Source: Thermoplasmata archaeon
GTDB lineage: Archaea > Thermoplasmatota > Thermoplasmata > Thermoplasmatales > ARK-15
Assembly: GCA_039794005.1 (NCBI GenBank)
Contig: JBAMMA010000017.1
Location: 144,752 to 208,751, forward strand
Reading direction: 5' to 3'
DNA length: 64,000 nucleotides
Shown here piece by piece: positions 1 to 64,000 of this stretch. Each line of letters begins with the position of its first letter. Position 1 is the first letter of the stretch. The translations under genes were made by a program, and so were the position numbers. The notes under the pieces are model-generated. The model was not told the DNA's origin, ran no database searches, and saw only the letters and a program-made list of their open reading frames with translations.

Positions 1-397
1 CTTTCTGATACATTATAATTCCTAGCTTAAATTGATGTTTTAACAATTTAAATGTAATTGGTGATGATATGTTATATGGTATGTTAGATACGATCTTATC
101 AAACCTTGAAAATTCTTCCTTTAAAGCATCACCCAGTATTAATTTCAATTTGCCATCGTTAATTTCACTGAAAAAATATGTTCTTAAATATTCATAGAAT
201 TCCTTTGACTTTTCAATGGCATACACTTTTGCCCCTGATGATAACAATTCTGAAGTTAAAATTCCCATACCGGGGCCAATTTCAAGAACCTCTTCATTTT
301 CATTAATTTGAGCATATGAAACAATAATCTTCACTAAATTTTTATCCTTTAAAAGAACCTGACCATTCCTTTTCATTCTTATTCTTTCTGATATCAT
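1..397 (-). CDS. rsmA: 16S rRNA m6,2A dimethyltransferase (KsgA/Dim1), runs off the window start
   Basis: Not in the ORF track. Manual translation from ATG 397 gives MISERIRMKRNGQVLL...VLEIGPGMGILT...AIEK...GDAL...IVSNIPYNISSP. Follows DUF655 as in the conserved archaeal cluster. Confidence 0.93.
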   Translation of the reverse strand, partial: MISERIRMKRNGQVLLKDKNLVKIIVSYAQINENEEVLEIGPGMGILTSELLSSGAKVYAIEKSKEFYEYLRTYFFSEINDGKLKLILGDALKEEFSRFDKIVSNIPYNISSPITFKLLKHQFKLGIIMYQK

Positions 398-398
398 T

Positions 399-947
399 TT
401 ATTTTGCTACAAAGATCCTATATTTAATATTTCTGTCTTTTAACTCCTCTATTATCCTATTCACTATAAGTTTCTCAGGTGGATGTGGAAGCTTAACCCT
501 GCTCTGTAGGTCTTGAAAACTCTTAAATTCACCCTTTTTCCTTTCTTCTATTATTGCCCACATGGTCTTTTTACCTAGGCCTGGTAACAATTCGAGCATG
601 TGAAACCTCGTTGTTATTGGAGATGCCTTGTTGAAAAATTCTATGAATTTTTGTTCATGTTTTTTTACAATTTCCTCAAGAATATAAGGCAGTTCATTTT
701 GTGCTGCAACGGTCAAATCATCGTAAGTTATTCTTCTCCTTACACTTTCAATCTTTACCCTCTTTTCAATATCTTTCCCAATGTAGATCCTTTCACCTAT
801 AGATATCATCACATTTATCTTTGGGATAAGTTCAAAAAGTTTGAATTCAGATTCACCAATTGCTAATACCAATGGAGTTCTCTTAAAAGATTTTTCTTCC
901 AACCTACCTTGAGGTAAATAATCTAAAACGTATGCGTATTCCTCCAT
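399..947 (-). CDS. DUF655 family putative nucleic-acid-binding protein
   Basis: EEYAYVLDYLP start, RFHMLELLPGLGKK HhH motif; lies between rpoF and rsmA. Confidence 0.88.
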   Translation of the reverse strand: MEEYAYVLDYLPQGRLEEKSFKRTPLVLAIGESEFKLFELIPKINVMISIGERIYIGKDIEKRVKIESVRRRITYDDLTVAAQNELPYILEEIVKKHEQKFIEFFNKASPITTRFHMLELLPGLGKKTMWAIIEERKKGEFKSFQDLQSRVKLPHPPEKLIVNRIIEELKDRNIKYRIFVAK

Positions 948-953
948 CCCCCT

Positions 954-1268
954 TCACTCCCCTCTGAGTATTTCCAAAATCTTGTTTATCTGTTCTTCAG
1001 TTAAATCTTTCTTTTCTCTATAAAAAATACTTCTTACTTGCTCTGAATTTATTGGCATTATATCAACTAATTTAACGGCCATTTTTTCATTTACAAAATC
1101 AAGCTTAGTCAACCTTTTTACCAGTTCTTTTGCTTCCTCGGGCTTTGTTTTACTCAATGTTTTAACATAATTTAAAACGTCTTTTTGAAATTCGTTAATC
1201 TCCCTTTCCTTTGCAATATTTTCTAAAATTTCTTTTGTTTCCGCTATTGTTAAATATTTTCTTTCCAT
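954..1268 (-). CDS. rpoF: DNA-directed RNA polymerase subunit F (Rpo4)
   Basis: YLTIAETKEIL...AVKLVDIMP...VRSIF pattern; synteny with rpl21e. Confidence 0.88.
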   Translation of the reverse strand: MERKYLTIAETKEILENIAKEREINEFQKDVLNYVKTLSKTKPEEAKELVKRLTKLDFVNEKMAVKLVDIMPINSEQVRSIFYREKKDLTEEQINKILEILRGE

Positions 1269-1271
1269 GCC

Positions 1272-1562
1272 TCACACCTTCTTCAAATGTACAGGCATGG
1301 CTATTATCTTTTTCTTAACCCTATTTATATTTAATTCAACAATATATGCATCACCCTGCTTACCAGCAACAACGCCTACAAGACCCTGGAACCTATGGTG
1401 AGGCATTCCACTATGTATAGATGGCTCAATATCTATCGCCACCTTGTCACCTATTTCAAATTGCCTTAACATCCTTGTTATAGGTACAATCCCCTTTTCT
1501 CTAACGGATTTCATTAATTTCCTACCAGATCTAGACCTTGGTCCTCTCGACATTTCTGCCAT
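1272..1562 (-). CDS. rpl21e: 50S ribosomal protein L21e
   Basis: GDKVAIDIEPSIHSGMPHHRFQGLVG...PVHLK. Confidence 0.96.
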   Translation of the reverse strand: MAEMSRGPRSRSGRKLMKSVREKGIVPITRMLRQFEIGDKVAIDIEPSIHSGMPHHRFQGLVGVVAGKQGDAYIVELNINRVKKKIIAMPVHLKKV

Positions 1563-1564
1563 TT

Positions 1565-2731
1565 TTATCGTTCCTCCGGTTCCAGTATTTTAACTACATC
1601 AAGTCTTATTATTTTTATTTTTTGGTCAAGTATCGATGATATAGATGGATTCGTTCTACCATTATCTCCATGCACAAATTCTTTTACATATGTTCCCGGA
1701 TCTGTCTCTATCTCTAATATAATTTTTTTATCCTCAACATTTTTAATTTCTATCCTTCTTATACGTTTTTTTCTATGCATGTCTGACCTGCTTTTTATGA
1801 CCCTTAAAGGGGTTCTCTGATCTATTATTACATTTTCAAGAGATTTCAATTTTTTTACTATTTCTTCATTTGGTATTTCTTTTTCAAGCTCAATTTCCAG
1901 TTCATATACCTTCGGGTATTCTTTCGATTTTATTTCTTCAACTTCTTTAGAGCTTGAATATCTTAGGTCAAATATTTCAATTATACCTTTATTTTTTTCA
2001 TTCACTTCTTTTTCAATTTCCCTTAAATCATAATTCCTTATTTTTGGATTTGTTATTTCCAATATAAATGGCCTTCCATTTCCTAGCATTAATACATCAA
2101 CATCCTCTCTTCCTGCACCATGCAAATAAAATTTGTTACCTTTGAAATATTTAATTGCGATTTCTCCTATCCTTTCTTCCACAGATTTATCACCTTTATT
2201 GTGTATCCATCTTGTTTGTGGGATATTTCTCGAATATTTTCTATATCTACCATAAATGTATATCGACTTTGCTTTTATTTCAACTGAATAATAATCAACA
2301 TCTATGATGGCCGATAATTCTGGATCTTTTAAATCTACATTTTTGTTCATCCTATTACTGATTATTTTACCAATTTCTCTAGAAAGCTCATTCTTTATGC
2401 TTTCACCCATGTTTCCATATTTTTCATGTATCTTTTTTTCCTTTTCCAATACATTGTCATCTATTCTTATTCCAACTAGAAAGGTATTGAATTCATAATT
2501 CTTCATTTCATCAATAACTATTTCTGCATATTTTTCTAAATCATTAAAAATATTGTTGCATATGTAACATTTTTCTATTTTTAATTCACCTATATTTAAA
2601 TTATTTTCCATGGAATATAAAATCCTTATGGCCCTTCCTCTCTCCTTATTTGTAAGACCATGCCCCATCATGGCATAAATCCTTCCTAAACATGAATCAC
2701 ATAATTCATTGATCTCTTCAGGGTATTGCAT
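1565..2731 (-). CDS. pus10: tRNA pseudouridine(54/55) synthase Pus10
   Basis: LCDSCLGR, GRYRKYSRNIPQTRW, HGAGREDVDV, GTYVKEFVHGDNGRT. Confidence 0.95.
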   Translation of the reverse strand: MQYPEEINELCDSCLGRIYAMMGHGLTNKERGRAIRILYSMENNLNIGELKIEKCYICNNIFNDLEKYAEIVIDEMKNYEFNTFLVGIRIDDNVLEKEKKIHEKYGNMGESIKNELSREIGKIISNRMNKNVDLKDPELSAIIDVDYYSVEIKAKSIYIYGRYRKYSRNIPQTRWIHNKGDKSVEERIGEIAIKYFKGNKFYLHGAGREDVDVLMLGNGRPFILEITNPKIRNYDLREIEKEVNEKNKGIIEIFDLRYSSSKEVEEIKSKEYPKVYELEIELEKEIPNEEIVKKLKSLENVIIDQRTPLRVIKSRSDMHRKKRIRRIEIKNVEDKKIILEIETDPGTYVKEFVHGDNGRTNPSISSILDQKIKIIRLDVVKILEPEER

Positions 2732-3479
2732 GATTTATAGATGATGTAAAAATATTTAATTCTATTTTATGATTTTAAGTTAATCAATAAAAAATTTTTT
2801 TAATTTAAGAATTGAAAATATAAATAAAGGTTGAATTAGAGGATTTTTTAATACCAAAGAAAATGTTTTGTTGTATTGGATATATAAAAATCTCTTTAAC
2901 AAGATATTTAAAAAAAGGAATTTATAGAAAAATTAAAAACTTTGATTGAGCATTTTTCTAAAATACAAATATTTTTACAGAGATAAATCCCTTAAATGAA
3001 ATGTATGAATCACATGCAAGAAATTTTTTATAAATATGTTTTTAACATTGAGAAATTTATGGAGAAATTAAGCCAATGGATTGTGATTTTTCAGTAAAAA
3101 TACAGCACGTATATTCATTGGCAAAAATTTGATTATATGATAATAAATGCTGTAATAACAACAATTGTATTTACATGTATTTTACAGAAATTGAAAGATG
3201 AGAAAGAAATTCATTTAATATCTATTTTTGCCTGAATTCCTGAAAATGCAGTTTTATCGAAAAACAAAGGGGAACATGAAAATTCTTTGATGAATATGGA
3301 AAATGATTGTTCTAATGAAATTAACAGATTTGATAAAGTATTGGAAATAATTTCTTAAAACATTCAAATAACATAATTTTGCCATTTGGTATAATTAGGG
3401 GTTAAGTTTAAATATGATGGTATTATCAGGATTATCTGTTAAAATTGGAGGTGAAAATAATTTATGGAGGATGCTGAAG

Positions 3480-3857
3480 ATGGCCGTGGGAATACATATA
3501 ATTGCGGATTTTTACGGCGTTGATGAAAATACGATAGCATATGTTGAATCAATGAAGCCAATTTTTGAAGAATCTGTTAAGTATGCTAAGCTAACTAAGA
3601 TTTCTTCAGATTATTATCAATTTAGGCCAAGGGGATGTAGTGGTATTATACTTTTGGCGGAATCCCATATTAGTTTTCATACTTGGCCTGAGCATGGTTT
3701 GATTACACTCGATATTTATACTTGTGGCGATCCAAATCAGGCTTTTATAGCTCTTGACTATTTTCAAAAGACGTTCAAGCCAACAAAGATTTCACAAATA
3801 GTGATTGAAAGGGGAACAGAAGTAATAGATGAAAAAAGTGTGGAGATAAAGATCTGA
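3480..3857 (+). CDS. speD: S-adenosylmethionine decarboxylase proenzyme (pyruvoyl-dependent)
   Basis: [13 protein letters not shown] cleavage motif, DIYTCG. Start placed at ATG 3480 after GGAGG (3466-3470); ORF track starts at 3414. Confidence 0.9.
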
Positions 3858-3858
3858 A

Positions 3859-4404
3859 ATGTTAACGATAATACCAAACAAGGTTTTTTTTACAAAAGGC
3901 GTTGGAAGGCATACCAGCGAACTTGGATCTTTTGAAAGGGCCTTAAGGGATGCAGGTATTGCCCAATTTAACTTGGTTGAAGTTTCCTCAATTTTTCCAC
4001 CAAATGCAGAGATAGTTTCTAAAGAGGAGGGATTAAAATATTTAAAACCTGGCCAGATACTTTACGTTGTATTGGCTAGGAATTCAAGCAATGAATTAAA
4101 CAGGCTGATCTCAGCATCTGTTGGTTTGGCAATACCAAAGGATAGAAACATGTATGGATATTTAAGTGAACATCACAGTTTTGGGGAAACTGAGCAAACA
4201 GCAGGAAATTTTGCAGAGGAACTTGCTGCTGAAATGCTTGCATCAACGCTTGGAATAGATCATCACCTCGTATGGGACGAGGAAATAAATACTTGGAAAC
4301 TTGATGATAGGATATTGTTAACTCAAAATATAACATCTACAGCCGTAGTTGAAAAGCCTGGAGAATGGACTACGGTGATTGCTGCAGCAGTTCTGATTCC
4401 ATAA
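3859..4404 (+). CDS. pdaD: pyruvoyl-dependent arginine decarboxylase
   Basis: [31 protein letters not shown]; in an operon with speD. Confidence 0.9.
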
Positions 4405-5287
4405 ATTTTTTAGCTAAATTGTGAGCGGGCCTGATTGGGTCTATGTGATTTAATATTTCTTTACCAATTTTATATGCTCTTCTTAAAGAAATGTGATTTC
4501 CTGGTGAAACATATCTATTTTTAATTTTAAAGCCAATAATTTCTTTTTGATCATATATCATTTCATCGATCAATTTGCCAAATAGAAGTGATTTTGCAAT
4601 ACCTAATGTTGGTTTATCCCATAATATGCCCAGAAATGATGCAAGTCCTATTCTACGTGGATGAAGAATCCCGTTTCCGTCCAATATTCCCAATCCTTCA
4701 GGTATATGATCTAATAAAAGAATTCCTTCTCTATATGACAAATATGTTGGTATATATGGAAAATTGACAATTTTTTTTATGAGTGTATAATCTTCAATTT
4801 TGTAATTTTTAAATTTAACAATAGCAATATATGCATTTCTATCATTATATGATACATCGTATGAATAAATATAATCAAAATCCACATCCTTCAATTCAAG
4901 CTTTTTTAATAGTTCATTTTCGAATTCCCTTATCTTTTTTAATGGATAGTTTGTCCTGAATTCTCTGAATCTTATCTTATCAAATCCTACTATTCTGTTA
5001 TTTTCTACCTTGATTCCTTCAGATTCTAATAGTTCAATCTTTTTCTTTATACCATTTGGATGTGTGAAACCTCCGATTGTTCCATCGCTCTTTACTACCC
5101 TATGACAGGGTATAACAATTGGGTTCGGATTTTTTGATAGCATTTCACCAACTGCCCTCGACGCTATTATGTCCCCTAATGCAGTTGCAAGGTCACCATA
5201 TGTTGATACCATTCCTCTAGGTATTTGCTTCACCAATTCATAAAAATATGAATAAAGATCGATTTTTATTTCTGAAATATCCATCAT
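4370..5287 (-). CDS. O6-alkylguanine-DNA alkyltransferase / endonuclease V fusion (AGT-EndoV)
   Basis: N-terminal [13 protein letters not shown]...PCHRVV; C-terminal DVSY...[12 protein letters not shown]...[15 protein letters not shown]...GIAKSLL...YVSPG. Confidence 0.9.
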
Positions 5288-5300
5288 AAAAATATGTTAT

Positions 5301-6851
5301 TCAGAATATTTCATTTTTTCCCATCAATTCTATTTCATATTGTGAGAGGGGGATTTTAATAGGGATTCTAATATGCTGAGATATCATGAATGCTTCACTT
5401 CCATCTTTTCCAGGGCCTTTTAAATTTTCTATATATTTTATTTCATTTTTATTTAAAGAATAAAAATTTTCCATATCTTCTGAAACTTCATTATGTCTAA
5501 ATATAACATGAATTAGGGAATTGTGCATCATGGTTTTCCCTTTTTCATTTTTCAATAAATCATCCGATTTTTGCGTGATTAAATTTATGGATGTTTTATA
5601 TCTCCTTACATGTCTGAACATCATGTCTAAAATATTCAATAATTCCTCATCCTTCATTATTTTCCATGCCTCGTCTATTACTAAGAATTTTCTTGAATCA
5701 TTTTTTAAAATTGGGATTATAGAATTTAATATTATTTTGATTGATATATAAAAATCCATTTCCTTGATTTTTGAAAAATCAAAAATTATTCCATTTTCCG
5801 GTATTTTATTATTACCAAATAAAAATTTCCCGTATTGGGTATCATAAAAATCGGATATATATGATTTCAAATTTTTTCCTATACTATCTTTAGAATTTAT
5901 TGACTTTAAAATCTTTTGAGCATTACAGTTTACACAACTTTTTATACTTTTTGAAAAATATATCTTTTCTCTTTCACTTAAATGGAAAATGGATGAAAAT
6001 AATGACGATATTCTTTCAACATATTCATCCAGTGATTCACTTTCAAACCTTGTAAATACATCTGGAATATCATCATCGTTTAAATTTGAATATTTAATAT
6101 CCAAGAATTTTGATAAATTTTTATATTCTCCCAATGGATCGATTATAAAATATTTCGTGTTTTTGTAGGATAATTTTTCCCTCATCATTACCATTTTTAC
6201 GAAATGGGATTTACCATAACCTGTAGAACCTGTTATTATGCCATGAGAAGCTGGAAATTCCCATCTGTTAAAGATTATTGGCATATTGTTATAATAATGA
6301 AAGCCGATTAAAATGCCATTTTCCATTATTATTCCATTTCCAGGAAATGGAAATAGGTATGATATTCCATGTGTATGTAATTTTCTACCTTCACTGTTAT
6401 CTGGAGGCATTATGAATTTTTTGTGCTTGTTAAAAATATCGAATTTGTATCTTTTTATTTTAAATTTTTTGGATTTGTATTTGTTTATTATATTATGATA
6501 TTCTTTACCTTTGATATAAATTATAAAATTTACATCGTATAAATGGCCCTTTCCGGATATTATATACTCCAATAACGATTTGGCAGAAACTAATTTATTT
6601 TTGTTCTTTATAATGCTGGAAAAATTTTTACTATTTATTGCAGGAAAAATTCTCTGCGATTCAGACTCTAAAATTTTTATTGAAAAATTGTCGCTTATGC
6701 TCTTAATATCAATTCTCATCGAATGTGGTTCCTCTGTCAGTATTTCAGATAATTCCGAAAATTTTATCCTTGCTGGAAGGTCCAATTCAAAATAACTTAT
6801 ATTGTTTTTACCTTTTTCTATTCTATCCTTTAATATTTTCATTTTTATCAC
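5301..6851 (-). CDS. VirB4/TraC/CedB-like ATPase (HerA/FtsK superfamily)
   Basis: Walker A HGIITGSTGYGKS, IIDPLGEY, Walker B LVIDEAW, RHVRRY...LITQ. Confidence 0.85.
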   Translation of the reverse strand: MIKMKILKDRIEKGKNNISYFELDLPARIKFSELSEILTEEPHSMRIDIKSISDNFSIKILESESQRIFPAINSKNFSSIIKNKNKLVSAKSLLEYIISGKGHLYDVNFIIYIKGKEYHNIINKYKSKKFKIKRYKFDIFNKHKKFIMPPDNSEGRKLHTHGISYLFPFPGNGIIMENGILIGFHYYNNMPIIFNRWEFPASHGIITGSTGYGKSHFVKMVMMREKLSYKNTKYFIIDPLGEYKNLSKFLDIKYSNLNDDDIPDVFTRFESESLDEYVERISSLFSSIFHLSEREKIYFSKSIKSCVNCNAQKILKSINSKDSIGKNLKSYISDFYDTQYGKFLFGNNKIPENGIIFDFSKIKEMDFYISIKIILNSIIPILKNDSRKFLVIDEAWKIMKDEELLNILDMMFRHVRRYKTSINLITQKSDDLLKNEKGKTMMHNSLIHVIFRHNEVSEDMENFYSLNKNEIKYIENLKGPGKDGSEAFMISQHIRIPIKIPLSQYEIELMGKNEIF

Positions 6852-7116
6852 CCAAGATTACAATCAAAATATATGTTAGAGAGACAAAAATGAATACATA
6901 ATTTATAAAAAAGAAAAGAAAAGTTATGAATATTAAGAAAGAAACTATTGAATATAAAAATTGATTTTTTAAAATGAAATATAAAAAGATTAAAGATGCA
7001 TTCATTAATATTATTCCAAATATGTTTTTCGATATATAGGAATATAAAATCGAAATTGAAAGGGACAATAGTAAAAAATCTCTATAAAATTTCAACATAA
7101 TGACCAAAGCCTCCAT
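6823..7116 (-). CDS. small multi-pass membrane protein in T4SS-like cluster
   Basis: 97 aa, almost entirely hydrophobic; overlaps both neighbours. Confidence 0.55.
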   Translation of the reverse strand: MEALVIMLKFYRDFLLLSLSISILYSYISKNIFGIILMNASLIFLYFILKNQFLYSIVSFLIFITFLFFFINYVFIFVSLTYILIVILGDKNENIKG

Positions 7117-7823
7117 ATAGAATATGAAAATTCATCAACTTTCATTTTATTAAAATTAAATTCGAATGATGATATATTTGAAATAATTTTTTCAAGAGAT
7201 TCCAATTCTTCAACGTTTCCGTTTTTTGATGAAAAAACAATGAATGTTTTTAAAAATACCCTCTTTTCAAAATTATTATTAATTAAAATTTTAATTTCAT
7301 TAGAATATTCATTTTCAATTTCGAATCTAATGTCTGGAATTTCATCGTATAAATTAAAAATAGTTATGTCAAAGTTCGTTAAATTTAAAATCTCTATGAA
7401 TTTTTCCTTTAATTCTTCCTTCTTTTCATCATCTAAAAATTCACTGCCTACATATTTTACTGAATATGAAACAGATAATTTATCATTCCATTTAAATATA
7501 AATTCATTTACTTTTCTTATAGATGCATATTTTTCAATCTCAAATTCTTTAACGTTTTTTCTTGATAAAATATAATAAAAATTTTTGTATAATGTAACAT
7601 CAATATATTCTCCTCTCACCTTTATTAATGGTATTAATATTAAAATAATTATAATTATCAGAATTACAAATTCTTTTGTCAAATAAAAAAGCAAAATAAA
7701 TGGAGTTGATAGAATTATTGAATTTTTAATTTTGGATATTGGAAAATTCATTATAAAAATATCGTTCATTATATTTTCTGGAATATCTATCTCCTTCATT
7801 TTAGAATAACACCAGCGAACCAA
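7092..7823 (-). CDS. PrgI/VirB3-like membrane protein with soluble C-terminal domain
   Basis: KEIDIPENI...two adjacent TM segments, then about 170 soluble residues; lies between the VirB6-like and VirB4-like genes. True start is probably the later Met (MKEIDIP). Confidence 0.55.
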   Translation of the reverse strand: MVRWCYSKMKEIDIPENIMNDIFIMNFPISKIKNSIILSTPFILLFYLTKEFVILIIIIILILIPLIKVRGEYIDVTLYKNFYYILSRKNVKEFEIEKYASIRKVNEFIFKWNDKLSVSYSVKYVGSEFLDDEKKEELKEKFIEILNLTNFDITIFNLYDEIPDIRFEIENEYSNEIKILINNNFEKRVFLKTFIVFSSKNGNVEELESLEKIISNISSFEFNFNKMKVDEFSYSIWRLWSLC

Positions 7824-8805
7824 TCATTTCAATTCCATTTGAAATAATATCCTTGGCTTTTAAAAGTATACCAAACCTTGGAAATAGAGAATATCCCGTG
7901 GGATAACCCATCCTGGACATTGAAAATGTAACTACATATGGTATAAGCATTGATACCAATAGTATCGCTATCCAAAACAATGGATCTTGAATTATTCCCA
8001 TCAGCATAATCAAAGGGGCCATAAATATTATTTCTATACTTCTATCTATGAACGTAAGCCACATTCTTTTTCCTATTTCATATGTTCCATTGAATGTTAA
8101 AAATATTGAGAACAGAGGGAGAAACATAATGAAAAAATATATCCACACAATTCTCATAACTAGTACAATTGTGAATGCTAGCACTACTGTAAATAACGTT
8201 AATAATATCAATAATTCCAAAAGATTGTTTTCGGTATATGCAAAATATATATAGTTATTTAAAAAATAGTTGAAAGGCCATAATTCTAGATCTGATATTC
8301 CTTGGTATGGATTTGGTGTTCCTGACCAATTTATCTGCATTCCTGAATAAAAATAAATATATATTGCTCTCAACAATGAAAATAAAAGATCTGATATTAT
8401 TAAAGAAAAATAGGCCAAAATGATTCCTAAGACTATATTAAATAAATAGTCGTTCCTTTCATGAAAAATAAATTGCTTTTTCCAAAGATAATAGAATCCT
8501 GAAAATATTATGAATATAGAAATTGAAGGAGACACTATATAATTTAATATTAAATAATTGATGTTTACTGCAAAGTCCATACCTATCTGAGAAAATATTG
8601 GATAAATCGATGATTCATTTTTATAATACAATGGATTTAATGGAGGTATTTGACCATTTATCAATATTTGTGGAAATGCAAAATTTGGATTAAGCAATGG
8701 AAATGTAAAAGAAGCCCATATTATTGCCAATCCAAAAATTAATGCAGAATTTATTGTTGATAAAAAATCGAATAAAATTAAATTTATTGCTGTTGATAAT
8801 GCCAT
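7801..8805 (-). CDS. VirB6/TrbL/CedA-like polytopic membrane protein
   Basis: About 7 hydrophobic segments; MRIVWIYFFIMFLPLFSIFLTF...KRMW matches the R-x(n)-P-L...W pattern of VirB6-like proteins. Confidence 0.65.
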   Translation of the reverse strand: MALSTAINLILFDFLSTINSALIFGLAIIWASFTFPLLNPNFAFPQILINGQIPPLNPLYYKNESSIYPIFSQIGMDFAVNINYLILNYIVSPSISIFIIFSGFYYLWKKQFIFHERNDYLFNIVLGIILAYFSLIISDLLFSLLRAIYIYFYSGMQINWSGTPNPYQGISDLELWPFNYFLNNYIYFAYTENNLLELLILLTLFTVVLAFTIVLVMRIVWIYFFIMFLPLFSIFLTFNGTYEIGKRMWLTFIDRSIEIIFMAPLIMLMGIIQDPLFWIAILLVSMLIPYVVTFSMSRMGYPTGYSLFPRFGILLKAKDIISNGIEMIGSLVLF

Positions 8806-8808
8806 AAT

Positions 8809-9150
8809 TCATCCTGTTGCAATGAAACTTATTATATTGACTATGGTTGAGGCACCTAGAACTATGAATGATGCAAGCAACATTATAGGCAAATCATGTT
8901 TAAATTTCATTATACCCTCTCTATCATCTTTGTGGAAGAATAAAAATAATCCTTCATATATCCAGAATATAGCAAGTATGGATCCAGCAATTGTGTTAAC
9001 GACTATGGTTAATCTCGATATAACTTCTTTTAATTGCTGTGTGGCATTTTCTTGAATATTTATAGTATAATGGCTGCCTTCATTGAACACATATTGGTTA
9101 TTCCCTATTGTGGATAATATAAATAAGGCTATTATTAAATAATGAATCAT
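8809..9150 (-). CDS. VirB2/TrbC-like pilin precursor
   Basis: 113 aa: N-terminal signal-like segment, then two hydrophobic helices separated by the charged loop HKDDREGIMKFKHD; first gene of the cluster. Confidence 0.6.
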   Translation of the reverse strand: MIHYLIIALFILSTIGNNQYVFNEGSHYTINIQENATQQLKEVISRLTIVVNTIAGSILAIFWIYEGLFLFFHKDDREGIMKFKHDLPIMLLASFIVLGASTIVNIISFIATG

Positions 9151-9185
9151 GATTTTTAGATTAATTTTATTTATATAAAACTTTC

Positions 9186-9230
9186 TTTATAAATTTTATA
9201 ATTTTTATGATTTTTATAAATTTTATATTT
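9186..9230. repeat. five tandem 9-bp direct repeats (consensus TTTATAAWT), candidate operator
   Basis: TTTATAAAT TTTATAATT TTTATGATT TTTATAAAT TTTATATTT in the divergent intergenic region. Confidence 0.55.
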
Positions 9231-9333
9231 CACGTTTGAAAAATTTTCAGAAAAATATTAATTCTTGTATTTATTTTTCATGATTTTTTCCATTTTTCTA
9301 AAAATTTAAATATTATTTTTTATAAGGTATATT

Positions 9334-9576
9334 ATGGTTGAATCGCGAGCGTCAATAGGGGTAAAGCATTCAACTAAGGAATTATTGACATATGTATCTG
9401 CACAGGTCCAGAGCGAGGTTGAGAGGGGAGATATAACATGGGACGAATTTCTGATTTATTTAGCAATAAAATATTTGGACAATAAAGGAATATCATTTAA
9501 TGAAATATTAAAGAAATTAAATATTGATGTTGAAGAATTTGAAAGGGTAAGCAAAAGAGTTCAAGTGATGAAATGA
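9334..9576 (+). CDS. small ribbon-helix-helix-like DNA-binding protein
   Basis: ASIGVKHSTKELL...TWDEFLIYL strand-helix-helix pattern; ATGA overlap with the next gene. Confidence 0.55.
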   Translation: MVESRASIGVKHSTKELLTYVSAQVQSEVERGDITWDEFLIYLAIKYLDNKGISFNEILKKLNIDVEEFERVSKRVQVMK

Positions 9577-10583
9577 CTTTTATATATCAATTTAAGGGAA
9601 TTAGATATAATGAAAAATTAAACCCCCTGGATGATCTAATAATTCCTCCCTTTGATGAAATCAATGAAGAACAAAAAGAAAGATATAAAAAAATAAAATT
9701 TAACTTTGTACATTTTACTCTTCCAGATAGTTATGAATATCCAAAAATTTTGGCAGACAGATTTTTAAAAGATGGGATATTTAAAATTGATGATGATTCT
9801 TATTATCTAATGGAAATCAAATATGAAAATAAAATTTTAAAAGGCATTGTTGCTGCTGTCGATCTGAATGGAAAAATATTTCCTCATGAAAAGACCTTCG
9901 ATTTTCCAGTTAAAGATAGATACAATCTACTTCAAAATTCTGGATATGATTTTGAGTATGTATTCTTTCTAACAAAAAAAGATTTAATATACGACGATGA
10001 AAAATTGCTTTCTTTTGGAACAATGGATAATAAAATTTATAATTTATATAAAATAAATTTAAAGAATAATGATATGGGTGATTTGGTTATAGCTGATGGC
10101 CACCATAGATTCCGGGCGGCCCTCCATTTCCACTCGAACTTTAATGGATATGATAAAATTTTAGGATTTATTATTAATGTTTTTGATAATAATTTAATAC
10201 TTAAAAATGCTAATAAAATGGTCCATGATAAATTAATAGATTTTGATAAAATAAGAGAATATTTTGATTTATCAGATCATGGTCTTAAATTTATTTATAA
10301 AGATAATATTTATTATATAATTCCTAAGGATAATGATTTGTACAAAATGCCTCAAATCTTCTGGTTTAATGAAATTTTAAAATTATTGAATATTGATTAT
10401 AATATAAATAATGTAATTACTTATTTTGATAATTCCTGTAAAAAAGATATGGCCTGCTTTTTTCCCATCCCTCCCAAACCTCAAGAGGTTTTTGATCTGG
10501 CCGTTAACAATATAATATTTCCACAAAAATCTACATACTTTTTACCAAAACCTGCTTCAGGATTGGTTTTTATGAAAAAATGA
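9573..10583 (+). CDS. DUF1015 family protein (ParB/Srx-like fold)
   Basis: FKGIRY, PPFD, PHEKT, IADGHHR, PQKSTYFLPKPASGL. Confidence 0.85.
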   Translation: MTFIYQFKGIRYNEKLNPLDDLIIPPFDEINEEQKERYKKIKFNFVHFTLPDSYEYPKILADRFLKDGIFKIDDDSYYLMEIKYENKILKGIVAAVDLNGKIFPHEKTFDFPVKDRYNLLQNSGYDFEYVFFLTKKDLIYDDEKLLSFGTMDNKIYNLYKINLKNNDMGDLVIADGHHRFRAALHFHSNFNGYDKILGFIINVFDNNLILKNANKMVHDKLIDFDKIREYFDLSDHGLKFIYKDNIYYIIPKDNDLYKMPQIFWFNEILKLLNIDYNINNVITYFDNSCKKDMACFFPIPPKPQEVFDLAVNNIIFPQKSTYFLPKPASGLVFMKK

Positions 10584-10835
10584 TTATAAATATTTTTTTG
10601 AAATCTTCTTATCTTTTAATTCAAATATAAACCATGTTGAATCACCAATATCTATTTCTTCAGTTACAAATGCTTCATTTTTATCAAATAAAAATTTTTT
10701 ATCTTTTTTGATTTTTTTCCATATGGGTTCAGTTATTTTTATTCCTATACCAAATTTAATAGGTTCTTCAGACATTATACAGTAATTTTTTTCCGCCTTA
10801 TCATTATCTATTTCTATCAGCACCATAATATTCAC
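10584..10835 (-). CDS. hypothetical protein (weak resemblance to flavin-reductase-like split barrel)
   Basis: 83 aa, coupled to the gcvT stop; SEEPIKFGIGI and IGDSTWFIFEL resemble flavin reductase motifs. Confidence 0.5.
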   Translation of the reverse strand: MNIMVLIEIDNDKAEKNYCIMSEEPIKFGIGIKITEPIWKKIKKDKKFLFDKNEAFVTEEIDIGDSTWFIFELKDKKISKKYL

Positions 10836-11938
10836 CTTAATATCTTTGGTTTACTTACATTTGCCTTTAATAATTTATCTCTTATCTGTATATCTACTAT
10901 ATCACCCAATTTAATATTTTTATCCAGATAACCTAATCCTATACCCTTCTTTAATATTGGAGACATTGTACCTGAGGTAATATATCCAACTTCATTTCCA
11001 TCTTTAAATATTTTATATCCATGTCTTGGGATACCATTATCTATCATTATGAATCCTCTGAATATCTGTTTATAATTTTCTTTAATTTTTAGTAATGCCT
11101 CTTTACCTATAAAATCATGATCCCAATCAATAATCCATGATATAGATGCTTCTATGGGACTTTTATCCATATGGAAATCCTGACCCGATAATAACATGCC
11201 CTTTTCCATCCTTAAAGTATCTCTTGCGCCTAGACCGGCTGGTTTTAAATTAAATTCTTTTCCTTCATTTATTAACATATCCCATATTTCCTCTGCATAT
11301 TCATTTGGGAATATTAATTCATATCCATTTTCACCTGTATATCCTGTTCTTGAAATCATTATCTTATTATATGGAAAGAAATCATCCTCTCTGGTCTCTA
11401 AATTCTTTATAGATATAAAATCAAAATAAAAACTATTCATATTATCATAATTATAATTTGTTAACTTTTTCATTACATCAACGGATTTTGGACCTTGTAC
11501 CGCTATACTAGCATATAATAGTGTTCTATCTATAATATTTATATCATATCCATTTGATTTGCTTAATATCCAATTATATATCATATCTGCTGTAGATGCA
11601 TTGGGAATTAAAAGGGCCTTATTTTTATTGATTTTGTAAACTATAGTATCATCCAGCATAATTCCATTTTCGTTTAAATATGCTGAATATTTTGCCTGTT
11701 TTTCTACCATGTTAGAAAATTTTGTTGGTAATAAATAATCCAAAAATATTTCAGTATCTTTTCCTTCAATTATTATATCTCCCATATGAGAAACATCAAA
11801 TATACTTACATTTGTTCTAGTATTAATATGCTCATCTATAATACCTGTATATTCTAAAGGCATTTCAAAACCAGCAAATTCTGTCATTCTTGCCTTCAAT
11901 TCGATATGCTTGTTATACAATGGAGTTCTTTTCGGCAT
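10832..11938 (-). CDS. gcvT: glycine cleavage system aminomethyltransferase T
   Basis: KRTPLY, FAGFEMPLEY, FDVSHMG, SRTGYTGENGYE, GLGARDTLRME. Confidence 0.96.
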   Translation of the reverse strand: MPKRTPLYNKHIELKARMTEFAGFEMPLEYTGIIDEHINTRTNVSIFDVSHMGDIIIEGKDTEIFLDYLLPTKFSNMVEKQAKYSAYLNENGIMLDDTIVYKINKNKALLIPNASTADMIYNWILSKSNGYDINIIDRTLLYASIAVQGPKSVDVMKKLTNYNYDNMNSFYFDFISIKNLETREDDFFPYNKIMISRTGYTGENGYELIFPNEYAEEIWDMLINEGKEFNLKPAGLGARDTLRMEKGMLLSGQDFHMDKSPIEASISWIIDWDHDFIGKEALLKIKENYKQIFRGFIMIDNGIPRHGYKIFKDGNEVGYITSGTMSPILKKGIGLGYLDKNIKLGDIVDIQIRDKLLKANVSKPKILR

Positions 11939-12002
11939 ATTTTCACCTAATATAATAAATGTTTATAACAATTTAAATTTTAATTATTTTTTCCAGTGGA
12001 AA

Positions 12003-12587
12003 TCAGGGGGTGAGGGATACAAAATATTCATGTATTTTAGAATTGTTAGATAATTCAGGATGAAATGTTAATGCCAAATGTTTACCATCTGTGATAATTA
12101 CAGGATCTGTGTTGAAATAACCAAGAACATCTAGATTATTTCCCACCCTTATAATTTTAGGTGCCCTAATAAAAATTGCATGAAAATTGTCATCTATATT
12201 TTTTATTTTTATATAGGCTTCAAATGAATTATACTGTCTTCCATAAGCATTTCTGGATACGTCAAAATCCATTAGGCCCATTCCGACAACCCTTGAATCA
12301 TTCGTATTTTTTGAAATTAAAATAGCACCAGCACAGGTACCCATTACCCTTAATCGATTTTTGCTTACCATTTCAACTATTTTATCATAAATGCCTTTTC
12401 TTTTTGAAATGTTATATAAGGTTGTTGATTCGCCACCAGGTATGATTATTCCAGAGAGTGTTTCAAGATCTTCCTTATTTCTGACTGAAATGACTTGACC
12501 ATCAACATTCCTATTTTTCATCGCTATTTCAAGCATTCTAAAGTGTTCAGAAACATCCCCTTGAATATCTAAAACTCCATAATTCAT
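12003..12587 (-). CDS. pdxT: pyridoxal 5'-phosphate synthase glutaminase subunit
   Basis: QGDVSEH, IPGGESTT, GTCAG, RNAYGRQ, FIRAP, FHPEL. Confidence 0.95.
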   Translation of the reverse strand: MNYGVLDIQGDVSEHFRMLEIAMKNRNVDGQVISVRNKEDLETLSGIIIPGGESTTLYNISKRKGIYDKIVEMVSKNRLRVMGTCAGAILISKNTNDSRVVGMGLMDFDVSRNAYGRQYNSFEAYIKIKNIDDNFHAIFIRAPKIIRVGNNLDVLGYFNTDPVIITDGKHLALTFHPELSNNSKIHEYFVSLTP

Positions 12588-12633
12588 ATTGGGATGTTAA
12601 TATCAAAAAATATTTAAAAATTTTAGAAAAAAT

Positions 12634-13584
12634 TTATTCTTGAGGTTTTTCATCCATGTTAATATTTAAAAGCCTGGAAATTTCTTTGTATCTGTTTCTA
12701 ATGGTCACTTCTGTAACTCCAGCAACATCCGCAATTTCTTTCTGAGTTCTTACCTGGTTTTTAAGGGTAGATGCAATATATATTGCAGCGGCTGCAACGC
12801 CTGTAGGCCCTTTTCCAGAAACTATTCCCAATTCAGATGATTTTCTTATTATGTCCTCAGCTAATTCTTGAACGCTTTTATCTAGATTTAACTTTGCGCA
12901 GAACTGTGGTAAATAAGATACTGGATTTGTCGGTTTTAAAGACAATTTCAATTCCTTTGTCAAATGTCTATATGATCTGCCAATCTTCTTCTTGCTCAAT
13001 TCAGCAGCCTTTGCAATTTCATCCAATGTTCTTGGCATATTCACTTTCCTGCATGCAGCATAGATGCTGGCTGCAACAATGCTTTCAATACTTCTTCCCC
13101 TTATTAGATTGTTTTCTACAGCTTTTCTATATATTATTGCCGCATTTTCTTTAATATCTTTTGGAAGGCCCATCTTTGTTGCTATGGTATTCAATTCCTG
13201 CAATGCTATCGATAAATTTCTTTCTGCAGAATTGCTCACCCTAATCCTTTGGTGCCATTTCCTTACCCTATACATTTGTGCCCTATTCCTATGGGGAATC
13301 CTTTTTCCATAGGAATCTTTGTTTGACCATGAAATTTCCGTAGCCAGACCCTTGTCATGACTTAAGTAATTCGTTGGAGCACCAGTCCTTGCCCTTTTCT
13401 CTTCCTGTTCACTATCAAAAGCTCTCCATTCTGGTCCTTGATCTATATATGTGTCATCTAAAACGTGGCCACAATCTTTGCATATTAGTTCGCCACGCTC
13501 ATAATCATATATAAAATGTGTTGAACCACATTTTGGACAAACATGCTTCTGGCCCTCTTCAAAATTATCGGTCATCGGAACCAC
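12634..13584 (-). CDS. tfb: transcription initiation factor IIB (TFB)
   Basis: CPKC...CKDC Zn ribbon, GPEWRAF, GRSIE, GVTEVTIRNRYKE; start may be ATG 13575. Confidence 0.97.
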   Translation of the reverse strand: MVPMTDNFEEGQKHVCPKCGSTHFIYDYERGELICKDCGHVLDDTYIDQGPEWRAFDSEQEEKRARTGAPTNYLSHDKGLATEISWSNKDSYGKRIPHRNRAQMYRVRKWHQRIRVSNSAERNLSIALQELNTIATKMGLPKDIKENAAIIYRKAVENNLIRGRSIESIVAASIYAACRKVNMPRTLDEIAKAAELSKKKIGRSYRHLTKELKLSLKPTNPVSYLPQFCAKLNLDKSVQELAEDIIRKSSELGIVSGKGPTGVAAAAIYIASTLKNQVRTQKEIADVAGVTEVTIRNRYKEISRLLNINMDEKPQE

Positions 13585-13644
13585 CAGTATCGGAAAATTT
13601 AATAAAAGGAAAAAAGATATAAAGTTTTTCCAGATAGAAACATT

Positions 13645-14895
13645 TTAATACATCTTCAGAAAATCTTCCCTTTTTCCTTTTATTGTTGCGTCAAATCCTA
13701 TTTTTGTTGTAATGTCATTTTCATATCTTGAAGGATCAAGTGAACTTCCCTTTTCTCTTTTAATTATCATATCTCTATCTCCCTGGAATCTTGTAGCAAG
13801 GGACCATTCAACATCTTCCATATTGTTTATGTCTATATCCTCATCTACTATTATAACATGTTTTAAGCTCTTGTGCCCCTCGAAAGCACCTTCTATTGCC
13901 TTTTTTCCATCTTCTTCATGTTCCTTCTTTATTTTAACTATTGCATGAAGCCATGAAGATCCTCCGTATGTTAATTTTACATCTAATACATTCACACCCT
14001 TCTCTTTTACTGATTTATATATCGTTGGTTCCCTTGGCATCCCCATAAGGTTATAGTGTTCATAATATCCGGATAATAATACATGGAATACAGAATCCTC
14101 TTTATAATGCATTTTCTCAAAATAAACAATAGGCTGATCGTATTTTATGTCATAAGTTCTTGTAATGTCAAGAAATGGCCCTTCAACAGGATATGTATCC
14201 AATGTTATCTTTGCCTCAAATATATATTCACTTTCAAGAGGTGCATAAATATTATTTGATAACTTTATCATTTTTTCTCTCTCATTCATTGTTATATATC
14301 TAAGAGATGATGCTATTTTTGATTCATCAATGTTATAATCAACCGATGTCGCTGCGGCCAGAAGGAATGTGGGGAAGGCTCCAACAACAATATTTATTTT
14401 TAATTCTTCACCGTTAGATTTTGCATCATTGTACATTTTAAAAAGATCTCTTGGAACCAATCTTATTGCAGCCCTTTTTTCATCAATTACCATCATCCTA
14501 TGAAATGATACATTCCTCTTGTTTTTATATTCTGAAAATACGATTGCAGATGTTAAATAATTTGAACCTTCCTTTTCAAAGTATTTTGGTATCGGTAATT
14601 CCCTTAAATTTACATCTTTTGTGGTTTTATATGGAAATGAATCAACAACATCATAATCCATTGGATTATCTATTGCATATAACATGCTTTTTAGAATATC
14701 CGAATTATTCAACACTTTTGATATATTTTTTCTATCTGCCCATATATTTCCGGCAGCCATATATCCATCAATATTTTCAAAGAAGACGGGTTGGAAAGGA
14801 TATTTTAAAAGATATTTTGTAACCTCCAAATTTTTGCTTACCTTTTCTTTAACATATATGGTATTTTCAAATCTTTTTATTAATTTATAATACAT
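13645..14895 (-). CDS. UbiD family prFMN-dependent decarboxylase
   Basis: RNVSFHRM, EGPFLD, EHYNLMG, VDEDID...VEWSLATR, GSSLDPS. Confidence 0.9.
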   Translation of the reverse strand: MYYKLIKRFENTIYVKEKVSKNLEVTKYLLKYPFQPVFFENIDGYMAAGNIWADRKNISKVLNNSDILKSMLYAIDNPMDYDVVDSFPYKTTKDVNLRELPIPKYFEKEGSNYLTSAIVFSEYKNKRNVSFHRMMVIDEKRAAIRLVPRDLFKMYNDAKSNGEELKINIVVGAFPTFLLAAATSVDYNIDESKIASSLRYITMNEREKMIKLSNNIYAPLESEYIFEAKITLDTYPVEGPFLDITRTYDIKYDQPIVYFEKMHYKEDSVFHVLLSGYYEHYNLMGMPREPTIYKSVKEKGVNVLDVKLTYGGSSWLHAIVKIKKEHEEDGKKAIEGAFEGHKSLKHVIIVDEDIDINNMEDVEWSLATRFQGDRDMIIKREKGSSLDPSRYENDITTKIGFDATIKGKREDFLKMY

Positions 14896-14926
14896 ATTTT
14901 ACAATATAACAATAAATTTAATATTT

Positions 14927-15787
14927 TTATTCCTCGAAATTAATATCGATTTGATCATATCCTTTTTTATACAATTCCTTTCTATGTGCTTCAAGCATTA
15001 AATTATCTTCATTGTTCATTTCTGCATATGTGAAAACATTGCCATTTTTAAAAATTTCATATAGTATCTCTCTATATTTTAAATCCCTCAAAAGATGATG
15101 GTCAATTACCACCTTCCCTATTTCATTTGAAATTATTTTTAAATTTTCGATAGATCTATCTAAATCCCTTCTTGAGAATTTATATCCAAGAAAGTATGTT
15201 GGTGGGCCATCAATCACAACAACATCTGGGTTTTCTCTCAAAATAAAATCTCTTACATTCTCAACTATGGGTCCCTCTACATCTGAAGTGTACAAAATTT
15301 TCTCATCACTTTCTATAACAACAGAAACTACGTAACCAAGTTTTGAATCCTCATTTCCATGGTGAAATGGTTCTGAAAAAAATATTTTCGTATTTTTAAA
15401 TTCATATTCTTTAGAATCTGCAATTGAATAATCTGATATTTTTGTAAGAAAATATTCAGCCCTTAACCTTTGGCTTCTATTTATTTTATTATTTGGATCC
15501 TTTAATATGATTTTTTTATCTTTATAAAAATCATCATCTGGATCGTAATGATCATAATGGTAATGTGTAATTATTATAACATCCGAATCTTTTGCAATTT
15601 TATTTATTTTCCTTTTACATTCCAATAATTTTTGATATTCAATTTTTGTAGGCCTAAGGCCATATCTATAAGGACCTAAGGATGCAGATGGATCGATGAT
15701 AATCTTTACATCACTCCTTATAAAAACACTCATAGATCTTACTCCCATAGAATCTGAACATAGATATTCTATTTCCATTTTTATCAA
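14927..15787 (-). CDS. MBL-fold metallo-hydrolase (UPF0282-like)
   Basis: DSMGVRSM, THYHYDH, SDVEGP, DHHLLRD. Confidence 0.88.
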   Translation of the reverse strand: MIKMEIEYLCSDSMGVRSMSVFIRSDVKIIIDPSASLGPYRYGLRPTKIEYQKLLECKRKINKIAKDSDVIIITHYHYDHYDPDDDFYKDKKIILKDPNNKINRSQRLRAEYFLTKISDYSIADSKEYEFKNTKIFFSEPFHHGNEDSKLGYVVSVVIESDEKILYTSDVEGPIVENVRDFILRENPDVVVIDGPPTYFLGYKFSRRDLDRSIENLKIISNEIGKVVIDHHLLRDLKYREILYEIFKNGNVFTYAEMNNEDNLMLEAHRKELYKKGYDQIDINFEE

Positions 15788-15899
15788 AAAAATATCAGAA
15801 ATTAATTTATTATTTTTATTTATTTTTAAAGAGAATAATTAATAAAAATGTCAAATTAGCAAAAAATTTTAAATATATAATTTAATATAAAAAAACTTG

Positions 15900-16634
15900 A
15901 TGCGATTGTTAATAAATTTAACATCCGATAAACATGTTCCAAAAGAATATTTTAACAAATATTATTTTCAGAGTTCTATATATTTTAATTTGATAAATAC
16001 AAATTTTGAAAATCTCCATAATAAGAAGGGATTTAAATTTTTCACTTTTAGCGATTTTTTTCCCTCTGGCGATCTTGAACCAAATAAGATAAAGAGTGTA
16101 ATCATATCTTCACCGAATAAAGATTTCATCAAAACATTGTTCGATAAGATGAATGATAATGGATTAATATATTTGTCTGAGAAAAAACTGAATATTTCAT
16201 CTCTAAAAGTTTATGAGATTAAAAATGTGCCAAAGATTTTCGAGACAGGAAGTCCAATAGTTTTACAGGTGGAGAAAAAATATAACAAATATTTTTCCTT
16301 TAAAAATAATAATAGCATTTCATGTTTCTTAAGGCGTTTAAAAGAAAATGCAATTAAAAAATATACCACATATTATAACATTGAAGAATTTAATTTTGAA
16401 GAATTTATATTTGATGAATTAATGTTTAAAAGAGAGGTTGTTGTAAATTTAAAAAAGAATGGAAAAAATTTCTTAATGATAGGATCTACATGGTATTATT
16501 TAAAAAAGATTCGCATATCTAATGATCTGTTGAATTTTTATAGATTTATAATGGAAGCTGGTTTAGGCGAAAAGAATAGTTTGGGTTTCGGTTTTATAAA
16601 TCCAAAGAAAATTAAGGATAAAAGAATCAAATAA
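15900..16634 (+). CDS. cas6: CRISPR-associated endoribonuclease Cas6 (orphan)
   Basis: LHNKKGFKFFTFS and C-terminal G-rich loop GLGEKNSLGFG. Confidence 0.9.
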   Translation: MRLLINLTSDKHVPKEYFNKYYFQSSIYFNLINTNFENLHNKKGFKFFTFSDFFPSGDLEPNKIKSVIISSPNKDFIKTLFDKMNDNGLIYLSEKKLNISSLKVYEIKNVPKIFETGSPIVLQVEKKYNKYFSFKNNNSISCFLRRLKENAIKKYTTYYNIEEFNFEEFIFDELMFKREVVVNLKKNGKNFLMIGSTWYYLKKIRISNDLLNFYRFIMEAGLGEKNSLGFGFINPKKIKDKRIK

Positions 16635-16676
16635 TTTTATAATAAAATTGAAAATGAATAAAAAATAAAAATCATT

Positions 16677-17960
16677 GTGAATATTATAAATGATATGAGA
16701 AAAAAAATGGTCGGCTTTAAAGAAGACGTTAAAATTGAAGATATGCTGGAAGAATTCAGAAAATATATAGGAAAATCTGATAGGTATGAAACGATCGATG
16801 TTTTAGAATCTTTAAACAGATTTTCATTTTCGGATATATATTCTAATAATAATATACCAGAATATGATAGGGCTGTTGTGGATGGATTTGCCGTAAATTT
16901 CAACGATGTTCTCGGGGCATCAATAAACAATCCTGTAAGATTAAAAGTTTCCAATACAATATATCCAAATGATAAAAATGAATACATTTTGGAAAATGGA
17001 CATGCCTATAGGATATTCACCGGAGCTAAGATACCCAAAAATGCAGATTGTGTTATAATGGTTGAAGATTGTATTGATTATGGAGATGAAGTGGATGTGC
17101 AAAAATCATGCTTTAATTATCAAAATATTTCTAGAAAAGGTGAAGATCTATCAGTAGGCCAAAAGATAATTTCGGCTGGAACAAAGATCACACCTTACCA
17201 CATAGCATCATTAATATCTGCGAATTTCGAAAAAATAGATGTTTTCAAAAGAATAAGGGTAGGAATTATAAATACTGGGGATGAGTTGTTTGATAAAGAT
17301 TTTAAAAATACCACTGGAATGATGCTCTATTCTTTATCCAAACATTATGATATGGAACCAAAGTTATACATGTCTCGTGACAACGAGGAGGAATTAAAAA
17401 GAAAATTGATTGAATCCTTGTCTGAAAATGATATAGTATTTACAACTGGCGGCTCTAGTGTAGGAGAGAAGGATATCGTTCCTGAAGTAATCAATTCAAT
17501 GAACCCGGAAATTTTTATGCATGGTGTTTCAATGAGACCTGCAAGATCCACAGGTTTTTCAATCATAAATAAAAAACCAGTGATATTACTATCGGGTTTT
17601 CCAGTTGCATCTTTCATATCTTTTTCTCTTTTCATAAATGAATTTATGAAAAAATTTTATGGATCATTACCTATGAGGTCTCCGATAATAAAGGGAAAGA
17701 TTACTAGGAGATTTACGAACAACCCAGGAATTAGGAGTTTTGTCAGAGTGAAAGTATATAAAGATGGAAATCAAATATTTGTAGAACCTCTTAGATTGAC
17801 AGGTTCTGGAATTCTATCTACATTGACAGAGGCCAACGGAATACTGGTTTTAGAAGAACATGTGGAAGGATATGATGAAGGTGATGAAGTAACAGTCTTT
17901 TTGACACAACCAGTAGGAGATGAAAATAGTTTTATCTTTCCATATATTCAGTTCATGTGA
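16677..17960 (+). CDS. moeA: molybdopterin molybdenumtransferase MoeA
   Basis: YDRAVVDGFAV, IFTGAKIP, TGDEL, TTGGSSVG, GFPV. Confidence 0.92.
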   Translation: MNIINDMRKKMVGFKEDVKIEDMLEEFRKYIGKSDRYETIDVLESLNRFSFSDIYSNNNIPEYDRAVVDGFAVNFNDVLGASINNPVRLKVSNTIYPNDKNEYILENGHAYRIFTGAKIPKNADCVIMVEDCIDYGDEVDVQKSCFNYQNISRKGEDLSVGQKIISAGTKITPYHIASLISANFEKIDVFKRIRVGIINTGDELFDKDFKNTTGMMLYSLSKHYDMEPKLYMSRDNEEELKRKLIESLSENDIVFTTGGSSVGEKDIVPEVINSMNPEIFMHGVSMRPARSTGFSIINKKPVILLSGFPVASFISFSLFINEFMKKFYGSLPMRSPIIKGKITRRFTNNPGIRSFVRVKVYKDGNQIFVEPLRLTGSGILSTLTEANGILVLEEHVEGYDEGDEVTVFLTQPVGDENSFIFPYIQFM

Positions 17961-19897
17961 TAAAAATGAAAATTTATCATAATCTAATAACATTAGAAGA
18001 TGCAAAAATCATATTAAGAAATCTTTTGGATAAAATAAAATTGGATGTTGAAGAAATAGATTTAAAAAATTCTTATGGAAGAATTTTAGCTGAAGAAATA
18101 TCCTCAAAGATAGATTCCCCTCCATTTGATAGGTCTGAGGTTGATGGTTATGCAGTAAACCATTTATCTTTAATAGGCGCTGAGGAAGATAATCCAGTAA
18201 AATTGAAGGTAAAATTTTCAATAAACCCTGGAGAATATGTAAATGAACATATAAATTTAAATGAAGCTGCTGAAATATCAACAGGTTCAATGATTCCAAA
18301 AGGTGCGAATGCTGTTGTTATGGAGGAATATACTAAAAGGGTAGGAGAATATGTAGAAATATATAGATCTGTATCTCCTGGAGAAAACATTGCATTCACT
18401 GGAAGCGATGTTTTAATAGGCGATATAACGCTTTCTAAAATGACCAAGCTAGATAGCGCTAAGATAGCACTCATAGCATCTCTTGGTTATTCAAAAATTA
18501 AGGTGTATAGAAAAATAAGGGCTGGAATATTATCCACAGGCAATGAAATTTTACCACCAGGGGAAGAACTGAAACCAGGAAAATTATATGATTCAAATTC
18601 CTATTCAATTACTTCATATTTAAATATGCTCGATATTGATTGGAAATTCTATGGAATAGCAAGAGATGATGAAAATGATATAAAGGAAAAAATATTTAAA
18701 GCATTAGAAGAACAGGATATTGTTTTTACGTCTGGAAGCACATCAGCCGGAAAGGGAGATATCATTTATAAAATAATTGAAGAAAATGGAAAACTTTTAT
18801 TTCACGGACTTTTAATAAAACCAGGTAAACCCACGCTCCTCGGTATAATGAATGATAAAATTGTTATTGGACTCCCTGGATTTCCATTCTCATCTTTATC
18901 TGTTCTTGAATTTTTAATTAAACCGGTTTTCATGGATTATTTAAAAATTCCGAATAAACAGATAAAATTAAATGCTAAAAGTATGATAAAAATAAAATCA
19001 TCCAAAAATGTAGATGAATTTATACCAGTAGGAATAATTAAAAGAATGGGCGAATACTATTTCTATCCCGTGAATTCACAGTCAGGATCAATAACATCAA
19101 TGATATTTTCAGACGGCATAGCCATTATACCAATGAATAAAAATTATATTGAAGAAAATGAAAATGTAGAAATAAGTTTAATAAACAATGAGTTTGAAAA
19201 TTACGATATAATAGGGATAGGAAGTCATTGCCCTTTATTAGATGATATATTAATAGACTATAAGAGGGCAAAATATATAAGAACAGGATCGACTGCAGGG
19301 TGGGTCTCAATTGAAAAAAATATAGCTGAATTTGCCGGGACCCATTTGTTGGATGAAAATACCTTGGAATACAACATACCTTTTATTGAAAAGTACAGGC
19401 TAAAAGATAAAGCCAAAATAGTAAGGGGATATGGAAGAATGCAGGGGTTTGTTGTTAAAAAAGGAAACCCAAAAGATATAAAGGGCTTTGAAGATTTATT
19501 GAGAGAAGATGTTGTTATTGTAAACAGGGTTAAAGGTTCAGGTACTAGGACACTCTTAGATATAAATCTTAAAAAGATCGCAGAAAAGGAAAATGTAGAT
19601 TTTAAAGAATTGATACAGGATATAAAGGGTTACTATTTTGAAGGAAAAACTCATTCCTCTGTTGCTGCTGCAGTTTCACAGGGAAGGGCAGATGTTGGCC
19701 TTACTATAGAATATTATGCATATTTATACAATCTGGATTTTATACCAATTCAGTCTGAAATATTTGATCTCCTGGTCTCAAACCAAAGTGAAAAAATAGA
19801 CGAATTTATAGAATATTTCATAAATGCCGTAAAGGAAAAGTATAGTAAATACAAAGGTTATAAATTATTGGAGGATACGGGTAAAATATATTATTAA
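17957..19897 (+). CDS. moeA: MoeA fused to a C-terminal periplasmic-binding-like (molybdate/tungstate) domain
   Basis: SPPFDRSEVDGYAV, STGNE, KPGKPT, GLPGFP; C-terminal GSHC...GTHLLD...NRVKGSGTR. Confidence 0.92.
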   Translation: MIKMKIYHNLITLEDAKIILRNLLDKIKLDVEEIDLKNSYGRILAEEISSKIDSPPFDRSEVDGYAVNHLSLIGAEEDNPVKLKVKFSINPGEYVNEHINLNEAAEISTGSMIPKGANAVVMEEYTKRVGEYVEIYRSVSPGENIAFTGSDVLIGDITLSKMTKLDSAKIALIASLGYSKIKVYRKIRAGILSTGNEILPPGEELKPGKLYDSNSYSITSYLNMLDIDWKFYGIARDDENDIKEKIFKALEEQDIVFTSGSTSAGKGDIIYKIIEENGKLLFHGLLIKPGKPTLLGIMNDKIVIGLPGFPFSSLSVLEFLIKPVFMDYLKIPNKQIKLNAKSMIKIKSSKNVDEFIPVGIIKRMGEYYFYPVNSQSGSITSMIFSDGIAIIPMNKNYIEENENVEISLINNEFENYDIIGIGSHCPLLDDILIDYKRAKYIRTGSTAGWVSIEKNIAEFAGTHLLDENTLEYNIPFIEKYRLKDKAKIVRGYGRMQGFVVKKGNPKDIKGFEDLLREDVVIVNRVKGSGTRTLLDINLKKIAEKENVDFKELIQDIKGYYFEGKTHSSVAAAVSQGRADVGLTIEYYAYLYNLDFIPIQSEIFDLLVSNQSEKIDEFIEYFINAVKEKYSKYKGYKLLEDTGKIYY

Positions 19898-20535
19898 ATC
19901 AATATATTTAATAATTTGGCCAAATCCTTTTCGTATATTGTAAAATCGGCAAAATCCACAATTTTTTCAGTAAATGGATTGAAGGCAATCGAAATATCTG
20001 AATTTACAAACATGGGTATATCAACAATACCATCCCCTACTGAAACAATTTTCTTAAATTTTATATTTTGAGAATAAATGAATGAAAGCATTGCAATATC
20101 TTTTCTATATGGATTTAAATTTAAAATTCCTCTGCCAGTTAATCTTCCATTCTTTTCATCTATTACGTTCGATATTTGATAATCCATACCCAATTTCTTC
20201 AGAATTAAACTAGCAAGTATATCCGGGCTACCTGTAATTATAACCGTTATATAACCATTCTCTTTCAATTTTTTAATCGTATATTCTGCATTTTTCATTG
20301 TTGGAATATTTTCATATATTTTTTCAAGTTTTTTTCTATTCAAATTTTTGTCTTTTTCAATCCAGAGTGAAATGTCCAATTCAACAAATTTTTCGTAATC
20401 TATTTTTCCACTGTTAAAAAGTTCGATATTTTTCGAATTGTCAACCTTGTAAAATTTGTGTATGAAATACCAACCACTTCTGCAATCGGTCAAAACTCCA
20501 TCCATGTCGAAGAATATCACTTTATCTCTTTCCAT
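19894..20535 (-). CDS. HAD-IB phosphatase (phosphoserine phosphatase-like)
   Basis: FFDMDGVLT, ITGS, VGDGIVD. Confidence 0.85.
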   Translation of the reverse strand: MERDKVIFFDMDGVLTDCRSGWYFIHKFYKVDNSKNIELFNSGKIDYEKFVELDISLWIEKDKNLNRKKLEKIYENIPTMKNAEYTIKKLKENGYITVIITGSPDILASLILKKLGMDYQISNVIDEKNGRLTGRGILNLNPYRKDIAMLSFIYSQNIKFKKIVSVGDGIVDIPMFVNSDISIAFNPFTEKIVDFADFTIYEKDLAKLLNILI

Positions 20536-20576
20536 TTTAATTTAAATTAATAGATCAAAAATAAAAATTTATCTTT

Positions 20577-21635
20577 TTAATAATGAAAAACCTTTTTGAC
20601 ATATCTTGATTCCATTAATTGTAATAGGCTTGGATAAAGGGGATAAAATGCAAGTCTATCACCCACCTTAATATCTCTTTTTATATTCCTTATATCCAAT
20701 ATCATGTGATCTCCAGAACCTCCCAAAATTTTAACATCTTCCAATGGTATCAACGCATCAAATTCCACATCATGTTTCCCCATTGCCAAAATTGCCCTTT
20801 TTATTAAGCCAATATTTTCAAACTTCGGTATTTTTCCAAATGCATCCCTTCCAATTTCTCCATCAGGTATCGTTGGCTTTTCATCAATTTCTATTATTTC
20901 ACCCTCAACTACGAACGTATCCTGTCTCAAATAATCGATCTTCCTATCATTTGTAGTGTCTCGACCTAAAGCTATTGCCTCACCTATTCTTAATTGATTT
21001 ACCCCCTTTAAAAGACCCATTTCATAAAGTATTAGGGTATCAGTTGCACCTCCACTCATTATATTTATATTAAATCCATGTTCTTCCAGCATTTTACCAA
21101 TTTCTAAAAATTCTTCCAACTTTTTTACAGTAGGTTTTACACCTCCATAACATCCTAGGTTCATTGCTATTCCTTCAACATTTAAATTTGGAAGTTTATA
21201 TATTAAATTAAAAAATTCTAACAACCTCTCTTTTAATACTCCTTCTCTTAAATCACCCATTTCAACCATAACAATAATCGAATATTTTTTATCAAAATTC
21301 CTTGCATATAATGATAATGATTTTGCAACATCATACTCAGTTATTATTGCACCATCCGAATATTTCACACTTAACTTAGATTCAGAAATCATGGGAGACC
21401 TTATCTGATATATCCTTTCCCTAATACCACCTTTTCTCAATCTGTAAATATTCTGAATCCTTGAATCTCCAAAAAGTGTTATCCCGGATTCTAAGAGTGT
21501 TTTTGCATAATATGGGTGGCCACTCATAACCTTCGTTACACCCATAATCTCTATTTTATTCTTAGAAAGCCTGTTATAAAGTTCAGTAGAATTAAACTTA
21601 ATCTTATCTAAAAAAATATGTAAAAGGGGATACAT
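20577..21635 (-). CDS. alanine/ornithine racemase family PLP enzyme (fold type III)
   Basis: GVTKV (PLP lysine), GDSRIQN, MVEMGDLREG, NLGCYGG, SGG, LRIGE, GGSGDH. Confidence 0.85.
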   Translation of the reverse strand: MYPLLHIFLDKIKFNSTELYNRLSKNKIEIMGVTKVMSGHPYYAKTLLESGITLFGDSRIQNIYRLRKGGIRERIYQIRSPMISESKLSVKYSDGAIITEYDVAKSLSLYARNFDKKYSIIVMVEMGDLREGVLKERLLEFFNLIYKLPNLNVEGIAMNLGCYGGVKPTVKKLEEFLEIGKMLEEHGFNINIMSGGATDTLILYEMGLLKGVNQLRIGEAIALGRDTTNDRKIDYLRQDTFVVEGEIIEIDEKPTIPDGEIGRDAFGKIPKFENIGLIKRAILAMGKHDVEFDALIPLEDVKILGGSGDHMILDIRNIKRDIKVGDRLAFYPLYPSLLQLMESRYVKKVFHY

Positions 21636-21640
21636 TATTT

Positions 21641-22981
21641 TTAAATAATTTCCTTGATACTCTTTTCAATTATTGATATTGCTGTATTGATCTCCTCATT
21701 TCCTATTATGAGAGGAGGCCTGAATCTTATACCCTTTTCACCCGTCTTTAATACTAGTAGGCCATTTTTATATAATGTTCCAAACAGTTTGTCCCTTGTG
21801 TTTGTATCCTTGAGGTCAAATGCATCCATAAGTCCTCTTCCCCTAACATTGTTCATTAAGGATGGATATTTTTCCTGAACTTCCCACAATGCCTTGACAA
21901 AAACATCTCCCATCTTTGCGGCATTGTCTACCAATTTTTCTTCATGAATTATTTCTAATACCTTTGTACTTTTTACCATATCCACAAGGTTTCCTCCCCA
22001 TGTGGAATTAATCCTGCTAGAAACCTTGAAAACGTTATCTTCAATATCATCCACCTTTGGCCCTACCATTATGCCACATACCTGAGTCTTCTTTCCAAAC
22101 GCTATGATATCTGGAATGACATCAAAGTGTTGGTGAGCCCACCATTTTCCAGTTATTCCTAGTCCACTTTGAACCTCATCAACGATGAACATTATATCCC
22201 ATTTCCTTGTTATCCTTTCAATTTCTTTCAAATATTCTTTCCTGAAATGGTTATCTCCACCTTCACCCTGAATTGGTTCCATGATAAATGCTGCTATATC
22301 ATCCGGATTTTCTTTAAGTGCATTCTCTATCTCCTCAAGACTCCTTTTCTCCAATTCCTGCACTTTTTTAAGATTTTCTTCATTTAGTGGGAACGTAATT
22401 TTTGGATTCGTCACTCTAGGCCAGTTAAATTTGGGGAAATATTTTGTCTTGTTTGGATCAAAAGTGTTTGTCAAAGACAAAGTATATCCAGATCTACCGT
22501 GAAAAGCCTCCTTTAAATGTATTACCTTGAATCCTTTTTCCTCTTTATACCCCTTTTTAAAATTTTTTCTTACTTTCCAGTCAAAGGCAGTTTTAAGTGC
22601 ATTTTCTACTGCCAAAGCTCCACCATCTATAAAGAAGAAATATTTCATGTAATCTGGTGTCGCATATCTGGACAAGGCATCTACAAATTCTGCCATTTCA
22701 ACAGTATATACATCGCTATTTGTAGGTTTATTTATCGCGGCATAGTGCACTTTTTTTAAGAATTCTGGGTCAAACATCTTTGGATGATTCATACCTACAG
22801 CATTTGTTGCAAAGAATCCAAAGAAGTCTAAAAATTTTCTATCATACCTGGAATCGTATATCCATGCTCCTTTGCTCCTTTCAAGGTCCAAAACCATATC
22901 AAATCCATCTGTCAATATTCTTCTCGATAAAACCTCATGAACTTCTTTTGGAGTGATCATATCTGATGATAAGTCAATCAT
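21641..22981 (-). CDS. lat: L-lysine 6-aminotransferase (class III PLP)
   Basis: KPTNSDVY, GALAVENALKTAFDWK, AFHGRSGYTLSLT, EPIQGEGGDNH, FGKKTQVCG, SSRINSTWGG. Confidence 0.92.
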   Translation of the reverse strand: MIDLSSDMITPKEVHEVLSRRILTDGFDMVLDLERSKGAWIYDSRYDRKFLDFFGFFATNAVGMNHPKMFDPEFLKKVHYAAINKPTNSDVYTVEMAEFVDALSRYATPDYMKYFFFIDGGALAVENALKTAFDWKVRKNFKKGYKEEKGFKVIHLKEAFHGRSGYTLSLTNTFDPNKTKYFPKFNWPRVTNPKITFPLNEENLKKVQELEKRSLEEIENALKENPDDIAAFIMEPIQGEGGDNHFRKEYLKEIERITRKWDIMFIVDEVQSGLGITGKWWAHQHFDVIPDIIAFGKKTQVCGIMVGPKVDDIEDNVFKVSSRINSTWGGNLVDMVKSTKVLEIIHEEKLVDNAAKMGDVFVKALWEVQEKYPSLMNNVRGRGLMDAFDLKDTNTRDKLFGTLYKNGLLVLKTGEKGIRFRPPLIIGNEEINTAISIIEKSIKEII

Positions 22982-23009
22982 AAATAAAAAAATTTTTAAT
23001 TTTAATTTT

Positions 23010-23545
23010 TCAATAATTACCAGAAAGGTTATCCAATATGTTAATCAATTTCAAAATAAATTATTATAGAATATGTATATGGATCCAAACCATGATAATA
23101 CAGATCTTTGAATTTCTATTTAAAATTCATAGGAATATGGTAAGATGAATTAAAGGATAAAACATTATCATTATCTCAATTGATAATAATTTCTAACATA
23201 TTCAAATCAAATATATTATTTTCCATATATATTATATAATTTTAAAATTTAAATTAGGAATTTTTTTGTAAGCATGATATCCATGATTGTGGAAATGCTA
23301 TAAATATAATATTTTCATTTTTTAGCAGTATTACATAATTTTTATATGATATGTCAAATAAAATATTATAATTACAGGATCAATTTTTATTTTATATTTT
23401 TGACATTTTATAAAAATTAGATTTTCAAGTCCATAATATGATAATATTCCAACGATTTATCATTTATTTACCAAATATTCATTTATATTAAATCTTGATT
23501 TTTTACCTCCATTTTCAGTATATTTATTAACAATTTATTGTTCTA
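23010..23545 (-). pseudogene. decayed paralog of the secreted alpha/beta-hydrolase genes at 23588 and 46059
   Basis: Manual translation gives IVNKYT, NINEYLVNK**IVGILSYYG, FKDLYYHGLDPYTYSIIIYFE and NILDNLSGNY*, colinear with the intact copies. Confidence 0.75.
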
Positions 23546-23587
23546 TTATTCATTATAAAAGGAAGTAAAAAATGAAATATAAAAATT

Positions 23588-24460
23588 TCAATAATTTCCA
23601 TTCAAATTATTTATCAAGGTGTTTGCAACATTTTGGTCCTGGAAATAGCAATATCCATGATATGTGTAATTCACAATAGTAATTGTGTGCAGGGCATGGA
23701 AAACATATTGATAATTGTGATATATGTCTGTGGCTGACTGAACTGTGACTACACCATCATTCTGCATACCATGGAATAAAATCTTTGCCCACCAGGGTGT
23801 GCAATCTCCTGCATATGTCATAATTACAGTGTTTGGATAATTATTTATTATATTTTGTTCATTGCTCTGAAGATTCATGATGAATTGTGACCCCGGCGAC
23901 ATTTCTTTAATCTGATATCCATAATTATCCAATAGCCCAAATTCTTGTAAATATGATACTACCTTAGCGTATGGAGTTCCTCCAAATGGAGTTCCAATGA
24001 AAATTACATTTTCCAGGTTTGCTGAAATTAAGTAATTTTCTAGCATGTATGCCACTACAAGACCTCCCATACTATAGCCAACAATATCTAGATTTATATT
24101 TCCATATATGCTTGTTAGATTATTAATACCAAGATATAGTTGATATGAAATATTTTCTATTGGAGTATTATTTGTTCCATAAAAGCTGTTGTTTGTTATT
24201 TGTAGTCCATTGCTAAGATTTATTACAAATGGCCCAAGGTAGAAAGACACAATTCCCACTGTAAATCCAGCATTAACTAACTGTTGGTATATATTAACCC
24301 CCATCATCCATTGCCCATTTCCTGGGTCATTAAAACCATTTACAAGTAGAACAAAAGTTGGATTATTAACATCTGCAAAAGTTGCACTTGGCATTAGTGA
24401 TAAAACAATCATCGATATGCCTACCAATATAACTATTCCAATTACTATCTTTCCTGCCAT
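23588..24460 (-). CDS. secreted alpha/beta-hydrolase (lipase/esterase-like)
   Basis: Signal peptide, GYSMGG nucleophile elbow, IGTPFGG, NDGVV, distal His. Confidence 0.85.
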   Translation of the reverse strand: MAGKIVIGIVILVGISMIVLSLMPSATFADVNNPTFVLLVNGFNDPGNGQWMMGVNIYQQLVNAGFTVGIVSFYLGPFVINLSNGLQITNNSFYGTNNTPIENISYQLYLGINNLTSIYGNINLDIVGYSMGGLVVAYMLENYLISANLENVIFIGTPFGGTPYAKVVSYLQEFGLLDNYGYQIKEMSPGSQFIMNLQSNEQNIINNYPNTVIMTYAGDCTPWWAKILFHGMQNDGVVTVQSATDIYHNYQYVFHALHTITIVNYTYHGYCYFQDQNVANTLINNLNGNY

Positions 24461-24604
24461 CGAACCGTATATTAATTAATCCTTTATAAAATTTTCTAAA
24501 ATATTCAAATTAATTTAGAATTTTTTTAAAAAATTTAAGGAAATTAATTACACAATTGGGTAAAATTTATTAATGTTTAAAAAATAATACCCTCAGGATC
24601 AAAT

Positions 24605-24997
24605 ATGAGAATTTGTATTGCAACATCTGGTCCTGGTGGAATGAATGATTATGTTAGCCCGGTTTTTGGTAGGTGTCCAACATTTACTATTGTTGATGTT
24701 GAAGGTACACAAATAAAAAATGTAAAGGTGATCCAAAATCCAGGATACTATTCATCAAGCGGTGCAGGTGTTTTGGCCGCTCAGGAAATTGTTAATGAAG
24801 GATGTAATGTATTAATATCTGGATCGGTAGGACCAAATTCATATCAGGTATTGAGCATGGGTCATGTTGATATGAGGTCATGTTCACCTGTGACTGTTAA
24901 AGATGCTATAAATGCATTTTTGGAAGGAAGGTTGCCAATTTCTGTTCCTACCCCAGGCGGAAGGCACGGTATGGGAAGAAGGTTTGGCCAATGGTAG
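24605..24997 (+). CDS. NifB/NifX family (MTH1175-like) protein
   Basis: VSPVFGRCPTFTIVD, GAGV, GSVGPN; G/R-rich tail. Confidence 0.88.
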   Translation: MRICIATSGPGGMNDYVSPVFGRCPTFTIVDVEGTQIKNVKVIQNPGYYSSSGAGVLAAQEIVNEGCNVLISGSVGPNSYQVLSMGHVDMRSCSPVTVKDAINAFLEGRLPISVPTPGGRHGMGRRFGQW

Positions 24998-25001
24998 CAT
25001 T

Positions 25002-25841
25002 ATGATAATTGGAGTAACTGGCGGTAAAGGTGGTACAGGAAAAAGCACTTTTGCTGTAAACATATCTACAATATTATCCAGGAAATACAAGGTAAAATTG
25101 ATTGATGCAGATGTTGAATGCCCAAATGACCATATACTTTTGTCTAGAGAATTAAAAAATGAGAAGAGGGAACATGTATTCATACCTTCTTTCAATTATC
25201 AAAAATGTATCAAATGCGGTCTTTGTCAAAAAAATTGTGGTGAAAATGCAATTGTAATGTTCAAGAACGGTTATCCGTTCCTTTTACCCAATTTATGCTC
25301 TTCTTGTAAAACGTGTTATTTAATTTGTCCAACGGATGCCATAGAAAACGGTAAAAAAATCATAGGATCAACATTCATAACAGAGATCAATAATAATCTT
25401 GTATTAATAACTGGAATGCTAGATCCAGGACAGGAAAGATCATATCCAATGGTATTGAGAACTTTGGAAAGATCAAATGAAATAGAATCAGAAATTACAA
25501 TAATAGATACATCTGCAGGAACTGGAAATCATGTAGCCGCATCTTTAATGGATGCAGATTTTGTTTTCATAGTTACAGAACAAACACCTTTAGGTCTACA
25601 CGATTTGATGATGATTGAAAAGCTTCTAGAAAAAATGGAAAAAAAATATTATGTTATCGTAAACAGATATGGAATATCGGATATAAAAATTGAAGATAAA
25701 GTTGTAGGAAATATACCATTTGACAGTAGGATTGCTGAAAGCTATTACAAGGGAATCCCTGCAGTTGATTTGTTTAAGGATACAGAAATTGAAAGTTATT
25801 TTTCCAAGCCTTTAGAGGTAATAGGAATATGGCAGAAATAG
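25002..25841 (+). CDS. MinD-family P-loop ATPase with inserted 2x[4Fe-4S] domain
   Basis: GGKGGTGKST, DADVECPN, CIKCGLC, CSSCKTC, DTSAG; start placed at ATG 25002. Confidence 0.88.
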   Translation: MIIGVTGGKGGTGKSTFAVNISTILSRKYKVKLIDADVECPNDHILLSRELKNEKREHVFIPSFNYQKCIKCGLCQKNCGENAIVMFKNGYPFLLPNLCSSCKTCYLICPTDAIENGKKIIGSTFITEINNNLVLITGMLDPGQERSYPMVLRTLERSNEIESEITIIDTSAGTGNHVAASLMDADFVFIVTEQTPLGLHDLMMIEKLLEKMEKKYYVIVNRYGISDIKIEDKVVGNIPFDSRIAESYYKGIPAVDLFKDTEIESYFSKPLEVIGIWQK

Positions 25842-26704
25842 TTGTCGCAAGCGGAAAAGGAGGAGTTGGTAAATCCACAGTACTATCATCATTGGCTATA
25901 TTTTTCAAAGAAAAGAATAACGCAATAGTAGATGGGGATGCAGAGGCTCCAAATTTACATTTATTGTTTGATGTTGAATGGTTGGAAGATAGAGAGTACA
26001 AGGGTAAAAGTATAGCCGTTGTTAATCATGATAAATGCAATTTATGCGGTAAATGTGTTGAAGTTTGTGAATATAAAGCTATAAAGCTGGAAAAAAATAG
26101 AATAAAAATTCTAGATTATATTTGTGAAGGTTGCCGTGCATGTGTGGTTACATGTCCTGAAAAAGCAATAGAGATTAAAAATGAAATCTATTCTGGCAGG
26201 ATAAGAATTGGTAGAACAGAATATGGTCCTTTCATATCTCCTGAATTAGAACCCGGTCAATCAAACAGTGGAAAGCTCGTCACAGAGGAAAAAAATATTG
26301 CAAGATCTTGGAAAGAAAAGGGTATAAAAAATATACTGGTGGATTCTGCCGCTGGTATAGGTTGTCAGGTAATAGCATCAATGGGAGGAGCAAATTATGC
26401 AATTTTAGTCGTTGAACCAACCAAATCAAGTTTCTCGGATATGTTAAGAGCCTACGATCTTTCTTACCATTTCAGAATTAAGAGTTTTATAATAATAAAC
26501 AAATATGACATAAATCCAGGATTTGATTTGATAGAAAAATTTTCAAGGGAAGAAGGTATTGAAATAATAGGCAAAATTCCATACGATAAAAATATCCCAA
26601 TATCAATGGCAAGAAACATGCCAATATTTTTATATGATCCAAACTCACCTTCAGTAAAAGCAATGAAAGACTTTTTCCCATCAATATCAAACATATTCGA
26701 ATAA
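25829..26704 (+). CDS. MinD-family P-loop ATPase with inserted 2x[4Fe-4S] domain (paralog)
   Basis: SGKGGVGKST, CNLCGKC, CEGCRAC, NSGKLV, DSAAGIGC. Confidence 0.88.
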   Translation: MAEIVVASGKGGVGKSTVLSSLAIFFKEKNNAIVDGDAEAPNLHLLFDVEWLEDREYKGKSIAVVNHDKCNLCGKCVEVCEYKAIKLEKNRIKILDYICEGCRACVVTCPEKAIEIKNEIYSGRIRIGRTEYGPFISPELEPGQSNSGKLVTEEKNIARSWKEKGIKNILVDSAAGIGCQVIASMGGANYAILVVEPTKSSFSDMLRAYDLSYHFRIKSFIIINKYDINPGFDLIEKFSREEGIEIIGKIPYDKNIPISMARNMPIFLYDPNSPSVKAMKDFFPSISNIFE

Positions 26705-26761
26705 TAAAACAGAGTTAAAAATAAAGTAAAATTAAAATCGATTAAACATTTTATCCAATTT

Positions 26762-27670
26762 ATGGGAAATGAAAATTTGAAAGTATGGCTAGATGGTAAA
26801 ATCATTAATTATAATGATGCAAAAGTTTCAATTTTAACGCATTCTTTGCAATATGGTTCAGGCATTTTTGAAGGCATAAGGGCATATATGGGAGAGCACG
26901 GTGTTTTAATATTTAGGTTAAGGGATCATATATTAAGATTTTTGAATACAGCCAGGATATATTACATGAATTTAAATTACACATTACAGGAGCTTGAGAT
27001 GGCTGTAATAGATACTGTAAAGGCAAACGGGAAAAACGATTTTTACATAAGGCCATTCGCATTTTACAACGACGATAATATAGGTTTATCACCATTTAAA
27101 AAGAAGATTTCAGTATTTATAGCAGCGGTTCCATTCAAAGAGTATTTGAGTGAAAAGAACGGTGTTAGAGTTAAAATATCTTCATGGAGGAGAATGAATT
27201 CAAATATTCTTCCAATAAAGGCAAAGGCCAGCGGTAATTATTTGAATTCAATAATTGCTCACATGGAAGTAAAGGTAGCGGGATATGATGAAGCAATTAT
27301 ACTGGATGAGCATGGGTATGTGGCGGAGGGACCCGGAGAAAATATATTCATTATTAAAGATAATACATTAATAACGCCGGGTGATGAATCCAACATTTTG
27401 CAGGGAATTACAAGAGATACAATAATCAAAATCTCCAGCGATTTAGGTCTATCTGTGAAGGAAAGAATGATTCACAGGGAGGAATTATACACAGCAGATG
27501 AATTATTTTTCACAGGCACAGCTGCAGAAATATCGCCAATAGTAGAAGTCGATAATATAAAAATAAACGATGGTAAGATTGGTGAAAATACCAAAAAGAT
27601 CAAGGAAATGTACATGGAAATTGTTAGGGGAAGAATATCTAAGTATAAGGATTGGTTGATAGAGGTATGA
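26762..27670 (+). CDS. ilvE: branched-chain amino acid aminotransferase
   Basis: LQYGSGIFEGIRAY, KASGNY, EGPGENIF, GITR, TGTAAE. Confidence 0.95.
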   Translation: MGNENLKVWLDGKIINYNDAKVSILTHSLQYGSGIFEGIRAYMGEHGVLIFRLRDHILRFLNTARIYYMNLNYTLQELEMAVIDTVKANGKNDFYIRPFAFYNDDNIGLSPFKKKISVFIAAVPFKEYLSEKNGVRVKISSWRRMNSNILPIKAKASGNYLNSIIAHMEVKVAGYDEAIILDEHGYVAEGPGENIFIIKDNTLITPGDESNILQGITRDTIIKISSDLGLSVKERMIHREELYTADELFFTGTAAEISPIVEVDNIKINDGKIGENTKKIKEMYMEIVRGRISKYKDWLIEV

Positions 27671-29013
27671 ATTACGTAATTATAGGCCTGGGAACCGCTG
27701 GGGTTTATGCAACAAGATATATTTCCTCTATTGATAGGGAATCAAATATTATAATAATTGAAAAAAATAAATATGAATCATATTCTCCATGTGGTATTCC
27801 ATTTATAATAGAAAAGGGAGAAAATTTGGATTTGCTAAAACATCCATTCCCAAGGACAAAGAGAATTAATGTATATATAAATCATGAAGCTAAGGAGATA
27901 GACATTATCAACAAAAAGGTAATCTTTGAAGATTTAAATTCGAAGGAAATAAAAGAAGTTCAGTATGATAAATTGCTTTTTTCAACCGGCGCAGAACCTT
28001 TTATACCACCAATCAAAAACGCATCGGATTATCTCAATAAAGGTGTTTTTGTAATCAAAAGGCTGGAAGATGCTGAAAATCTAACGAATTACATAAAGAA
28101 AAATGAAGTTAAAAATATTGTTATCGTAGGTGCAGGACCTATTGGTCTAGAAATGGCATATTCAATGAAGAGTTTTGGCCTAAATGTAAATGTTTTTGAA
28201 ATGCTGAATCAAGTATTCCCAAAATCCCTGGACCCAGATATGGCTGAAGAAGTACAAAAATTCATGACCGAAAATGGAATAAAGATAAATCTCTCATCTC
28301 CGGTTGATGAAATTGTAGTAGATGGAAAAAAGGTAGTTGGAATAAAATCTAAAAACAATTTTTATCCTGGAGATGTAGTAATTTTAAGCGTTGGTTTTAA
28401 GCCAAACACAGAACTTTTAAAGAATAAAGTAGAAATGGAAAAGAATTTCATAATTGTGGATGATCATATGAGAACATCAAATTCTGACATTTACGCGGCT
28501 GGAGATAACGTAATGATAAAGAATTTGATAAACAACGAAAAGACAGTTTTTCAGATTGCCACAGTTGCAGCAAAACAGGGAATGGTGGCAGGAATAAATA
28601 TGGCAGGTAAGGAGGCAATATATTCAGGAACAACATTTACATTTGTTTCAAAGATTGGTTCTTTGGAAGTCGCATCAACCGGATTGACAGAATCAGAAGC
28701 ATCAAAGAAAAGCAAGGTTTATTCTGCAAGGGCTAAAGGATTAAACAGGCCTAAATATACTGGTGGAACTGAGATTATCATGAAAATTATATGTGATGAA
28801 AGTGGTAAAATTTTAGGAGCCCAGGCCATAGGGGATCAGGCATCACAAAAGATAAATGTTATCTCTATGGCATTAAGGAAAAATTCCAATATTATGGACA
28901 TATTAGCAAATGAAATGGCATATTGCCCTGAAGTATCTGAACTGTATGATATAACTAACATGGCCGCAGATCTCCTTTTGAAAAAATTAAATATACAGAA
29001 ATTTATAATATAA
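27667..29013 (+). CDS. FAD-dependent oxidoreductase (NADH oxidase / CoA-disulfide reductase family)
   Basis: GLGTAG, YSPCGIP redox Cys, GAGPIGLE, IYAAGD, AYCP; ATGA overlap with ilvE. Confidence 0.88.
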   Translation: MNYVIIGLGTAGVYATRYISSIDRESNIIIIEKNKYESYSPCGIPFIIEKGENLDLLKHPFPRTKRINVYINHEAKEIDIINKKVIFEDLNSKEIKEVQYDKLLFSTGAEPFIPPIKNASDYLNKGVFVIKRLEDAENLTNYIKKNEVKNIVIVGAGPIGLEMAYSMKSFGLNVNVFEMLNQVFPKSLDPDMAEEVQKFMTENGIKINLSSPVDEIVVDGKKVVGIKSKNNFYPGDVVILSVGFKPNTELLKNKVEMEKNFIIVDDHMRTSNSDIYAAGDNVMIKNLINNEKTVFQIATVAAKQGMVAGINMAGKEAIYSGTTFTFVSKIGSLEVASTGLTESEASKKSKVYSARAKGLNRPKYTGGTEIIMKIICDESGKILGAQAIGDQASQKINVISMALRKNSNIMDILANEMAYCPEVSELYDITNMAADLLLKKLNIQKFII

Positions 29014-29120
29014 TTAGGAATTTAAAACATTTTTTAATTTTTCACATATTTTTTTGATAATTTTCCAACTAATGTAATGTTTGATAAAATTATTATAAAG
29101 TAATTTTAATAGGTATAGTA

Positions 29121-30167
29121 ATGTCAAATTTATTGTGGACATTTATCATCGTTTTTATTTTAATTTGGGTAGTATTATTCATTTTAATAAAATTAATAAA
29201 AAATAGGGAGAAGGAGGAGATTGAAAAAAATTTGGAGGAGGAGGCAATGAACAAAATAAAAACGATGGAAGGAATGGTTAATGAAATAAAGAATCTCAGT
29301 TTAGAATATATCTCCTTGGAAAATATGTTAAACAAGGCAAGGAATAAGCTAGAGGTAGAAAGTTATCAAGATGTATTTGACATTTACAACGATTTTCTAA
29401 TCTCGTACAGGAGAATCAGGGAGTCCGGTAATGTTGTATTTCAAGAAAAAGGGGAAACAAAAGAGGAAGATAAGAAAAAGGTATTGGAGGAATTACCTAA
29501 AGATTATCTACCTGCTAAATTCTGGTTAAGCAAAGCGGAAGAGGCAATAAAAAACATGGATGAAAATACAAAGAATGAGGCGATGAAATATCTATCTTTA
29601 GCAAAATATTATTTTGATTCTAAGGAATATACAGAATCAATAAAATATTCGAATAAGATTGTTAGGATTTTTGAAACAAAAAAGGAAGAAAAGATAGAAT
29701 TTGAAAGGTCAAAAGAGGGAATGGAAGAATATTACATGCCATCAAAGTTTTTGATAGAAAAGATAGAGAGCAATTTAGATAAAATACACGGAAGAAAAGA
29801 GATTGAGGAACACCTGAAAAAGGCGAAAGAATACTTTGACCAAGGATATTACAGGGATGCCATGATAGAAGCTAGAAAGGCAGAAGAGAACTTTGAAGAA
29901 TTCATTAAATTGAAAAAGGAAGTAAAGGTGGAGGAGAAAAAGGAAGAAGAGATCGTTTTAGACAAATATTATTTGCCTTCAAAATATTGGATATCCAAAG
30001 CCGAAAAGGATTTATTATTGCTTCCAGAGGAATATAGGCAAAATTTTGAAAGCAAATTGAATGTGGCAAAAAATTCCTTTAAAGATAAAAATTATTTTGA
30101 TGCAATGAAAATATCTATAGAAGTGGACAGAGAGATTCAATTAATGCTTGAGAGCATCCAATCTTAA
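29121..30167 (+). CDS. membrane-anchored protein with internal helical repeats
   Basis: N-terminal TM; three repeats of Y(L/M)P(A/S)K(F/Y)...AK..F....Y. Confidence 0.75.
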   Translation: MSNLLWTFIIVFILIWVVLFILIKLIKNREKEEIEKNLEEEAMNKIKTMEGMVNEIKNLSLEYISLENMLNKARNKLEVESYQDVFDIYNDFLISYRRIRESGNVVFQEKGETKEEDKKKVLEELPKDYLPAKFWLSKAEEAIKNMDENTKNEAMKYLSLAKYYFDSKEYTESIKYSNKIVRIFETKKEEKIEFERSKEGMEEYYMPSKFLIEKIESNLDKIHGRKEIEEHLKKAKEYFDQGYYRDAMIEARKAEENFEEFIKLKKEVKVEEKKEEEIVLDKYYLPSKYWISKAEKDLLLLPEEYRQNFESKLNVAKNSFKDKNYFDAMKISIEVDREIQLMLESIQS

Positions 30168-31061
30168 TTTTAGCTCACACGATTTGCATATTTCAGAAGT
30201 TGTTGGATCCCCACATATCTTGCATTTATTCAATTTAGTATTTTTATAATTTTTTTCCAAATTCCTCTTTATTTCATCATAAAAAGAGATAATTGAATGC
30301 CTGCTCCCCGGATGTCTAGATTCCCATAGATCCACGCAGTATCTAAAATCGTTTCTCAAAGCTCTGGATGCATAAGGACATTCTCCATGGTAAAATTTGA
30401 TATTTTTTAAAATTGCATATAATAATACTTCCTTTTCTGGTATCATCCTCAATGGCTGAATTCTTGGAATTAAATCCTCTTTTATTAAATCGTGTGGTCC
30501 CAATCTTAATAATCTCTCGACATCACCCCTTACCATATTCATTACGATGCTTTGAGCTGTATCATCAAGGTTCAAACCTGTCGCAACATAATTGGCCCTT
30601 AATTCCTTTGCTGCCATGTTTATAATTTTTCTCCTGAATACACCGCAATATGTGCATGGAACCAATTCTCCATCAATTTTTGATGCCTCATCTATCGAAT
30701 AACCGATATAATCCTTTATTTTATACACATGATGTTCTACACCCAATTCTTTAACAAATTCTGATAGATATTTCAATGCAATGTCCCTATATCCCTCTAT
30801 TCCCTCATCTACAGTTATGGCTATTATTTCCACGTCCTTTCTTACAGAAAATATCTTTTTCATTAAATATAACGCTACAGATGAATCCTTACCACCTGAA
30901 ACTGCAACTGCAATTCTATCACCTTTTTTAATGTTTACCTGTTTTCTAATTTCATGTTTCACTCTTTTTTCCAAGAAGTCTATAAAATGCTCCTTGCATA
31001 AATGCTCACCATTGTATCTTATGAATATCACGGCATCCCTTTCGCATCTATCACATTTCAT
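30141..31061 (-). CDS. tRNA 2-thiolation protein (TtuA/Ncs6, TIGR00269-like)
   Basis: CDRC/HLC Zn finger, SGGKDS PP-loop, CTYCGVFRR, C-terminal CKIC...CKSC. Confidence 0.9.
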   Translation of the reverse strand: MKCDRCERDAVIFIRYNGEHLCKEHFIDFLEKRVKHEIRKQVNIKKGDRIAVAVSGGKDSSVALYLMKKIFSVRKDVEIIAITVDEGIEGYRDIALKYLSEFVKELGVEHHVYKIKDYIGYSIDEASKIDGELVPCTYCGVFRRKIINMAAKELRANYVATGLNLDDTAQSIVMNMVRGDVERLLRLGPHDLIKEDLIPRIQPLRMIPEKEVLLYAILKNIKFYHGECPYASRALRNDFRYCVDLWESRHPGSRHSIISFYDEIKRNLEKNYKNTKLNKCKICGDPTTSEICKSCELKLRLDALKH

Positions 31062-31104
31062 TAGAATTAAAAACATTAATATTTATTTATGATTTTCCAA
31101 AATT

Positions 31105-31821
31105 ATGGAAACTTCAACACCCACAGATTTCTCTAGAATGGCGGAAGAGATACAAGATTTATTAAAAATGATAGGACTAACGGATTATGAAGCAAAGGCA
31201 TTTCTGGCAGTTGTATATTTGGGAGGAAGCGATGCCGAAAATATTGCTCGTGTAGCTCAAATTCCAAGGACATCTTCTTACAAAGTTTTGGAATCATTGG
31301 AAGAAAAGGGATTAGTAATACCCGTTGAAGGGAAACCCAAGATATATAAGCCGAGAGATCTAAAAATTTTGGAGGAAGGATACGTAAGGAAGATCAAAGA
31401 TCTATTTTCATATTTGAAACTTGCCCAGGAACTTTATGGAGAGAAGGGGGAGCCTCAAATTGTATATACGCTCTATGGAAAAAACAAGGTATTGCAAAAA
31501 TTGGGAGAATTAATAGATAAAAGTGAAGAGGAAATATACCTTTCTTCACCAAGGCTTCTTGATATTAAAAAAGCACTCTCTGAAAACATAAAAAGGGCAT
31601 TGCAAAGAAACGTAGAGATTATAATTGTGACATCCAGAACACAAAGGGCCCCTGCTGGAACAAAAGTTCATTACAGAGACTTTTTGATTGCCACAGATTT
31701 TGTATCAGATAGCAAGAGGGCTTTCATTGCAGATGCAGAACTAAATGCATGTGGTTTTACAGAAAATCCAGTGTTGGCCGAACACCTCAAACATTTTATA
31801 GAAATGTTGATGCATTTATAA
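31105..31821 (+). CDS. TrmB family transcriptional regulator
   Basis: GLTDYEAKAF...IPRTSSYKVLESLEEKGLV...GKPKIY. Confidence 0.9.
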   Translation: METSTPTDFSRMAEEIQDLLKMIGLTDYEAKAFLAVVYLGGSDAENIARVAQIPRTSSYKVLESLEEKGLVIPVEGKPKIYKPRDLKILEEGYVRKIKDLFSYLKLAQELYGEKGEPQIVYTLYGKNKVLQKLGELIDKSEEEIYLSSPRLLDIKKALSENIKRALQRNVEIIIVTSRTQRAPAGTKVHYRDFLIATDFVSDSKRAFIADAELNACGFTENPVLAEHLKHFIEMLMHL

Positions 31822-31834
31822 AAATTAAAAAATT

Positions 31835-33034
31835 TTAAATTATATTTATTAACTGATATACTATGGGAGATCCTATGCCTGTTACTTCATCGTATCCTGT
31901 TGTTGCATAATAGTATCCATTATATCCGACAGTAATATCATGGAATGCTATTGAATAGTTTGCGCTGCTGTATATGTTATATAAAATATTATGAACATTC
32001 TGTCCGTTAATTGTAGTTGTCCCCTTTATTGATTGAATATCTGCGAATATTGCAGCCCACTGTGGTGCCGCTGCACTTGTTCCACCTACCACAGCCCATC
32101 CATCTATTCCTTGATATGGCGTTGTATCATAAACCCATACCCCTGTATTTGGGTTTGCATCATATGAAACATCAGGAACGCCTCTACCAGGTAATGATAT
32201 ACCAGCATTTTTCTGGTATGAAGGCTCTGCGAAGTATTTGCTTATTCCTCCTCCAGAGTCGTTCCATGCATATTCTTCTGAATATACGGCATTTGTTGAT
32301 GAAAGATCTGCTAGATAAAGTGTTGTTCCGCCTGCTCCCACAACATATGGGTCTGCAGATGGATAATCAACAGTGGGTGATGTTGTACTATCGTTTGCTC
32401 CATTATCCCCAGAAGCTCCGACAAGAATAACGCCGTGTTTTGAAGCATATTTAAAAACTGAATCATAACTAAACAGCTGTGAATTTGTTAGGAGGGATTC
32501 TGCCTCTCCCCATGACATTGATATGATGTTTGCATGAGTCACATTAACAGCATAATTAACAGCATCATTTATTAAATATGTGTTTGATGCTGATGGTGTT
32601 TCAATAAGAACGATATTTGCACCCGGTGCCATGGCATGCGCCCATTCCACATCCAACGAGGTTTCCAATGCCCAACCACCATTCTTTGAAACTTTACCAA
32701 AAGGTTGTACAACCGTTAGGTTTATTGGAGGAAGGTTGAAATATTTGTCAAAGTAATTTACGTCATTTACTATTGTTGGACTTCCATATGCGTCTATGAT
32801 TGCTATGGTTATCCCTTTACCATACGAGGCCATATATGTTCCGTTTGAAGTATACTGGTAAGATTTCCATATCTGAATGGGAATATATCCCGGATATGTT
32901 GTTGGAGTCTTTGTGGTTCCCTTTGCATTCTTATTTGATTTTTCTAAGATATACAGGAAAGGAATTGCATTTACACTGTAATGGTCTGATGTTATGGAAT
33001 AGGTCAGGGATGTTATCGAAAAGAAAATTAGCAT
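31835..33034 (-). CDS. S53 (sedolisin/kumamolisin-like) serine-carboxyl peptidase
   Basis: ETSLDVEW (Glu/Asp), SGD, VPDVS, GGTSAAAP (Ser), GYDEVTGIGSP. Confidence 0.9.
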   Translation of the reverse strand: MLIFFSITSLTYSITSDHYSVNAIPFLYILEKSNKNAKGTTKTPTTYPGYIPIQIWKSYQYTSNGTYMASYGKGITIAIIDAYGSPTIVNDVNYFDKYFNLPPINLTVVQPFGKVSKNGGWALETSLDVEWAHAMAPGANIVLIETPSASNTYLINDAVNYAVNVTHANIISMSWGEAESLLTNSQLFSYDSVFKYASKHGVILVGASGDNGANDSTTSPTVDYPSADPYVVGAGGTTLYLADLSSTNAVYSEEYAWNDSGGGISKYFAEPSYQKNAGISLPGRGVPDVSYDANPNTGVWVYDTTPYQGIDGWAVVGGTSAAAPQWAAIFADIQSIKGTTTINGQNVHNILYNIYSSANYSIAFHDITVGYNGYYYATTGYDEVTGIGSPIVYQLINII

Positions 33035-33379
33035 TGAAAAAATCGATAATACTAGGCCTTTTTAAAAAACATATTGTACATATGATAACAAATGTCATAG
33101 AAATATTTTAATATTTTTAATTTAAAATTTTATCCCTAACTCTTTATTTTTTTACGTAATATTTCTAGACTTATCGATAAATCCTGAACTAATTTTTTTG
33201 TCTTCACTGAATATCTCCTAAATTTTATAATCTTAAATTTGTAAATCTTATTCCGGATAATATTAACAAAATATCTAGCACACCATATTTCCATCCAATA
33301 TATTCAGCATTTAGAAATATAGGTATAACGATAAAAGATTTAGAAACATATATAATGATATTTTATCTCCTAAATATGT

Positions 33380-33725
33380 TAATTTGTCAATAAGTTTGTG
33401 TAAGGTAAAGGATACTTCATATCAAACATTCTCATCATATTATCCTTACATATATTGAATTCAGGAAGATATCCCCTCTATATTTATTATTTTCCCCAAT
33501 GATCCTCAGGTATATAATCTATCTAGCAGATCCTTCATCCAACAGAGAATCTATTATCTTTATTCTTCTTCTGATCTCTTTGTTCAACAGTTCTATCATA
33601 TTCGTAGATCTTATAGCTTTTCTCACCGTTTCAGATTATTTTTAGTATTTCAGGTGAAGACCCAGTATTGTTTCTATTTTGTATACTTGCTTATGACTTT
33701 GCCAAGGAGGTATCCTTTCCTTTTA
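33380..33725 (-). mobile_element. IS256-family transposase 3' remnant with degenerate terminal inverted repeat
   Basis: Minus-strand RKAIRSTNMIELLNKEIRRRIKIIDSL...SAR*IIYLR with stops; ends in TTACACAAACTTATTGACA (33385-33403), which resembles IS256 ends. Confidence 0.75.
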
Positions 33726-33749
33726 CCAAAATTTACGGATTTAAGGTTG

Positions 33750-35364
33750 AATGCTATTTTATTGTTAATTTTTTGCAAATCAATTAACCTAGCTTTTCTT
33801 TAAAATGTTCTAAAATTTGGAATATCTTATAAATAAAGAAAATTTTTTGATTCATCTCTTATCTTATCTGAAATACCAAATATTCCTATTACCTTTGAAT
33901 TATAGGCTACGATTATAAATGCTTTTCCTTTTACCTCAATATCTTTTATTAAATCTTGATAATTGAAATCAATTCCTTCATTTCCTATCATATTCAGGTT
34001 ACCAACAATTATCGTATTCTTATTATAAATGGCCTTAACACCCATTCCGGGTATATACTGAAAACTTTCAGGAAATTCTATTTTTCCCCACGAACTTCAT
34101 TTATGATTGCTTTTCCAAATAAATGTTCACCTTGTATTTCAGCTATAGCAGCCAATTTTAAAACATCTTTTTTTGAAAAATCGTTGAATGTGGATATATC
34201 TGTAATTTCCGGTTTTCCCACGGTCAATGTACCTGTTTTGTCAAGGATAACCGTATCTATCTTGCCTGCATTCTCAATGCTTTCACCATTTTTAAATATT
34301 ATACCGTTTACTGCAGCTTTACCTGATGAAACTATCAAAGCTGCGGGATTGGCAATACTGAGTGCATATGGACATGCAATTATTAAAACACTTACCAGGA
34401 CTAAAAGTGAATATGTGAGACCTATATCCCCTATAAAATAACAGAAAAAGAATGAAAAAATTCCCGTTAAAATTACTAAAGGAACAAAATATGAAGAAAC
34501 CTTATCTGCGAGCCCTTGAATTGGAACCCTCTCTGTAGTGGTTTTTTCAACAATGCTTATAATTTCTGAAAGCGTGTTTTCCACACTGGTTTTGCTTACC
34601 TTTATTTTTACTGGATTAATTATATTTAGAGTACCACCTATCACCGTATCCCCTACCCCTTTTAACACTGGAAGACTTTCTCCGGTAATCATGGACTCAT
34701 CGACCTCTGTAATCCCCTCTAAAATTTCGGAATCGGTTGGAAATCTCTCACCGGGTTTAACGAGAAGTATATCATCTTTCTTAATTTTATCTACATCGAT
34801 ATCAATTAAACTTCCATCTTTAATGAGATGTGCAACTTTAGGTTGCAATGAAATTAATTTATGAAGGGCATTCGTTGCCTTTTGTTTCATCATGTTTTCC
34901 ATAAATGTGCCCGTGAGAACCAGGGAGATTATTAATGAGGATGTATCAAAGTAAATTCCTCAAACAATAAAAAAGATGGAAAAATGTCATAATGGCACTG
35001 TATAACCCTGCGACCGTAGTACCCATGGCAATGAGTGTATCCATGTTTCCAGTTCTATTTTTATAGAATTCAAAAGGCCTTTATAAAATCTAAAACCTGG
35101 ATAAAATTGAATTATTGTTGCCAAAGCAAAAATTACATATTTTGAAAAAATAATATTTGAAAAATATGTTAAAAATAATAACGATAATGTTAATGACCAG
35201 GATAAAATTAATAAAAATTTCAATTTTTTATATTCATTATCTGGTTTTTCAAACTGTTCTTTACATTTTTCACTACAAAAATAATATTTTTTCCCGTTCC
35301 TAATACTCTTAATTGCATTTTCATTTTCTTCCACGTACATCCCGCATACAGGATCTTTTGCCAT
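33750..35364 (-). pseudogene. copA: fragmented heavy-metal (Cu+) P1B-ATPase with N-terminal YHS/TRASH domain
   Basis: Fragments 34987-35364 (DPVCGM...YFCS..C), 34078-34902 (DESMITGES, IACP, DKTGTLT) and 33827-34045; frameshifts; GDGxND end missing. Confidence 0.88.
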
Positions 35365-35365
35365 T

Positions 35366-35527
35366 TTAACATCGATGTGTTTTCTTTTCTTTTATATATT
35401 TTCCAGGATTATTATCAAACTGTTTTTTGCATGTCATGCTGCAAAAATAGTATATTTTTCAATTATATTCGCTTTTGAATTCAGAATCCTCTTTTACTTC
35501 CATTCCACATACTGGATCCTTTGCCAT
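35366..35527 (-). pseudogene. YHS/TRASH metallochaperone with in-frame stop
   Basis: MAKDPVCGMEVKEDSEFKSEYN*KIYYFCSMTCKKQFDNNPGKY; TGA at 35459-35461 where Gly is expected. Confidence 0.8.
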
Positions 35528-35721
35528 ATTTTCACCATATTTAAAATAATTAAGTAAAAATTTTTAAAACTATCATTTTACAAATGTAAAGATTTTTTAA
35601 TATAAACTTAAGATTCAATAATCTTTTATTACAAATGTTATACATATAAAAGGTAACAATCTTAAATATCAAGTTCAAAATTAAATAACAAAATTGAAAT
35701 CTTACAACATTTATATCAATC

Positions 35722-36435
35722 ATGGCAAATGAAAAAATCGCAGTAATAACAGGCTCCTCCGGTGGTATAGGCCTGGCCACGGTAAAACTATTTTTGAAAA
35801 ATAAAATAAAGGTATATGGGTTGGATATAAATCATACTAAATTAAAAAATAAAAAATTCAGGTTTATAAAATGTGATGTATCTCAAAGAGAATGTCTTGA
35901 AAATATTGAAATTCAGGAAAATATTGATATTATTGTCAATACAGCTGGATTATTATATTATGATCATCAGAAAAGGTTTGAAGAAATGATGCGGGTGAAT
36001 TTTTATGGAACCGTCAATACGATTGAAAGATTTATAGATCATATGAAGAAAAATGGCGGTAAAATCGTAAACGTTGCATCCACCGGGCCATTATTTTCAT
36101 CCACAGAAAATATCACAGATTATTCCATAACTAAATCTATGATAATAACATACACAAGGAGACTTGCCTATGAACTTGGAAAATATGGTATAAATGTTAA
36201 TGCTGTGGCACCGGGATTCATTGAAACGGGAATGACAAAAAATAATATGGATGAAATTTCATGGAAAAATAAAAGGGATGAAATCAGCAAGAAAACCGTT
36301 CTTAAAAGGATAGGATACCCTGAAGATGTTGCAGGTGTAATTCTGTTTTTATCATCCAGTTATTCAGATTACATTACAGGTCAGGTTATTGTTGTGGATG
36401 GGGGTAGAATGGATTATTTCACCCATTCACTGTAA
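35722..36435 (+). CDS. short-chain dehydrogenase/reductase
   Basis: TGSSGGIG, YSITK, NAVAPG, ITGQVIVVDGG. Confidence 0.9.
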   Translation: MANEKIAVITGSSGGIGLATVKLFLKNKIKVYGLDINHTKLKNKKFRFIKCDVSQRECLENIEIQENIDIIVNTAGLLYYDHQKRFEEMMRVNFYGTVNTIERFIDHMKKNGGKIVNVASTGPLFSSTENITDYSITKSMIITYTRRLAYELGKYGINVNAVAPGFIETGMTKNNMDEISWKNKRDEISKKTVLKRIGYPEDVAGVILFLSSSYSDYITGQVIVVDGGRMDYFTHSL

Positions 36436-36474
36436 AAACTTTAATAGAATGATTAAATATTTATTTTAGGTGAT

Positions 36475-37611
36475 TTGATGATAGCATTTCTTCCCCCTGA
36501 GATTGAAGAATTCAGAAACAGGATAAGGAAATTCTGTGAATCCTCACTTGAAAAAAATGCACAGAGATGGGATGAAAACGAAGAATATCCATTCGAATCC
36601 CTTAGGGCAATGGCAGAGGAGGGAATCCTAGGTCTTGGAATTCCAGAAGAATACGGAGGACAGGGAACAAACAGATTAAAATTGGTGATAGCAATTGAAG
36701 AAGTTGCCAGGGTAGATCCCAACAGCGCATTTATATTGGAAGTTGAAAGCCTATTCAATCAAACTTTGGTCATGCATGGAACCCATGAGCAAAAGCTCAT
36801 TTTAAAAGACATAGCATCCGGAAAGAAAATTGGAACGTTTGCTTTGACTGAGCCAACAGGCGGTACAGATGTGGCAGGAATAAAGAGCGTTGCAAAAAAG
36901 GAGAACGGAAAATATTACATCACAGGATCAAAATTTTTCATTACAAGTGCGATGGTGGCATCATATTTTATAATTTTTGCAAAGACCGCACCAGAATTAA
37001 AGGGAAAGGGTATAACAGCATTTCTTGTTGAAAAAGATACCCCAAATTTAAGGATAGGTCCTCCAATCAGGTTGACAGGTTTTAGGGGGTCAGCCATAGG
37101 CGGAATCAGATATAATAATATGCCTGTTGATGAAAAAAATGTTATTGGGAAAGAGAACGAAGGTATTAAGGTGGCTTTGTCAACGCTTGAGAAGGGGAGG
37201 GTCAATATTTCATCACTTGCATTGGGAATGTTGCAGAGAGTATACGAAGAATCGGTCAAATTTGCTTCAACAAGGAAAAGCATGGATCAGCCAATAATCA
37301 ATTATCAATATATACAGCAATATTTGACAGACATGTTGAAGGATCTGGAAGCATCCAGATTAATGGTTTATAACACTGCAATGCTAATAGATCAAAATCA
37401 AAACGTAGGAATGAATGCGGCAGCTACAAAATTATTTGTGAGCGAAGCGCTGATGAATCATGTTGTAAAATCTGTTGAAATTTTAGGTGGATATGGATAT
37501 ACACGCGGAACAGTTGTTGAAAGATTGTTCAGAGATGCACATAATACCACAATCAGCCTTGGCACATCAGAGGCTATGAGGATTGTGCTATCTAAATATT
37601 TAAAGATTTAA
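36475..37611 (+). CDS. acyl-CoA dehydrogenase
   Basis: FALTEPTGGTD, GSKFFITS, ILGGYGY, ERLFRDA. Confidence 0.92.
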   Translation: MMIAFLPPEIEEFRNRIRKFCESSLEKNAQRWDENEEYPFESLRAMAEEGILGLGIPEEYGGQGTNRLKLVIAIEEVARVDPNSAFILEVESLFNQTLVMHGTHEQKLILKDIASGKKIGTFALTEPTGGTDVAGIKSVAKKENGKYYITGSKFFITSAMVASYFIIFAKTAPELKGKGITAFLVEKDTPNLRIGPPIRLTGFRGSAIGGIRYNNMPVDEKNVIGKENEGIKVALSTLEKGRVNISSLALGMLQRVYEESVKFASTRKSMDQPIINYQYIQQYLTDMLKDLEASRLMVYNTAMLIDQNQNVGMNAAATKLFVSEALMNHVVKSVEILGGYGYTRGTVVERLFRDAHNTTISLGTSEAMRIVLSKYLKI

Positions 37612-39292
37612 GATATTTATCTTTTATTTTTAATAAATATCTATACATGTTTACCATAAGACATGTAGGTGTGTTTATTTTAATATTTCTTGACCAGACT
37701 AGTTCATCTTTTTGGTAAATTATAGGGCCGATGTAGTTCCTAGGAAGAATGTTTGCAGAATCATGAGGAACCATGTTTAAGAATTGTTCAATTATCTTTA
37801 ACCTTTCAACATCATTCGACAATCCTAAATCGATCTTCATCTTTGCAATCAAATATCCTGCTTCAAGACTAACCTTTCCTATTTCCTCCCTTGTCAACCA
37901 GAACGTTTCGTAGTTCAATGAATCAATCCAGGATTTTGAATTCTCAAGTAAATTGTAATGGTCAATAAGAGTCCTTGCAAATATTCTATATCCATACTTT
38001 TCACCCAGTTCAAAAGCTAAAGAACCTGGATCTACAAATGGCGCTATAGGGGATGTGAATGCATAAATCCATTTATTATAAGTTTTATAGAACTTTTCCA
38101 TATATTTTATGTCATTCAATACATCTTCTCTCTTTTGTTCTGATAGTCCGATTGAGAAAAATATGTCCATTTTTCTGGCATTGTGTTTTTTCGCATATTC
38201 AACTGTTTTTTCCAATGCCCTGTTATTATAAAATCTTCCCGCCTTTGCCCTGATATGCTCATTAGAGCTTTCTGGAGAAATTTCAAATGTGAATTCTGAA
38301 ACATTCCTTTCTATATTGGTATAATAGCTTTCGGGAGCAGGGTTGAACATTTCAAACATAATTGGTATGTCAATACCATTTTCCTTTATTTTTGTCAACA
38401 ATTCCTCCTCATATTTTTTACCAGCCTCATGAATATCTCCTATAATAAACGTTGGTGCTCCCAAATTTTCCTGAATTGATATTATATCTTCTATAACATT
38501 ATCAACTGGTCTATAACTTAATACTTCTCGGCCATAGAATCTTGAATATGCAAATTTTGACCCTCCACATATCGTACAATTATGATGGCACCCTTTTTGA
38601 ATATACGTCATGCCAGAAGGTGAAATAAACCAATCTGAATATGGCAAGGATGATTTTATATCCATATTTCTTATGCATGTCTTTATTAAATATTTATAAT
38701 TCAACCTAATCTCTGCGATATGTTTAGATGGAGGCTCAATTTCATTTACTTTCACCATGTTGTTTTCCCTGTAGGCAAGATTTGGTATTTTTGAAAAATC
38801 CCCTTTGCCCTGGAAAGCATCTATCAAAAGGGGAATATAAGGTTCTGTTGTATCACCAATCAAAACATAGTCTATATAGTCCAAATTTTTGATAATTTCT
38901 TGATAATAGTAAGATGCAGACAGGCCACCCAGAAGAACGGCAGAATCTGGATGGTATTTTTTTATGATTTTTGCAATGTTTAAAACGCCATGAACGTGCG
39001 GCAGCCAATGTAGATCCAAAGCATATATATCAGAATACGTTTTGCTTATTCTCTTTTCCACGTCAAAATTTTTGTCCAATAACATCTGAACCGCAATATT
39101 TTCTATCTTTGTTTTATATCCCTTCGGGATTATAGTTGAAAGAATGCTTATAAATCCTATTGGATACATTTCAAAAATAGGTGTAGATGGTATAACATCG
39201 CTAACAGGGCCGTAGTTTCTCTCTCTTTTTCTGAAATCGTAAATGGAAGGGGCATGTATTAATACAATATCGTACACGAATAAGATTAACAT
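37592..39292 (-). CDS. B12-binding domain / radical SAM protein (TIGR04190-like)
   Basis: HAPSIYDFR...SDVIPSTPIFEMYPIG, DLHWLPH, CHHNCTIC, PFVDPGS. Confidence 0.85.
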   Translation of the reverse strand: MLILFVYDIVLIHAPSIYDFRKRERNYGPVSDVIPSTPIFEMYPIGFISILSTIIPKGYKTKIENIAVQMLLDKNFDVEKRISKTYSDIYALDLHWLPHVHGVLNIAKIIKKYHPDSAVLLGGLSASYYYQEIIKNLDYIDYVLIGDTTEPYIPLLIDAFQGKGDFSKIPNLAYRENNMVKVNEIEPPSKHIAEIRLNYKYLIKTCIRNMDIKSSLPYSDWFISPSGMTYIQKGCHHNCTICGGSKFAYSRFYGREVLSYRPVDNVIEDIISIQENLGAPTFIIGDIHEAGKKYEEELLTKIKENGIDIPIMFEMFNPAPESYYTNIERNVSEFTFEISPESSNEHIRAKAGRFYNNRALEKTVEYAKKHNARKMDIFFSIGLSEQKREDVLNDIKYMEKFYKTYNKWIYAFTSPIAPFVDPGSLAFELGEKYGYRIFARTLIDHYNLLENSKSWIDSLNYETFWLTREEIGKVSLEAGYLIAKMKIDLGLSNDVERLKIIEQFLNMVPHDSANILPRNYIGPIIYQKDELVWSRNIKINTPTCLMVNMYRYLLKIKDKYLKSLNI

Positions 39293-39406
39293 TTCAAAAA
39301 TAAATAATTTTACTAAAAATCTGTTAATTTTTATTAAAAAGTCATAATACTAAAGTGTTAAAATTTTAACATTAAATTATATCTTAAATTAAAATTTTTC
39401 AATTTT

Positions 39407-40636
39407 ATGCAAAGGGAAAATTTTATTCTTATTGCTATTTTAGTTATAGCACTATTGGGATTTTTATTTGATGGTTATGATCTTTTAATCTATTCATACA
39501 CATTGCCTCAGATCATGTCATATTATAACGCAACACCATTACAAATGGGTCTTGTAGGAACGATAATGCTTTCAGGGACAATTGTTGGAGCAATAATGTT
39601 TGGCCTTGTTTCAGATTTCATAGGTAAAAGGCTTGCATTAATATTAACAATATCATTTTATAGCTTAGCAACAATATTTACAATATTTTCTCCCAACATT
39701 TTCATATTTGGAATCATGAGATTTTTATCATCGCTTGGAATTGGTGGAGAATGGGGCGTTGGATATTCAATAATTTCAGATTATTTTAAATCCAGAAAGG
39801 GATTGAGCGGAGGTATATTGCAAAGCGGTTTTTCCATAGGTGCTGTTCTGGCTATATTTGTTTCAGTATATTTTGTTTCAAACTATGGAATATATGGATG
39901 GAAATACGTATTTTTAAGTGGGGGAATTCCTGCATTGTTAATTGTACCAATAAGATTATTTATTCCCAAGGACAATGTAAAGAAAAATATAAAAAGTAAA
40001 ATAAAAATTTCAATGGAAACTAAAATTTTCCTATTTTCCTTAATATTAACATTTGGAGAATTTTTCATGGCCTACGCCACAATAATCTGGTGGCCGACAG
40101 TTTTGGAAAAGATATACAATATTAAACCCAGTCTATTTTCTGAAATATTGATATTTGCAACAATAATTCAAGTTCCAATACTCTTCTTCATCGGTTATTT
40201 GGTAGATATAATCGGAAAGAAGAAGGTGGCATTGACATTTGCAATTTTAACATTTCTGTCTTTGATATTCTGGCTAGAGGCCATGAAATATTACGGTATA
40301 CCACCAAAAAACTTATGGACATGGCCGGTCATGGAAGGATACATCCTATTCCAGGCAACTAGTCTTTTCGTAGGAGTTTTTGGAATATGGTTTTCCTCAA
40401 TATTCAATCCAAAAATCAAGGCAACATTATCCAATTTTTCATACATGTTTGGAAGGGGTGTTGGTGGAGGTCTTGCCTCAAGTGCTGTGGTTTTGTTGAT
40501 GGAATATACAATGACACCTCTTCAATTTTCAATGATTTATATTGCCATAGTGGGAGCCATAATTGCCATAACAGGAATAATCATGCTGCCGGAAAAAAGG
40601 TCATGGGAAGAAGGAAATCCTTCCCCCGGAAATTAA
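39407..40636 (+). CDS. MFS transporter
   Basis: FDGYD, SDFIGKR, GIGGEW, DIIGKK; about 12 TM segments. Confidence 0.9.
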   Translation: MQRENFILIAILVIALLGFLFDGYDLLIYSYTLPQIMSYYNATPLQMGLVGTIMLSGTIVGAIMFGLVSDFIGKRLALILTISFYSLATIFTIFSPNIFIFGIMRFLSSLGIGGEWGVGYSIISDYFKSRKGLSGGILQSGFSIGAVLAIFVSVYFVSNYGIYGWKYVFLSGGIPALLIVPIRLFIPKDNVKKNIKSKIKISMETKIFLFSLILTFGEFFMAYATIIWWPTVLEKIYNIKPSLFSEILIFATIIQVPILFFIGYLVDIIGKKKVALTFAILTFLSLIFWLEAMKYYGIPPKNLWTWPVMEGYILFQATSLFVGVFGIWFSSIFNPKIKATLSNFSYMFGRGVGGGLASSAVVLLMEYTMTPLQFSMIYIAIVGAIIAITGIIMLPEKRSWEEGNPSPGN

Positions 40637-41413
40637 ATTTTTTTCCTTTGCCATTTCATACACTTTTTTTATGGAATTTATACCTTCATCCCCCATGTCA
40701 ACAGTTAAATCATTAACATACTTCAAAGCAAATTTTTTTATTATTTCTCTACTATTATCCCTAGAATATTTCATTGCAAAATCTAATGCTTCTTCAACGT
40801 TATTCAAAGAATATTCAACGCTTTTTTTTATTAAATTGTAAATTTTATTTTTAATTTCATAATTTAAATCATTTCTAATCACATTTATACCTAGGGGTAG
40901 AATTTTGAAGCCAGTTGCCTTTTCCCATTCATCATAAAGTGATGAAAACAATTTTAGATTATATTTTTTGTAAACGTCTTGCCCTTCATGGATTAGAAGG
41001 CCATAATCAGCATGGCCTGCCAGAATTTCATCGATTATTTTATCAAACCTTATTTCAATTTCTCTTTTAAATCTATAAAAAAGCTTATAAATTATATAAG
41101 AGGTTGTTAATCTCCCAGGAATTGCAATTATCTTATTTTCATCGTATTTTTCCATATTTTTTGTTACGATAACAGGGCCATATCCTTTTCCGAAACTTCC
41201 ACCTACCCTCATTATGCTGTAATTTTTTAATAAAAAAGATGCATATACACTTGCAGCGCTTACATCAATATTATTTTCAAACAATTTTTTGTTTAATGTT
41301 TGAATATCATCCACACAAAATTCAATATTCAAATCATGACTTATTTTTCCAGTTTCTAAGGCGTAAAACATGAATGCGTCATCTGCATCTGGGGTATGGC
41401 ATATCTTTATCAT
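40601..41413 (-). CDS. mqnD: MqnD-like 1,4-dihydroxy-6-naphthoate synthase (futalosine menaquinone pathway)
   Basis: HTPDADDAFMFYA, DIQTLN, GYGP, PGRLTT, LLIHEG, LPLG, YVN. Confidence 0.82.
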   Translation of the reverse strand: MIKICHTPDADDAFMFYALETGKISHDLNIEFCVDDIQTLNKKLFENNIDVSAASVYASFLLKNYSIMRVGGSFGKGYGPVIVTKNMEKYDENKIIAIPGRLTTSYIIYKLFYRFKREIEIRFDKIIDEILAGHADYGLLIHEGQDVYKKYNLKLFSSLYDEWEKATGFKILPLGINVIRNDLNYEIKNKIYNLIKKSVEYSLNNVEEALDFAMKYSRDNSREIIKKFALKYVNDLTVDMGDEGINSIKKVYEMAKEKNLISGGRISFFP

Positions 41414-41547
41414 AACGTTTTAAAAAATTGAATATTAAAAAAAATTTTTGTTAAATTTTAAACATTTATTTTGAAATAATATATATGGGAAAGGTATACA
41501 CGTCAATTTTATATATTTGAATATTAAATATCACATAAGGTGAAATT

Positions 41548-42639
41548 ATGTCTCCCAATCTTCAAGTTAAAGACCAGAAAATATTTCCAAATGGAGGAAA
41601 TACTGAATTAAGCGAGGAAGATAAAGATCTTTTAGAAATATTAAAAGGAATGAGAACTGTAATAAAGATAATAGGCTGCGGTGGCGGAGGTTCTAATACT
41701 ATAACAAGATTAATGGAGGAGGGAATTGTCGGTGCTGAGCTAATAGCGGCCAATACTGATGCTCAACATCTTTTAATAACTAAGGCGCAGAAGAAAATAT
41801 TGTTGGGTAAAAGATTGTTAAGGGGTTTTGGTGCTGGGGCTATTCCAAACGTTGGAGAGGAGGCCGCAAAAGAGGCTGAGGAAAATATAAAAGAGGCATT
41901 AAGAGGTTCGGATATCGTTTTCATTACATGTGGCCTGGGTGGTGGTACGGGTACAGGTTCAGCCCCGGTTGTAGCAAAGATAGCAAAAGAACTTGGAGCT
42001 TTGACAATAGCTGTATGTACTTTGCCATTTTCATCTGAAGGAAAATTGAGAATGGAAAATGCCGTTTATGGACTTGATAAATTGAGGTTGCATGCAGATA
42101 CAGTCATTACGATACCAAATGACAAATTGTTGCAAATAGCCCCAAGGATGCCACTTAATTCTGCTTTTAGATTGGCAGACACAGTGTTGATGAGGGCAAT
42201 AAAGGGATTAACTGAAATGATCACAAAACCAGGCATAGTAAATCTTGATTTCAATGATCTTAGAACAATAATGAAGGAGGGAGGAGTGGCTATGATCGGA
42301 GTAGGTGAAAGTTCTTCAGCAGGAGATGCAAAGGCAAGGGAGGCCCTGGAAACTGCAATCAATTCACCTCTGCTTGAGGTCGATATTTCAACAGCCACCG
42401 GCGTGTTGATACATGTTATTGGAGGCCCTGAGATGAGCGTTAGTGAAGCCCAGTTGATTGTCTCAGAGATACATAAAAAGGTAGGAGATAAGGCCAGAAT
42501 CATATGGGGTGCTGCGGTTGATCCAGAATATGAAGGAAAGATAAACGTAATGATCGTTGCAACAGGTGTTAAATCAAATCAAATAATGGGTAAAATTTCT
42601 CCGGAAGATATAAATAAGAGTATTGATAAAATAAAATGA
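41548..42639 (+). CDS. ftsZ: cell division protein FtsZ
   Basis: [30 protein letters not shown]. Confidence 0.97.
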
Positions 42640-42645
42640 TAGTTT

Positions 42646-44097
42646 ATGTTCAACGGTCCTCTTGAAAAAATAGATGATTTCAGGTGGAGGATACCAAAAA
42701 CTTATAAAAAGGGGATGAAGGTAGACGGTATTATTATTGCAAGTGAGCACATGCTCAACGATATTAGAAATGACAATGCCCCAGAACAGGTAGCCAACGT
42801 TGCAACACTTCCAGGTATTATAAGGGCATCATATGCCATGCCAGATATACATTGGGGATATGGTTTCCCAATAGGAGGCGTGGCCGCATTCGATTTTGAT
42901 GAAGGTGTCATATCCCCTGGAGGCGTCGGATATGACATAAATTGCGGTGTAAAGATGGTAAGAACAAATTTAACGATAAAAGATGTGAGACCAAAGATAA
43001 AAGAGCTCGTTGATACAATTTTTGAAGAAGTACCCAGCGGTGTTGGGTCAGAGGGAAAAATCAAGCTGAATAGGAACGACCTGAACGGGGTGTTATCCGA
43101 GGGTGCTAAATGGGCTGTTGAAAATGGATATGGCTGGCAGGAGGATCTTGAGAGAATCGAAGAGTATGGAAGGATTGAGGGGGGCGATCCTAGCAAGATC
43201 TCCGAAAAGGCCAAATCGAGGGGGGCGCCACAGCTCGGCACCCTCGGAGCGGGAAATCATTTTCTTGAGGTTCAGGTCGTAGATAAAATATTTTTGCCGG
43301 ATGTAGCAAAGAGGTTTGGAATTTTCGAAGAGGGTCAGATTACTGTAATGATACATACAGGGTCTCGTGGCCTTGGTCATCAGGTGGCAACAGATTATAT
43401 AGAAATAATGGAATCTGCTGCAAAGAAATATAAGATTGAGCTTGTGGATAAACAGCTAGCCGCTGCACCAATACATTCTAAGGAAGCTCAGGATTATATC
43501 TCAGCAATGGCTGGTGCTGCAAATTTCGGTTTTGTCAACAGGCAGATGATTAACCATTGGACAAGGAGAGCATTTGAAAGGATTTTCAAAACGGATGCCG
43601 AGAGTTTAGATATGCATGTAATATACAGTGTAGCACATAATATTGCAAAGATCGAGGAATATGAAATAGACGGAAAAAGAAGAAAGGTTGTTGTGCATAG
43701 AAAAGGTGCAACCAGGGCATTTCCAGCGAATCATCCATCACTTCCAGATATATACAAGGATATTGGCCAGCCCGTATTGATACCGGGTGATATGGGAAGG
43801 GCATCTTATCTGTTGGTCGGGACACAAAGGGCGATGGAGGAAACGTTTGGATCCACATGTCACGGTGCAGGAAGGGTTTTGTCCAGGAATGAAGCACTTA
43901 GAAGATATAGGGGTGAAGCGGTAAAGAGGGAACTATTAAACAATGGAATATATGTAAAATCTGCAACATCAGAAGTTGCAGCCGAAGAGGCTCCTGGAGC
44001 ATATAAAAACGTTGATGATGTGGTAAATGCCGTAGAAGGGGCAGGAATATCTAGGATAGTAGTAAGGTTGAGGCCAATAGGAGTTATGAAAGGATAA
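42646..44097 (+). CDS. rtcB: RNA-splicing ligase RtcB
   Basis: MPDIHWGYGFPIGG, GYDINCG, GNHFLE, HRKGATRA, HGAGR. Confidence 0.97.
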   Translation: MFNGPLEKIDDFRWRIPKTYKKGMKVDGIIIASEHMLNDIRNDNAPEQVANVATLPGIIRASYAMPDIHWGYGFPIGGVAAFDFDEGVISPGGVGYDINCGVKMVRTNLTIKDVRPKIKELVDTIFEEVPSGVGSEGKIKLNRNDLNGVLSEGAKWAVENGYGWQEDLERIEEYGRIEGGDPSKISEKAKSRGAPQLGTLGAGNHFLEVQVVDKIFLPDVAKRFGIFEEGQITVMIHTGSRGLGHQVATDYIEIMESAAKKYKIELVDKQLAAAPIHSKEAQDYISAMAGAANFGFVNRQMINHWTRRAFERIFKTDAESLDMHVIYSVAHNIAKIEEYEIDGKRRKVVVHRKGATRAFPANHPSLPDIYKDIGQPVLIPGDMGRASYLLVGTQRAMEETFGSTCHGAGRVLSRNEALRRYRGEAVKRELLNNGIYVKSATSEVAAEEAPGAYKNVDDVVNAVEGAGISRIVVRLRPIGVMKG

Positions 44098-44104
44098 ATA
44101 TTTT

Positions 44105-44779
44105 TTAAATTATGGAAAATAATGATAATATATATGATAATATAAATGCCAATGTTATTGAAAATATAAATGGTGTTTCATACTTTTTATATTCCCCATT
44201 TGAATATATGTGTGTAAACGAAATTTTTGCACCATTTTTATAATTTTTATATGATACATAAATGCCAAAAACGATGGCATTTATTATTAAGGCGTAGAAG
44301 AGTATTTCAAGTGAATATGGAAATAATATATTTACGATATTTTTAACGTTCGTCAAATATGTAAATCCGCTTGGATACTTTGGTGAAATTATGGTTATGG
44401 ACATAATTGCCCTCGCATCAGCCTTCCCCTGAATGAGATTTAAATTGAATAGATATTTATAGATCATTATTAAAAACACATCTATGTTAAATGAAATATC
44501 ACTTGAATTTATCATCAGGTATATGTTTATTATTAAAATAATTGCGTCTATTATATATTCATAAAACATTATGTCAAAGTACCATAATATGATTAATATA
44601 TACATCAATGTTAATTCTGGCCAAAAATTTATATAATAAATAATAGATAATATAAATCCTATTGTTGCCAATATTAGCCAAAGTATATTATCTATATATC
44701 TTGTCTTTATATCCTGGTAAGATGCAATAGACAGAATTATCAATGATGAAATAAAAATCAATATCGAATGTAAATCCAT
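44105..44779 (-). CDS. A24 family prepilin/preflagellin peptidase-like membrane protein
   Basis: ASYQDIKTRYI and GKADARA aspartate motifs; C-terminal TPFI. Confidence 0.75.
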   Translation of the reverse strand: MDLHSILIFISSLIILSIASYQDIKTRYIDNILWLILATIGFILSIIYYINFWPELTLMYILIILWYFDIMFYEYIIDAIILIINIYLMINSSDISFNIDVFLIMIYKYLFNLNLIQGKADARAIMSITIISPKYPSGFTYLTNVKNIVNILFPYSLEILFYALIINAIVFGIYVSYKNYKNGAKISFTHIYSNGEYKKYETPFIFSITLAFILSYILSLFSII

Positions 44780-44810
44780 AAAAATGAAAATAAAAATTTA
44801 AAAATAATTT

Positions 44811-45824
44811 TTACTGTTTGTTTCCTTTTGATTTCTTTGAGTTAAGATAGAACAGTGCGCCTCCAATGATTGCAATAATTACAACAATTATGATTATAAT
44901 GTATATCAAAGGCATTGATGTTTGTGTCTGTGTGCTTGTTGAGCTCGGTGATGAATATATTGTTACAGTGTTATTATCTGGTACAGCATATCCGGGCACA
45001 GCTATGTATGCAACCGGATCGGCAATGATCTCAAATGAATATGTTCCTGCCATGTTACTAGTGAAATTGTTCATGAATGGCATACTTTCGAATGAACTGT
45101 TTGATATTGTAAATGTTTGATTGTATAATACCTGAGGTGGGAATGATAATGAGAAAATAGTTTCATTTAAAGTTTTGTTGTATACCCTATTCCAATCTTT
45201 CAGGGGCTTTGAAAATATTGAATAGTTAAAAGCCCAGATCCTTGGGATTTTAAAATTTGCCATTTGTTGTGAATTGATGCCAAATTTTGAACTTATATTT
45301 TCTATCATGGAAGTATTTTCATTCAATCCATTTATGTCATACTGCTCATTTTCATACGTAATGTTAAAGTTCTTGTCAATTTCAATGTCTCTCCAGGATA
45401 AATTTACCACAGAATTGCTCTTGCTCTTGTTGAAAATTCCAGTTAACCAAAGGTCCATTGAAACATTTCTATATCCCACCATCTCTGTATTATTTGCATG
45501 CATTGTATATAGATAATCAATCGTTAGGTTTTCTATTGTAACATTCTTATAATGGCTTTTGAAGAAACCTTCTAGAAATGCAATGTATTTTTGAGATGGT
45601 CCAGAATAATTAACCTTAAAAGAAAATGTCTTGCTGGTATTTGCAAACATTGTTGAAAATATAGAATTCTTTGGATATTTGAATACCATTTCTATTGACG
45701 ATGACATTACCACGTGAGCCAAATTCTTGTTGGTATAAATTCTGACGTTCAATGATCCTGCACTGGCTATTGAGGCAAGTAACAAAAACGATACTAATAA
45801 AACAATTATTATATTATTTTTCAT
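44811..45824 (-). CDS. secreted, C-terminally membrane-anchored surface protein
   Basis: Signal peptide, many N-x-S/T sequons, S/T-rich linker, C-terminal TM with basic tail. Confidence 0.75.
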   Translation of the reverse strand: MKNNIIIVLLVSFLLLASIASAGSLNVRIYTNKNLAHVVMSSSIEMVFKYPKNSIFSTMFANTSKTFSFKVNYSGPSQKYIAFLEGFFKSHYKNVTIENLTIDYLYTMHANNTEMVGYRNVSMDLWLTGIFNKSKSNSVVNLSWRDIEIDKNFNITYENEQYDINGLNENTSMIENISSKFGINSQQMANFKIPRIWAFNYSIFSKPLKDWNRVYNKTLNETIFSLSFPPQVLYNQTFTISNSSFESMPFMNNFTSNMAGTYSFEIIADPVAYIAVPGYAVPDNNTVTIYSSPSSTSTQTQTSMPLIYIIIIIVVIIAIIGGALFYLNSKKSKGNKQ

Positions 45825-45913
45825 AATTAAAAATTAACATTATCAATATTTAAAATTTTTGATACATCTTAAAAGGGAAATTTTTTTAATGACAATTCAT
45901 TTTCTAATTTTAA

Positions 45914-45986
45914 GCCCCGGTGGTGTAGTGGCCTATCATATGGGACTGTCACTCCCATGACCTGGGTTCAAATCCCAGCCGGGGCG
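45914..45986 (+). tRNA. tRNA-Asp(GTC)
   Basis: GCCCCGG/CCGGGGC acceptor stem, TGGGA-CTGTCAC-TCCCA anticodon arm, GGTTCAAATCC T arm; CCA not encoded. Confidence 0.96.
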
Positions 45987-46058
45987 TTTTTGAAAAAATT
46001 GATAATAAGGTTAAATAAATAAAAAAATTTAAATTGGATGATACAAAATAGTATTTAG

Positions 46059-46952
46059 GTGACAAATATGATTAAATTATTGATATCAACATTAATCGCA
46101 GTCATATTGGTAATCATATTTATACCCAATGCTTCATTCGCTAATCAGAATTCCCAGACTGTTGTTTTATTGGTGAATGGATATACAGTAGGGGGAAATG
46201 GAGATTGGGTATATGGCATAAACATATATCAACAATTGGCAGATGCAGGATATCTTGTAGGAATAGTATCGTACTATGGTCCATTTGTGATCAATTTCAG
46301 CAATGGATATCAATACATAATACCAAACTTTGGTGGAACAAATAATACCCCAATAGAGAATATTTCATATCAACTTGCTATGGCAATTGTAAATTTGACA
46401 TATCTATGGGGTAATTTTAATTTGGATATAATAGGCCACAGCATGGGCGGATTAATAACGATGTACATGCTTGAAAATTATGTTCTGCCAGTAAATTTGC
46501 TGAATGTAATAACAATTGGGACGCCTTTCAAAGGATCTAATTTAGCAGTATTTGCACATTTTCTCGGTGAATTGGGTGTGAATATAACTTTCAACGGAGC
46601 AAGCGGTTTTACGAACATGGGATATCAGGATATAGAACTTGAGCCACATTCAGCATTCCTAAATAACCTGAATGAATATCAATCAAATGTTACATCAAAT
46701 TATCCAGATGCTGTAATAATTGCATATGCTGGAAATTATGACCCGTGGTGGGGATACATAGCATTTCTATTTCAGGACAACGATGGTTTGGTATCTGTTC
46801 CATCTGCGCTTGGATTTTATCATGATTATGAATATGTATTTCCAGATCTGCATTCCCCATACTGGGATCAATATACTCTTTGGGGAATATGTTACTTTGA
46901 GGACCAGAATGTTGCAAATACAATATTGAACAATCTGTCTGGAAATTATTAA
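46059..46952 (+). CDS. secreted alpha/beta-hydrolase (paralog of 23588-24460)
   Basis: Signal peptide, GHSMGG, IGTPFKG, NDGLV; shares GTNNTPIENISYQL with the other copy. Confidence 0.85.
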   Translation: MTNMIKLLISTLIAVILVIIFIPNASFANQNSQTVVLLVNGYTVGGNGDWVYGINIYQQLADAGYLVGIVSYYGPFVINFSNGYQYIIPNFGGTNNTPIENISYQLAMAIVNLTYLWGNFNLDIIGHSMGGLITMYMLENYVLPVNLLNVITIGTPFKGSNLAVFAHFLGELGVNITFNGASGFTNMGYQDIELEPHSAFLNNLNEYQSNVTSNYPDAVIIAYAGNYDPWWGYIAFLFQDNDGLVSVPSALGFYHDYEYVFPDLHSPYWDQYTLWGICYFEDQNVANTILNNLSGNY

Positions 46953-46990
46953 AAACACTTAAATTTTTAATTATTTTTATTTGAATAGTT

Positions 46991-47680
46991 ATGAAAGGAT
47001 CAAGTATAAAGTCATTGGATTCATCTGAAATTTATAAGAATCTGTTAAATGAATTGCTGAGAGATTTAGAAAATTTAACAAATTATTCCGTTATTCAGTC
47101 ACAGTACATAAAAAATCTAATAACAAAATATAAGGAGCAGATGATTAATATAGAAAATATTTTGGATAAAAAGATAATGCAAATTTTGCAATTTTCATCA
47201 TCTTATATGATAAATACCGATAAATTCGAAGAAAATAAGGTATACAATATTTTTATAATTTCAGTAATAGGTAAATATTATAAAAATGGATTGTTCATAT
47301 TAAAGGAAAATCCTCAAAACCATTTTTTAATGAAAATGTTAAGTTTAAAAAAAGGCATTAATGTAAAATATGTTTGGCTGACAAATATAAAAAATGCCGG
47401 AAATTTTGATACAGTATCTCCATCAAACATGGTGGAAATATCCAGATTAATTTCCGATTATTTGAAAAATATAAAAGACCAAGAATCGATGATCCTATTA
47501 GAAGGATTGGAAACAATTAAATTCTTTGCAGATAAAAAAGAGGATTGGCTAAGATATCTTACATATATAAAGGATCAAATATCAACATCAAAATCAATTC
47601 TATTAATACCCTTCAAATACTCCGCATTTACACAGGAGGAATTGGGATTGTTGAAGGGAAATTTTATAGAAATTTCTTAA
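46991..47680 (+). CDS. DUF835 domain protein
   Basis: VWLTN...VSP...ILLEGLE...IKDQI...LLIP C-terminal pattern; N-terminal helical region. Confidence 0.65.
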   Translation: MKGSSIKSLDSSEIYKNLLNELLRDLENLTNYSVIQSQYIKNLITKYKEQMINIENILDKKIMQILQFSSSYMINTDKFEENKVYNIFIISVIGKYYKNGLFILKENPQNHFLMKMLSLKKGINVKYVWLTNIKNAGNFDTVSPSNMVEISRLISDYLKNIKDQESMILLEGLETIKFFADKKEDWLRYLTYIKDQISTSKSILLIPFKYSAFTQEELGLLKGNFIEIS

Positions 47681-48195
47681 TCCTTTTTAAAAGGCTTTAT
47701 CAAAATTTTCGTTGGTGTTGGCAATTTATATGATGCTTTCCTTAAACTTTCCCTCGCCTGTTCAATATTTCCTGAATTTACCCTCACAAACATTATTACT
47801 TCTCCAGGTTTTACCCTTGCAGCCGTTCCGACCGGTTTACCAAAGGCAAGGCTCATACCACTCGAAATTCTGTCCGCTCCAGCTCCGGTTGCCATTTTGT
47901 GCTCTCTTAAAACATGGTGTGGATATACTCTGATTTTAAGGTAATAATTATTTGTTCCAACTGCTGTCATCAAATATTTGTTTGCTGAAACCCTTGCCGC
48001 CTCCAGCGCGGTGTGCCTGATCTGGCAGGCTTCATTTGCAACCAATTCCAGCTGATATTCAAAATCGTTTTGACCGCTTAGATTTCCATGCTCAAATTCA
48101 TGTATTCTTGGTTGAGGAATTCCAGCAATATATTCCTTTCTTGTGTACGCCGGTCCAGATATAGGGGTATACATCCTTCCAGGTTTCCTTACCAT
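47677..48195 (-). CDS. rpl10e: 50S ribosomal protein L10e (uL16)
   Basis: MVRKPGRMY, QIRHTALEAARV, YPHHVLREHK, GADRISSGM, AFGKP; start placed at ATG 48195. Confidence 0.96.
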   Translation of the reverse strand: MVRKPGRMYTPISGPAYTRKEYIAGIPQPRIHEFEHGNLSGQNDFEYQLELVANEACQIRHTALEAARVSANKYLMTAVGTNNYYLKIRVYPHHVLREHKMATGAGADRISSGMSLAFGKPVGTAARVKPGEVIMFVRVNSGNIEQARESLRKASYKLPTPTKILIKPFKKD

Positions 48196-48250
48196 ATGAT
48201 CCACCTGCCGTAGTAAAAAAAGATAAAGAAAGAGGTATTTTAATTTTTGT

Positions 48251-48775
48251 CTATGGTTTTTCAGCCGGGACAAAGTATAATGAATTTGCAGTTATGCTCT
48301 CTAATGGTACATCTCTGAATTTTGGCTTTACTTTCATGCCTATCCTTATCTCTTCCGGCTTTATGTTTATCTCTCCAGGTTCATTTATTACCAATGTGCT
48401 TGTTAGCTTTGAATATGAAGTATCGTATCCGACAACTTCAACATTTATTAATATGTAAGGTACTTGATTTAAAAAGCTTTCTCCAGCAAAATATGCTATT
48501 GTATATGTATATATTCTGAATTCATTGTTTGTTAAATCCACCCATTCTTTAATTTCAGCCATGCATTCAGGACAATCTGCCCTAGGTGGTAGGAACAGTA
48601 ATTCGGTTTTTGACCTGTGCTTTTCCTTGTTTCTGCATATCGTTCCAAGCAACTTCTTATTTTTTAAGCCAACAAAATATGGAGAAACTTTACCATATGA
48701 ATGTTTGTAATTTATGTGGTATGGCAAATCAACGATCAGAGGATTTGGATTTAAACTCTCTGCCATTTTTACCAC
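48251..48775 (-). CDS. DUF35 Zn-ribbon/OB-fold protein
   Basis: LLGTIC...PPRADCPEC, YTYT, IRIGMKV; coupled to the thiolase-like gene. Confidence 0.85.
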   Translation of the reverse strand: MVKMAESLNPNPLIVDLPYHINYKHSYGKVSPYFVGLKNKKLLGTICRNKEKHRSKTELLFLPPRADCPECMAEIKEWVDLTNNEFRIYTYTIAYFAGESFLNQVPYILINVEVVGYDTSYSKLTSTLVINEPGEINIKPEEIRIGMKVKPKFRDVPLESITANSLYFVPAEKP

Positions 48776-50133
48776 CCCTTATCCATTATAATGACAGCCA
48801 CATCCGTTCCTGTTCCAGCGTGACTATGAACCAACCCCATCCTTGGATTTTTTACTTGCAAAACCGAATTTCCATAAAATTTCGGTATTTTTTCCTGCAA
48901 TTGCCAGAATACGCTAACTGTCTGGGCAATTCCAGTTGCACCTACTGCATGCATGCATCCAATTAGTCCTCCAGATGGATTTATATGAACCTTTCCAGCC
49001 AATGCAGGATTTATCTCTTTGAATATGCCCTTTTCATCATCAAATGGTGCTGAGTCTATCAACTTTCCACCCTCTCCATATCTTGCAAAACCAAGATCTT
49101 CATAAGTCTGGAGTTCACTCGATGTATAAGCATCATGCAATTCTACGACGTTTATTTCTTCAAGAGGATTTTTGATCCCTGCCATTTGGTAAGCCATTTT
49201 TGCAGCCTTTCTTCCAGCTCTAAATGAATGAAATCCAGGGTATACCATATCTTCATACCATTCTGGTTTTTCATGCGGCAATAAAAGATCTTCCATTAAC
49301 AATCCTCCCTTCCATGTTGGTCTATCGGCTAGCCTCATGGTGTCAGTGCCACTTCCTACGCCTTTTATTAATACCGGTTTTTTTGTTAGCTTTTTAGCCA
49401 AGCTTTCTTCTGCCAATATTGCAACAGCAGCACCATCACTCATCAAGCAACAATCAAGCCTTTTTAAAGGATATGATATTTTTTCAGAATTTAAAACATC
49501 ATTTAACGTGATAAAACCTGATGTTGACCTCGTCGCATATGGGTTTTTGGCGTTTGTTTGAGCAAATGGGTTGTATTGTGCATTGTTTCTATTCTTTACA
49601 GCAACCTTTGCCATCTGTATTTCCGTAATGCCAAATTCATACATGTACCTGGTTGCCATGGCTGCATAATAAGCAGTATAATATCCTCCTACCGGGAAAT
49701 CAAAATCGGTATCGGATGCGAGAGCTATAAATTCATTACCCTTTGCAGTTGAAACTTCAGACATCTTTTCGAACCCTGCAACAACTACTAAGTCAGCATC
49801 ACCAGATTTTACCATTTCGTATCCAGCTTTTATTGCTAACCCACCGGTTGCCCCACCTCCTTCTATTCTTACACCTTGGTTTGGATTTAAACCTAGATAA
49901 TCCCTAATTGTTGCTCCAAATAACAGTTGCCTCTCAAAGTGGTCCGAAAAATATGAGACCACAACACCATCAACCATTCTTTTAACATCCAGTGGATCTA
50001 TCAAGAGATCGTTTTGGAAAAAAGCCATCCTTGCTGCTTCCATCACCAATTCTTCCTGGGTTGAGTCTTTTCTGGCTTTTGCAAATGTAGTGAGACCTCC
50101 AGCAATCATTGCCACTTTTCTATCATTTCCCAT
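48769..50133 (-). CDS. SCP2-type thiolase-superfamily protein (nucleophilic Cys absent)
   Basis: GFEKMS, KNRNNA, SDGAA, ELHDAY, NPSGGL...HAVGATG; IEGGGATGG in place of the usual ExACASG. Confidence 0.88.
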   Translation of the reverse strand: MGNDRKVAMIAGGLTTFAKARKDSTQEELVMEAARMAFFQNDLLIDPLDVKRMVDGVVVSYFSDHFERQLLFGATIRDYLGLNPNQGVRIEGGGATGGLAIKAGYEMVKSGDADLVVVAGFEKMSEVSTAKGNEFIALASDTDFDFPVGGYYTAYYAAMATRYMYEFGITEIQMAKVAVKNRNNAQYNPFAQTNAKNPYATRSTSGFITLNDVLNSEKISYPLKRLDCCLMSDGAAVAILAEESLAKKLTKKPVLIKGVGSGTDTMRLADRPTWKGGLLMEDLLLPHEKPEWYEDMVYPGFHSFRAGRKAAKMAYQMAGIKNPLEEINVVELHDAYTSSELQTYEDLGFARYGEGGKLIDSAPFDDEKGIFKEINPALAGKVHINPSGGLIGCMHAVGATGIAQTVSVFWQLQEKIPKFYGNSVLQVKNPRMGLVHSHAGTGTDVAVIIMDKGW

Positions 50134-50147
50134 AAAAAATTCCCCCT

Positions 50148-51272
50148 TTATTTCAGTAATTCTTTTGATATTATTATTTTTTGTATTTCGTTCGTCCCTT
50201 CACCTATTTCCATTAACTTTGCATCTCTCAACAACCTTTCAATTCCAAAGTCTCTGAAATATCCATATCCTCCATGTATCTGTATTGCAAGCCTAGAACA
50301 GAACATAGCTACCTGGCTTGCCTTGTACTTTGCCATGGATGAATACAATCTAGAATGTATATTCATATCATACAACTCTGCAGCTTTTTCTGCCAAAAGT
50401 TCTGCAGCTCTTATTTCTGTGGCCATTTCTGCTAGGTAAAATTGTATTCCCTCAAAATCTGCAAGCCTTTGGTTGAATGCATATCTTTCTTTCGAATATT
50501 CAATGCTCTTTTGAAGGGCATATTTTGCTATACCTATGGCCACACCAGATATTGCTATTCTTCCACCTATTAATATATCCAAAACCTGTTTAAACCCCTC
50601 TCCAGGTTTTCCAATTACTCTACTTTCATCTACCTCAACGTCATTTAGAAAAATTTGAGCAGTGTCGCTGCCCCTCACTCCCATTTTATCGTTTAATTTG
50701 TTCCTTTCAATGCCATTGACTTCGGCATCCAGAAGAAATGCATTTATGCCCTCTTCACCTTTTGCCATGAGAACGATATTTTTAGATGAAACCCCATGCG
50801 TAATGAATATCTTTGAACCATTCAATATGTATTTGTTTCCATTCTTTTTATATTCCGTTTTCATATTTTTTGCATCGCTGCCAGATGTAGATTCCGTTAA
50901 AGCCCATGCAACAGGTCTATGATATTTTTTAATATTTTCCAAAACTTCTTTTTTCTGTTCCTCGCTTCCAAATTTCATAACATGCTCGAGCCCTAGGCTA
51001 TTGTGTGCCTCGATGCTTAAGCCAACCCCTCCAGAATAAAAAGAAATAATTTTTAGTATCTCCAGCATAGTTTTCATGTCTGCATTTATTCCACCATACT
51101 TTTCCTCAGCTCTTAAAGTTAACAATCCATATTCGTAAAACATGTCAAATAGTTCATCTGGAATATGGTCTTCCAAGTCTATTTTCTTGGCATTGGGCTC
51201 TATATATTTCTTCGAAAATTCATCAATGTTTTTTATTATAATATCCAAATCTTCACCCATTATTCCTCCCAT
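50148..51272 (-). CDS. acyl-CoA dehydrogenase
   Basis: WALTESTSGSD, NGSKIFITHG, KMGVRGSDT, QIHGGYGY, IGEGTNEIQ. Confidence 0.93.
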   Translation of the reverse strand: MGGIMGEDLDIIIKNIDEFSKKYIEPNAKKIDLEDHIPDELFDMFYEYGLLTLRAEEKYGGINADMKTMLEILKIISFYSGGVGLSIEAHNSLGLEHVMKFGSEEQKKEVLENIKKYHRPVAWALTESTSGSDAKNMKTEYKKNGNKYILNGSKIFITHGVSSKNIVLMAKGEEGINAFLLDAEVNGIERNKLNDKMGVRGSDTAQIFLNDVEVDESRVIGKPGEGFKQVLDILIGGRIAISGVAIGIAKYALQKSIEYSKERYAFNQRLADFEGIQFYLAEMATEIRAAELLAEKAAELYDMNIHSRLYSSMAKYKASQVAMFCSRLAIQIHGGYGYFRDFGIERLLRDAKLMEIGEGTNEIQKIIISKELLK

Positions 51273-51297
51273 ATTAAATAAATAAAAAAAGTATATT

Positions 51298-52914
51298 TTA
51301 TTTTTTCATATTTTCATACATTTCTCTTAATGCCTTCTTATCTGTCTTTCCGGTACTTGTTTTTGGAAATTCTTCGATAAATATTACATCGTCCGGAATC
51401 CAAAACTTTTGTATTCTTCCTATATCGAGATATTTCTGTAAATGTCTATAAATATCCTCTTTTGTAACATTCGATATTTTTTTAACAAAAAGAACAGGTC
51501 TCTCTCCCCACTTCTCGTTATATACACCAACTAAGGCCACTTCTCCTATTCCCGGCATTTCAGATACAATATTTTCTATTAAAATGGATGGTATAAACTC
51601 TCCACCCGATTTAATTGCATCTTTCTCCCTATCAACTATGTGAACATATCCATCAGGATCTACAAAGGCAAGGTCCCCTGTGTGGAGCCATCCATCCTTC
51701 CATAATTGTTCGGTTTTTTCTGGATCTTTGTAATATTCTTTTGTAAGCCATGGTGCCCTGACAACTATTTCACCAATCGTTTTTCCATCCCAGGGAACTT
51801 CTTTACCATATTCATTTATAACCTTAAGATGTACAAACAAAATTGGTATTCCTGTTGATATCCTATATTCAAATTTTTCTTCCTCTTTCATTTTCGATAT
51901 TTTATTTTTATACAGAGCCAGAGTTAGAACAGGACATGTTTCAGACATTCCATATCCTGCAATTATTGTTATTCCATAACTTTCTGCCAGTTTTGCCAAT
52001 CCCCTTGGAAGTGCCGCACCTCCAATAACGACTTTCCACCTCGACAAGGCATCCTTATATTCCTTTGCCTTGGGATGGTTTAATATCATATATAATATAG
52101 AAGGTACCATCAATGATAGAGTAACCTTTTCCTTATCAATTAACTCCAATATTTTTCCCATATCATATCTACCAGGCAATACGTATTTATTCCCAGTCAT
52201 AATGGTAACATATGGTAGCCCCCATGAATGAACATGGAATAAAGGAACTAAACTCATGAAAACATCTTTATCAGAGACATACAGAGGTTCTCTATGTACG
52301 GAGGATGCTAGTGCAGTGGCATGCAAGATTAAATCCCTATGTGTAAATGTTACACCCTTTGGCAACCCTGTTGTACCTGATGTGTAAAAGATTGTTGCCT
52401 GAGTATTTTCATCCAAATCTGGATAATTCATAGGCTCATTATTTTTTACAAGCTCTTCATAGTTATAAGAAGGTTCTAATGTTGTTTTTACATCCTCATT
52501 TTCATCAGAATATACAATCCATCCCTTTATAAAATCAAACATGGATGCATATTTTTCAATCAATGGCAGAAACTCATCCCTTATTATAACGAATTTGTCT
52601 TCTGCATGCTGCATTGTAAGATATATCAATTCCGGTGGATATCTTATGTTGACTGTATGCAATACTGATCCCATCATCGGTATTGAAAAATAACTTTCCA
52701 TGTAATGGTTTGTATCCCAATCCAAAACAGCTACCTTATCACCTGGACGAACACCTATCTCCTTCAAACCATTGGAAAACCTCGAAATTCTATCATAAAA
52801 TTCATTAAAAGTAAACCTCCTTTTGTCTGAATATACTATTTCTTGATCCCCAAAATTTCTTAATGATGTTGGGAAAATATTTTTTAATATCAGCTGATAA
52901 TTATATGCTGCCAT
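51298..52914 (-). CDS. fatty-acid--CoA ligase (AMP-forming)
   Basis: YTSGTTGLPKG, GYGMSET, WLHTGD, DREKDAIKSGGE, PKTSTGK; start placed at ATG 52914. Confidence 0.92.
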   Translation of the reverse strand: MAAYNYQLILKNIFPTSLRNFGDQEIVYSDKRRFTFNEFYDRISRFSNGLKEIGVRPGDKVAVLDWDTNHYMESYFSIPMMGSVLHTVNIRYPPELIYLTMQHAEDKFVIIRDEFLPLIEKYASMFDFIKGWIVYSDENEDVKTTLEPSYNYEELVKNNEPMNYPDLDENTQATIFYTSGTTGLPKGVTFTHRDLILHATALASSVHREPLYVSDKDVFMSLVPLFHVHSWGLPYVTIMTGNKYVLPGRYDMGKILELIDKEKVTLSLMVPSILYMILNHPKAKEYKDALSRWKVVIGGAALPRGLAKLAESYGITIIAGYGMSETCPVLTLALYKNKISKMKEEEKFEYRISTGIPILFVHLKVINEYGKEVPWDGKTIGEIVVRAPWLTKEYYKDPEKTEQLWKDGWLHTGDLAFVDPDGYVHIVDREKDAIKSGGEFIPSILIENIVSEMPGIGEVALVGVYNEKWGERPVLFVKKISNVTKEDIYRHLQKYLDIGRIQKFWIPDDVIFIEEFPKTSTGKTDKKALREMYENMKK

Positions 52915-53034
52915 ATAGGTTATAGCAAAAATCATATTATTTAATTTTTCCCGATTTTGCATACATTTAATTTTAAAAAAATTTAAAATTTTAAATCGAA
53001 ATATTTATTTAATTAAATTTAAATATGATAATTT

Positions 53035-53436
53035 ATGGAAGAAAAGAGAGGGGCAATAAAGGTTTTTTTAAAAATACATAGGCATGGCATTTTTGGATCC
53101 AAGGAAATTAAAGAAATGATTCAATTTTTGGAAGATTATGTTAAGAGGTTTTCTGAATCAAAAAATCTAAAATATCATTTTCACGAAGAAGAGAAGGAGT
53201 ATTTCGGTTTTTGCATGGAGGGGGATCTAGATCCAGAGATTTACAAGAAAAAATTTTCAAACCTTGATGAAATCCTTGACGAATTTGGACTCAGGAAATA
53301 TCTGAGGGATATAAAAAAGATTTCCGCATTTATTTACATTGTTAGGCCTGGAGAAGAGGATCCGGAAGATAAAAGGCCTCCTGACTTTTTTTACGAATAC
53401 GATCTATCAGAGAAAAAAATTCCATTTAATCCTTGA
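53035..53436 (+). CDS. hypothetical protein
   Basis: 133-aa ORF with protein-like composition filling the gap. Confidence 0.65.
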   Translation: MEEKRGAIKVFLKIHRHGIFGSKEIKEMIQFLEDYVKRFSESKNLKYHFHEEEKEYFGFCMEGDLDPEIYKKKFSNLDEILDEFGLRKYLRDIKKISAFIYIVRPGEEDPEDKRPPDFFYEYDLSEKKIPFNP

Positions 53437-53481
53437 TATCCTGTAATAAAAATAAAATATCTTTGTTATTTATCCATATTC

Positions 53482-54003
53482 ATGATTTATGAATTTGAAG
53501 GTAGAGTACCAAAAATATCTCCAAAAGCCTATGTACATGAAACTGCAGTGGTAATAGGAGATGTAACAATAGGTGATGGTGTATGGGTTGGTCCAAACGC
53601 CACAATCAGAGGTGATTATGGAACAGTAATCATAGGAAATAATAGTGCAATAGAGGATAATGTTGTAATACACGCCAGACCCGGTGAGAAAACTGTTATA
53701 GGAAACTGGGTTACAATAGGCCATGGAAGTATTATACATACTGCTACAATACAAGATTACGCTGTTGTAGGAACAGGGTCGGTAGTAACAGATTATTCTG
53801 TGGTTGGTACATGGGCGGTTTTGGCTGAAGGTACAGTTGTTAAGATAAGACAGGTAGTTGAACCAGAGACGATCGTTGTAGGTATACCTGCACAACCTAA
53901 AGGAAAAATAAACGAAGATTATAAAAATCAGTGGATGTCATTCAAAAGCATATATGTATCATTTACAGAAAGGTACAAGAAAAATTTAAGGAGGATTGAT
54001 TGA
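53482..54003 (+). CDS. gamma carbonic anhydrase family (PaaY/CaiE-like) protein
   Basis: Hexapeptide repeats, IRGD, three His (VIHA, IGHG, IIHT), VGIPA. Confidence 0.9.
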   Translation: MIYEFEGRVPKISPKAYVHETAVVIGDVTIGDGVWVGPNATIRGDYGTVIIGNNSAIEDNVVIHARPGEKTVIGNWVTIGHGSIIHTATIQDYAVVGTGSVVTDYSVVGTWAVLAEGTVVKIRQVVEPETIVVGIPAQPKGKINEDYKNQWMSFKSIYVSFTERYKKNLRRID

Positions 54004-54747
54004 ATGTATAATATAATAGTTTTGTTTAAACAGATTTTGGATATAGACCAAATGAAGATTGATGAGAAGACTGGAGAACCTATAACGAAGAATCTCCCAT
54101 ACAAAATTGAAGATCTTAGCAAAAATGCAATAGAAGAGGCTGTTAGGATAAAGGAAAAGCATGGAGGTAAGGTGATAGCAATTACATTCGGGGGAGAACA
54201 GGCAACAATGTCTATGAAGGAAGCATTGGCAATGGGGGCCGATGAAGGAATTATATTGAAAGGATATAAGGAAAATAATCCATCATTAACTGCAGAAGTA
54301 CTTGCCACAAAAATAAAGACAATGCAATATGATTTGATAATTATGGGGAATCAGTCAGCAGACAGCTATACCGGCCTTCTTCCCGGGAAATTGGCCGTAA
54401 AACTTAATCTTCCTTTGCTTGGAAATGCGATTAAGCTCGAATTGGAAGGAAGAAAGGCCAGAATCACAAGGAGTGGCGATGAAATGGATTACATCATTGA
54501 ATCTGAACTACCTGCTATAGTTAGCGTTGAACAGGAAATTAATGAGCCAAGGCTCCCTCCACTCGTTCAGATCATGATGGCTGGCAAAAAACCAACGAAA
54601 GTGGAGGAAATAAAAGTTAATGTTAATTCATCTAAAAAGGTAATATCTAACAAAGCACCAAAGAGTGATAGAAAGAGGGTAATATTTGAAGACATAGACA
54701 AAGGCGTTGAGGAGATAGCAAAAGTGATAAGGAGTGAGGTAAAATGA
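54004..54747 (+). CDS. etfB: electron transfer flavoprotein beta subunit
   Basis: KQILD, AIEEAVRIKE, ALAMGAD, GNQSAD, INEPR. Confidence 0.93.
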   Translation: MYNIIVLFKQILDIDQMKIDEKTGEPITKNLPYKIEDLSKNAIEEAVRIKEKHGGKVIAITFGGEQATMSMKEALAMGADEGIILKGYKENNPSLTAEVLATKIKTMQYDLIIMGNQSADSYTGLLPGKLAVKLNLPLLGNAIKLELEGRKARITRSGDEMDYIIESELPAIVSVEQEINEPRLPPLVQIMMAGKKPTKVEEIKVNVNSSKKVISNKAPKSDRKRVIFEDIDKGVEEIAKVIRSEVK

Positions 54748-55637
54748 AAGCGCTTTTATTTACAGAAACAAAAGATTTGGCTGCACAAATTCTCACATTA
54801 TTAAGGAACAATTACGATATAGATCTATATACATTGTCTAAGGAAGATGTGAGCGATTATGGTGCAAAAAATGTATTCCATATAGAAACAGACTTCCCCT
54901 ATGCGGATAATTTATCACAATTCATCTCAGAGGAATTTAAGAAAAATAATTATGATGTCATTTTTATGGGTTCATCCTCCTTAACTAGGGACATGGCAGG
55001 AATGCTTTCCGAAATTTTAAACCTTGAGGCAATAACAGAAATCATGAAGATTGAATTTTCAAACAACAAATTTTACACGGAAAGATTCTTTTATGGCGGA
55101 AAAACAATAATAAGGGAAGAATCTGATGCTCGTATATTCACATTTTTGGCAGGATTGATTGATCCACAGAAAGTGGAATATAAATCAAATGTGAATAAAA
55201 TAAGATTGGATAAGAATTCAAGGGTTTCATTGTTAAAAGAAATAGAGAAACCAAAGAGCAGCGTAAATCTAGAAAAGGCAGACATAATTGTATCAGCAGG
55301 AAGAGGTATTGGAAAGAAGGAGGGTCTCGCAATAATACAGCAATTGGCCGATTTATTGCATGGAGAAGTTGGAGGTTCGAGGCCGGTTTGTCTGGATTAT
55401 CATTGGCTCAGTGAAGAAAGACAGGTAGGACTTTCCGGAAAGAGGGTTAAGCCTAAAATATATATTGCTGCCGGTATCTCCGGTCAGGTACAGCACATTG
55501 CAGGAATGAGAGGATCAAAAACTGTAATAGCCATAAACAAGGACAAAAACGCACCTATATTTAATGAATGCGATTATGGCATTGTCGGAGATCTATACGT
55601 TGTAATACCGAAGCTAATTGAAAAGCTCAAAAAATGA
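54744..55637 (+). CDS. etfA: electron transfer flavoprotein alpha subunit
   Basis: SAGRG, QVGLSG, GISGQVQHIAGM, AINKDKNAPIF. Confidence 0.93.
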   Translation: MKALLFTETKDLAAQILTLLRNNYDIDLYTLSKEDVSDYGAKNVFHIETDFPYADNLSQFISEEFKKNNYDVIFMGSSSLTRDMAGMLSEILNLEAITEIMKIEFSNNKFYTERFFYGGKTIIREESDARIFTFLAGLIDPQKVEYKSNVNKIRLDKNSRVSLLKEIEKPKSSVNLEKADIIVSAGRGIGKKEGLAIIQQLADLLHGEVGGSRPVCLDYHWLSEERQVGLSGKRVKPKIYIAAGISGQVQHIAGMRGSKTVIAINKDKNAPIFNECDYGIVGDLYVVIPKLIEKLKK

Positions 55638-55870
55638 TCAAGGCAAACTTTAAAATTATGCCTTCAAATCCCTATATTATTTTTAAATCCCTTAGCGTTG
55701 AAACTGAAAGGGATATTCCAAAAATAAAGGTTCATTTAGAATATGATGAAAAAAAATTAATGATAAATATAGAATCTGAAAATATTAGTTCCATGAGGGC
55801 TGCCATAAATTCATATATGCGATGGATTAATCTTATTGAGGACATATTGGGGTTGATTGAAAATGGTTGA
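55634..55870 (+). CDS. pcc1: KEOPS complex subunit Pcc1
   Basis: SSMRAAINSYMRWI motif; upstream of prefoldin beta. Confidence 0.85.
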   Translation: MIKANFKIMPSNPYIIFKSLSVETERDIPKIKVHLEYDEKKLMINIESENISSMRAAINSYMRWINLIEDILGLIENG

Positions 55871-56216
55871 TATAAATCTGACACCCTATTTGCAGGAAAA
55901 GGTAAAGCAGGCACAAAACATACAGCAGCAGCTTGAAAGCATTATTGCACAAAAATACCAAATAGACCTAAAAATAAAAGAGATTGAGAAGACTCTTGAA
56001 GAGCTGGAAAAGGTAGAGGAAAATCAAAAAGTTTACAAAATTAGCGGTTCTATATTGGTAGAAGTTAAAGACAGGGAAAAGCTAAAGAAAGAATTTGAGG
56101 ATGAAAAAGAGATGCTTACCATAAGGTCCAATACGCTAGAAAAACAGAAAAAGTTGCTAGAAGAAAAATATGCAGAAATTGAAAAGGAATTTGAGGAAGC
56201 ATATAAGAAGCAATGA
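55857..56216 (+). CDS. pfdB: prefoldin beta subunit
   Basis: Coiled coils flanking VYKISGSILV. Confidence 0.9.
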   Translation: MKMVDINLTPYLQEKVKQAQNIQQQLESIIAQKYQIDLKIKEIEKTLEELEKVEENQKVYKISGSILVEVKDREKLKKEFEDEKEMLTIRSNTLEKQKKLLEEKYAEIEKEFEEAYKKQ

Positions 56217-56812
56217 TAGAGATTGGTAATATAAAATACATACCATTTTCAATGGAAGATATCGATTTTGGGTACTCCTTAGAACAGGATCCTTTAACTA
56301 CATTTTATTCCAGAGGCATTACAATAAATTTTCAGAATAAAGAAGGATACAAAAAATCGATTGAAGATTCCATAAATAGCGGAAATAGAAAAATGATGTT
56401 GATTTTGTACGATGGAAATAAGGTAGGTATAGCAAGCATATATGAAAATACCGGAATGCCAAAAAGGGCAGGAATAGGATTAATGTTAGAACGGGAATAC
56501 TGGAATTCGCATATTGGTTCTATAAGCACGGTATTGTTGACAGAATTTTTATTTTATTATATGGATTATTATAGAATAGAGGCATGGTCAGCTGAATACA
56601 ATACAAGAGCACACAGAGTATTGGAAAAGGCAGGTTTTGTAATGGAAGGAAAATTGAGGGAATCATTATATATTAATGGAAGATATTATTCTTGGTTTAT
56701 ATTTGGAAATTTGAGAAGAGAATATTATGAAAATAGGGAAAATATCTTAAAAAGAGGAATGGGTGAATATTATATATACTATGAAGAATTTTTAAAAAGA
56801 TTCCCAAAATAA
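56213..56812 (+). CDS. GNAT acetyltransferase (RimJ/RimL family)
   Basis: YWNSHIG, NTRAHRVLEKAGFVMEGKLRE. Confidence 0.85.
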   Translation: MIEIGNIKYIPFSMEDIDFGYSLEQDPLTTFYSRGITINFQNKEGYKKSIEDSINSGNRKMMLILYDGNKVGIASIYENTGMPKRAGIGLMLEREYWNSHIGSISTVLLTEFLFYYMDYYRIEAWSAEYNTRAHRVLEKAGFVMEGKLRESLYINGRYYSWFIFGNLRREYYENRENILKRGMGEYYIYYEEFLKRFPK

Positions 56813-57002
56813 ACTTAAAAATATGAATTTTTTAAATATATTTTTTTAATTTTTAAAAAATATTTTAAAATCCAGATAGAAAAAATAATATATTTAATTT
56901 TTATAAACCGATTGAAAGAGGGGAATTAAATGAGAGGGAAGAAGAGAATGAGGGCCATTTGAAAAAGCTAAATTTTTTAAACAAAATCTTTTATCTTACA
57001 TT

Positions 57003-58328
57003 ATGGAAAGGGAAGAAGTGAAGAAAATCATTGAAAAAGAGAATATAAAATATCTCCAGATGCAGTTTACAGATATTTTAGGTTCAATAAAGACCGTTAT
57101 GATTCCCTCCTTCAGGTTCGATAAAATTATGGATGATGGCGTTCTTTTTGATGGATCTTCTATCGTTGGATACGCCACAATCGAAGAATCCGACATGAGA
57201 GCCATACCAGATTTATCAACATTTCAGATACTGCCATGGTATGATGATAGAAAAACAGCAAGAATAATATGCGACATTGCAACTCCAAGCGGTGAACAGT
57301 TTCAAGGTGATCCTAGATATGTTTTGAAAAGAATGTTGAAAAAGGCCCATGATAAAGGTTTTCAATTCTTCGTTGGCCCTGAATTTGAATTCTTTTTATT
57401 CAGATTGAATGAGGAGGGAAAGCCAATACCAGAACCTAGTGACAGGGGAAGCTATTTTGATTTTACTCCAATAGATAAGGCAGAGAATGTAAAAAAAGAA
57501 ATATTGTATTATTTGGAAATAATGAATTACAATCCAGAGGCATCGCATCATGAAGTTAGCCCAGGCCAGCATGAAATAGACTTAAGATATGCAGATGCAT
57601 TAACAATGGCAGATAGGATCGTTACTTTAAAATCTCTCATAAAATCCATTGCAATAAAGTATGGATTATTTGCAAGCTTCATGCCAAAGCCTTTGTACGG
57701 AGTAAATGGTTCAGGAATGCATATACACCAGAGCCTTATGACTGCAGATCAGTCAAAAAATTATTTTTACGATGCTGAAGGTAAATACGGCCTTAGCAAA
57801 ATAGCATTCAATTACATTGGTGGAATTCTGCACCACGCTAAAGAAATAACTGCAATTTTAAATTCATCTATAAATTCTTACAAAAGGCTTGTCCCTGGAT
57901 TTGAGGCTCCAGTATACATTTCCTGGGCGAATTTAAACAGGAGCGCACTTATTAGGATACCGCAGGGCAGAGGACTAAAAACAAGGATAGAACTCAGAAA
58001 TCCAGACCCGGCTGGAAACCCATACTTGCAGTTTTCAGTTATATTGGCTGCTGGATTAGATGGAATAGAAAAAAATATCATGCCTCCAGATCCCGTTGAA
58101 AGGGATATATATAGGCTAAATCCAAAGGAGCGCGAGGAACTAGGAATTGAAAATCTTCCAGGATCACTTGGAGAAGCGCTTAATTATTTCAAGGAGAGCA
58201 AATTGATGAAAGAAACACTTGGAGAACACATATTCAACCATTTTTACATAGTAAAGTCAAAAGAGTTTGATTATTATAGATCAGAAGTTACCCCTTGGGA
58301 GATTCAGAATCTTTTGCCTGTCCTTTGA
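57003..58328 (+). CDS. glnA: glutamine synthetase type I
   Basis: FDGSSI, GPEFEFF, HHEVSPGQHEI, FMPKP, NGSGMH, RIELR. Confidence 0.97.
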   Translation: MEREEVKKIIEKENIKYLQMQFTDILGSIKTVMIPSFRFDKIMDDGVLFDGSSIVGYATIEESDMRAIPDLSTFQILPWYDDRKTARIICDIATPSGEQFQGDPRYVLKRMLKKAHDKGFQFFVGPEFEFFLFRLNEEGKPIPEPSDRGSYFDFTPIDKAENVKKEILYYLEIMNYNPEASHHEVSPGQHEIDLRYADALTMADRIVTLKSLIKSIAIKYGLFASFMPKPLYGVNGSGMHIHQSLMTADQSKNYFYDAEGKYGLSKIAFNYIGGILHHAKEITAILNSSINSYKRLVPGFEAPVYISWANLNRSALIRIPQGRGLKTRIELRNPDPAGNPYLQFSVILAAGLDGIEKNIMPPDPVERDIYRLNPKEREELGIENLPGSLGEALNYFKESKLMKETLGEHIFNHFYIVKSKEFDYYRSEVTPWEIQNLLPVL

Positions 58329-59430
58329 CTATGTCTATCAAAAACTTTGCCTGGTCAGCCGTTAGGGTGGAATTTTTAACCAGCCCTTCCTCGTCAAAAT
58401 TTTTTAAATATACCAGTAGACTTGGTTTGCCGCCTGTAAGTCTGTAAATAATTTTCAGTTTTTCCTCTTCCTTTATATCATTGAAAAATTCCCTCACCGC
58501 ATCCAAAGGCAGATTCCTAATATAAAGCTCATTTACCTTTCCATTTTTTATGTCTTCTAAATGATAAAACCTCATATATACGGGTATTTCCTCCCTCATT
58601 ATTATTATCATTTTTCCTCTGCTTTTTTTATACAATATTGAATTTAGAAATTCGACAAGCTCCTCTGAAACTCTATAATAATTGTCCAAGATTATCAGAT
58701 TGTCCGTTTTCAATATAATTTCCTCGAAACTTTTAGATTTTTTGTATATTTCCTCCAATTTTTTCTTTAAAAATTCTATATCTGCATTCTCAGTTAAAGA
58801 AATCATTATAATGTCAACATTGTCTATATTTTTTATTACAGATATAAATTTGCTTATAATCGCTGTTTTACCAGATCCCCTGGCGCCTATAATCACCAAA
58901 AAAGGTATTTCAGATTGATACCATTCATTAATCTTTCTCAGTTCAATATTTCTATTTATCAATTTTGTATTTATTAAATTCTCAACGTGGTATATGTTCG
59001 AAAATTCACCATCCTTTTTCTGTTGTATTAAATAATTATTAAAATAATCAAGCCATGTCATAAATTTATATTTTTCAATAAGATCCTTTACCTTGTAAAT
59101 TTTATTGTTAAATTCTATTTCTCTATTACCAATCTCATTCTTTATTTTATTTACCTCTGCTATGCCCATTGGAGATAAAAAATAAACGTTAATCCTTTTG
59201 GTCCTATTTTTTACCCTCCCCTTAATTTCTTCTACCAAACCATCATTTATCAGGTCTTTTAATTCCCTTGGAACATGAGATACTGTAATACCAACGGCCT
59301 TTGCAATACCTTCCTGTGTAATTTCTTCAGGATATATTGCAATTTCATCCCCATTTTCATGTATACCTCTATATTTTGAAAATTCTGACAAGTAAAGAAG
59401 AATTTTCAATTTTAGTGTGACTCTAAACAT
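58288..59430 (-). CDS. winged-HTH plus P-loop NTPase (STAND-like)
   Basis: TQEGIAKAVG...HVPRELKDL HTH, GARGSGKT, IILDN, LTGGKP. Confidence 0.75.
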   Translation of the reverse strand: MFRVTLKLKILLYLSEFSKYRGIHENGDEIAIYPEEITQEGIAKAVGITVSHVPRELKDLINDGLVEEIKGRVKNRTKRINVYFLSPMGIAEVNKIKNEIGNREIEFNNKIYKVKDLIEKYKFMTWLDYFNNYLIQQKKDGEFSNIYHVENLINTKLINRNIELRKINEWYQSEIPFLVIIGARGSGKTAIISKFISVIKNIDNVDIIMISLTENADIEFLKKKLEEIYKKSKSFEEIILKTDNLIILDNYYRVSEELVEFLNSILYKKSRGKMIIIMREEIPVYMRFYHLEDIKNGKVNELYIRNLPLDAVREFFNDIKEEEKLKIIYRLTGGKPSLLVYLKNFDEEGLVKNSTLTADQAKFLIDIVKGQAKDSESPKG

Positions 59431-59480
59431 CTTGTTTATTTAAAATAATTTGATTATATAAACATATTTTATAATGTTAA

Positions 59481-59975
59481 TTATGAAATATACAATTTTT
59501 CTATTTTTTTAATGTCTTCCTCACTTTTCATGAAATAATCATCCAAAGGCTCCTTGTTCATTTCCAGGAACGTGTGACCCCAGGAAAATAGACCCATTAT
59601 TTTTTCAGCAATATCTTTGTATCCAAGAATGTACAGTGCAGATGATATTGCCTCTGCAGTTGACAACATGTAGGGTTTACCAAAATTTATATTGTTTCCA
59701 GGTACGAGATATGGCAATCTTCTATATTTGCCTGAAATTCTTTCAAATATCTTTTCCCCGTTCTTCCAGGAACCATCTACCGCATAAATGCCGTGGTTTA
59801 AAACATCTTTTAAATCAGAATATGAAAATATTTTATCCGTAAATGGAGATAATAAAATGCCATTTACATGTTTTACATTTTTAACCAGCCTTGCATAACC
59901 GAATTTTGCGAGTCTGTGTGCTGTGCATTTTCTGGGATCGTCTTGTTCAAGATCTATTATGTATATTTTTATCAT
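59481..59975 (-). CDS. tsr3: rRNA aminocarboxypropyltransferase Tsr3 (DUF367)
   Basis: QDDPRKCTAHRL, VDGSW, RRLPYL, LSTAEA, FSWGHTF. Confidence 0.9.
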   Translation of the reverse strand: MIKIYIIDLEQDDPRKCTAHRLAKFGYARLVKNVKHVNGILLSPFTDKIFSYSDLKDVLNHGIYAVDGSWKNGEKIFERISGKYRRLPYLVPGNNINFGKPYMLSTAEAISSALYILGYKDIAEKIMGLFSWGHTFLEMNKEPLDDYFMKSEEDIKKIEKLYIS

Positions 59976-60544
59976 TCTTTAGGTTTGAATATATAATAAA
60001 CAATAACAATCGATATGATGAGAATTACAATTGTGATGATTTGCCAAGGTATTGAATATGATATAAAATGTTTTTGAGGTATTGTGACATTTGCAAAACC
60101 CGGCAAGATACCCATATCAAGCAGTTGGCCGTTAGTGTATCCCTTTATTGGAGAAGGCAGTTGAATTGCCTGCAATAGAGCATCTGCGATTGTTTTTAAA
60201 GTGATGTTGCTATAATGCTCTAGCTCAAATACAAATTCTGCACCAAACAGATTTAATGAAGAAAGGTTATAATCAAAGAATACGTATTTATATTTCGGGT
60301 CTGAAGACCAATTATATGTAGTTATGCTCTTTGTAAAGAATATTGGAAATATCTCCTCTTTCCAAATGGTATCTGTTATGGTTAAATTTTCCCCATTTAG
60401 CATATGTATAACGATGCTTGGGAATTTAAGGTTTCCAAAAGTATACCCATTACTAGGTATTGACGCCAATGATAACATAAATACAGACAGTATGACTGAT
60501 ATAGCCAATATTTTCCTCATTATGAGACAAAAATAGATTTGCAT
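59972..60544 (-). CDS. hypothetical secreted/membrane-anchored protein
   Basis: Signal-like N-terminus (MRKILAISV...) and C-terminal TM. Confidence 0.65.
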   Translation of the reverse strand: MQIYFCLIMRKILAISVILSVFMLSLASIPSNGYTFGNLKFPSIVIHMLNGENLTITDTIWKEEIFPIFFTKSITTYNWSSDPKYKYVFFDYNLSSLNLFGAEFVFELEHYSNITLKTIADALLQAIQLPSPIKGYTNGQLLDMGILPGFANVTIPQKHFISYSIPWQIITIVILIISIVIVYYIFKPKE

Positions 60545-60556
60545 ATATAAACTATT

Positions 60557-61033
60557 TTAAATTAATCCCTCTCCTTTTAAAGACAAGAAAATCATCACAT
60601 TTGCCCTGTTCATATTTTCTTTTATTTCAAGCCCTTTTCCCGTCTCATCCCTTATCCTCTTTATCACATCCTCAGTGATCTTTATGAATTTTAAAACAAA
60701 ATCAGACAGCTTTTCCATGCTTCCTACTGGTGGGGACATCCAGTCTATTCCCTGACCAACAATATGGAAGGAATAAATATAATCGTTATATCCCCCCTTA
60801 TACCTCCATAACCTCACTATATATCCTCCCTTTTTTTTTGAATCAAGCCAGACCTTTACCAATTCTTCCATTTTATCATCATATGATTCTTCCGTTTCAA
60901 AATATTCTCCCAAAGACATTATATTTCCTTTTATATCTTCGAAATTTTTCAAATGCTTTATTTCACCATAGGTCATAAAATCGTAGGTTCCATCATCATT
61001 TATAGATATTGCAAAATCAATAACTGTATACAT
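60557..61033 (-). CDS. hypothetical protein
   Basis: 158-aa ORF, tightly spaced with its neighbours. Confidence 0.65.
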   Translation of the reverse strand: MYTVIDFAISINDDGTYDFMTYGEIKHLKNFEDIKGNIMSLGEYFETEESYDDKMEELVKVWLDSKKKGGYIVRLWRYKGGYNDYIYSFHIVGQGIDWMSPPVGSMEKLSDFVLKFIKITEDVIKRIRDETGKGLEIKENMNRANVMIFLSLKGEGLI

Positions 61034-61035
61034 AA

Positions 61036-61398
61036 TTATCTCCTTCTATTTATTTCAATATAAAATGAATGATCAAAATTATTCTTTCTGATATTTTTTA
61101 TTTGCTCCTTTATCTCCTTTTTCTTTTCAGGATTTCTTTTAATCTCTTCCCTTAATCTATTGATTTCAAATTCTATATAAAAATCTAATATTTTTTTCAT
61201 TGCCTTTTTTGATTCCCTCTTTTTGCAGTTGTTCATTGCACTAATAAAATCCTTTATATTTATTATTATAAAATCATCGTATATTGATCTTTTTAGATAT
61301 GATGCAAGACATTCAAATGCATCATCATCTAAACTTCCTAATCTCACAGAATAAGAAAGATTCCCAAATTTCCTAGTAATGTATGAATCTATTGGCAT
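61036..61398 (-). CDS. hypothetical protein with C-terminal coiled coil
   Basis: 120-aa ORF; GGAG sequence at its 3' end precedes the next gene. Confidence 0.6.
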   Translation of the reverse strand: MPIDSYITRKFGNLSYSVRLGSLDDDAFECLASYLKRSIYDDFIIINIKDFISAMNNCKKRESKKAMKKILDFYIEFEINRLREEIKRNPEKKKEIKEQIKNIRKNNFDHSFYIEINRRR

Positions 61399-61492
61399 AT
61401 TAAATTATAATTCCTTTTTTGATATTTAACCTTTTTTTTTCCAATTTTGTTCTATTAAAAAATTTTTTATATGAATATTAATTGAATAATCC

Positions 61493-62053
61493 ATGGAAAA
61501 TATTAATGAGATTGATTTTTCAACAGGAATATTAAAGGAATATAAAAAAATACAAGAAAGAAGATTGAGTGACCTTAAAGATTATTTTCATGATCGGAAG
61601 GAGGCAGAAAAAATATTGAATAAAGAAGATCCATTGATTTATAAGGTATATGATGTTATATATGATTATCCAGGTGCTTTGTCTTATTCCGTAACGGAGA
61701 TTATGCCTGGAAAAGTTGGAGATGAGTATTACTTTACGAAGGGCCATTTTCATTCAAAATCCGCAGCTGAAATATACATAGTATATAAAGGAAAAGGTAT
61801 ACTATTGACAGAAAATAGGTCAGGAAACGTTAAAAGTTATAATATGTTCAGAGGAGCAATAATAAATGTTGAGCCAGAATATGCACACAGAAGTGTGAAC
61901 ATAGGAGACGAGCCCCTTGTATTCCTTGCAATATACCCATCCGACGCAGGACATGACTATGAATCCATTAAGGAGAGAGGTTTTTCATATATTGTGGTTG
62001 ATAAAAATGGCCCCACTTTAATAAAAAATGATAAGAAAAAATCAGAAAAATAG
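61493..62053 (+). CDS. cupin-type glucose-6-phosphate isomerase
   Basis: PGKVGDEYYFTKGHFH, EIY, AHRSVNIG, DAGHDY. Confidence 0.9.
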   Translation: MENINEIDFSTGILKEYKKIQERRLSDLKDYFHDRKEAEKILNKEDPLIYKVYDVIYDYPGALSYSVTEIMPGKVGDEYYFTKGHFHSKSAAEIYIVYKGKGILLTENRSGNVKSYNMFRGAIINVEPEYAHRSVNIGDEPLVFLAIYPSDAGHDYESIKERGFSYIVVDKNGPTLIKNDKKKSEK

Positions 62054-62080
62054 ATTAAGGAATAAACAATTCTTTTTATA

Positions 62081-62757
62081 ATGGATTTGGACGAAGTATT
62101 GGAAGAAATCAGAATGGGAAGGCCAATATTAATATACGATTCAGATAATAGAGAAAGGGAAACGGATATAACAATATCATCAAAGTTTGTGACAAAAGAT
62201 ATAATTAAAATGATGAGAAAAGATGGCGGAGGTTTAATTTGTACAACATTGCCTTATTCATATGGAAAAAAGATTGGAATTGATTATTTGGTGGATATAT
62301 TTAAAAAAAGTGGTTACGAGATTTTCCAATATTTATATCCAAATGATATTCCATATGATGAAAAGTCTGCATTTAGCATAACAATAAATCACCGCAGGAC
62401 ATTTACAGGGATTACAGACAATGACAGGGCATTAACAATTTACGAATTCTATAATTTGCTGGAAAAAATTGAAAATATGGACAGGGAAAATGCCATGAAA
62501 GAATTTGGAAGATATTTCAGGTCTCCAGGGCATGTTCATCTATTGCTCGCAAGCGATGAATTGTTGAAAGTTAGAAGGGGACATACTGAACTTTCAACAG
62601 CCCTTATGAAAATGGCTGGTCTCATTCCCAGTGCAACGATTGTGGAGATGATGGGCGATGATGGAAATGCATTGCCAAAGGACCTTGCGAAAAAGTACGC
62701 TGAAAAGAATGGAATGTTTTTTATAGAAGGATCAAAAATAATAGAATGGTGGAATGA

Positions 62758-62770
<13 letters not shown>
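62081..62770 (+). CDS. ribB: 3,4-dihydroxy-2-butanone 4-phosphate synthase
   Basis: DSDNRERETD, GGLIC, TGITDNDRA, FRSPGHV, RRGHTE. Confidence 0.94.
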
Positions 62771-63685
<915 letters not shown>

Positions 63686-63908
63686 ATATAAAAATTTTTA
63701 TTTTTTAAATGGAATAATTCGAACATCTTTATATACTTTGGTGAAAAAATCGATGTCCGAAAATTTTTATTTTTATTGAATGGAAAACTTGTTTTATTAA
63801 TATTATCTATAAATTTATTCATAATAAAATAATATTTTAATGAATAAAAATGAAATTTTAATAAAAAAACTTTAAATATCTAATTTTCCATTCAATTTTG
63901 AAAAACGG
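63686..63908 (+). promoter_or_regulatory. putative CRISPR leader
   Basis: AT-rich non-coding stretch directly before the first repeat, with TATA-like TTTAAATA. Confidence 0.5.
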
Positions 63909-64000
63909 GGTTCCGAAGTACTAGTGAGTATGGAAGTTTCTTCTCTTTGCTTAATGAAATAATAAGTTTGTTGGTTCCGAAGTACTAGTGAGTATGGAAG
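63909..64000 (+). CRISPR. CRISPR array start: two identical 27-28 bp repeats and one spacer, cut by the window end
   Basis: (G)GTTCCGAAGTACTAGTGAGTATGGAAG at 63909-63936 and 63973-64000, separated by a 36-bp unique spacer. Confidence 0.85.

What the first reader, a model, noticed from the sequence alone, without database searches (positions are those of the whole stretch)
5301..9150. Minimal chromosomal T4SS-like cluster without mobility genes: candidate Ced/Ted-like DNA-exchange system in a Thermoplasmatota-like archaeon
Seen in the sequence: five co-oriented, abutting or overlapping genes encoding a two-helix small protein with a leader (113 aa), a polytopic membrane protein (334 aa, R...PL...W motif), a two-TM protein with a soluble domain, a small membrane protein, and a VirB4-type ATPase (GSTGYGKS, IDPLGEY, IDEAW, R-RRY, ITQ). 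No relaxase, VirD4-like second ATPase, integrase, att repeat or replication gene is recognisable in the window, and the flanks are chromosomal genes. Established: the crenarchaeal Ced (Sulfolobales, Desulfurococcales) and Ted (Thermoproteales) systems are domesticated conjugation cores (VirB2-, VirB6- and VirB4-like); Ced imports DNA for repair. Inference: this is an analogous domesticated transfer or import machine in a lineage where I know of no description, with an additional PrgI/VirB3-like subunit.
Basis: partly seen in the sequence, partly recalled or inferred. Interest (0 to 1): 0.85.

Follow-up and report, generated by a model that had tools for sequence, protein, structure and literature searches.

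The report
Chromosomal minimal T4SS of Thermoplasmata
A small heat-loving archaeon carries in its chromosome, inherited vertically with its relatives, a stripped-down version of the bacterial conjugation machine (pilin, membrane channel, split motor ATPase), which most likely builds a pilus for moving DNA between cells, although that function has not been tested.

Summary
The five co-oriented genes at 5301-9150 (minus strand) are real and form a minimal type IV secretion (T4SS) core. It has four recognisable parts and one unknown.
- A VirB2/TrbC-like pilin with a leader (113 aa).
- A VirB6/TrbL-like channel (334 aa).
- A 243-aa protein that joins a PrgI/VirB3-like membrane hairpin to the first subdomain of the VirB4 N-terminal domain.
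- A 516-aa VirB4 ATPase that lacks that subdomain, so VirB4 is split.
- A 97-aa three-helix membrane protein of unknown role.

The operon is not a decayed mobile element. VirB4 was found in 15 of 15 sampled genomes of the same family, mostly in the same housekeeping neighbourhood. The VirB4 tree follows family and genus. The same gene order recurs in other Thermoplasmata families. No integrase lies on the contig, no relaxase was found, and no att-like repeats flank the cluster.

The genome does encode two unlinked TraD/VirD4-like ATPases. In a sister family one such gene overlaps virB4.

DNA exchange or import, as in Ced/Ted, is the best-supported function but is inferred. No expression or genetic data exist.

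One genome paper on Cuniculiplasma listed these components in passing. I found no description of them as a domesticated system. I rate it a new variant of a known kind.

The parts
8809..9150 (-). VirB2/TrbC-like pilin precursor (113 aa). It has a short N-terminal leader, a conserved N-A-T sequon, and two hydrophobic helices joined by a charged loop (HKDDREG..KFKHD).
   Evidence: Hydrophobic segments lie at 43-72 and 86-113. Of 12 family members, 6 hit PF18895 T4SS_pilin (best E 2.8e-5, 24.6 bits, cut-off 26.6) and 6 hit PF04956 TrbC/VirB2 (best E 5.7e-4). The window's own copy scores only E 0.067. R46, W63, D76, R77, K82 and G113 are invariant. That the leader is a Sec signal peptide, and that the sequon is glycosylated, are inferences.
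7801..8805 (-). VirB6/TrbL-like polytopic membrane channel subunit (334 aa)
   Evidence: The AF2 model has pLDDT 75.7 and pTM 0.72. The top five Foldseek PDB hits are all TrwI/VirB6 of R388 (prob 0.96-0.99, E 0.05-0.4). VIA-align gives Z 10.9, rmsd 5.4 A, 234 of 272 residues aligned, with the next unrelated fold at Z 5.9. The nearest ESM Atlas clusters are TrbL_4/TrbL_5 (score 0.93). Of 55 distant profile hits scanned, 7 carry PF04610 TrbL/VirB6 and 2 carry TrbL_4, and no other family appears. There is no direct Pfam hit.
7092..7823 (-). PrgI/VirB3-like membrane hairpin fused to the first subdomain of the VirB4 N-terminal domain (243 aa as listed; the likely start at 7799 gives 235 aa)
   Evidence: Of 17 family members, 9 hit PF12666 PrgI over residues ~14-82, nearly the whole profile, at 15-23 bits (cut-off 27). 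In the AF2 model (pLDDT 77.5), residues 100-243 align to TrwK/VirB4 residues 20-203 with Z 8.3-10.1, rmsd 3.0 A and 140-142 residues aligned. The next unrelated fold is at Z 6.2. The predicted complex with the 516-aa ATPase scores ipSAE 0.84 against a best control of 0.39.
6823..7116 (-). Small membrane protein with three hydrophobic helices (97 aa); role unknown
   Evidence: Three hydrophobic segments. An ORF of 92-108 aa stands at this position in every f1 locus of genera g1, g3 and g4 that reaches it, and one of 136-142 aa in families f4/f5. It is absent in f3 and in genus g2. No family was found.
5301..6851 (-). VirB4-type ATPase lacking the first N-terminal subdomain (516 aa; the database copy is 513 aa)
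   Evidence: Pfam: AAA_10 2e-14, DUF87 7e-11, P-loop_TraG 3e-10. PDB: 4ag5 VirB4 at 4.5e-7. NCBIfam: conju_CD1110 1.6e-27, VirB4_plasma 4.6e-24, TraC-F 5e-21, VirB4_CagE 1.3e-11, CedB 2.1e-8, all below their full-length cut-offs. Residue 17 aligns to position 317 of 894 in the VirB4_plasma model, so about 300 N-terminal positions are missing. Catalytic motifs are invariant. No hydrophobic helix.
4370..5287 (-). Endonuclease V / O6-methylguanine-DNA methyltransferase fusion. It is co-oriented 13 nt downstream of virB4 and may be co-transcribed. It is a neighbour, not a shown part of the system.
   Evidence: Pfam Endonuclease_5 6e-31 and DNA_binding_1 1e-26. It stands directly downstream of virB4 in 8 of 12 f1 loci of genera g1, g3 and g4, window included. 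The gap was read.
9151..9333 (-). 183-nt AT-rich intergenic region upstream of the pilin gene, with a TATA-like TTTATATA at 9172-9179, 22-29 nt before the ATG
   Evidence: Read directly from the sequence. It is a weak inference, because such strings are common in very AT-rich DNA like this spacer.
9334..9576 (+). Conserved divergent 80-aa protein; possibly a small DNA-binding regulator
   Evidence: Orthologues (36-50% identity) stand beside or near the pilin gene in 5 further f1 loci: L016, L017, L020, L021, L024. No family was found. The regulator role is a guess.

Best explanation
The operon encodes a minimal, chromosomally fixed type IV secretion apparatus of the monoderm (MPF-FATA-like) kind.

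Proposed mechanism:
- The pilin precursor is inserted in the membrane and loses its leader.
- The VirB6-like protein forms the membrane platform and channel on which pilin is extracted and polymerised.
- The motor is a VirB4 hexamer built from two polypeptides. The 243-aa protein anchors it to the membrane through a VirB3/PrgI-like hairpin and supplies the first N-terminal subdomain. The 516-aa protein supplies the rest of that domain and the ATPase.
- The 97-aa membrane protein is an accessory subunit.

The machine has been inherited vertically in this Thermoplasmata order, so it serves the cell and not a plasmid.

Its most likely job is pilus-mediated transfer or import of chromosomal DNA between cells, as in the crenarchaeal Ted and Ced systems. 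One of the soluble TraD/VirD4-like ATPases encoded elsewhere in the genome may feed the substrate.

Shown here: the component homologies, the split VirB4, chromosomal synteny and vertical descent. Inferred: pilus formation, DNA as cargo, the direction of transport, and the role of the TraD-like ATPases.
For: Components: see parts.

Split motor:
- The soluble domain of the 243-aa protein matches TrwK/VirB4 residues 20-203.
- The 516-aa protein starts about 300 positions into full-length VirB4 models.
- The complex model passes: ipSAE 0.84 against a best control of 0.39, runs agree in at least 96% of contacts, partner pLDDT at least 86. That mark was reached by 58 of 80 solved complexes and 2 of 110 mismatched pairs.

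Vertical, chromosomal descent:
- VirB4 was found in 33 of 41 genomes of the order, G000 included. By family: f1 15/15, f3 7/8, f4 1/1, f5 3/7, f7 6/7, f2 0/1, f6 0/1.
- The order pilin-VirB6-PrgI/B4N-small-VirB4 holds in the window and 9 of 11 further f1 loci of genera g1, g3 and g4. The other two end at a contig edge.
- Those loci lie between EndoV-MGMT/ArgDC/SAMdc on one side and p80/p83/GcvT/PdxT/TFB on the other.
- In the VirB4 tree, the 15 f1 rows form one clade (SH-aLRT 95), genera g1, g2 and g3 are each monophyletic (100), and f3 and f4/f5 form clades (100).
- All of these sit in a 30-row Thermoplasmata clade (99). That clade excludes pNOB8, pT33-3, a Halomarina plasmid, haloarchaea, Micrarchaeia and bacteria.
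- The VirB6-like profile was found in 54 of 301 genomes of the class: f1 3/3, f17 33/37, f7 13/33, f5 2/5, f21 2/41, and 0 in all other families. Two of the f17 genomes, G129 and G240, are unpublished.
- The same gene order occurs in f17, f7 and f21 loci.

No mobile-element marks:
- No tyrosine recombinase on contig C17.
- No PF03432 relaxase.
- No att-like repeats.
- No plasmid record covers 80% or more of VirB4; the best is pNOB8 at 22.7% identity over 66%.

Link to DNA:
- In family f3 a 672-679-aa TraD/FtsK-like ATPase gene overlaps the end of virB4.
- Its closest relative in this genome is the 844-aa ATPase on C6.
- An EndoV-MGMT repair gene lies 13 nt downstream of virB4.
Against: - No expression, imaging or genetic data exist. 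No RNA run holds the locus.
- The pilin and PrgI matches are all below Pfam's curated cut-offs, and the window's own pilin scores only E 0.067.
- The VirB6 match (Z 10.9) lies under the Z of about 13 that helical bundles can reach by arrangement alone (note).
- The complex pass may reflect the model's memory of solved VirB4.
- The cluster's G+C (25.4%) is in the 2.6th percentile of 3.85-kb windows of the genome. That could mean foreign origin, although two neighbours are as low: DUF1015 at 25.2% and p83 at 22.6%.
- VirB4 evolves fast: about 35% identity between genera where ArgDC keeps about 84%.
- At the level of the order and class the system is patchy (f5 3/7; f7 13/33 with the VirB6 profile), so it is dispensable.
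- One row from a bacterial MAG (L069, WOR-3) nests among DHVE2 rows. This is either mis-binning or transfer.
- No TraD-like ATPase is linked to the locus in this genome, and none has a membrane anchor.
- The near-universal chromosomal T4SS of Patescibacteria shows that such machines need not serve conjugation (passages).
Confidence: 0.55

Rival explanations
1. The same machine is real and domesticated, but its cargo is not DNA. It builds a pilus or tube for adhesion, or for contact with or delivery of proteins or metabolites to neighbouring cells. Those neighbours could include DPANN/ARMAN-type symbionts of Thermoplasmatales.
For: - This locus has no relaxase and no linked coupling ATPase.
- In families f4/f5 the genes upstream of the VirB6-like gene encode 320-597-aa proteins with a C-terminal T4SS_pilin domain. 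That suggests surface or adhesin functions.
- Patescibacteria keep a chromosomal MPF-FATA-derived T4SS of non-conjugative, unknown role (passages).
- Cryo-tomography of acid-mine biofilms showed Thermoplasmatales pili and tubular structures that penetrate ARMAN cells (PMC4110969, passages).
Against: - Every archaeal system with this component set whose function is known moves DNA: Ced, and the plasmids pNOB8 and pT33-3 (passages).
- A TraD/FtsK-like ATPase lies in the operon in family f3.
- No candidate effector genes are conserved beside the operon.
Confidence: 0.25
2. It is a DNA-uptake (competence) machine that takes free environmental DNA into the cell, like the ComB T4SS of Helicobacter, rather than a cell-to-cell exchange system.
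For: - It has a minimal composition without a linked coupling protein.
- The genomes that carry it are small, 1.0-1.6 Mb in family f1.
- The Ced system imports rather than exports DNA (passages).
Against: - A VirB2-type pilin with strongly conserved sequence (about 70% identity between genera) points to a pilus that contacts cells.
- No ComEC-like channel or DNA receptor was looked for or seen near the locus.
- The tools here cannot separate this reading from the main one.
Confidence: 0.12
3. It is the remnant of an integrated conjugative element or plasmid that is decaying in the chromosome.
For: - Low G+C, in the 2.6th percentile.
- Fast-evolving VirB4.
- Patchy presence in families f5 and f7.
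Against: - All five ORFs are intact here, and the catalytic residues are invariant.
- It was found in 15 of 15 family genomes, in a shared housekeeping neighbourhood across three genera.
- The VirB4 tree follows genus and family.
- There is no integrase on the contig, no relaxase and no flanking repeats.
- There is no close plasmid relative.
Confidence: 0.04

Closest known systems
Ted system of Thermoproteales (TedC pilin, TedA VirB6-like, TedB VirB4-like; Beltran et al. 2023, PMC9905601, passages read)
   Same: - It is chromosomal and lineage-wide.
- It has the same three core parts.
- The pilin has a cleavable leader.
- The ATPase is a true VirB4.
- It has no relaxase.
   Different: - It lies in a different phylum, Thermoplasmatota.
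- Here VirB4 is split, with a VirB3/PrgI-like hairpin on the N-terminal piece.
- It has an extra 97-aa membrane protein.
- No ParA, Rad50 or HerA genes lie in the locus.
- Sequence relatedness to TedA, TedB and TedC was not tested, because no Ted sequences could be fetched here.
Ced system of Sulfolobales/Desulfurococcales (CedA, CedA1, CedA2, CedB, plus CedD and CedE; PMC9905601 and PMC11868833, passages)
   Same: - It is a domesticated T4SS-like core.
- The motor's N-terminal domain is shared out over two polypeptides: in Ced, the CedB and CedD N-terminal domains each match a different part of the VirB4 N-terminal domain.
   Different: - CedB and CedD are HerA-clade ATPases. The enzyme here matches VirB4 models far better (96 against 33 bits).
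- In Ced both pieces are ATPases. Here only one is.
- That paper states that VirB3 and VirB8 homologues are absent in archaea, whereas a PrgI/VirB3-like hairpin is found here.
Monoderm conjugation systems (MPF-FATA: PrgI/VirB3-like, PrgJ/VirB4, PrgH/TcpH VirB6-like) and the chromosomal T4SS of Patescibacteria (PMC12102498, passages)
   Same: - The best VirB4 family matches are the CD1110 and Mycoplasma-ICE types.
- It has a PrgI-like subunit.
- Its pilin is of the T4SS_pilin (PF18895) type.
- As in Patescibacteria, it is chromosomal and near-universal within lineages that have small genomes.
   Different: - No VirB8-like, hydrolase or coupling-protein gene lies in the locus.
- The host is an archaeon.
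- VirB4 is split.
Archaeal conjugative plasmids pNOB8 and pT33-3
   Same: They have a VirB4-like ATPase of the same superfamily and no recognisable relaxase.
   Different: - Identity is only 22-25% over 56-66% of the protein.
- They fall in a separate clade (99) in the VirB4 tree.
- They are plasmid-borne, with an integrase nearby on pNOB8.
'Type IV secretion components' listed for Cuniculiplasma divulgatum (arCOG05340, arCOG04034 VirB4, arCOG05369, plus a Thermoplasmatales-only membrane protein; separate TraG/TraD/VirD4 arCOG04816; Golyshina et al. 2016, PMC5155288, passage)
   Same: Probably the same system: a four-gene cluster with VirB4 and a multipass protein, plus an unlinked TraD-like ATPase.
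   Different: - It is only a one-sentence annotation.
- There is no pilin, VirB6 or VirB3 assignment, no split-VirB4 finding, no distribution or phylogeny, and no functional proposal.
- Orthology to the window's genes was not tested directly.

Membership tests
Type IV secretion system (minimal, monoderm/MPF-FATA-like) | VirB4-family ATPase | tested here: met
   Pfam AAA_10 at 53.9 bits (cut-off 27.5) and P-loop_TraG at 39.6 bits (cut-off 25.8). PDB VirB4 4ag5 at 4.5e-7. The best NCBIfam matches are all VirB4 or TraC families. It falls below their full-length cut-offs because the protein lacks the first ~300 positions.
Type IV secretion system (minimal, monoderm/MPF-FATA-like) | VirB6/TrbL-like polytopic membrane protein next to VirB4 | tested here: met
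   Structure: Z 10.9 over 234 of 272 residues of TrwI, next unrelated fold 5.9. Transitive sequence link: 7 of 55 distant profile hits carry PF04610. The nearest Atlas clusters are TrbL_4/5. Caveat: there is no direct Pfam hit, and the Z is below the level that is safe for helical bundles.
Type IV secretion system (minimal, monoderm/MPF-FATA-like) | VirB2/TrbC-type pilin (leader, two hydrophobic helices, charged loop) | tested here: inconclusive
   The topology fits. Of 12 members, 6 hit PF18895 and 6 hit PF04956, but every score is under the curated cut-off; the best is 24.6 against 26.6 bits. No fold was predicted for it.
Type IV secretion system (minimal, monoderm/MPF-FATA-like) | VirB3/PrgI-like membrane hairpin associated with VirB4 | tested here: inconclusive
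   Of 17 members, 9 hit PF12666 over nearly the whole profile, but at 15-23 bits (cut-off 27). The hairpin is fused to a domain that matches the VirB4 N-terminus, as in known VirB3-VirB4 fusions; that such fusions exist is recalled, not from a call.
Conjugative element (ICE or plasmid) | Relaxase, coupling protein, integrase or replication genes, and att sites linked to the T4SS genes | tested here: not met
   No PF03432 hit in the genome. No tyrosine recombinase on contig C17. The TraD-like ATPases are on contigs C12 and C6. No flanking repeats. Only one relaxase family was searched, and the genome is 87% complete.
Ced system | CedB equivalog ATPase | tested here: not met
   NF041017 DNA_import_CedB scores 33.2 bits against a cut-off of 700.
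Ced system | CedA, CedA1 and CedA2 homologues; induction by UV; DNA import | not testable with these tools
   No Ced sequences could be fetched, and no RNA run or culture is available.
Ted system | Sequence relatedness to TedA, TedB and TedC; restriction to Thermoproteales | not tested
   No Ted sequences were available. The lineage differs, being Thermoplasmata by the record titles. It therefore works like Ted but is not filed as a member.

The most novel reading that the evidence does not exclude
Many Thermoplasmata (Aciduliprofundum/DHVE2-like lineages, the acidophilic 'plasmas' and a further large family) share an ancient, vertically inherited conjugation-type pilus machine. It would be a third, independent domestication of a T4SS in archaea and the first outside Thermoproteota. 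Its VirB4 motor is split so that a VirB3-like anchor carries the first N-terminal subdomain. It would mediate chromosomal DNA exchange between cells, and perhaps form the tubes seen penetrating DPANN symbionts.
Probability: 0.4. Interest if true: 0.8.

Novelty: new variant of a known kind. Interest (0 to 1): 0.62.

Why it matters
Domesticated conjugation machinery is so far described only for Crenarchaeota, as Ced and Ted. [quoted passage not shown] A 2025 paper states that VirB3 and VirB8 homologues are absent in archaea.

A class-wide chromosomal T4SS in Thermoplasmata with a VirB3-like element would extend both pictures. It would give a candidate mechanism for gene flow in hot, acidic and hydrothermal archaeal populations. 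It would also offer a natural example of how VirB4 can be divided into two polypeptides.

Cultured carriers appear to exist, so the idea is directly testable. A locus from the Oxyplasma meridianum M1 chromosome was returned, though its VirB4 falls outside the 30-row clade in the tree. Cuniculiplasma is reported to carry such genes.

Tried and rejected
- Profile searches of the PDB sequences with the pilin family (A2) and the VirB6-like family (A3) gave only chance-level hits: GPCRs and NDUFB4 at E 0.06 or worse.
- PHROGs gave nothing useful.
- Pfam gave no hit for any of 14 VirB6-like members.
- NCBIfam gave nothing for the four non-ATPase proteins or for p80.
- hhalign of the 243-aa family against a 721-aa long-form VirB4 (P0007) gave only a 22-column match at probability 0.8%. 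So there is no sequence-level proof of a fused ancestor. The precomputed label PF26593 is shared by some 243-aa homologues and some long VirB4/TraC proteins, but it could not be examined because that model is not in the local Pfam copy.
- The ESM Atlas gave nothing for the 97-aa protein (best score 0.81).
- Tandem Repeats Finder found nothing in the window.
- Sequencing runs: no RNA holder is listed. The four listed holders are coded DNA runs (X1-X4) from two studies, and one may be the source.
- A VirB4 tree with CedB, CedD and TedB could not be made, because those sequences could not be fetched with the tools. The only comparison with Ced is the NCBIfam CedB model.
- Only one relaxase family (PF03432) was searched.
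- Supplementary files of the papers are closed. The supplementary tables and trees of PMC9905601, PMC11868833 and PMC12102498 may list Thermoplasmata VirB4 or VirB6 homologues that I could not see.
- 'Not in print' rests on searches. In search 61, 5 papers hold both 'Thermoplasmat' and 'VirB4'. I read passages of two of them, and both mention the gene only in passing.
- The decayed-ICE reading was rejected.
- The HerA reading of the ATPase was rejected. A canonical HerA with a HAS barrel is on contig C1, and the VirB4 models score far higher than the HerA models.

Full report
THE OBSERVATION

- 8809-9150 (113 aa)
- 7801-8805 (334 aa)
- 7092-7823 (243 aa)
- 6823-7116 (97 aa)
- 5301-6851 (516 aa)

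They overlap by 23-29 nt or lie 3 nt apart. The quoted motifs are all present in the translations. Two starts are probably slightly downstream: database copies are 513 aa and 235 aa, and orthologues of the 243-aa protein begin at MKEIDIPE.

The window is part of contig C17 of a 1.10-Mb assembly that is 87% complete, with 31.3% G+C. The flanks are ordinary archaeal housekeeping genes.

WHAT THE PROTEINS ARE

The 516-aa protein is a VirB4.
- Pfam: AAA_10, DUF87 and P-loop_TraG.
- The only clear PDB sequence match is the VirB4 of entry 4ag5.
- NCBIfam ranks four VirB4/TraC families (E 1.6e-27 to 1.3e-11) ahead of the CedB model (2.1e-8, 33 bits against a cut-off of 700) and ahead of HerA models.
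- Walker A, Walker B and the arginine residues are invariant in 15 orthologues.

The 334-aa protein has no Pfam match, but three lines point to VirB6.
- Its AlphaFold model (36-row alignment, pLDDT 75.7) finds TrwI/VirB6 of plasmid R388 as its five best Foldseek hits. VIA-align gives Z 10.9 over 234 of 272 residues, with the next unrelated fold at 5.9.
- The ESM Atlas places it among TrbL_4/TrbL_5 clusters.
- A profile of the family reaches 1398 representatives at E of 1e-3 or better. Of 55 distant ones scanned, 7 carry TrbL/VirB6 and 2 carry TrbL_4, and no other family appears. The arginine and proline 12 residues apart are invariant in those 55 as well.

The 113-aa protein has a short leader and two hydrophobic helices joined by a charged loop. 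Half of its 12 aligned relatives hit T4SS_pilin and half hit TrbC/VirB2, always just under the curated cut-offs.

THE SPLIT MOTOR

The 243-aa protein is the most informative part.
- Nine of 17 family members hit PrgI, the VirB3 analogue of Gram-positive systems. The match covers the N-terminal hairpin, residues ~14-82, which is nearly the whole profile, at 15-23 bits.
- In the AlphaFold model (pLDDT 77.5), residues 100-243 superpose on residues 20-203 of TrwK/VirB4 in five entries. Z is 8.3-10.1 and rmsd 3.0 A over 140-142 residues, with the next unrelated fold at 6.2.
- The 516-aa ATPase begins about 300 positions into full-length VirB4 models.

So VirB4 is divided in two. One piece is a VirB3-like anchor plus the first N-terminal subdomain. 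The other is the rest of the N-terminal domain plus the ATPase.

A complex prediction of the two pieces passed: ipSAE 0.84, best control 0.39, at least 96% of contacts shared between runs, partner pLDDT at least 86. That mark was reached by 58 of 80 solved complexes and 2 of 110 mismatched pairs. The predicted interface pairs strands at ATPase residues 44-49 and residues 152-157 of the partner. Because VirB4 structures are solved, this pass may reflect likeness rather than independent evidence.

The 97-aa protein has three hydrophobic helices and is conserved in position but not much in sequence. Nothing identifies it.

NOT A MOBILE ELEMENT

Presence in relatives:
- VirB4 was found in 33 of 41 genomes of the order, the window's genome included.
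- By family: f1 15/15, f3 7/8, f4 1/1, f5 3/7, f7 6/7 (weak matches), f2 0/1, f6 0/1.

Synteny within family f1, across 12 loci of genera g1, g3 and g4 (window included):
- The five-gene order holds wherever the contig allows.
- The block lies between EndoV-MGMT/ArgDC/SAMdc on one side and p80/p83/GcvT/PdxT/TFB on the other.
- EndoV-MGMT is directly downstream of virB4 in 8 loci and 3.3 kb away in one. TFB takes its place in three.
- In genus g2 the PrgI-like gene and virB4 sit beside purL/purS, and the VirB6-like gene is elsewhere in the genome.

A quick maximum-likelihood tree of 51 VirB4 rows shows the following:
- All 15 f1 rows form one clade (SH-aLRT 95).
- Genera g1, g2 and g3 are each monophyletic (100).
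- f3 forms a clade (100), and f4/f5 together with the named DHVE2 and Aciduliprofundum MAG rows form another (100).
- All of these lie within a 30-row Thermoplasmata clade (99). That clade excludes pNOB8, pT33-3, a Halomarina plasmid, haloarchaeal chromosomal copies, a Ferroplasma/Oxyplasma group, Micrarchaeia and bacteria.

The tree has caveats. It used the quick method and midpoint rooting. It has several long branches and uneven amino-acid composition. One WOR-3 MAG row nests among the DHVE2 rows.

Wider distribution: the VirB6-like profile was found in 54 of 301 genomes of the class. By family: f17 33/37 (two of them the unpublished genomes G129 and G240), f7 13/33, f5 2/5, f21 2/41, f1 3/3, and none in the other families, for example 0/39 and 0/35. 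Sampled f17, f7 and f21 loci show the same order pilin-VirB6-(PrgI/B4N)-VirB4.

Mobile-element marks in the window's genome:
- The two tyrosine recombinases are on other contigs.
- No PF03432 relaxase was found.
- No convincing direct repeats flank the block.
- The best plasmid match to VirB4 is pNOB8, at 22.7% identity over 66% of the protein. None of 198 matching plasmid records covers 80%.

EVIDENCE THAT CUTS THE OTHER WAY

- The block has 25.4% G+C, in the 2.6th percentile of equal-sized windows of the genome. The adjacent DUF1015 and p83 genes are similarly low.
- VirB4 diverges fast, at about 35% identity between genera.
- The system is missing from part of families f5 and f7.
- The pilin and PrgI assignments rest on sub-threshold scores.
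- The VirB6 structural score lies in a range that helical proteins sometimes reach by chance.

WHAT IT DOES

Nothing here measures function. The case for DNA rests on four points.
- Homology: the archaeal systems with this component set whose function is known move DNA (passages).
- The genome has two soluble TraD/VirD4-like ATPases: 621 aa on C12, with TrwB_AAD_bind at 26 bits over its cut-off and TraG-D_C at 20 bits, and 844 aa on C6.
- In family f3, a 672-679-aa relative of the 844-aa enzyme overlaps the 3' end of virB4.
- A DNA-repair gene lies 13 nt downstream in most of family f1.

The 621-aa ATPase was found in f1 15/15, f3 8/8, f7 5/7 and f5 0/7. None of these ATPases has a clear membrane anchor.

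The rival readings are a non-DNA pilus or tube and free-DNA uptake, and neither is excluded. Pilin-domain proteins of 320-597 aa in families f4/f5, and published tomograms of Thermoplasmatales pili and tubes entering ARMAN cells, keep the first rival alive.

COMPARISON WITH THE LITERATURE

- Beltran et al. 2023 (passages) describe Ced and Ted as domesticated T4SS and say such domestication was not reported in other organisms. The text does not mention Thermoplasma.
- The 2025 mLife paper (passages) reports that the CedB and CedD N-terminal domains match different parts of the VirB4 N-terminal domain, a parallel to the split found here. It also says VirB3 and VirB8 homologues are absent in archaea.
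- Two reviews or analyses from 2025 (passages) list only Ced, Ted and plasmids for archaea.
- Golyshina et al. 2016 (passage) list 'type IV secretion components' by arCOG number in Cuniculiplasma. A 2023 paper mentions a VirB4 in 'E-plasma'. Neither interprets them.
- Searches found nothing further.

VERDICT

The DNA-exchange function remains a reasoned inference. I rate it a new variant of a known kind, of real interest to people working on archaeal gene transfer and T4SS evolution.

Noticed in passing
window 4370-5287 (-): A single ORF fuses an O6-methylguanine-DNA methyltransferase DNA-binding domain (residues 14-92) to endonuclease V (residues 131-289). The fusion is conserved (52-66% identity) in the family's other genera and usually sits directly after virB4.
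   Followed up: partly
G000 contig C12, locus L040 546-8734 (-): A soluble 621-aa TraD/VirD4-like ATPase has a C-terminal extension and is preceded by a 226-aa protein of no known family. It is followed by a 1526-aa pro-kumamolisin/subtilase-like protein and then a NurA nuclease gene. The canonical HerA is on another contig (C1).
   Followed up: partly
G000 contig C6, locus L042 6014-8548 (+): A second TraD-like ATPase (844 aa, about 250-aa N-terminal extension) lies beside the GGGP synthase (PcrB family) and UbiA prenyltransferase genes, and convergent with a 525-aa DEAD/ResIII helicase gene. It is the closest relative in this genome of the ATPase that lies inside the T4SS operon in family f3.
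   Followed up: partly
loci L030 11058-12851 (-), L033 12301-13263 and 13260-14321 (-): In two sister families the genes upstream of the VirB6-like gene encode 320-597-aa proteins whose last ~60 residues match T4SS_pilin. These would be pilins with large N-terminal extensions, possibly tip or adhesin subunits.
   Followed up: no
locus L069 (record titled candidate division WOR-3 bacterium MAG): A VirB4 from a bacterial MAG nests inside the DHVE2/Aciduliprofundum-like clade of the tree. This is either a mis-binned archaeal contig or a transfer.
   Followed up: no
window 15897-16634 (+): A 245-aa ORF ends in a glycine-rich GLGEKNSLGFGFI motif that recalls Cas6 endoribonucleases (recalled resemblance, not tested). 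Tandem Repeats Finder reported no arrays in the window.
   Followed up: no
locus L015 690-1744 (+): In one relative the VirB6-like gene is read as two overlapping ORFs (86 and 288 aa). This is a frameshift or an assembly error in that MAG.
   Followed up: no
window 42001-44000: A local G+C peak (42% against about 31%) has no rRNA or other Rfam family under it. The only RNA gene found in the window is tRNA-Asp at 45914-45986.
   Followed up: no
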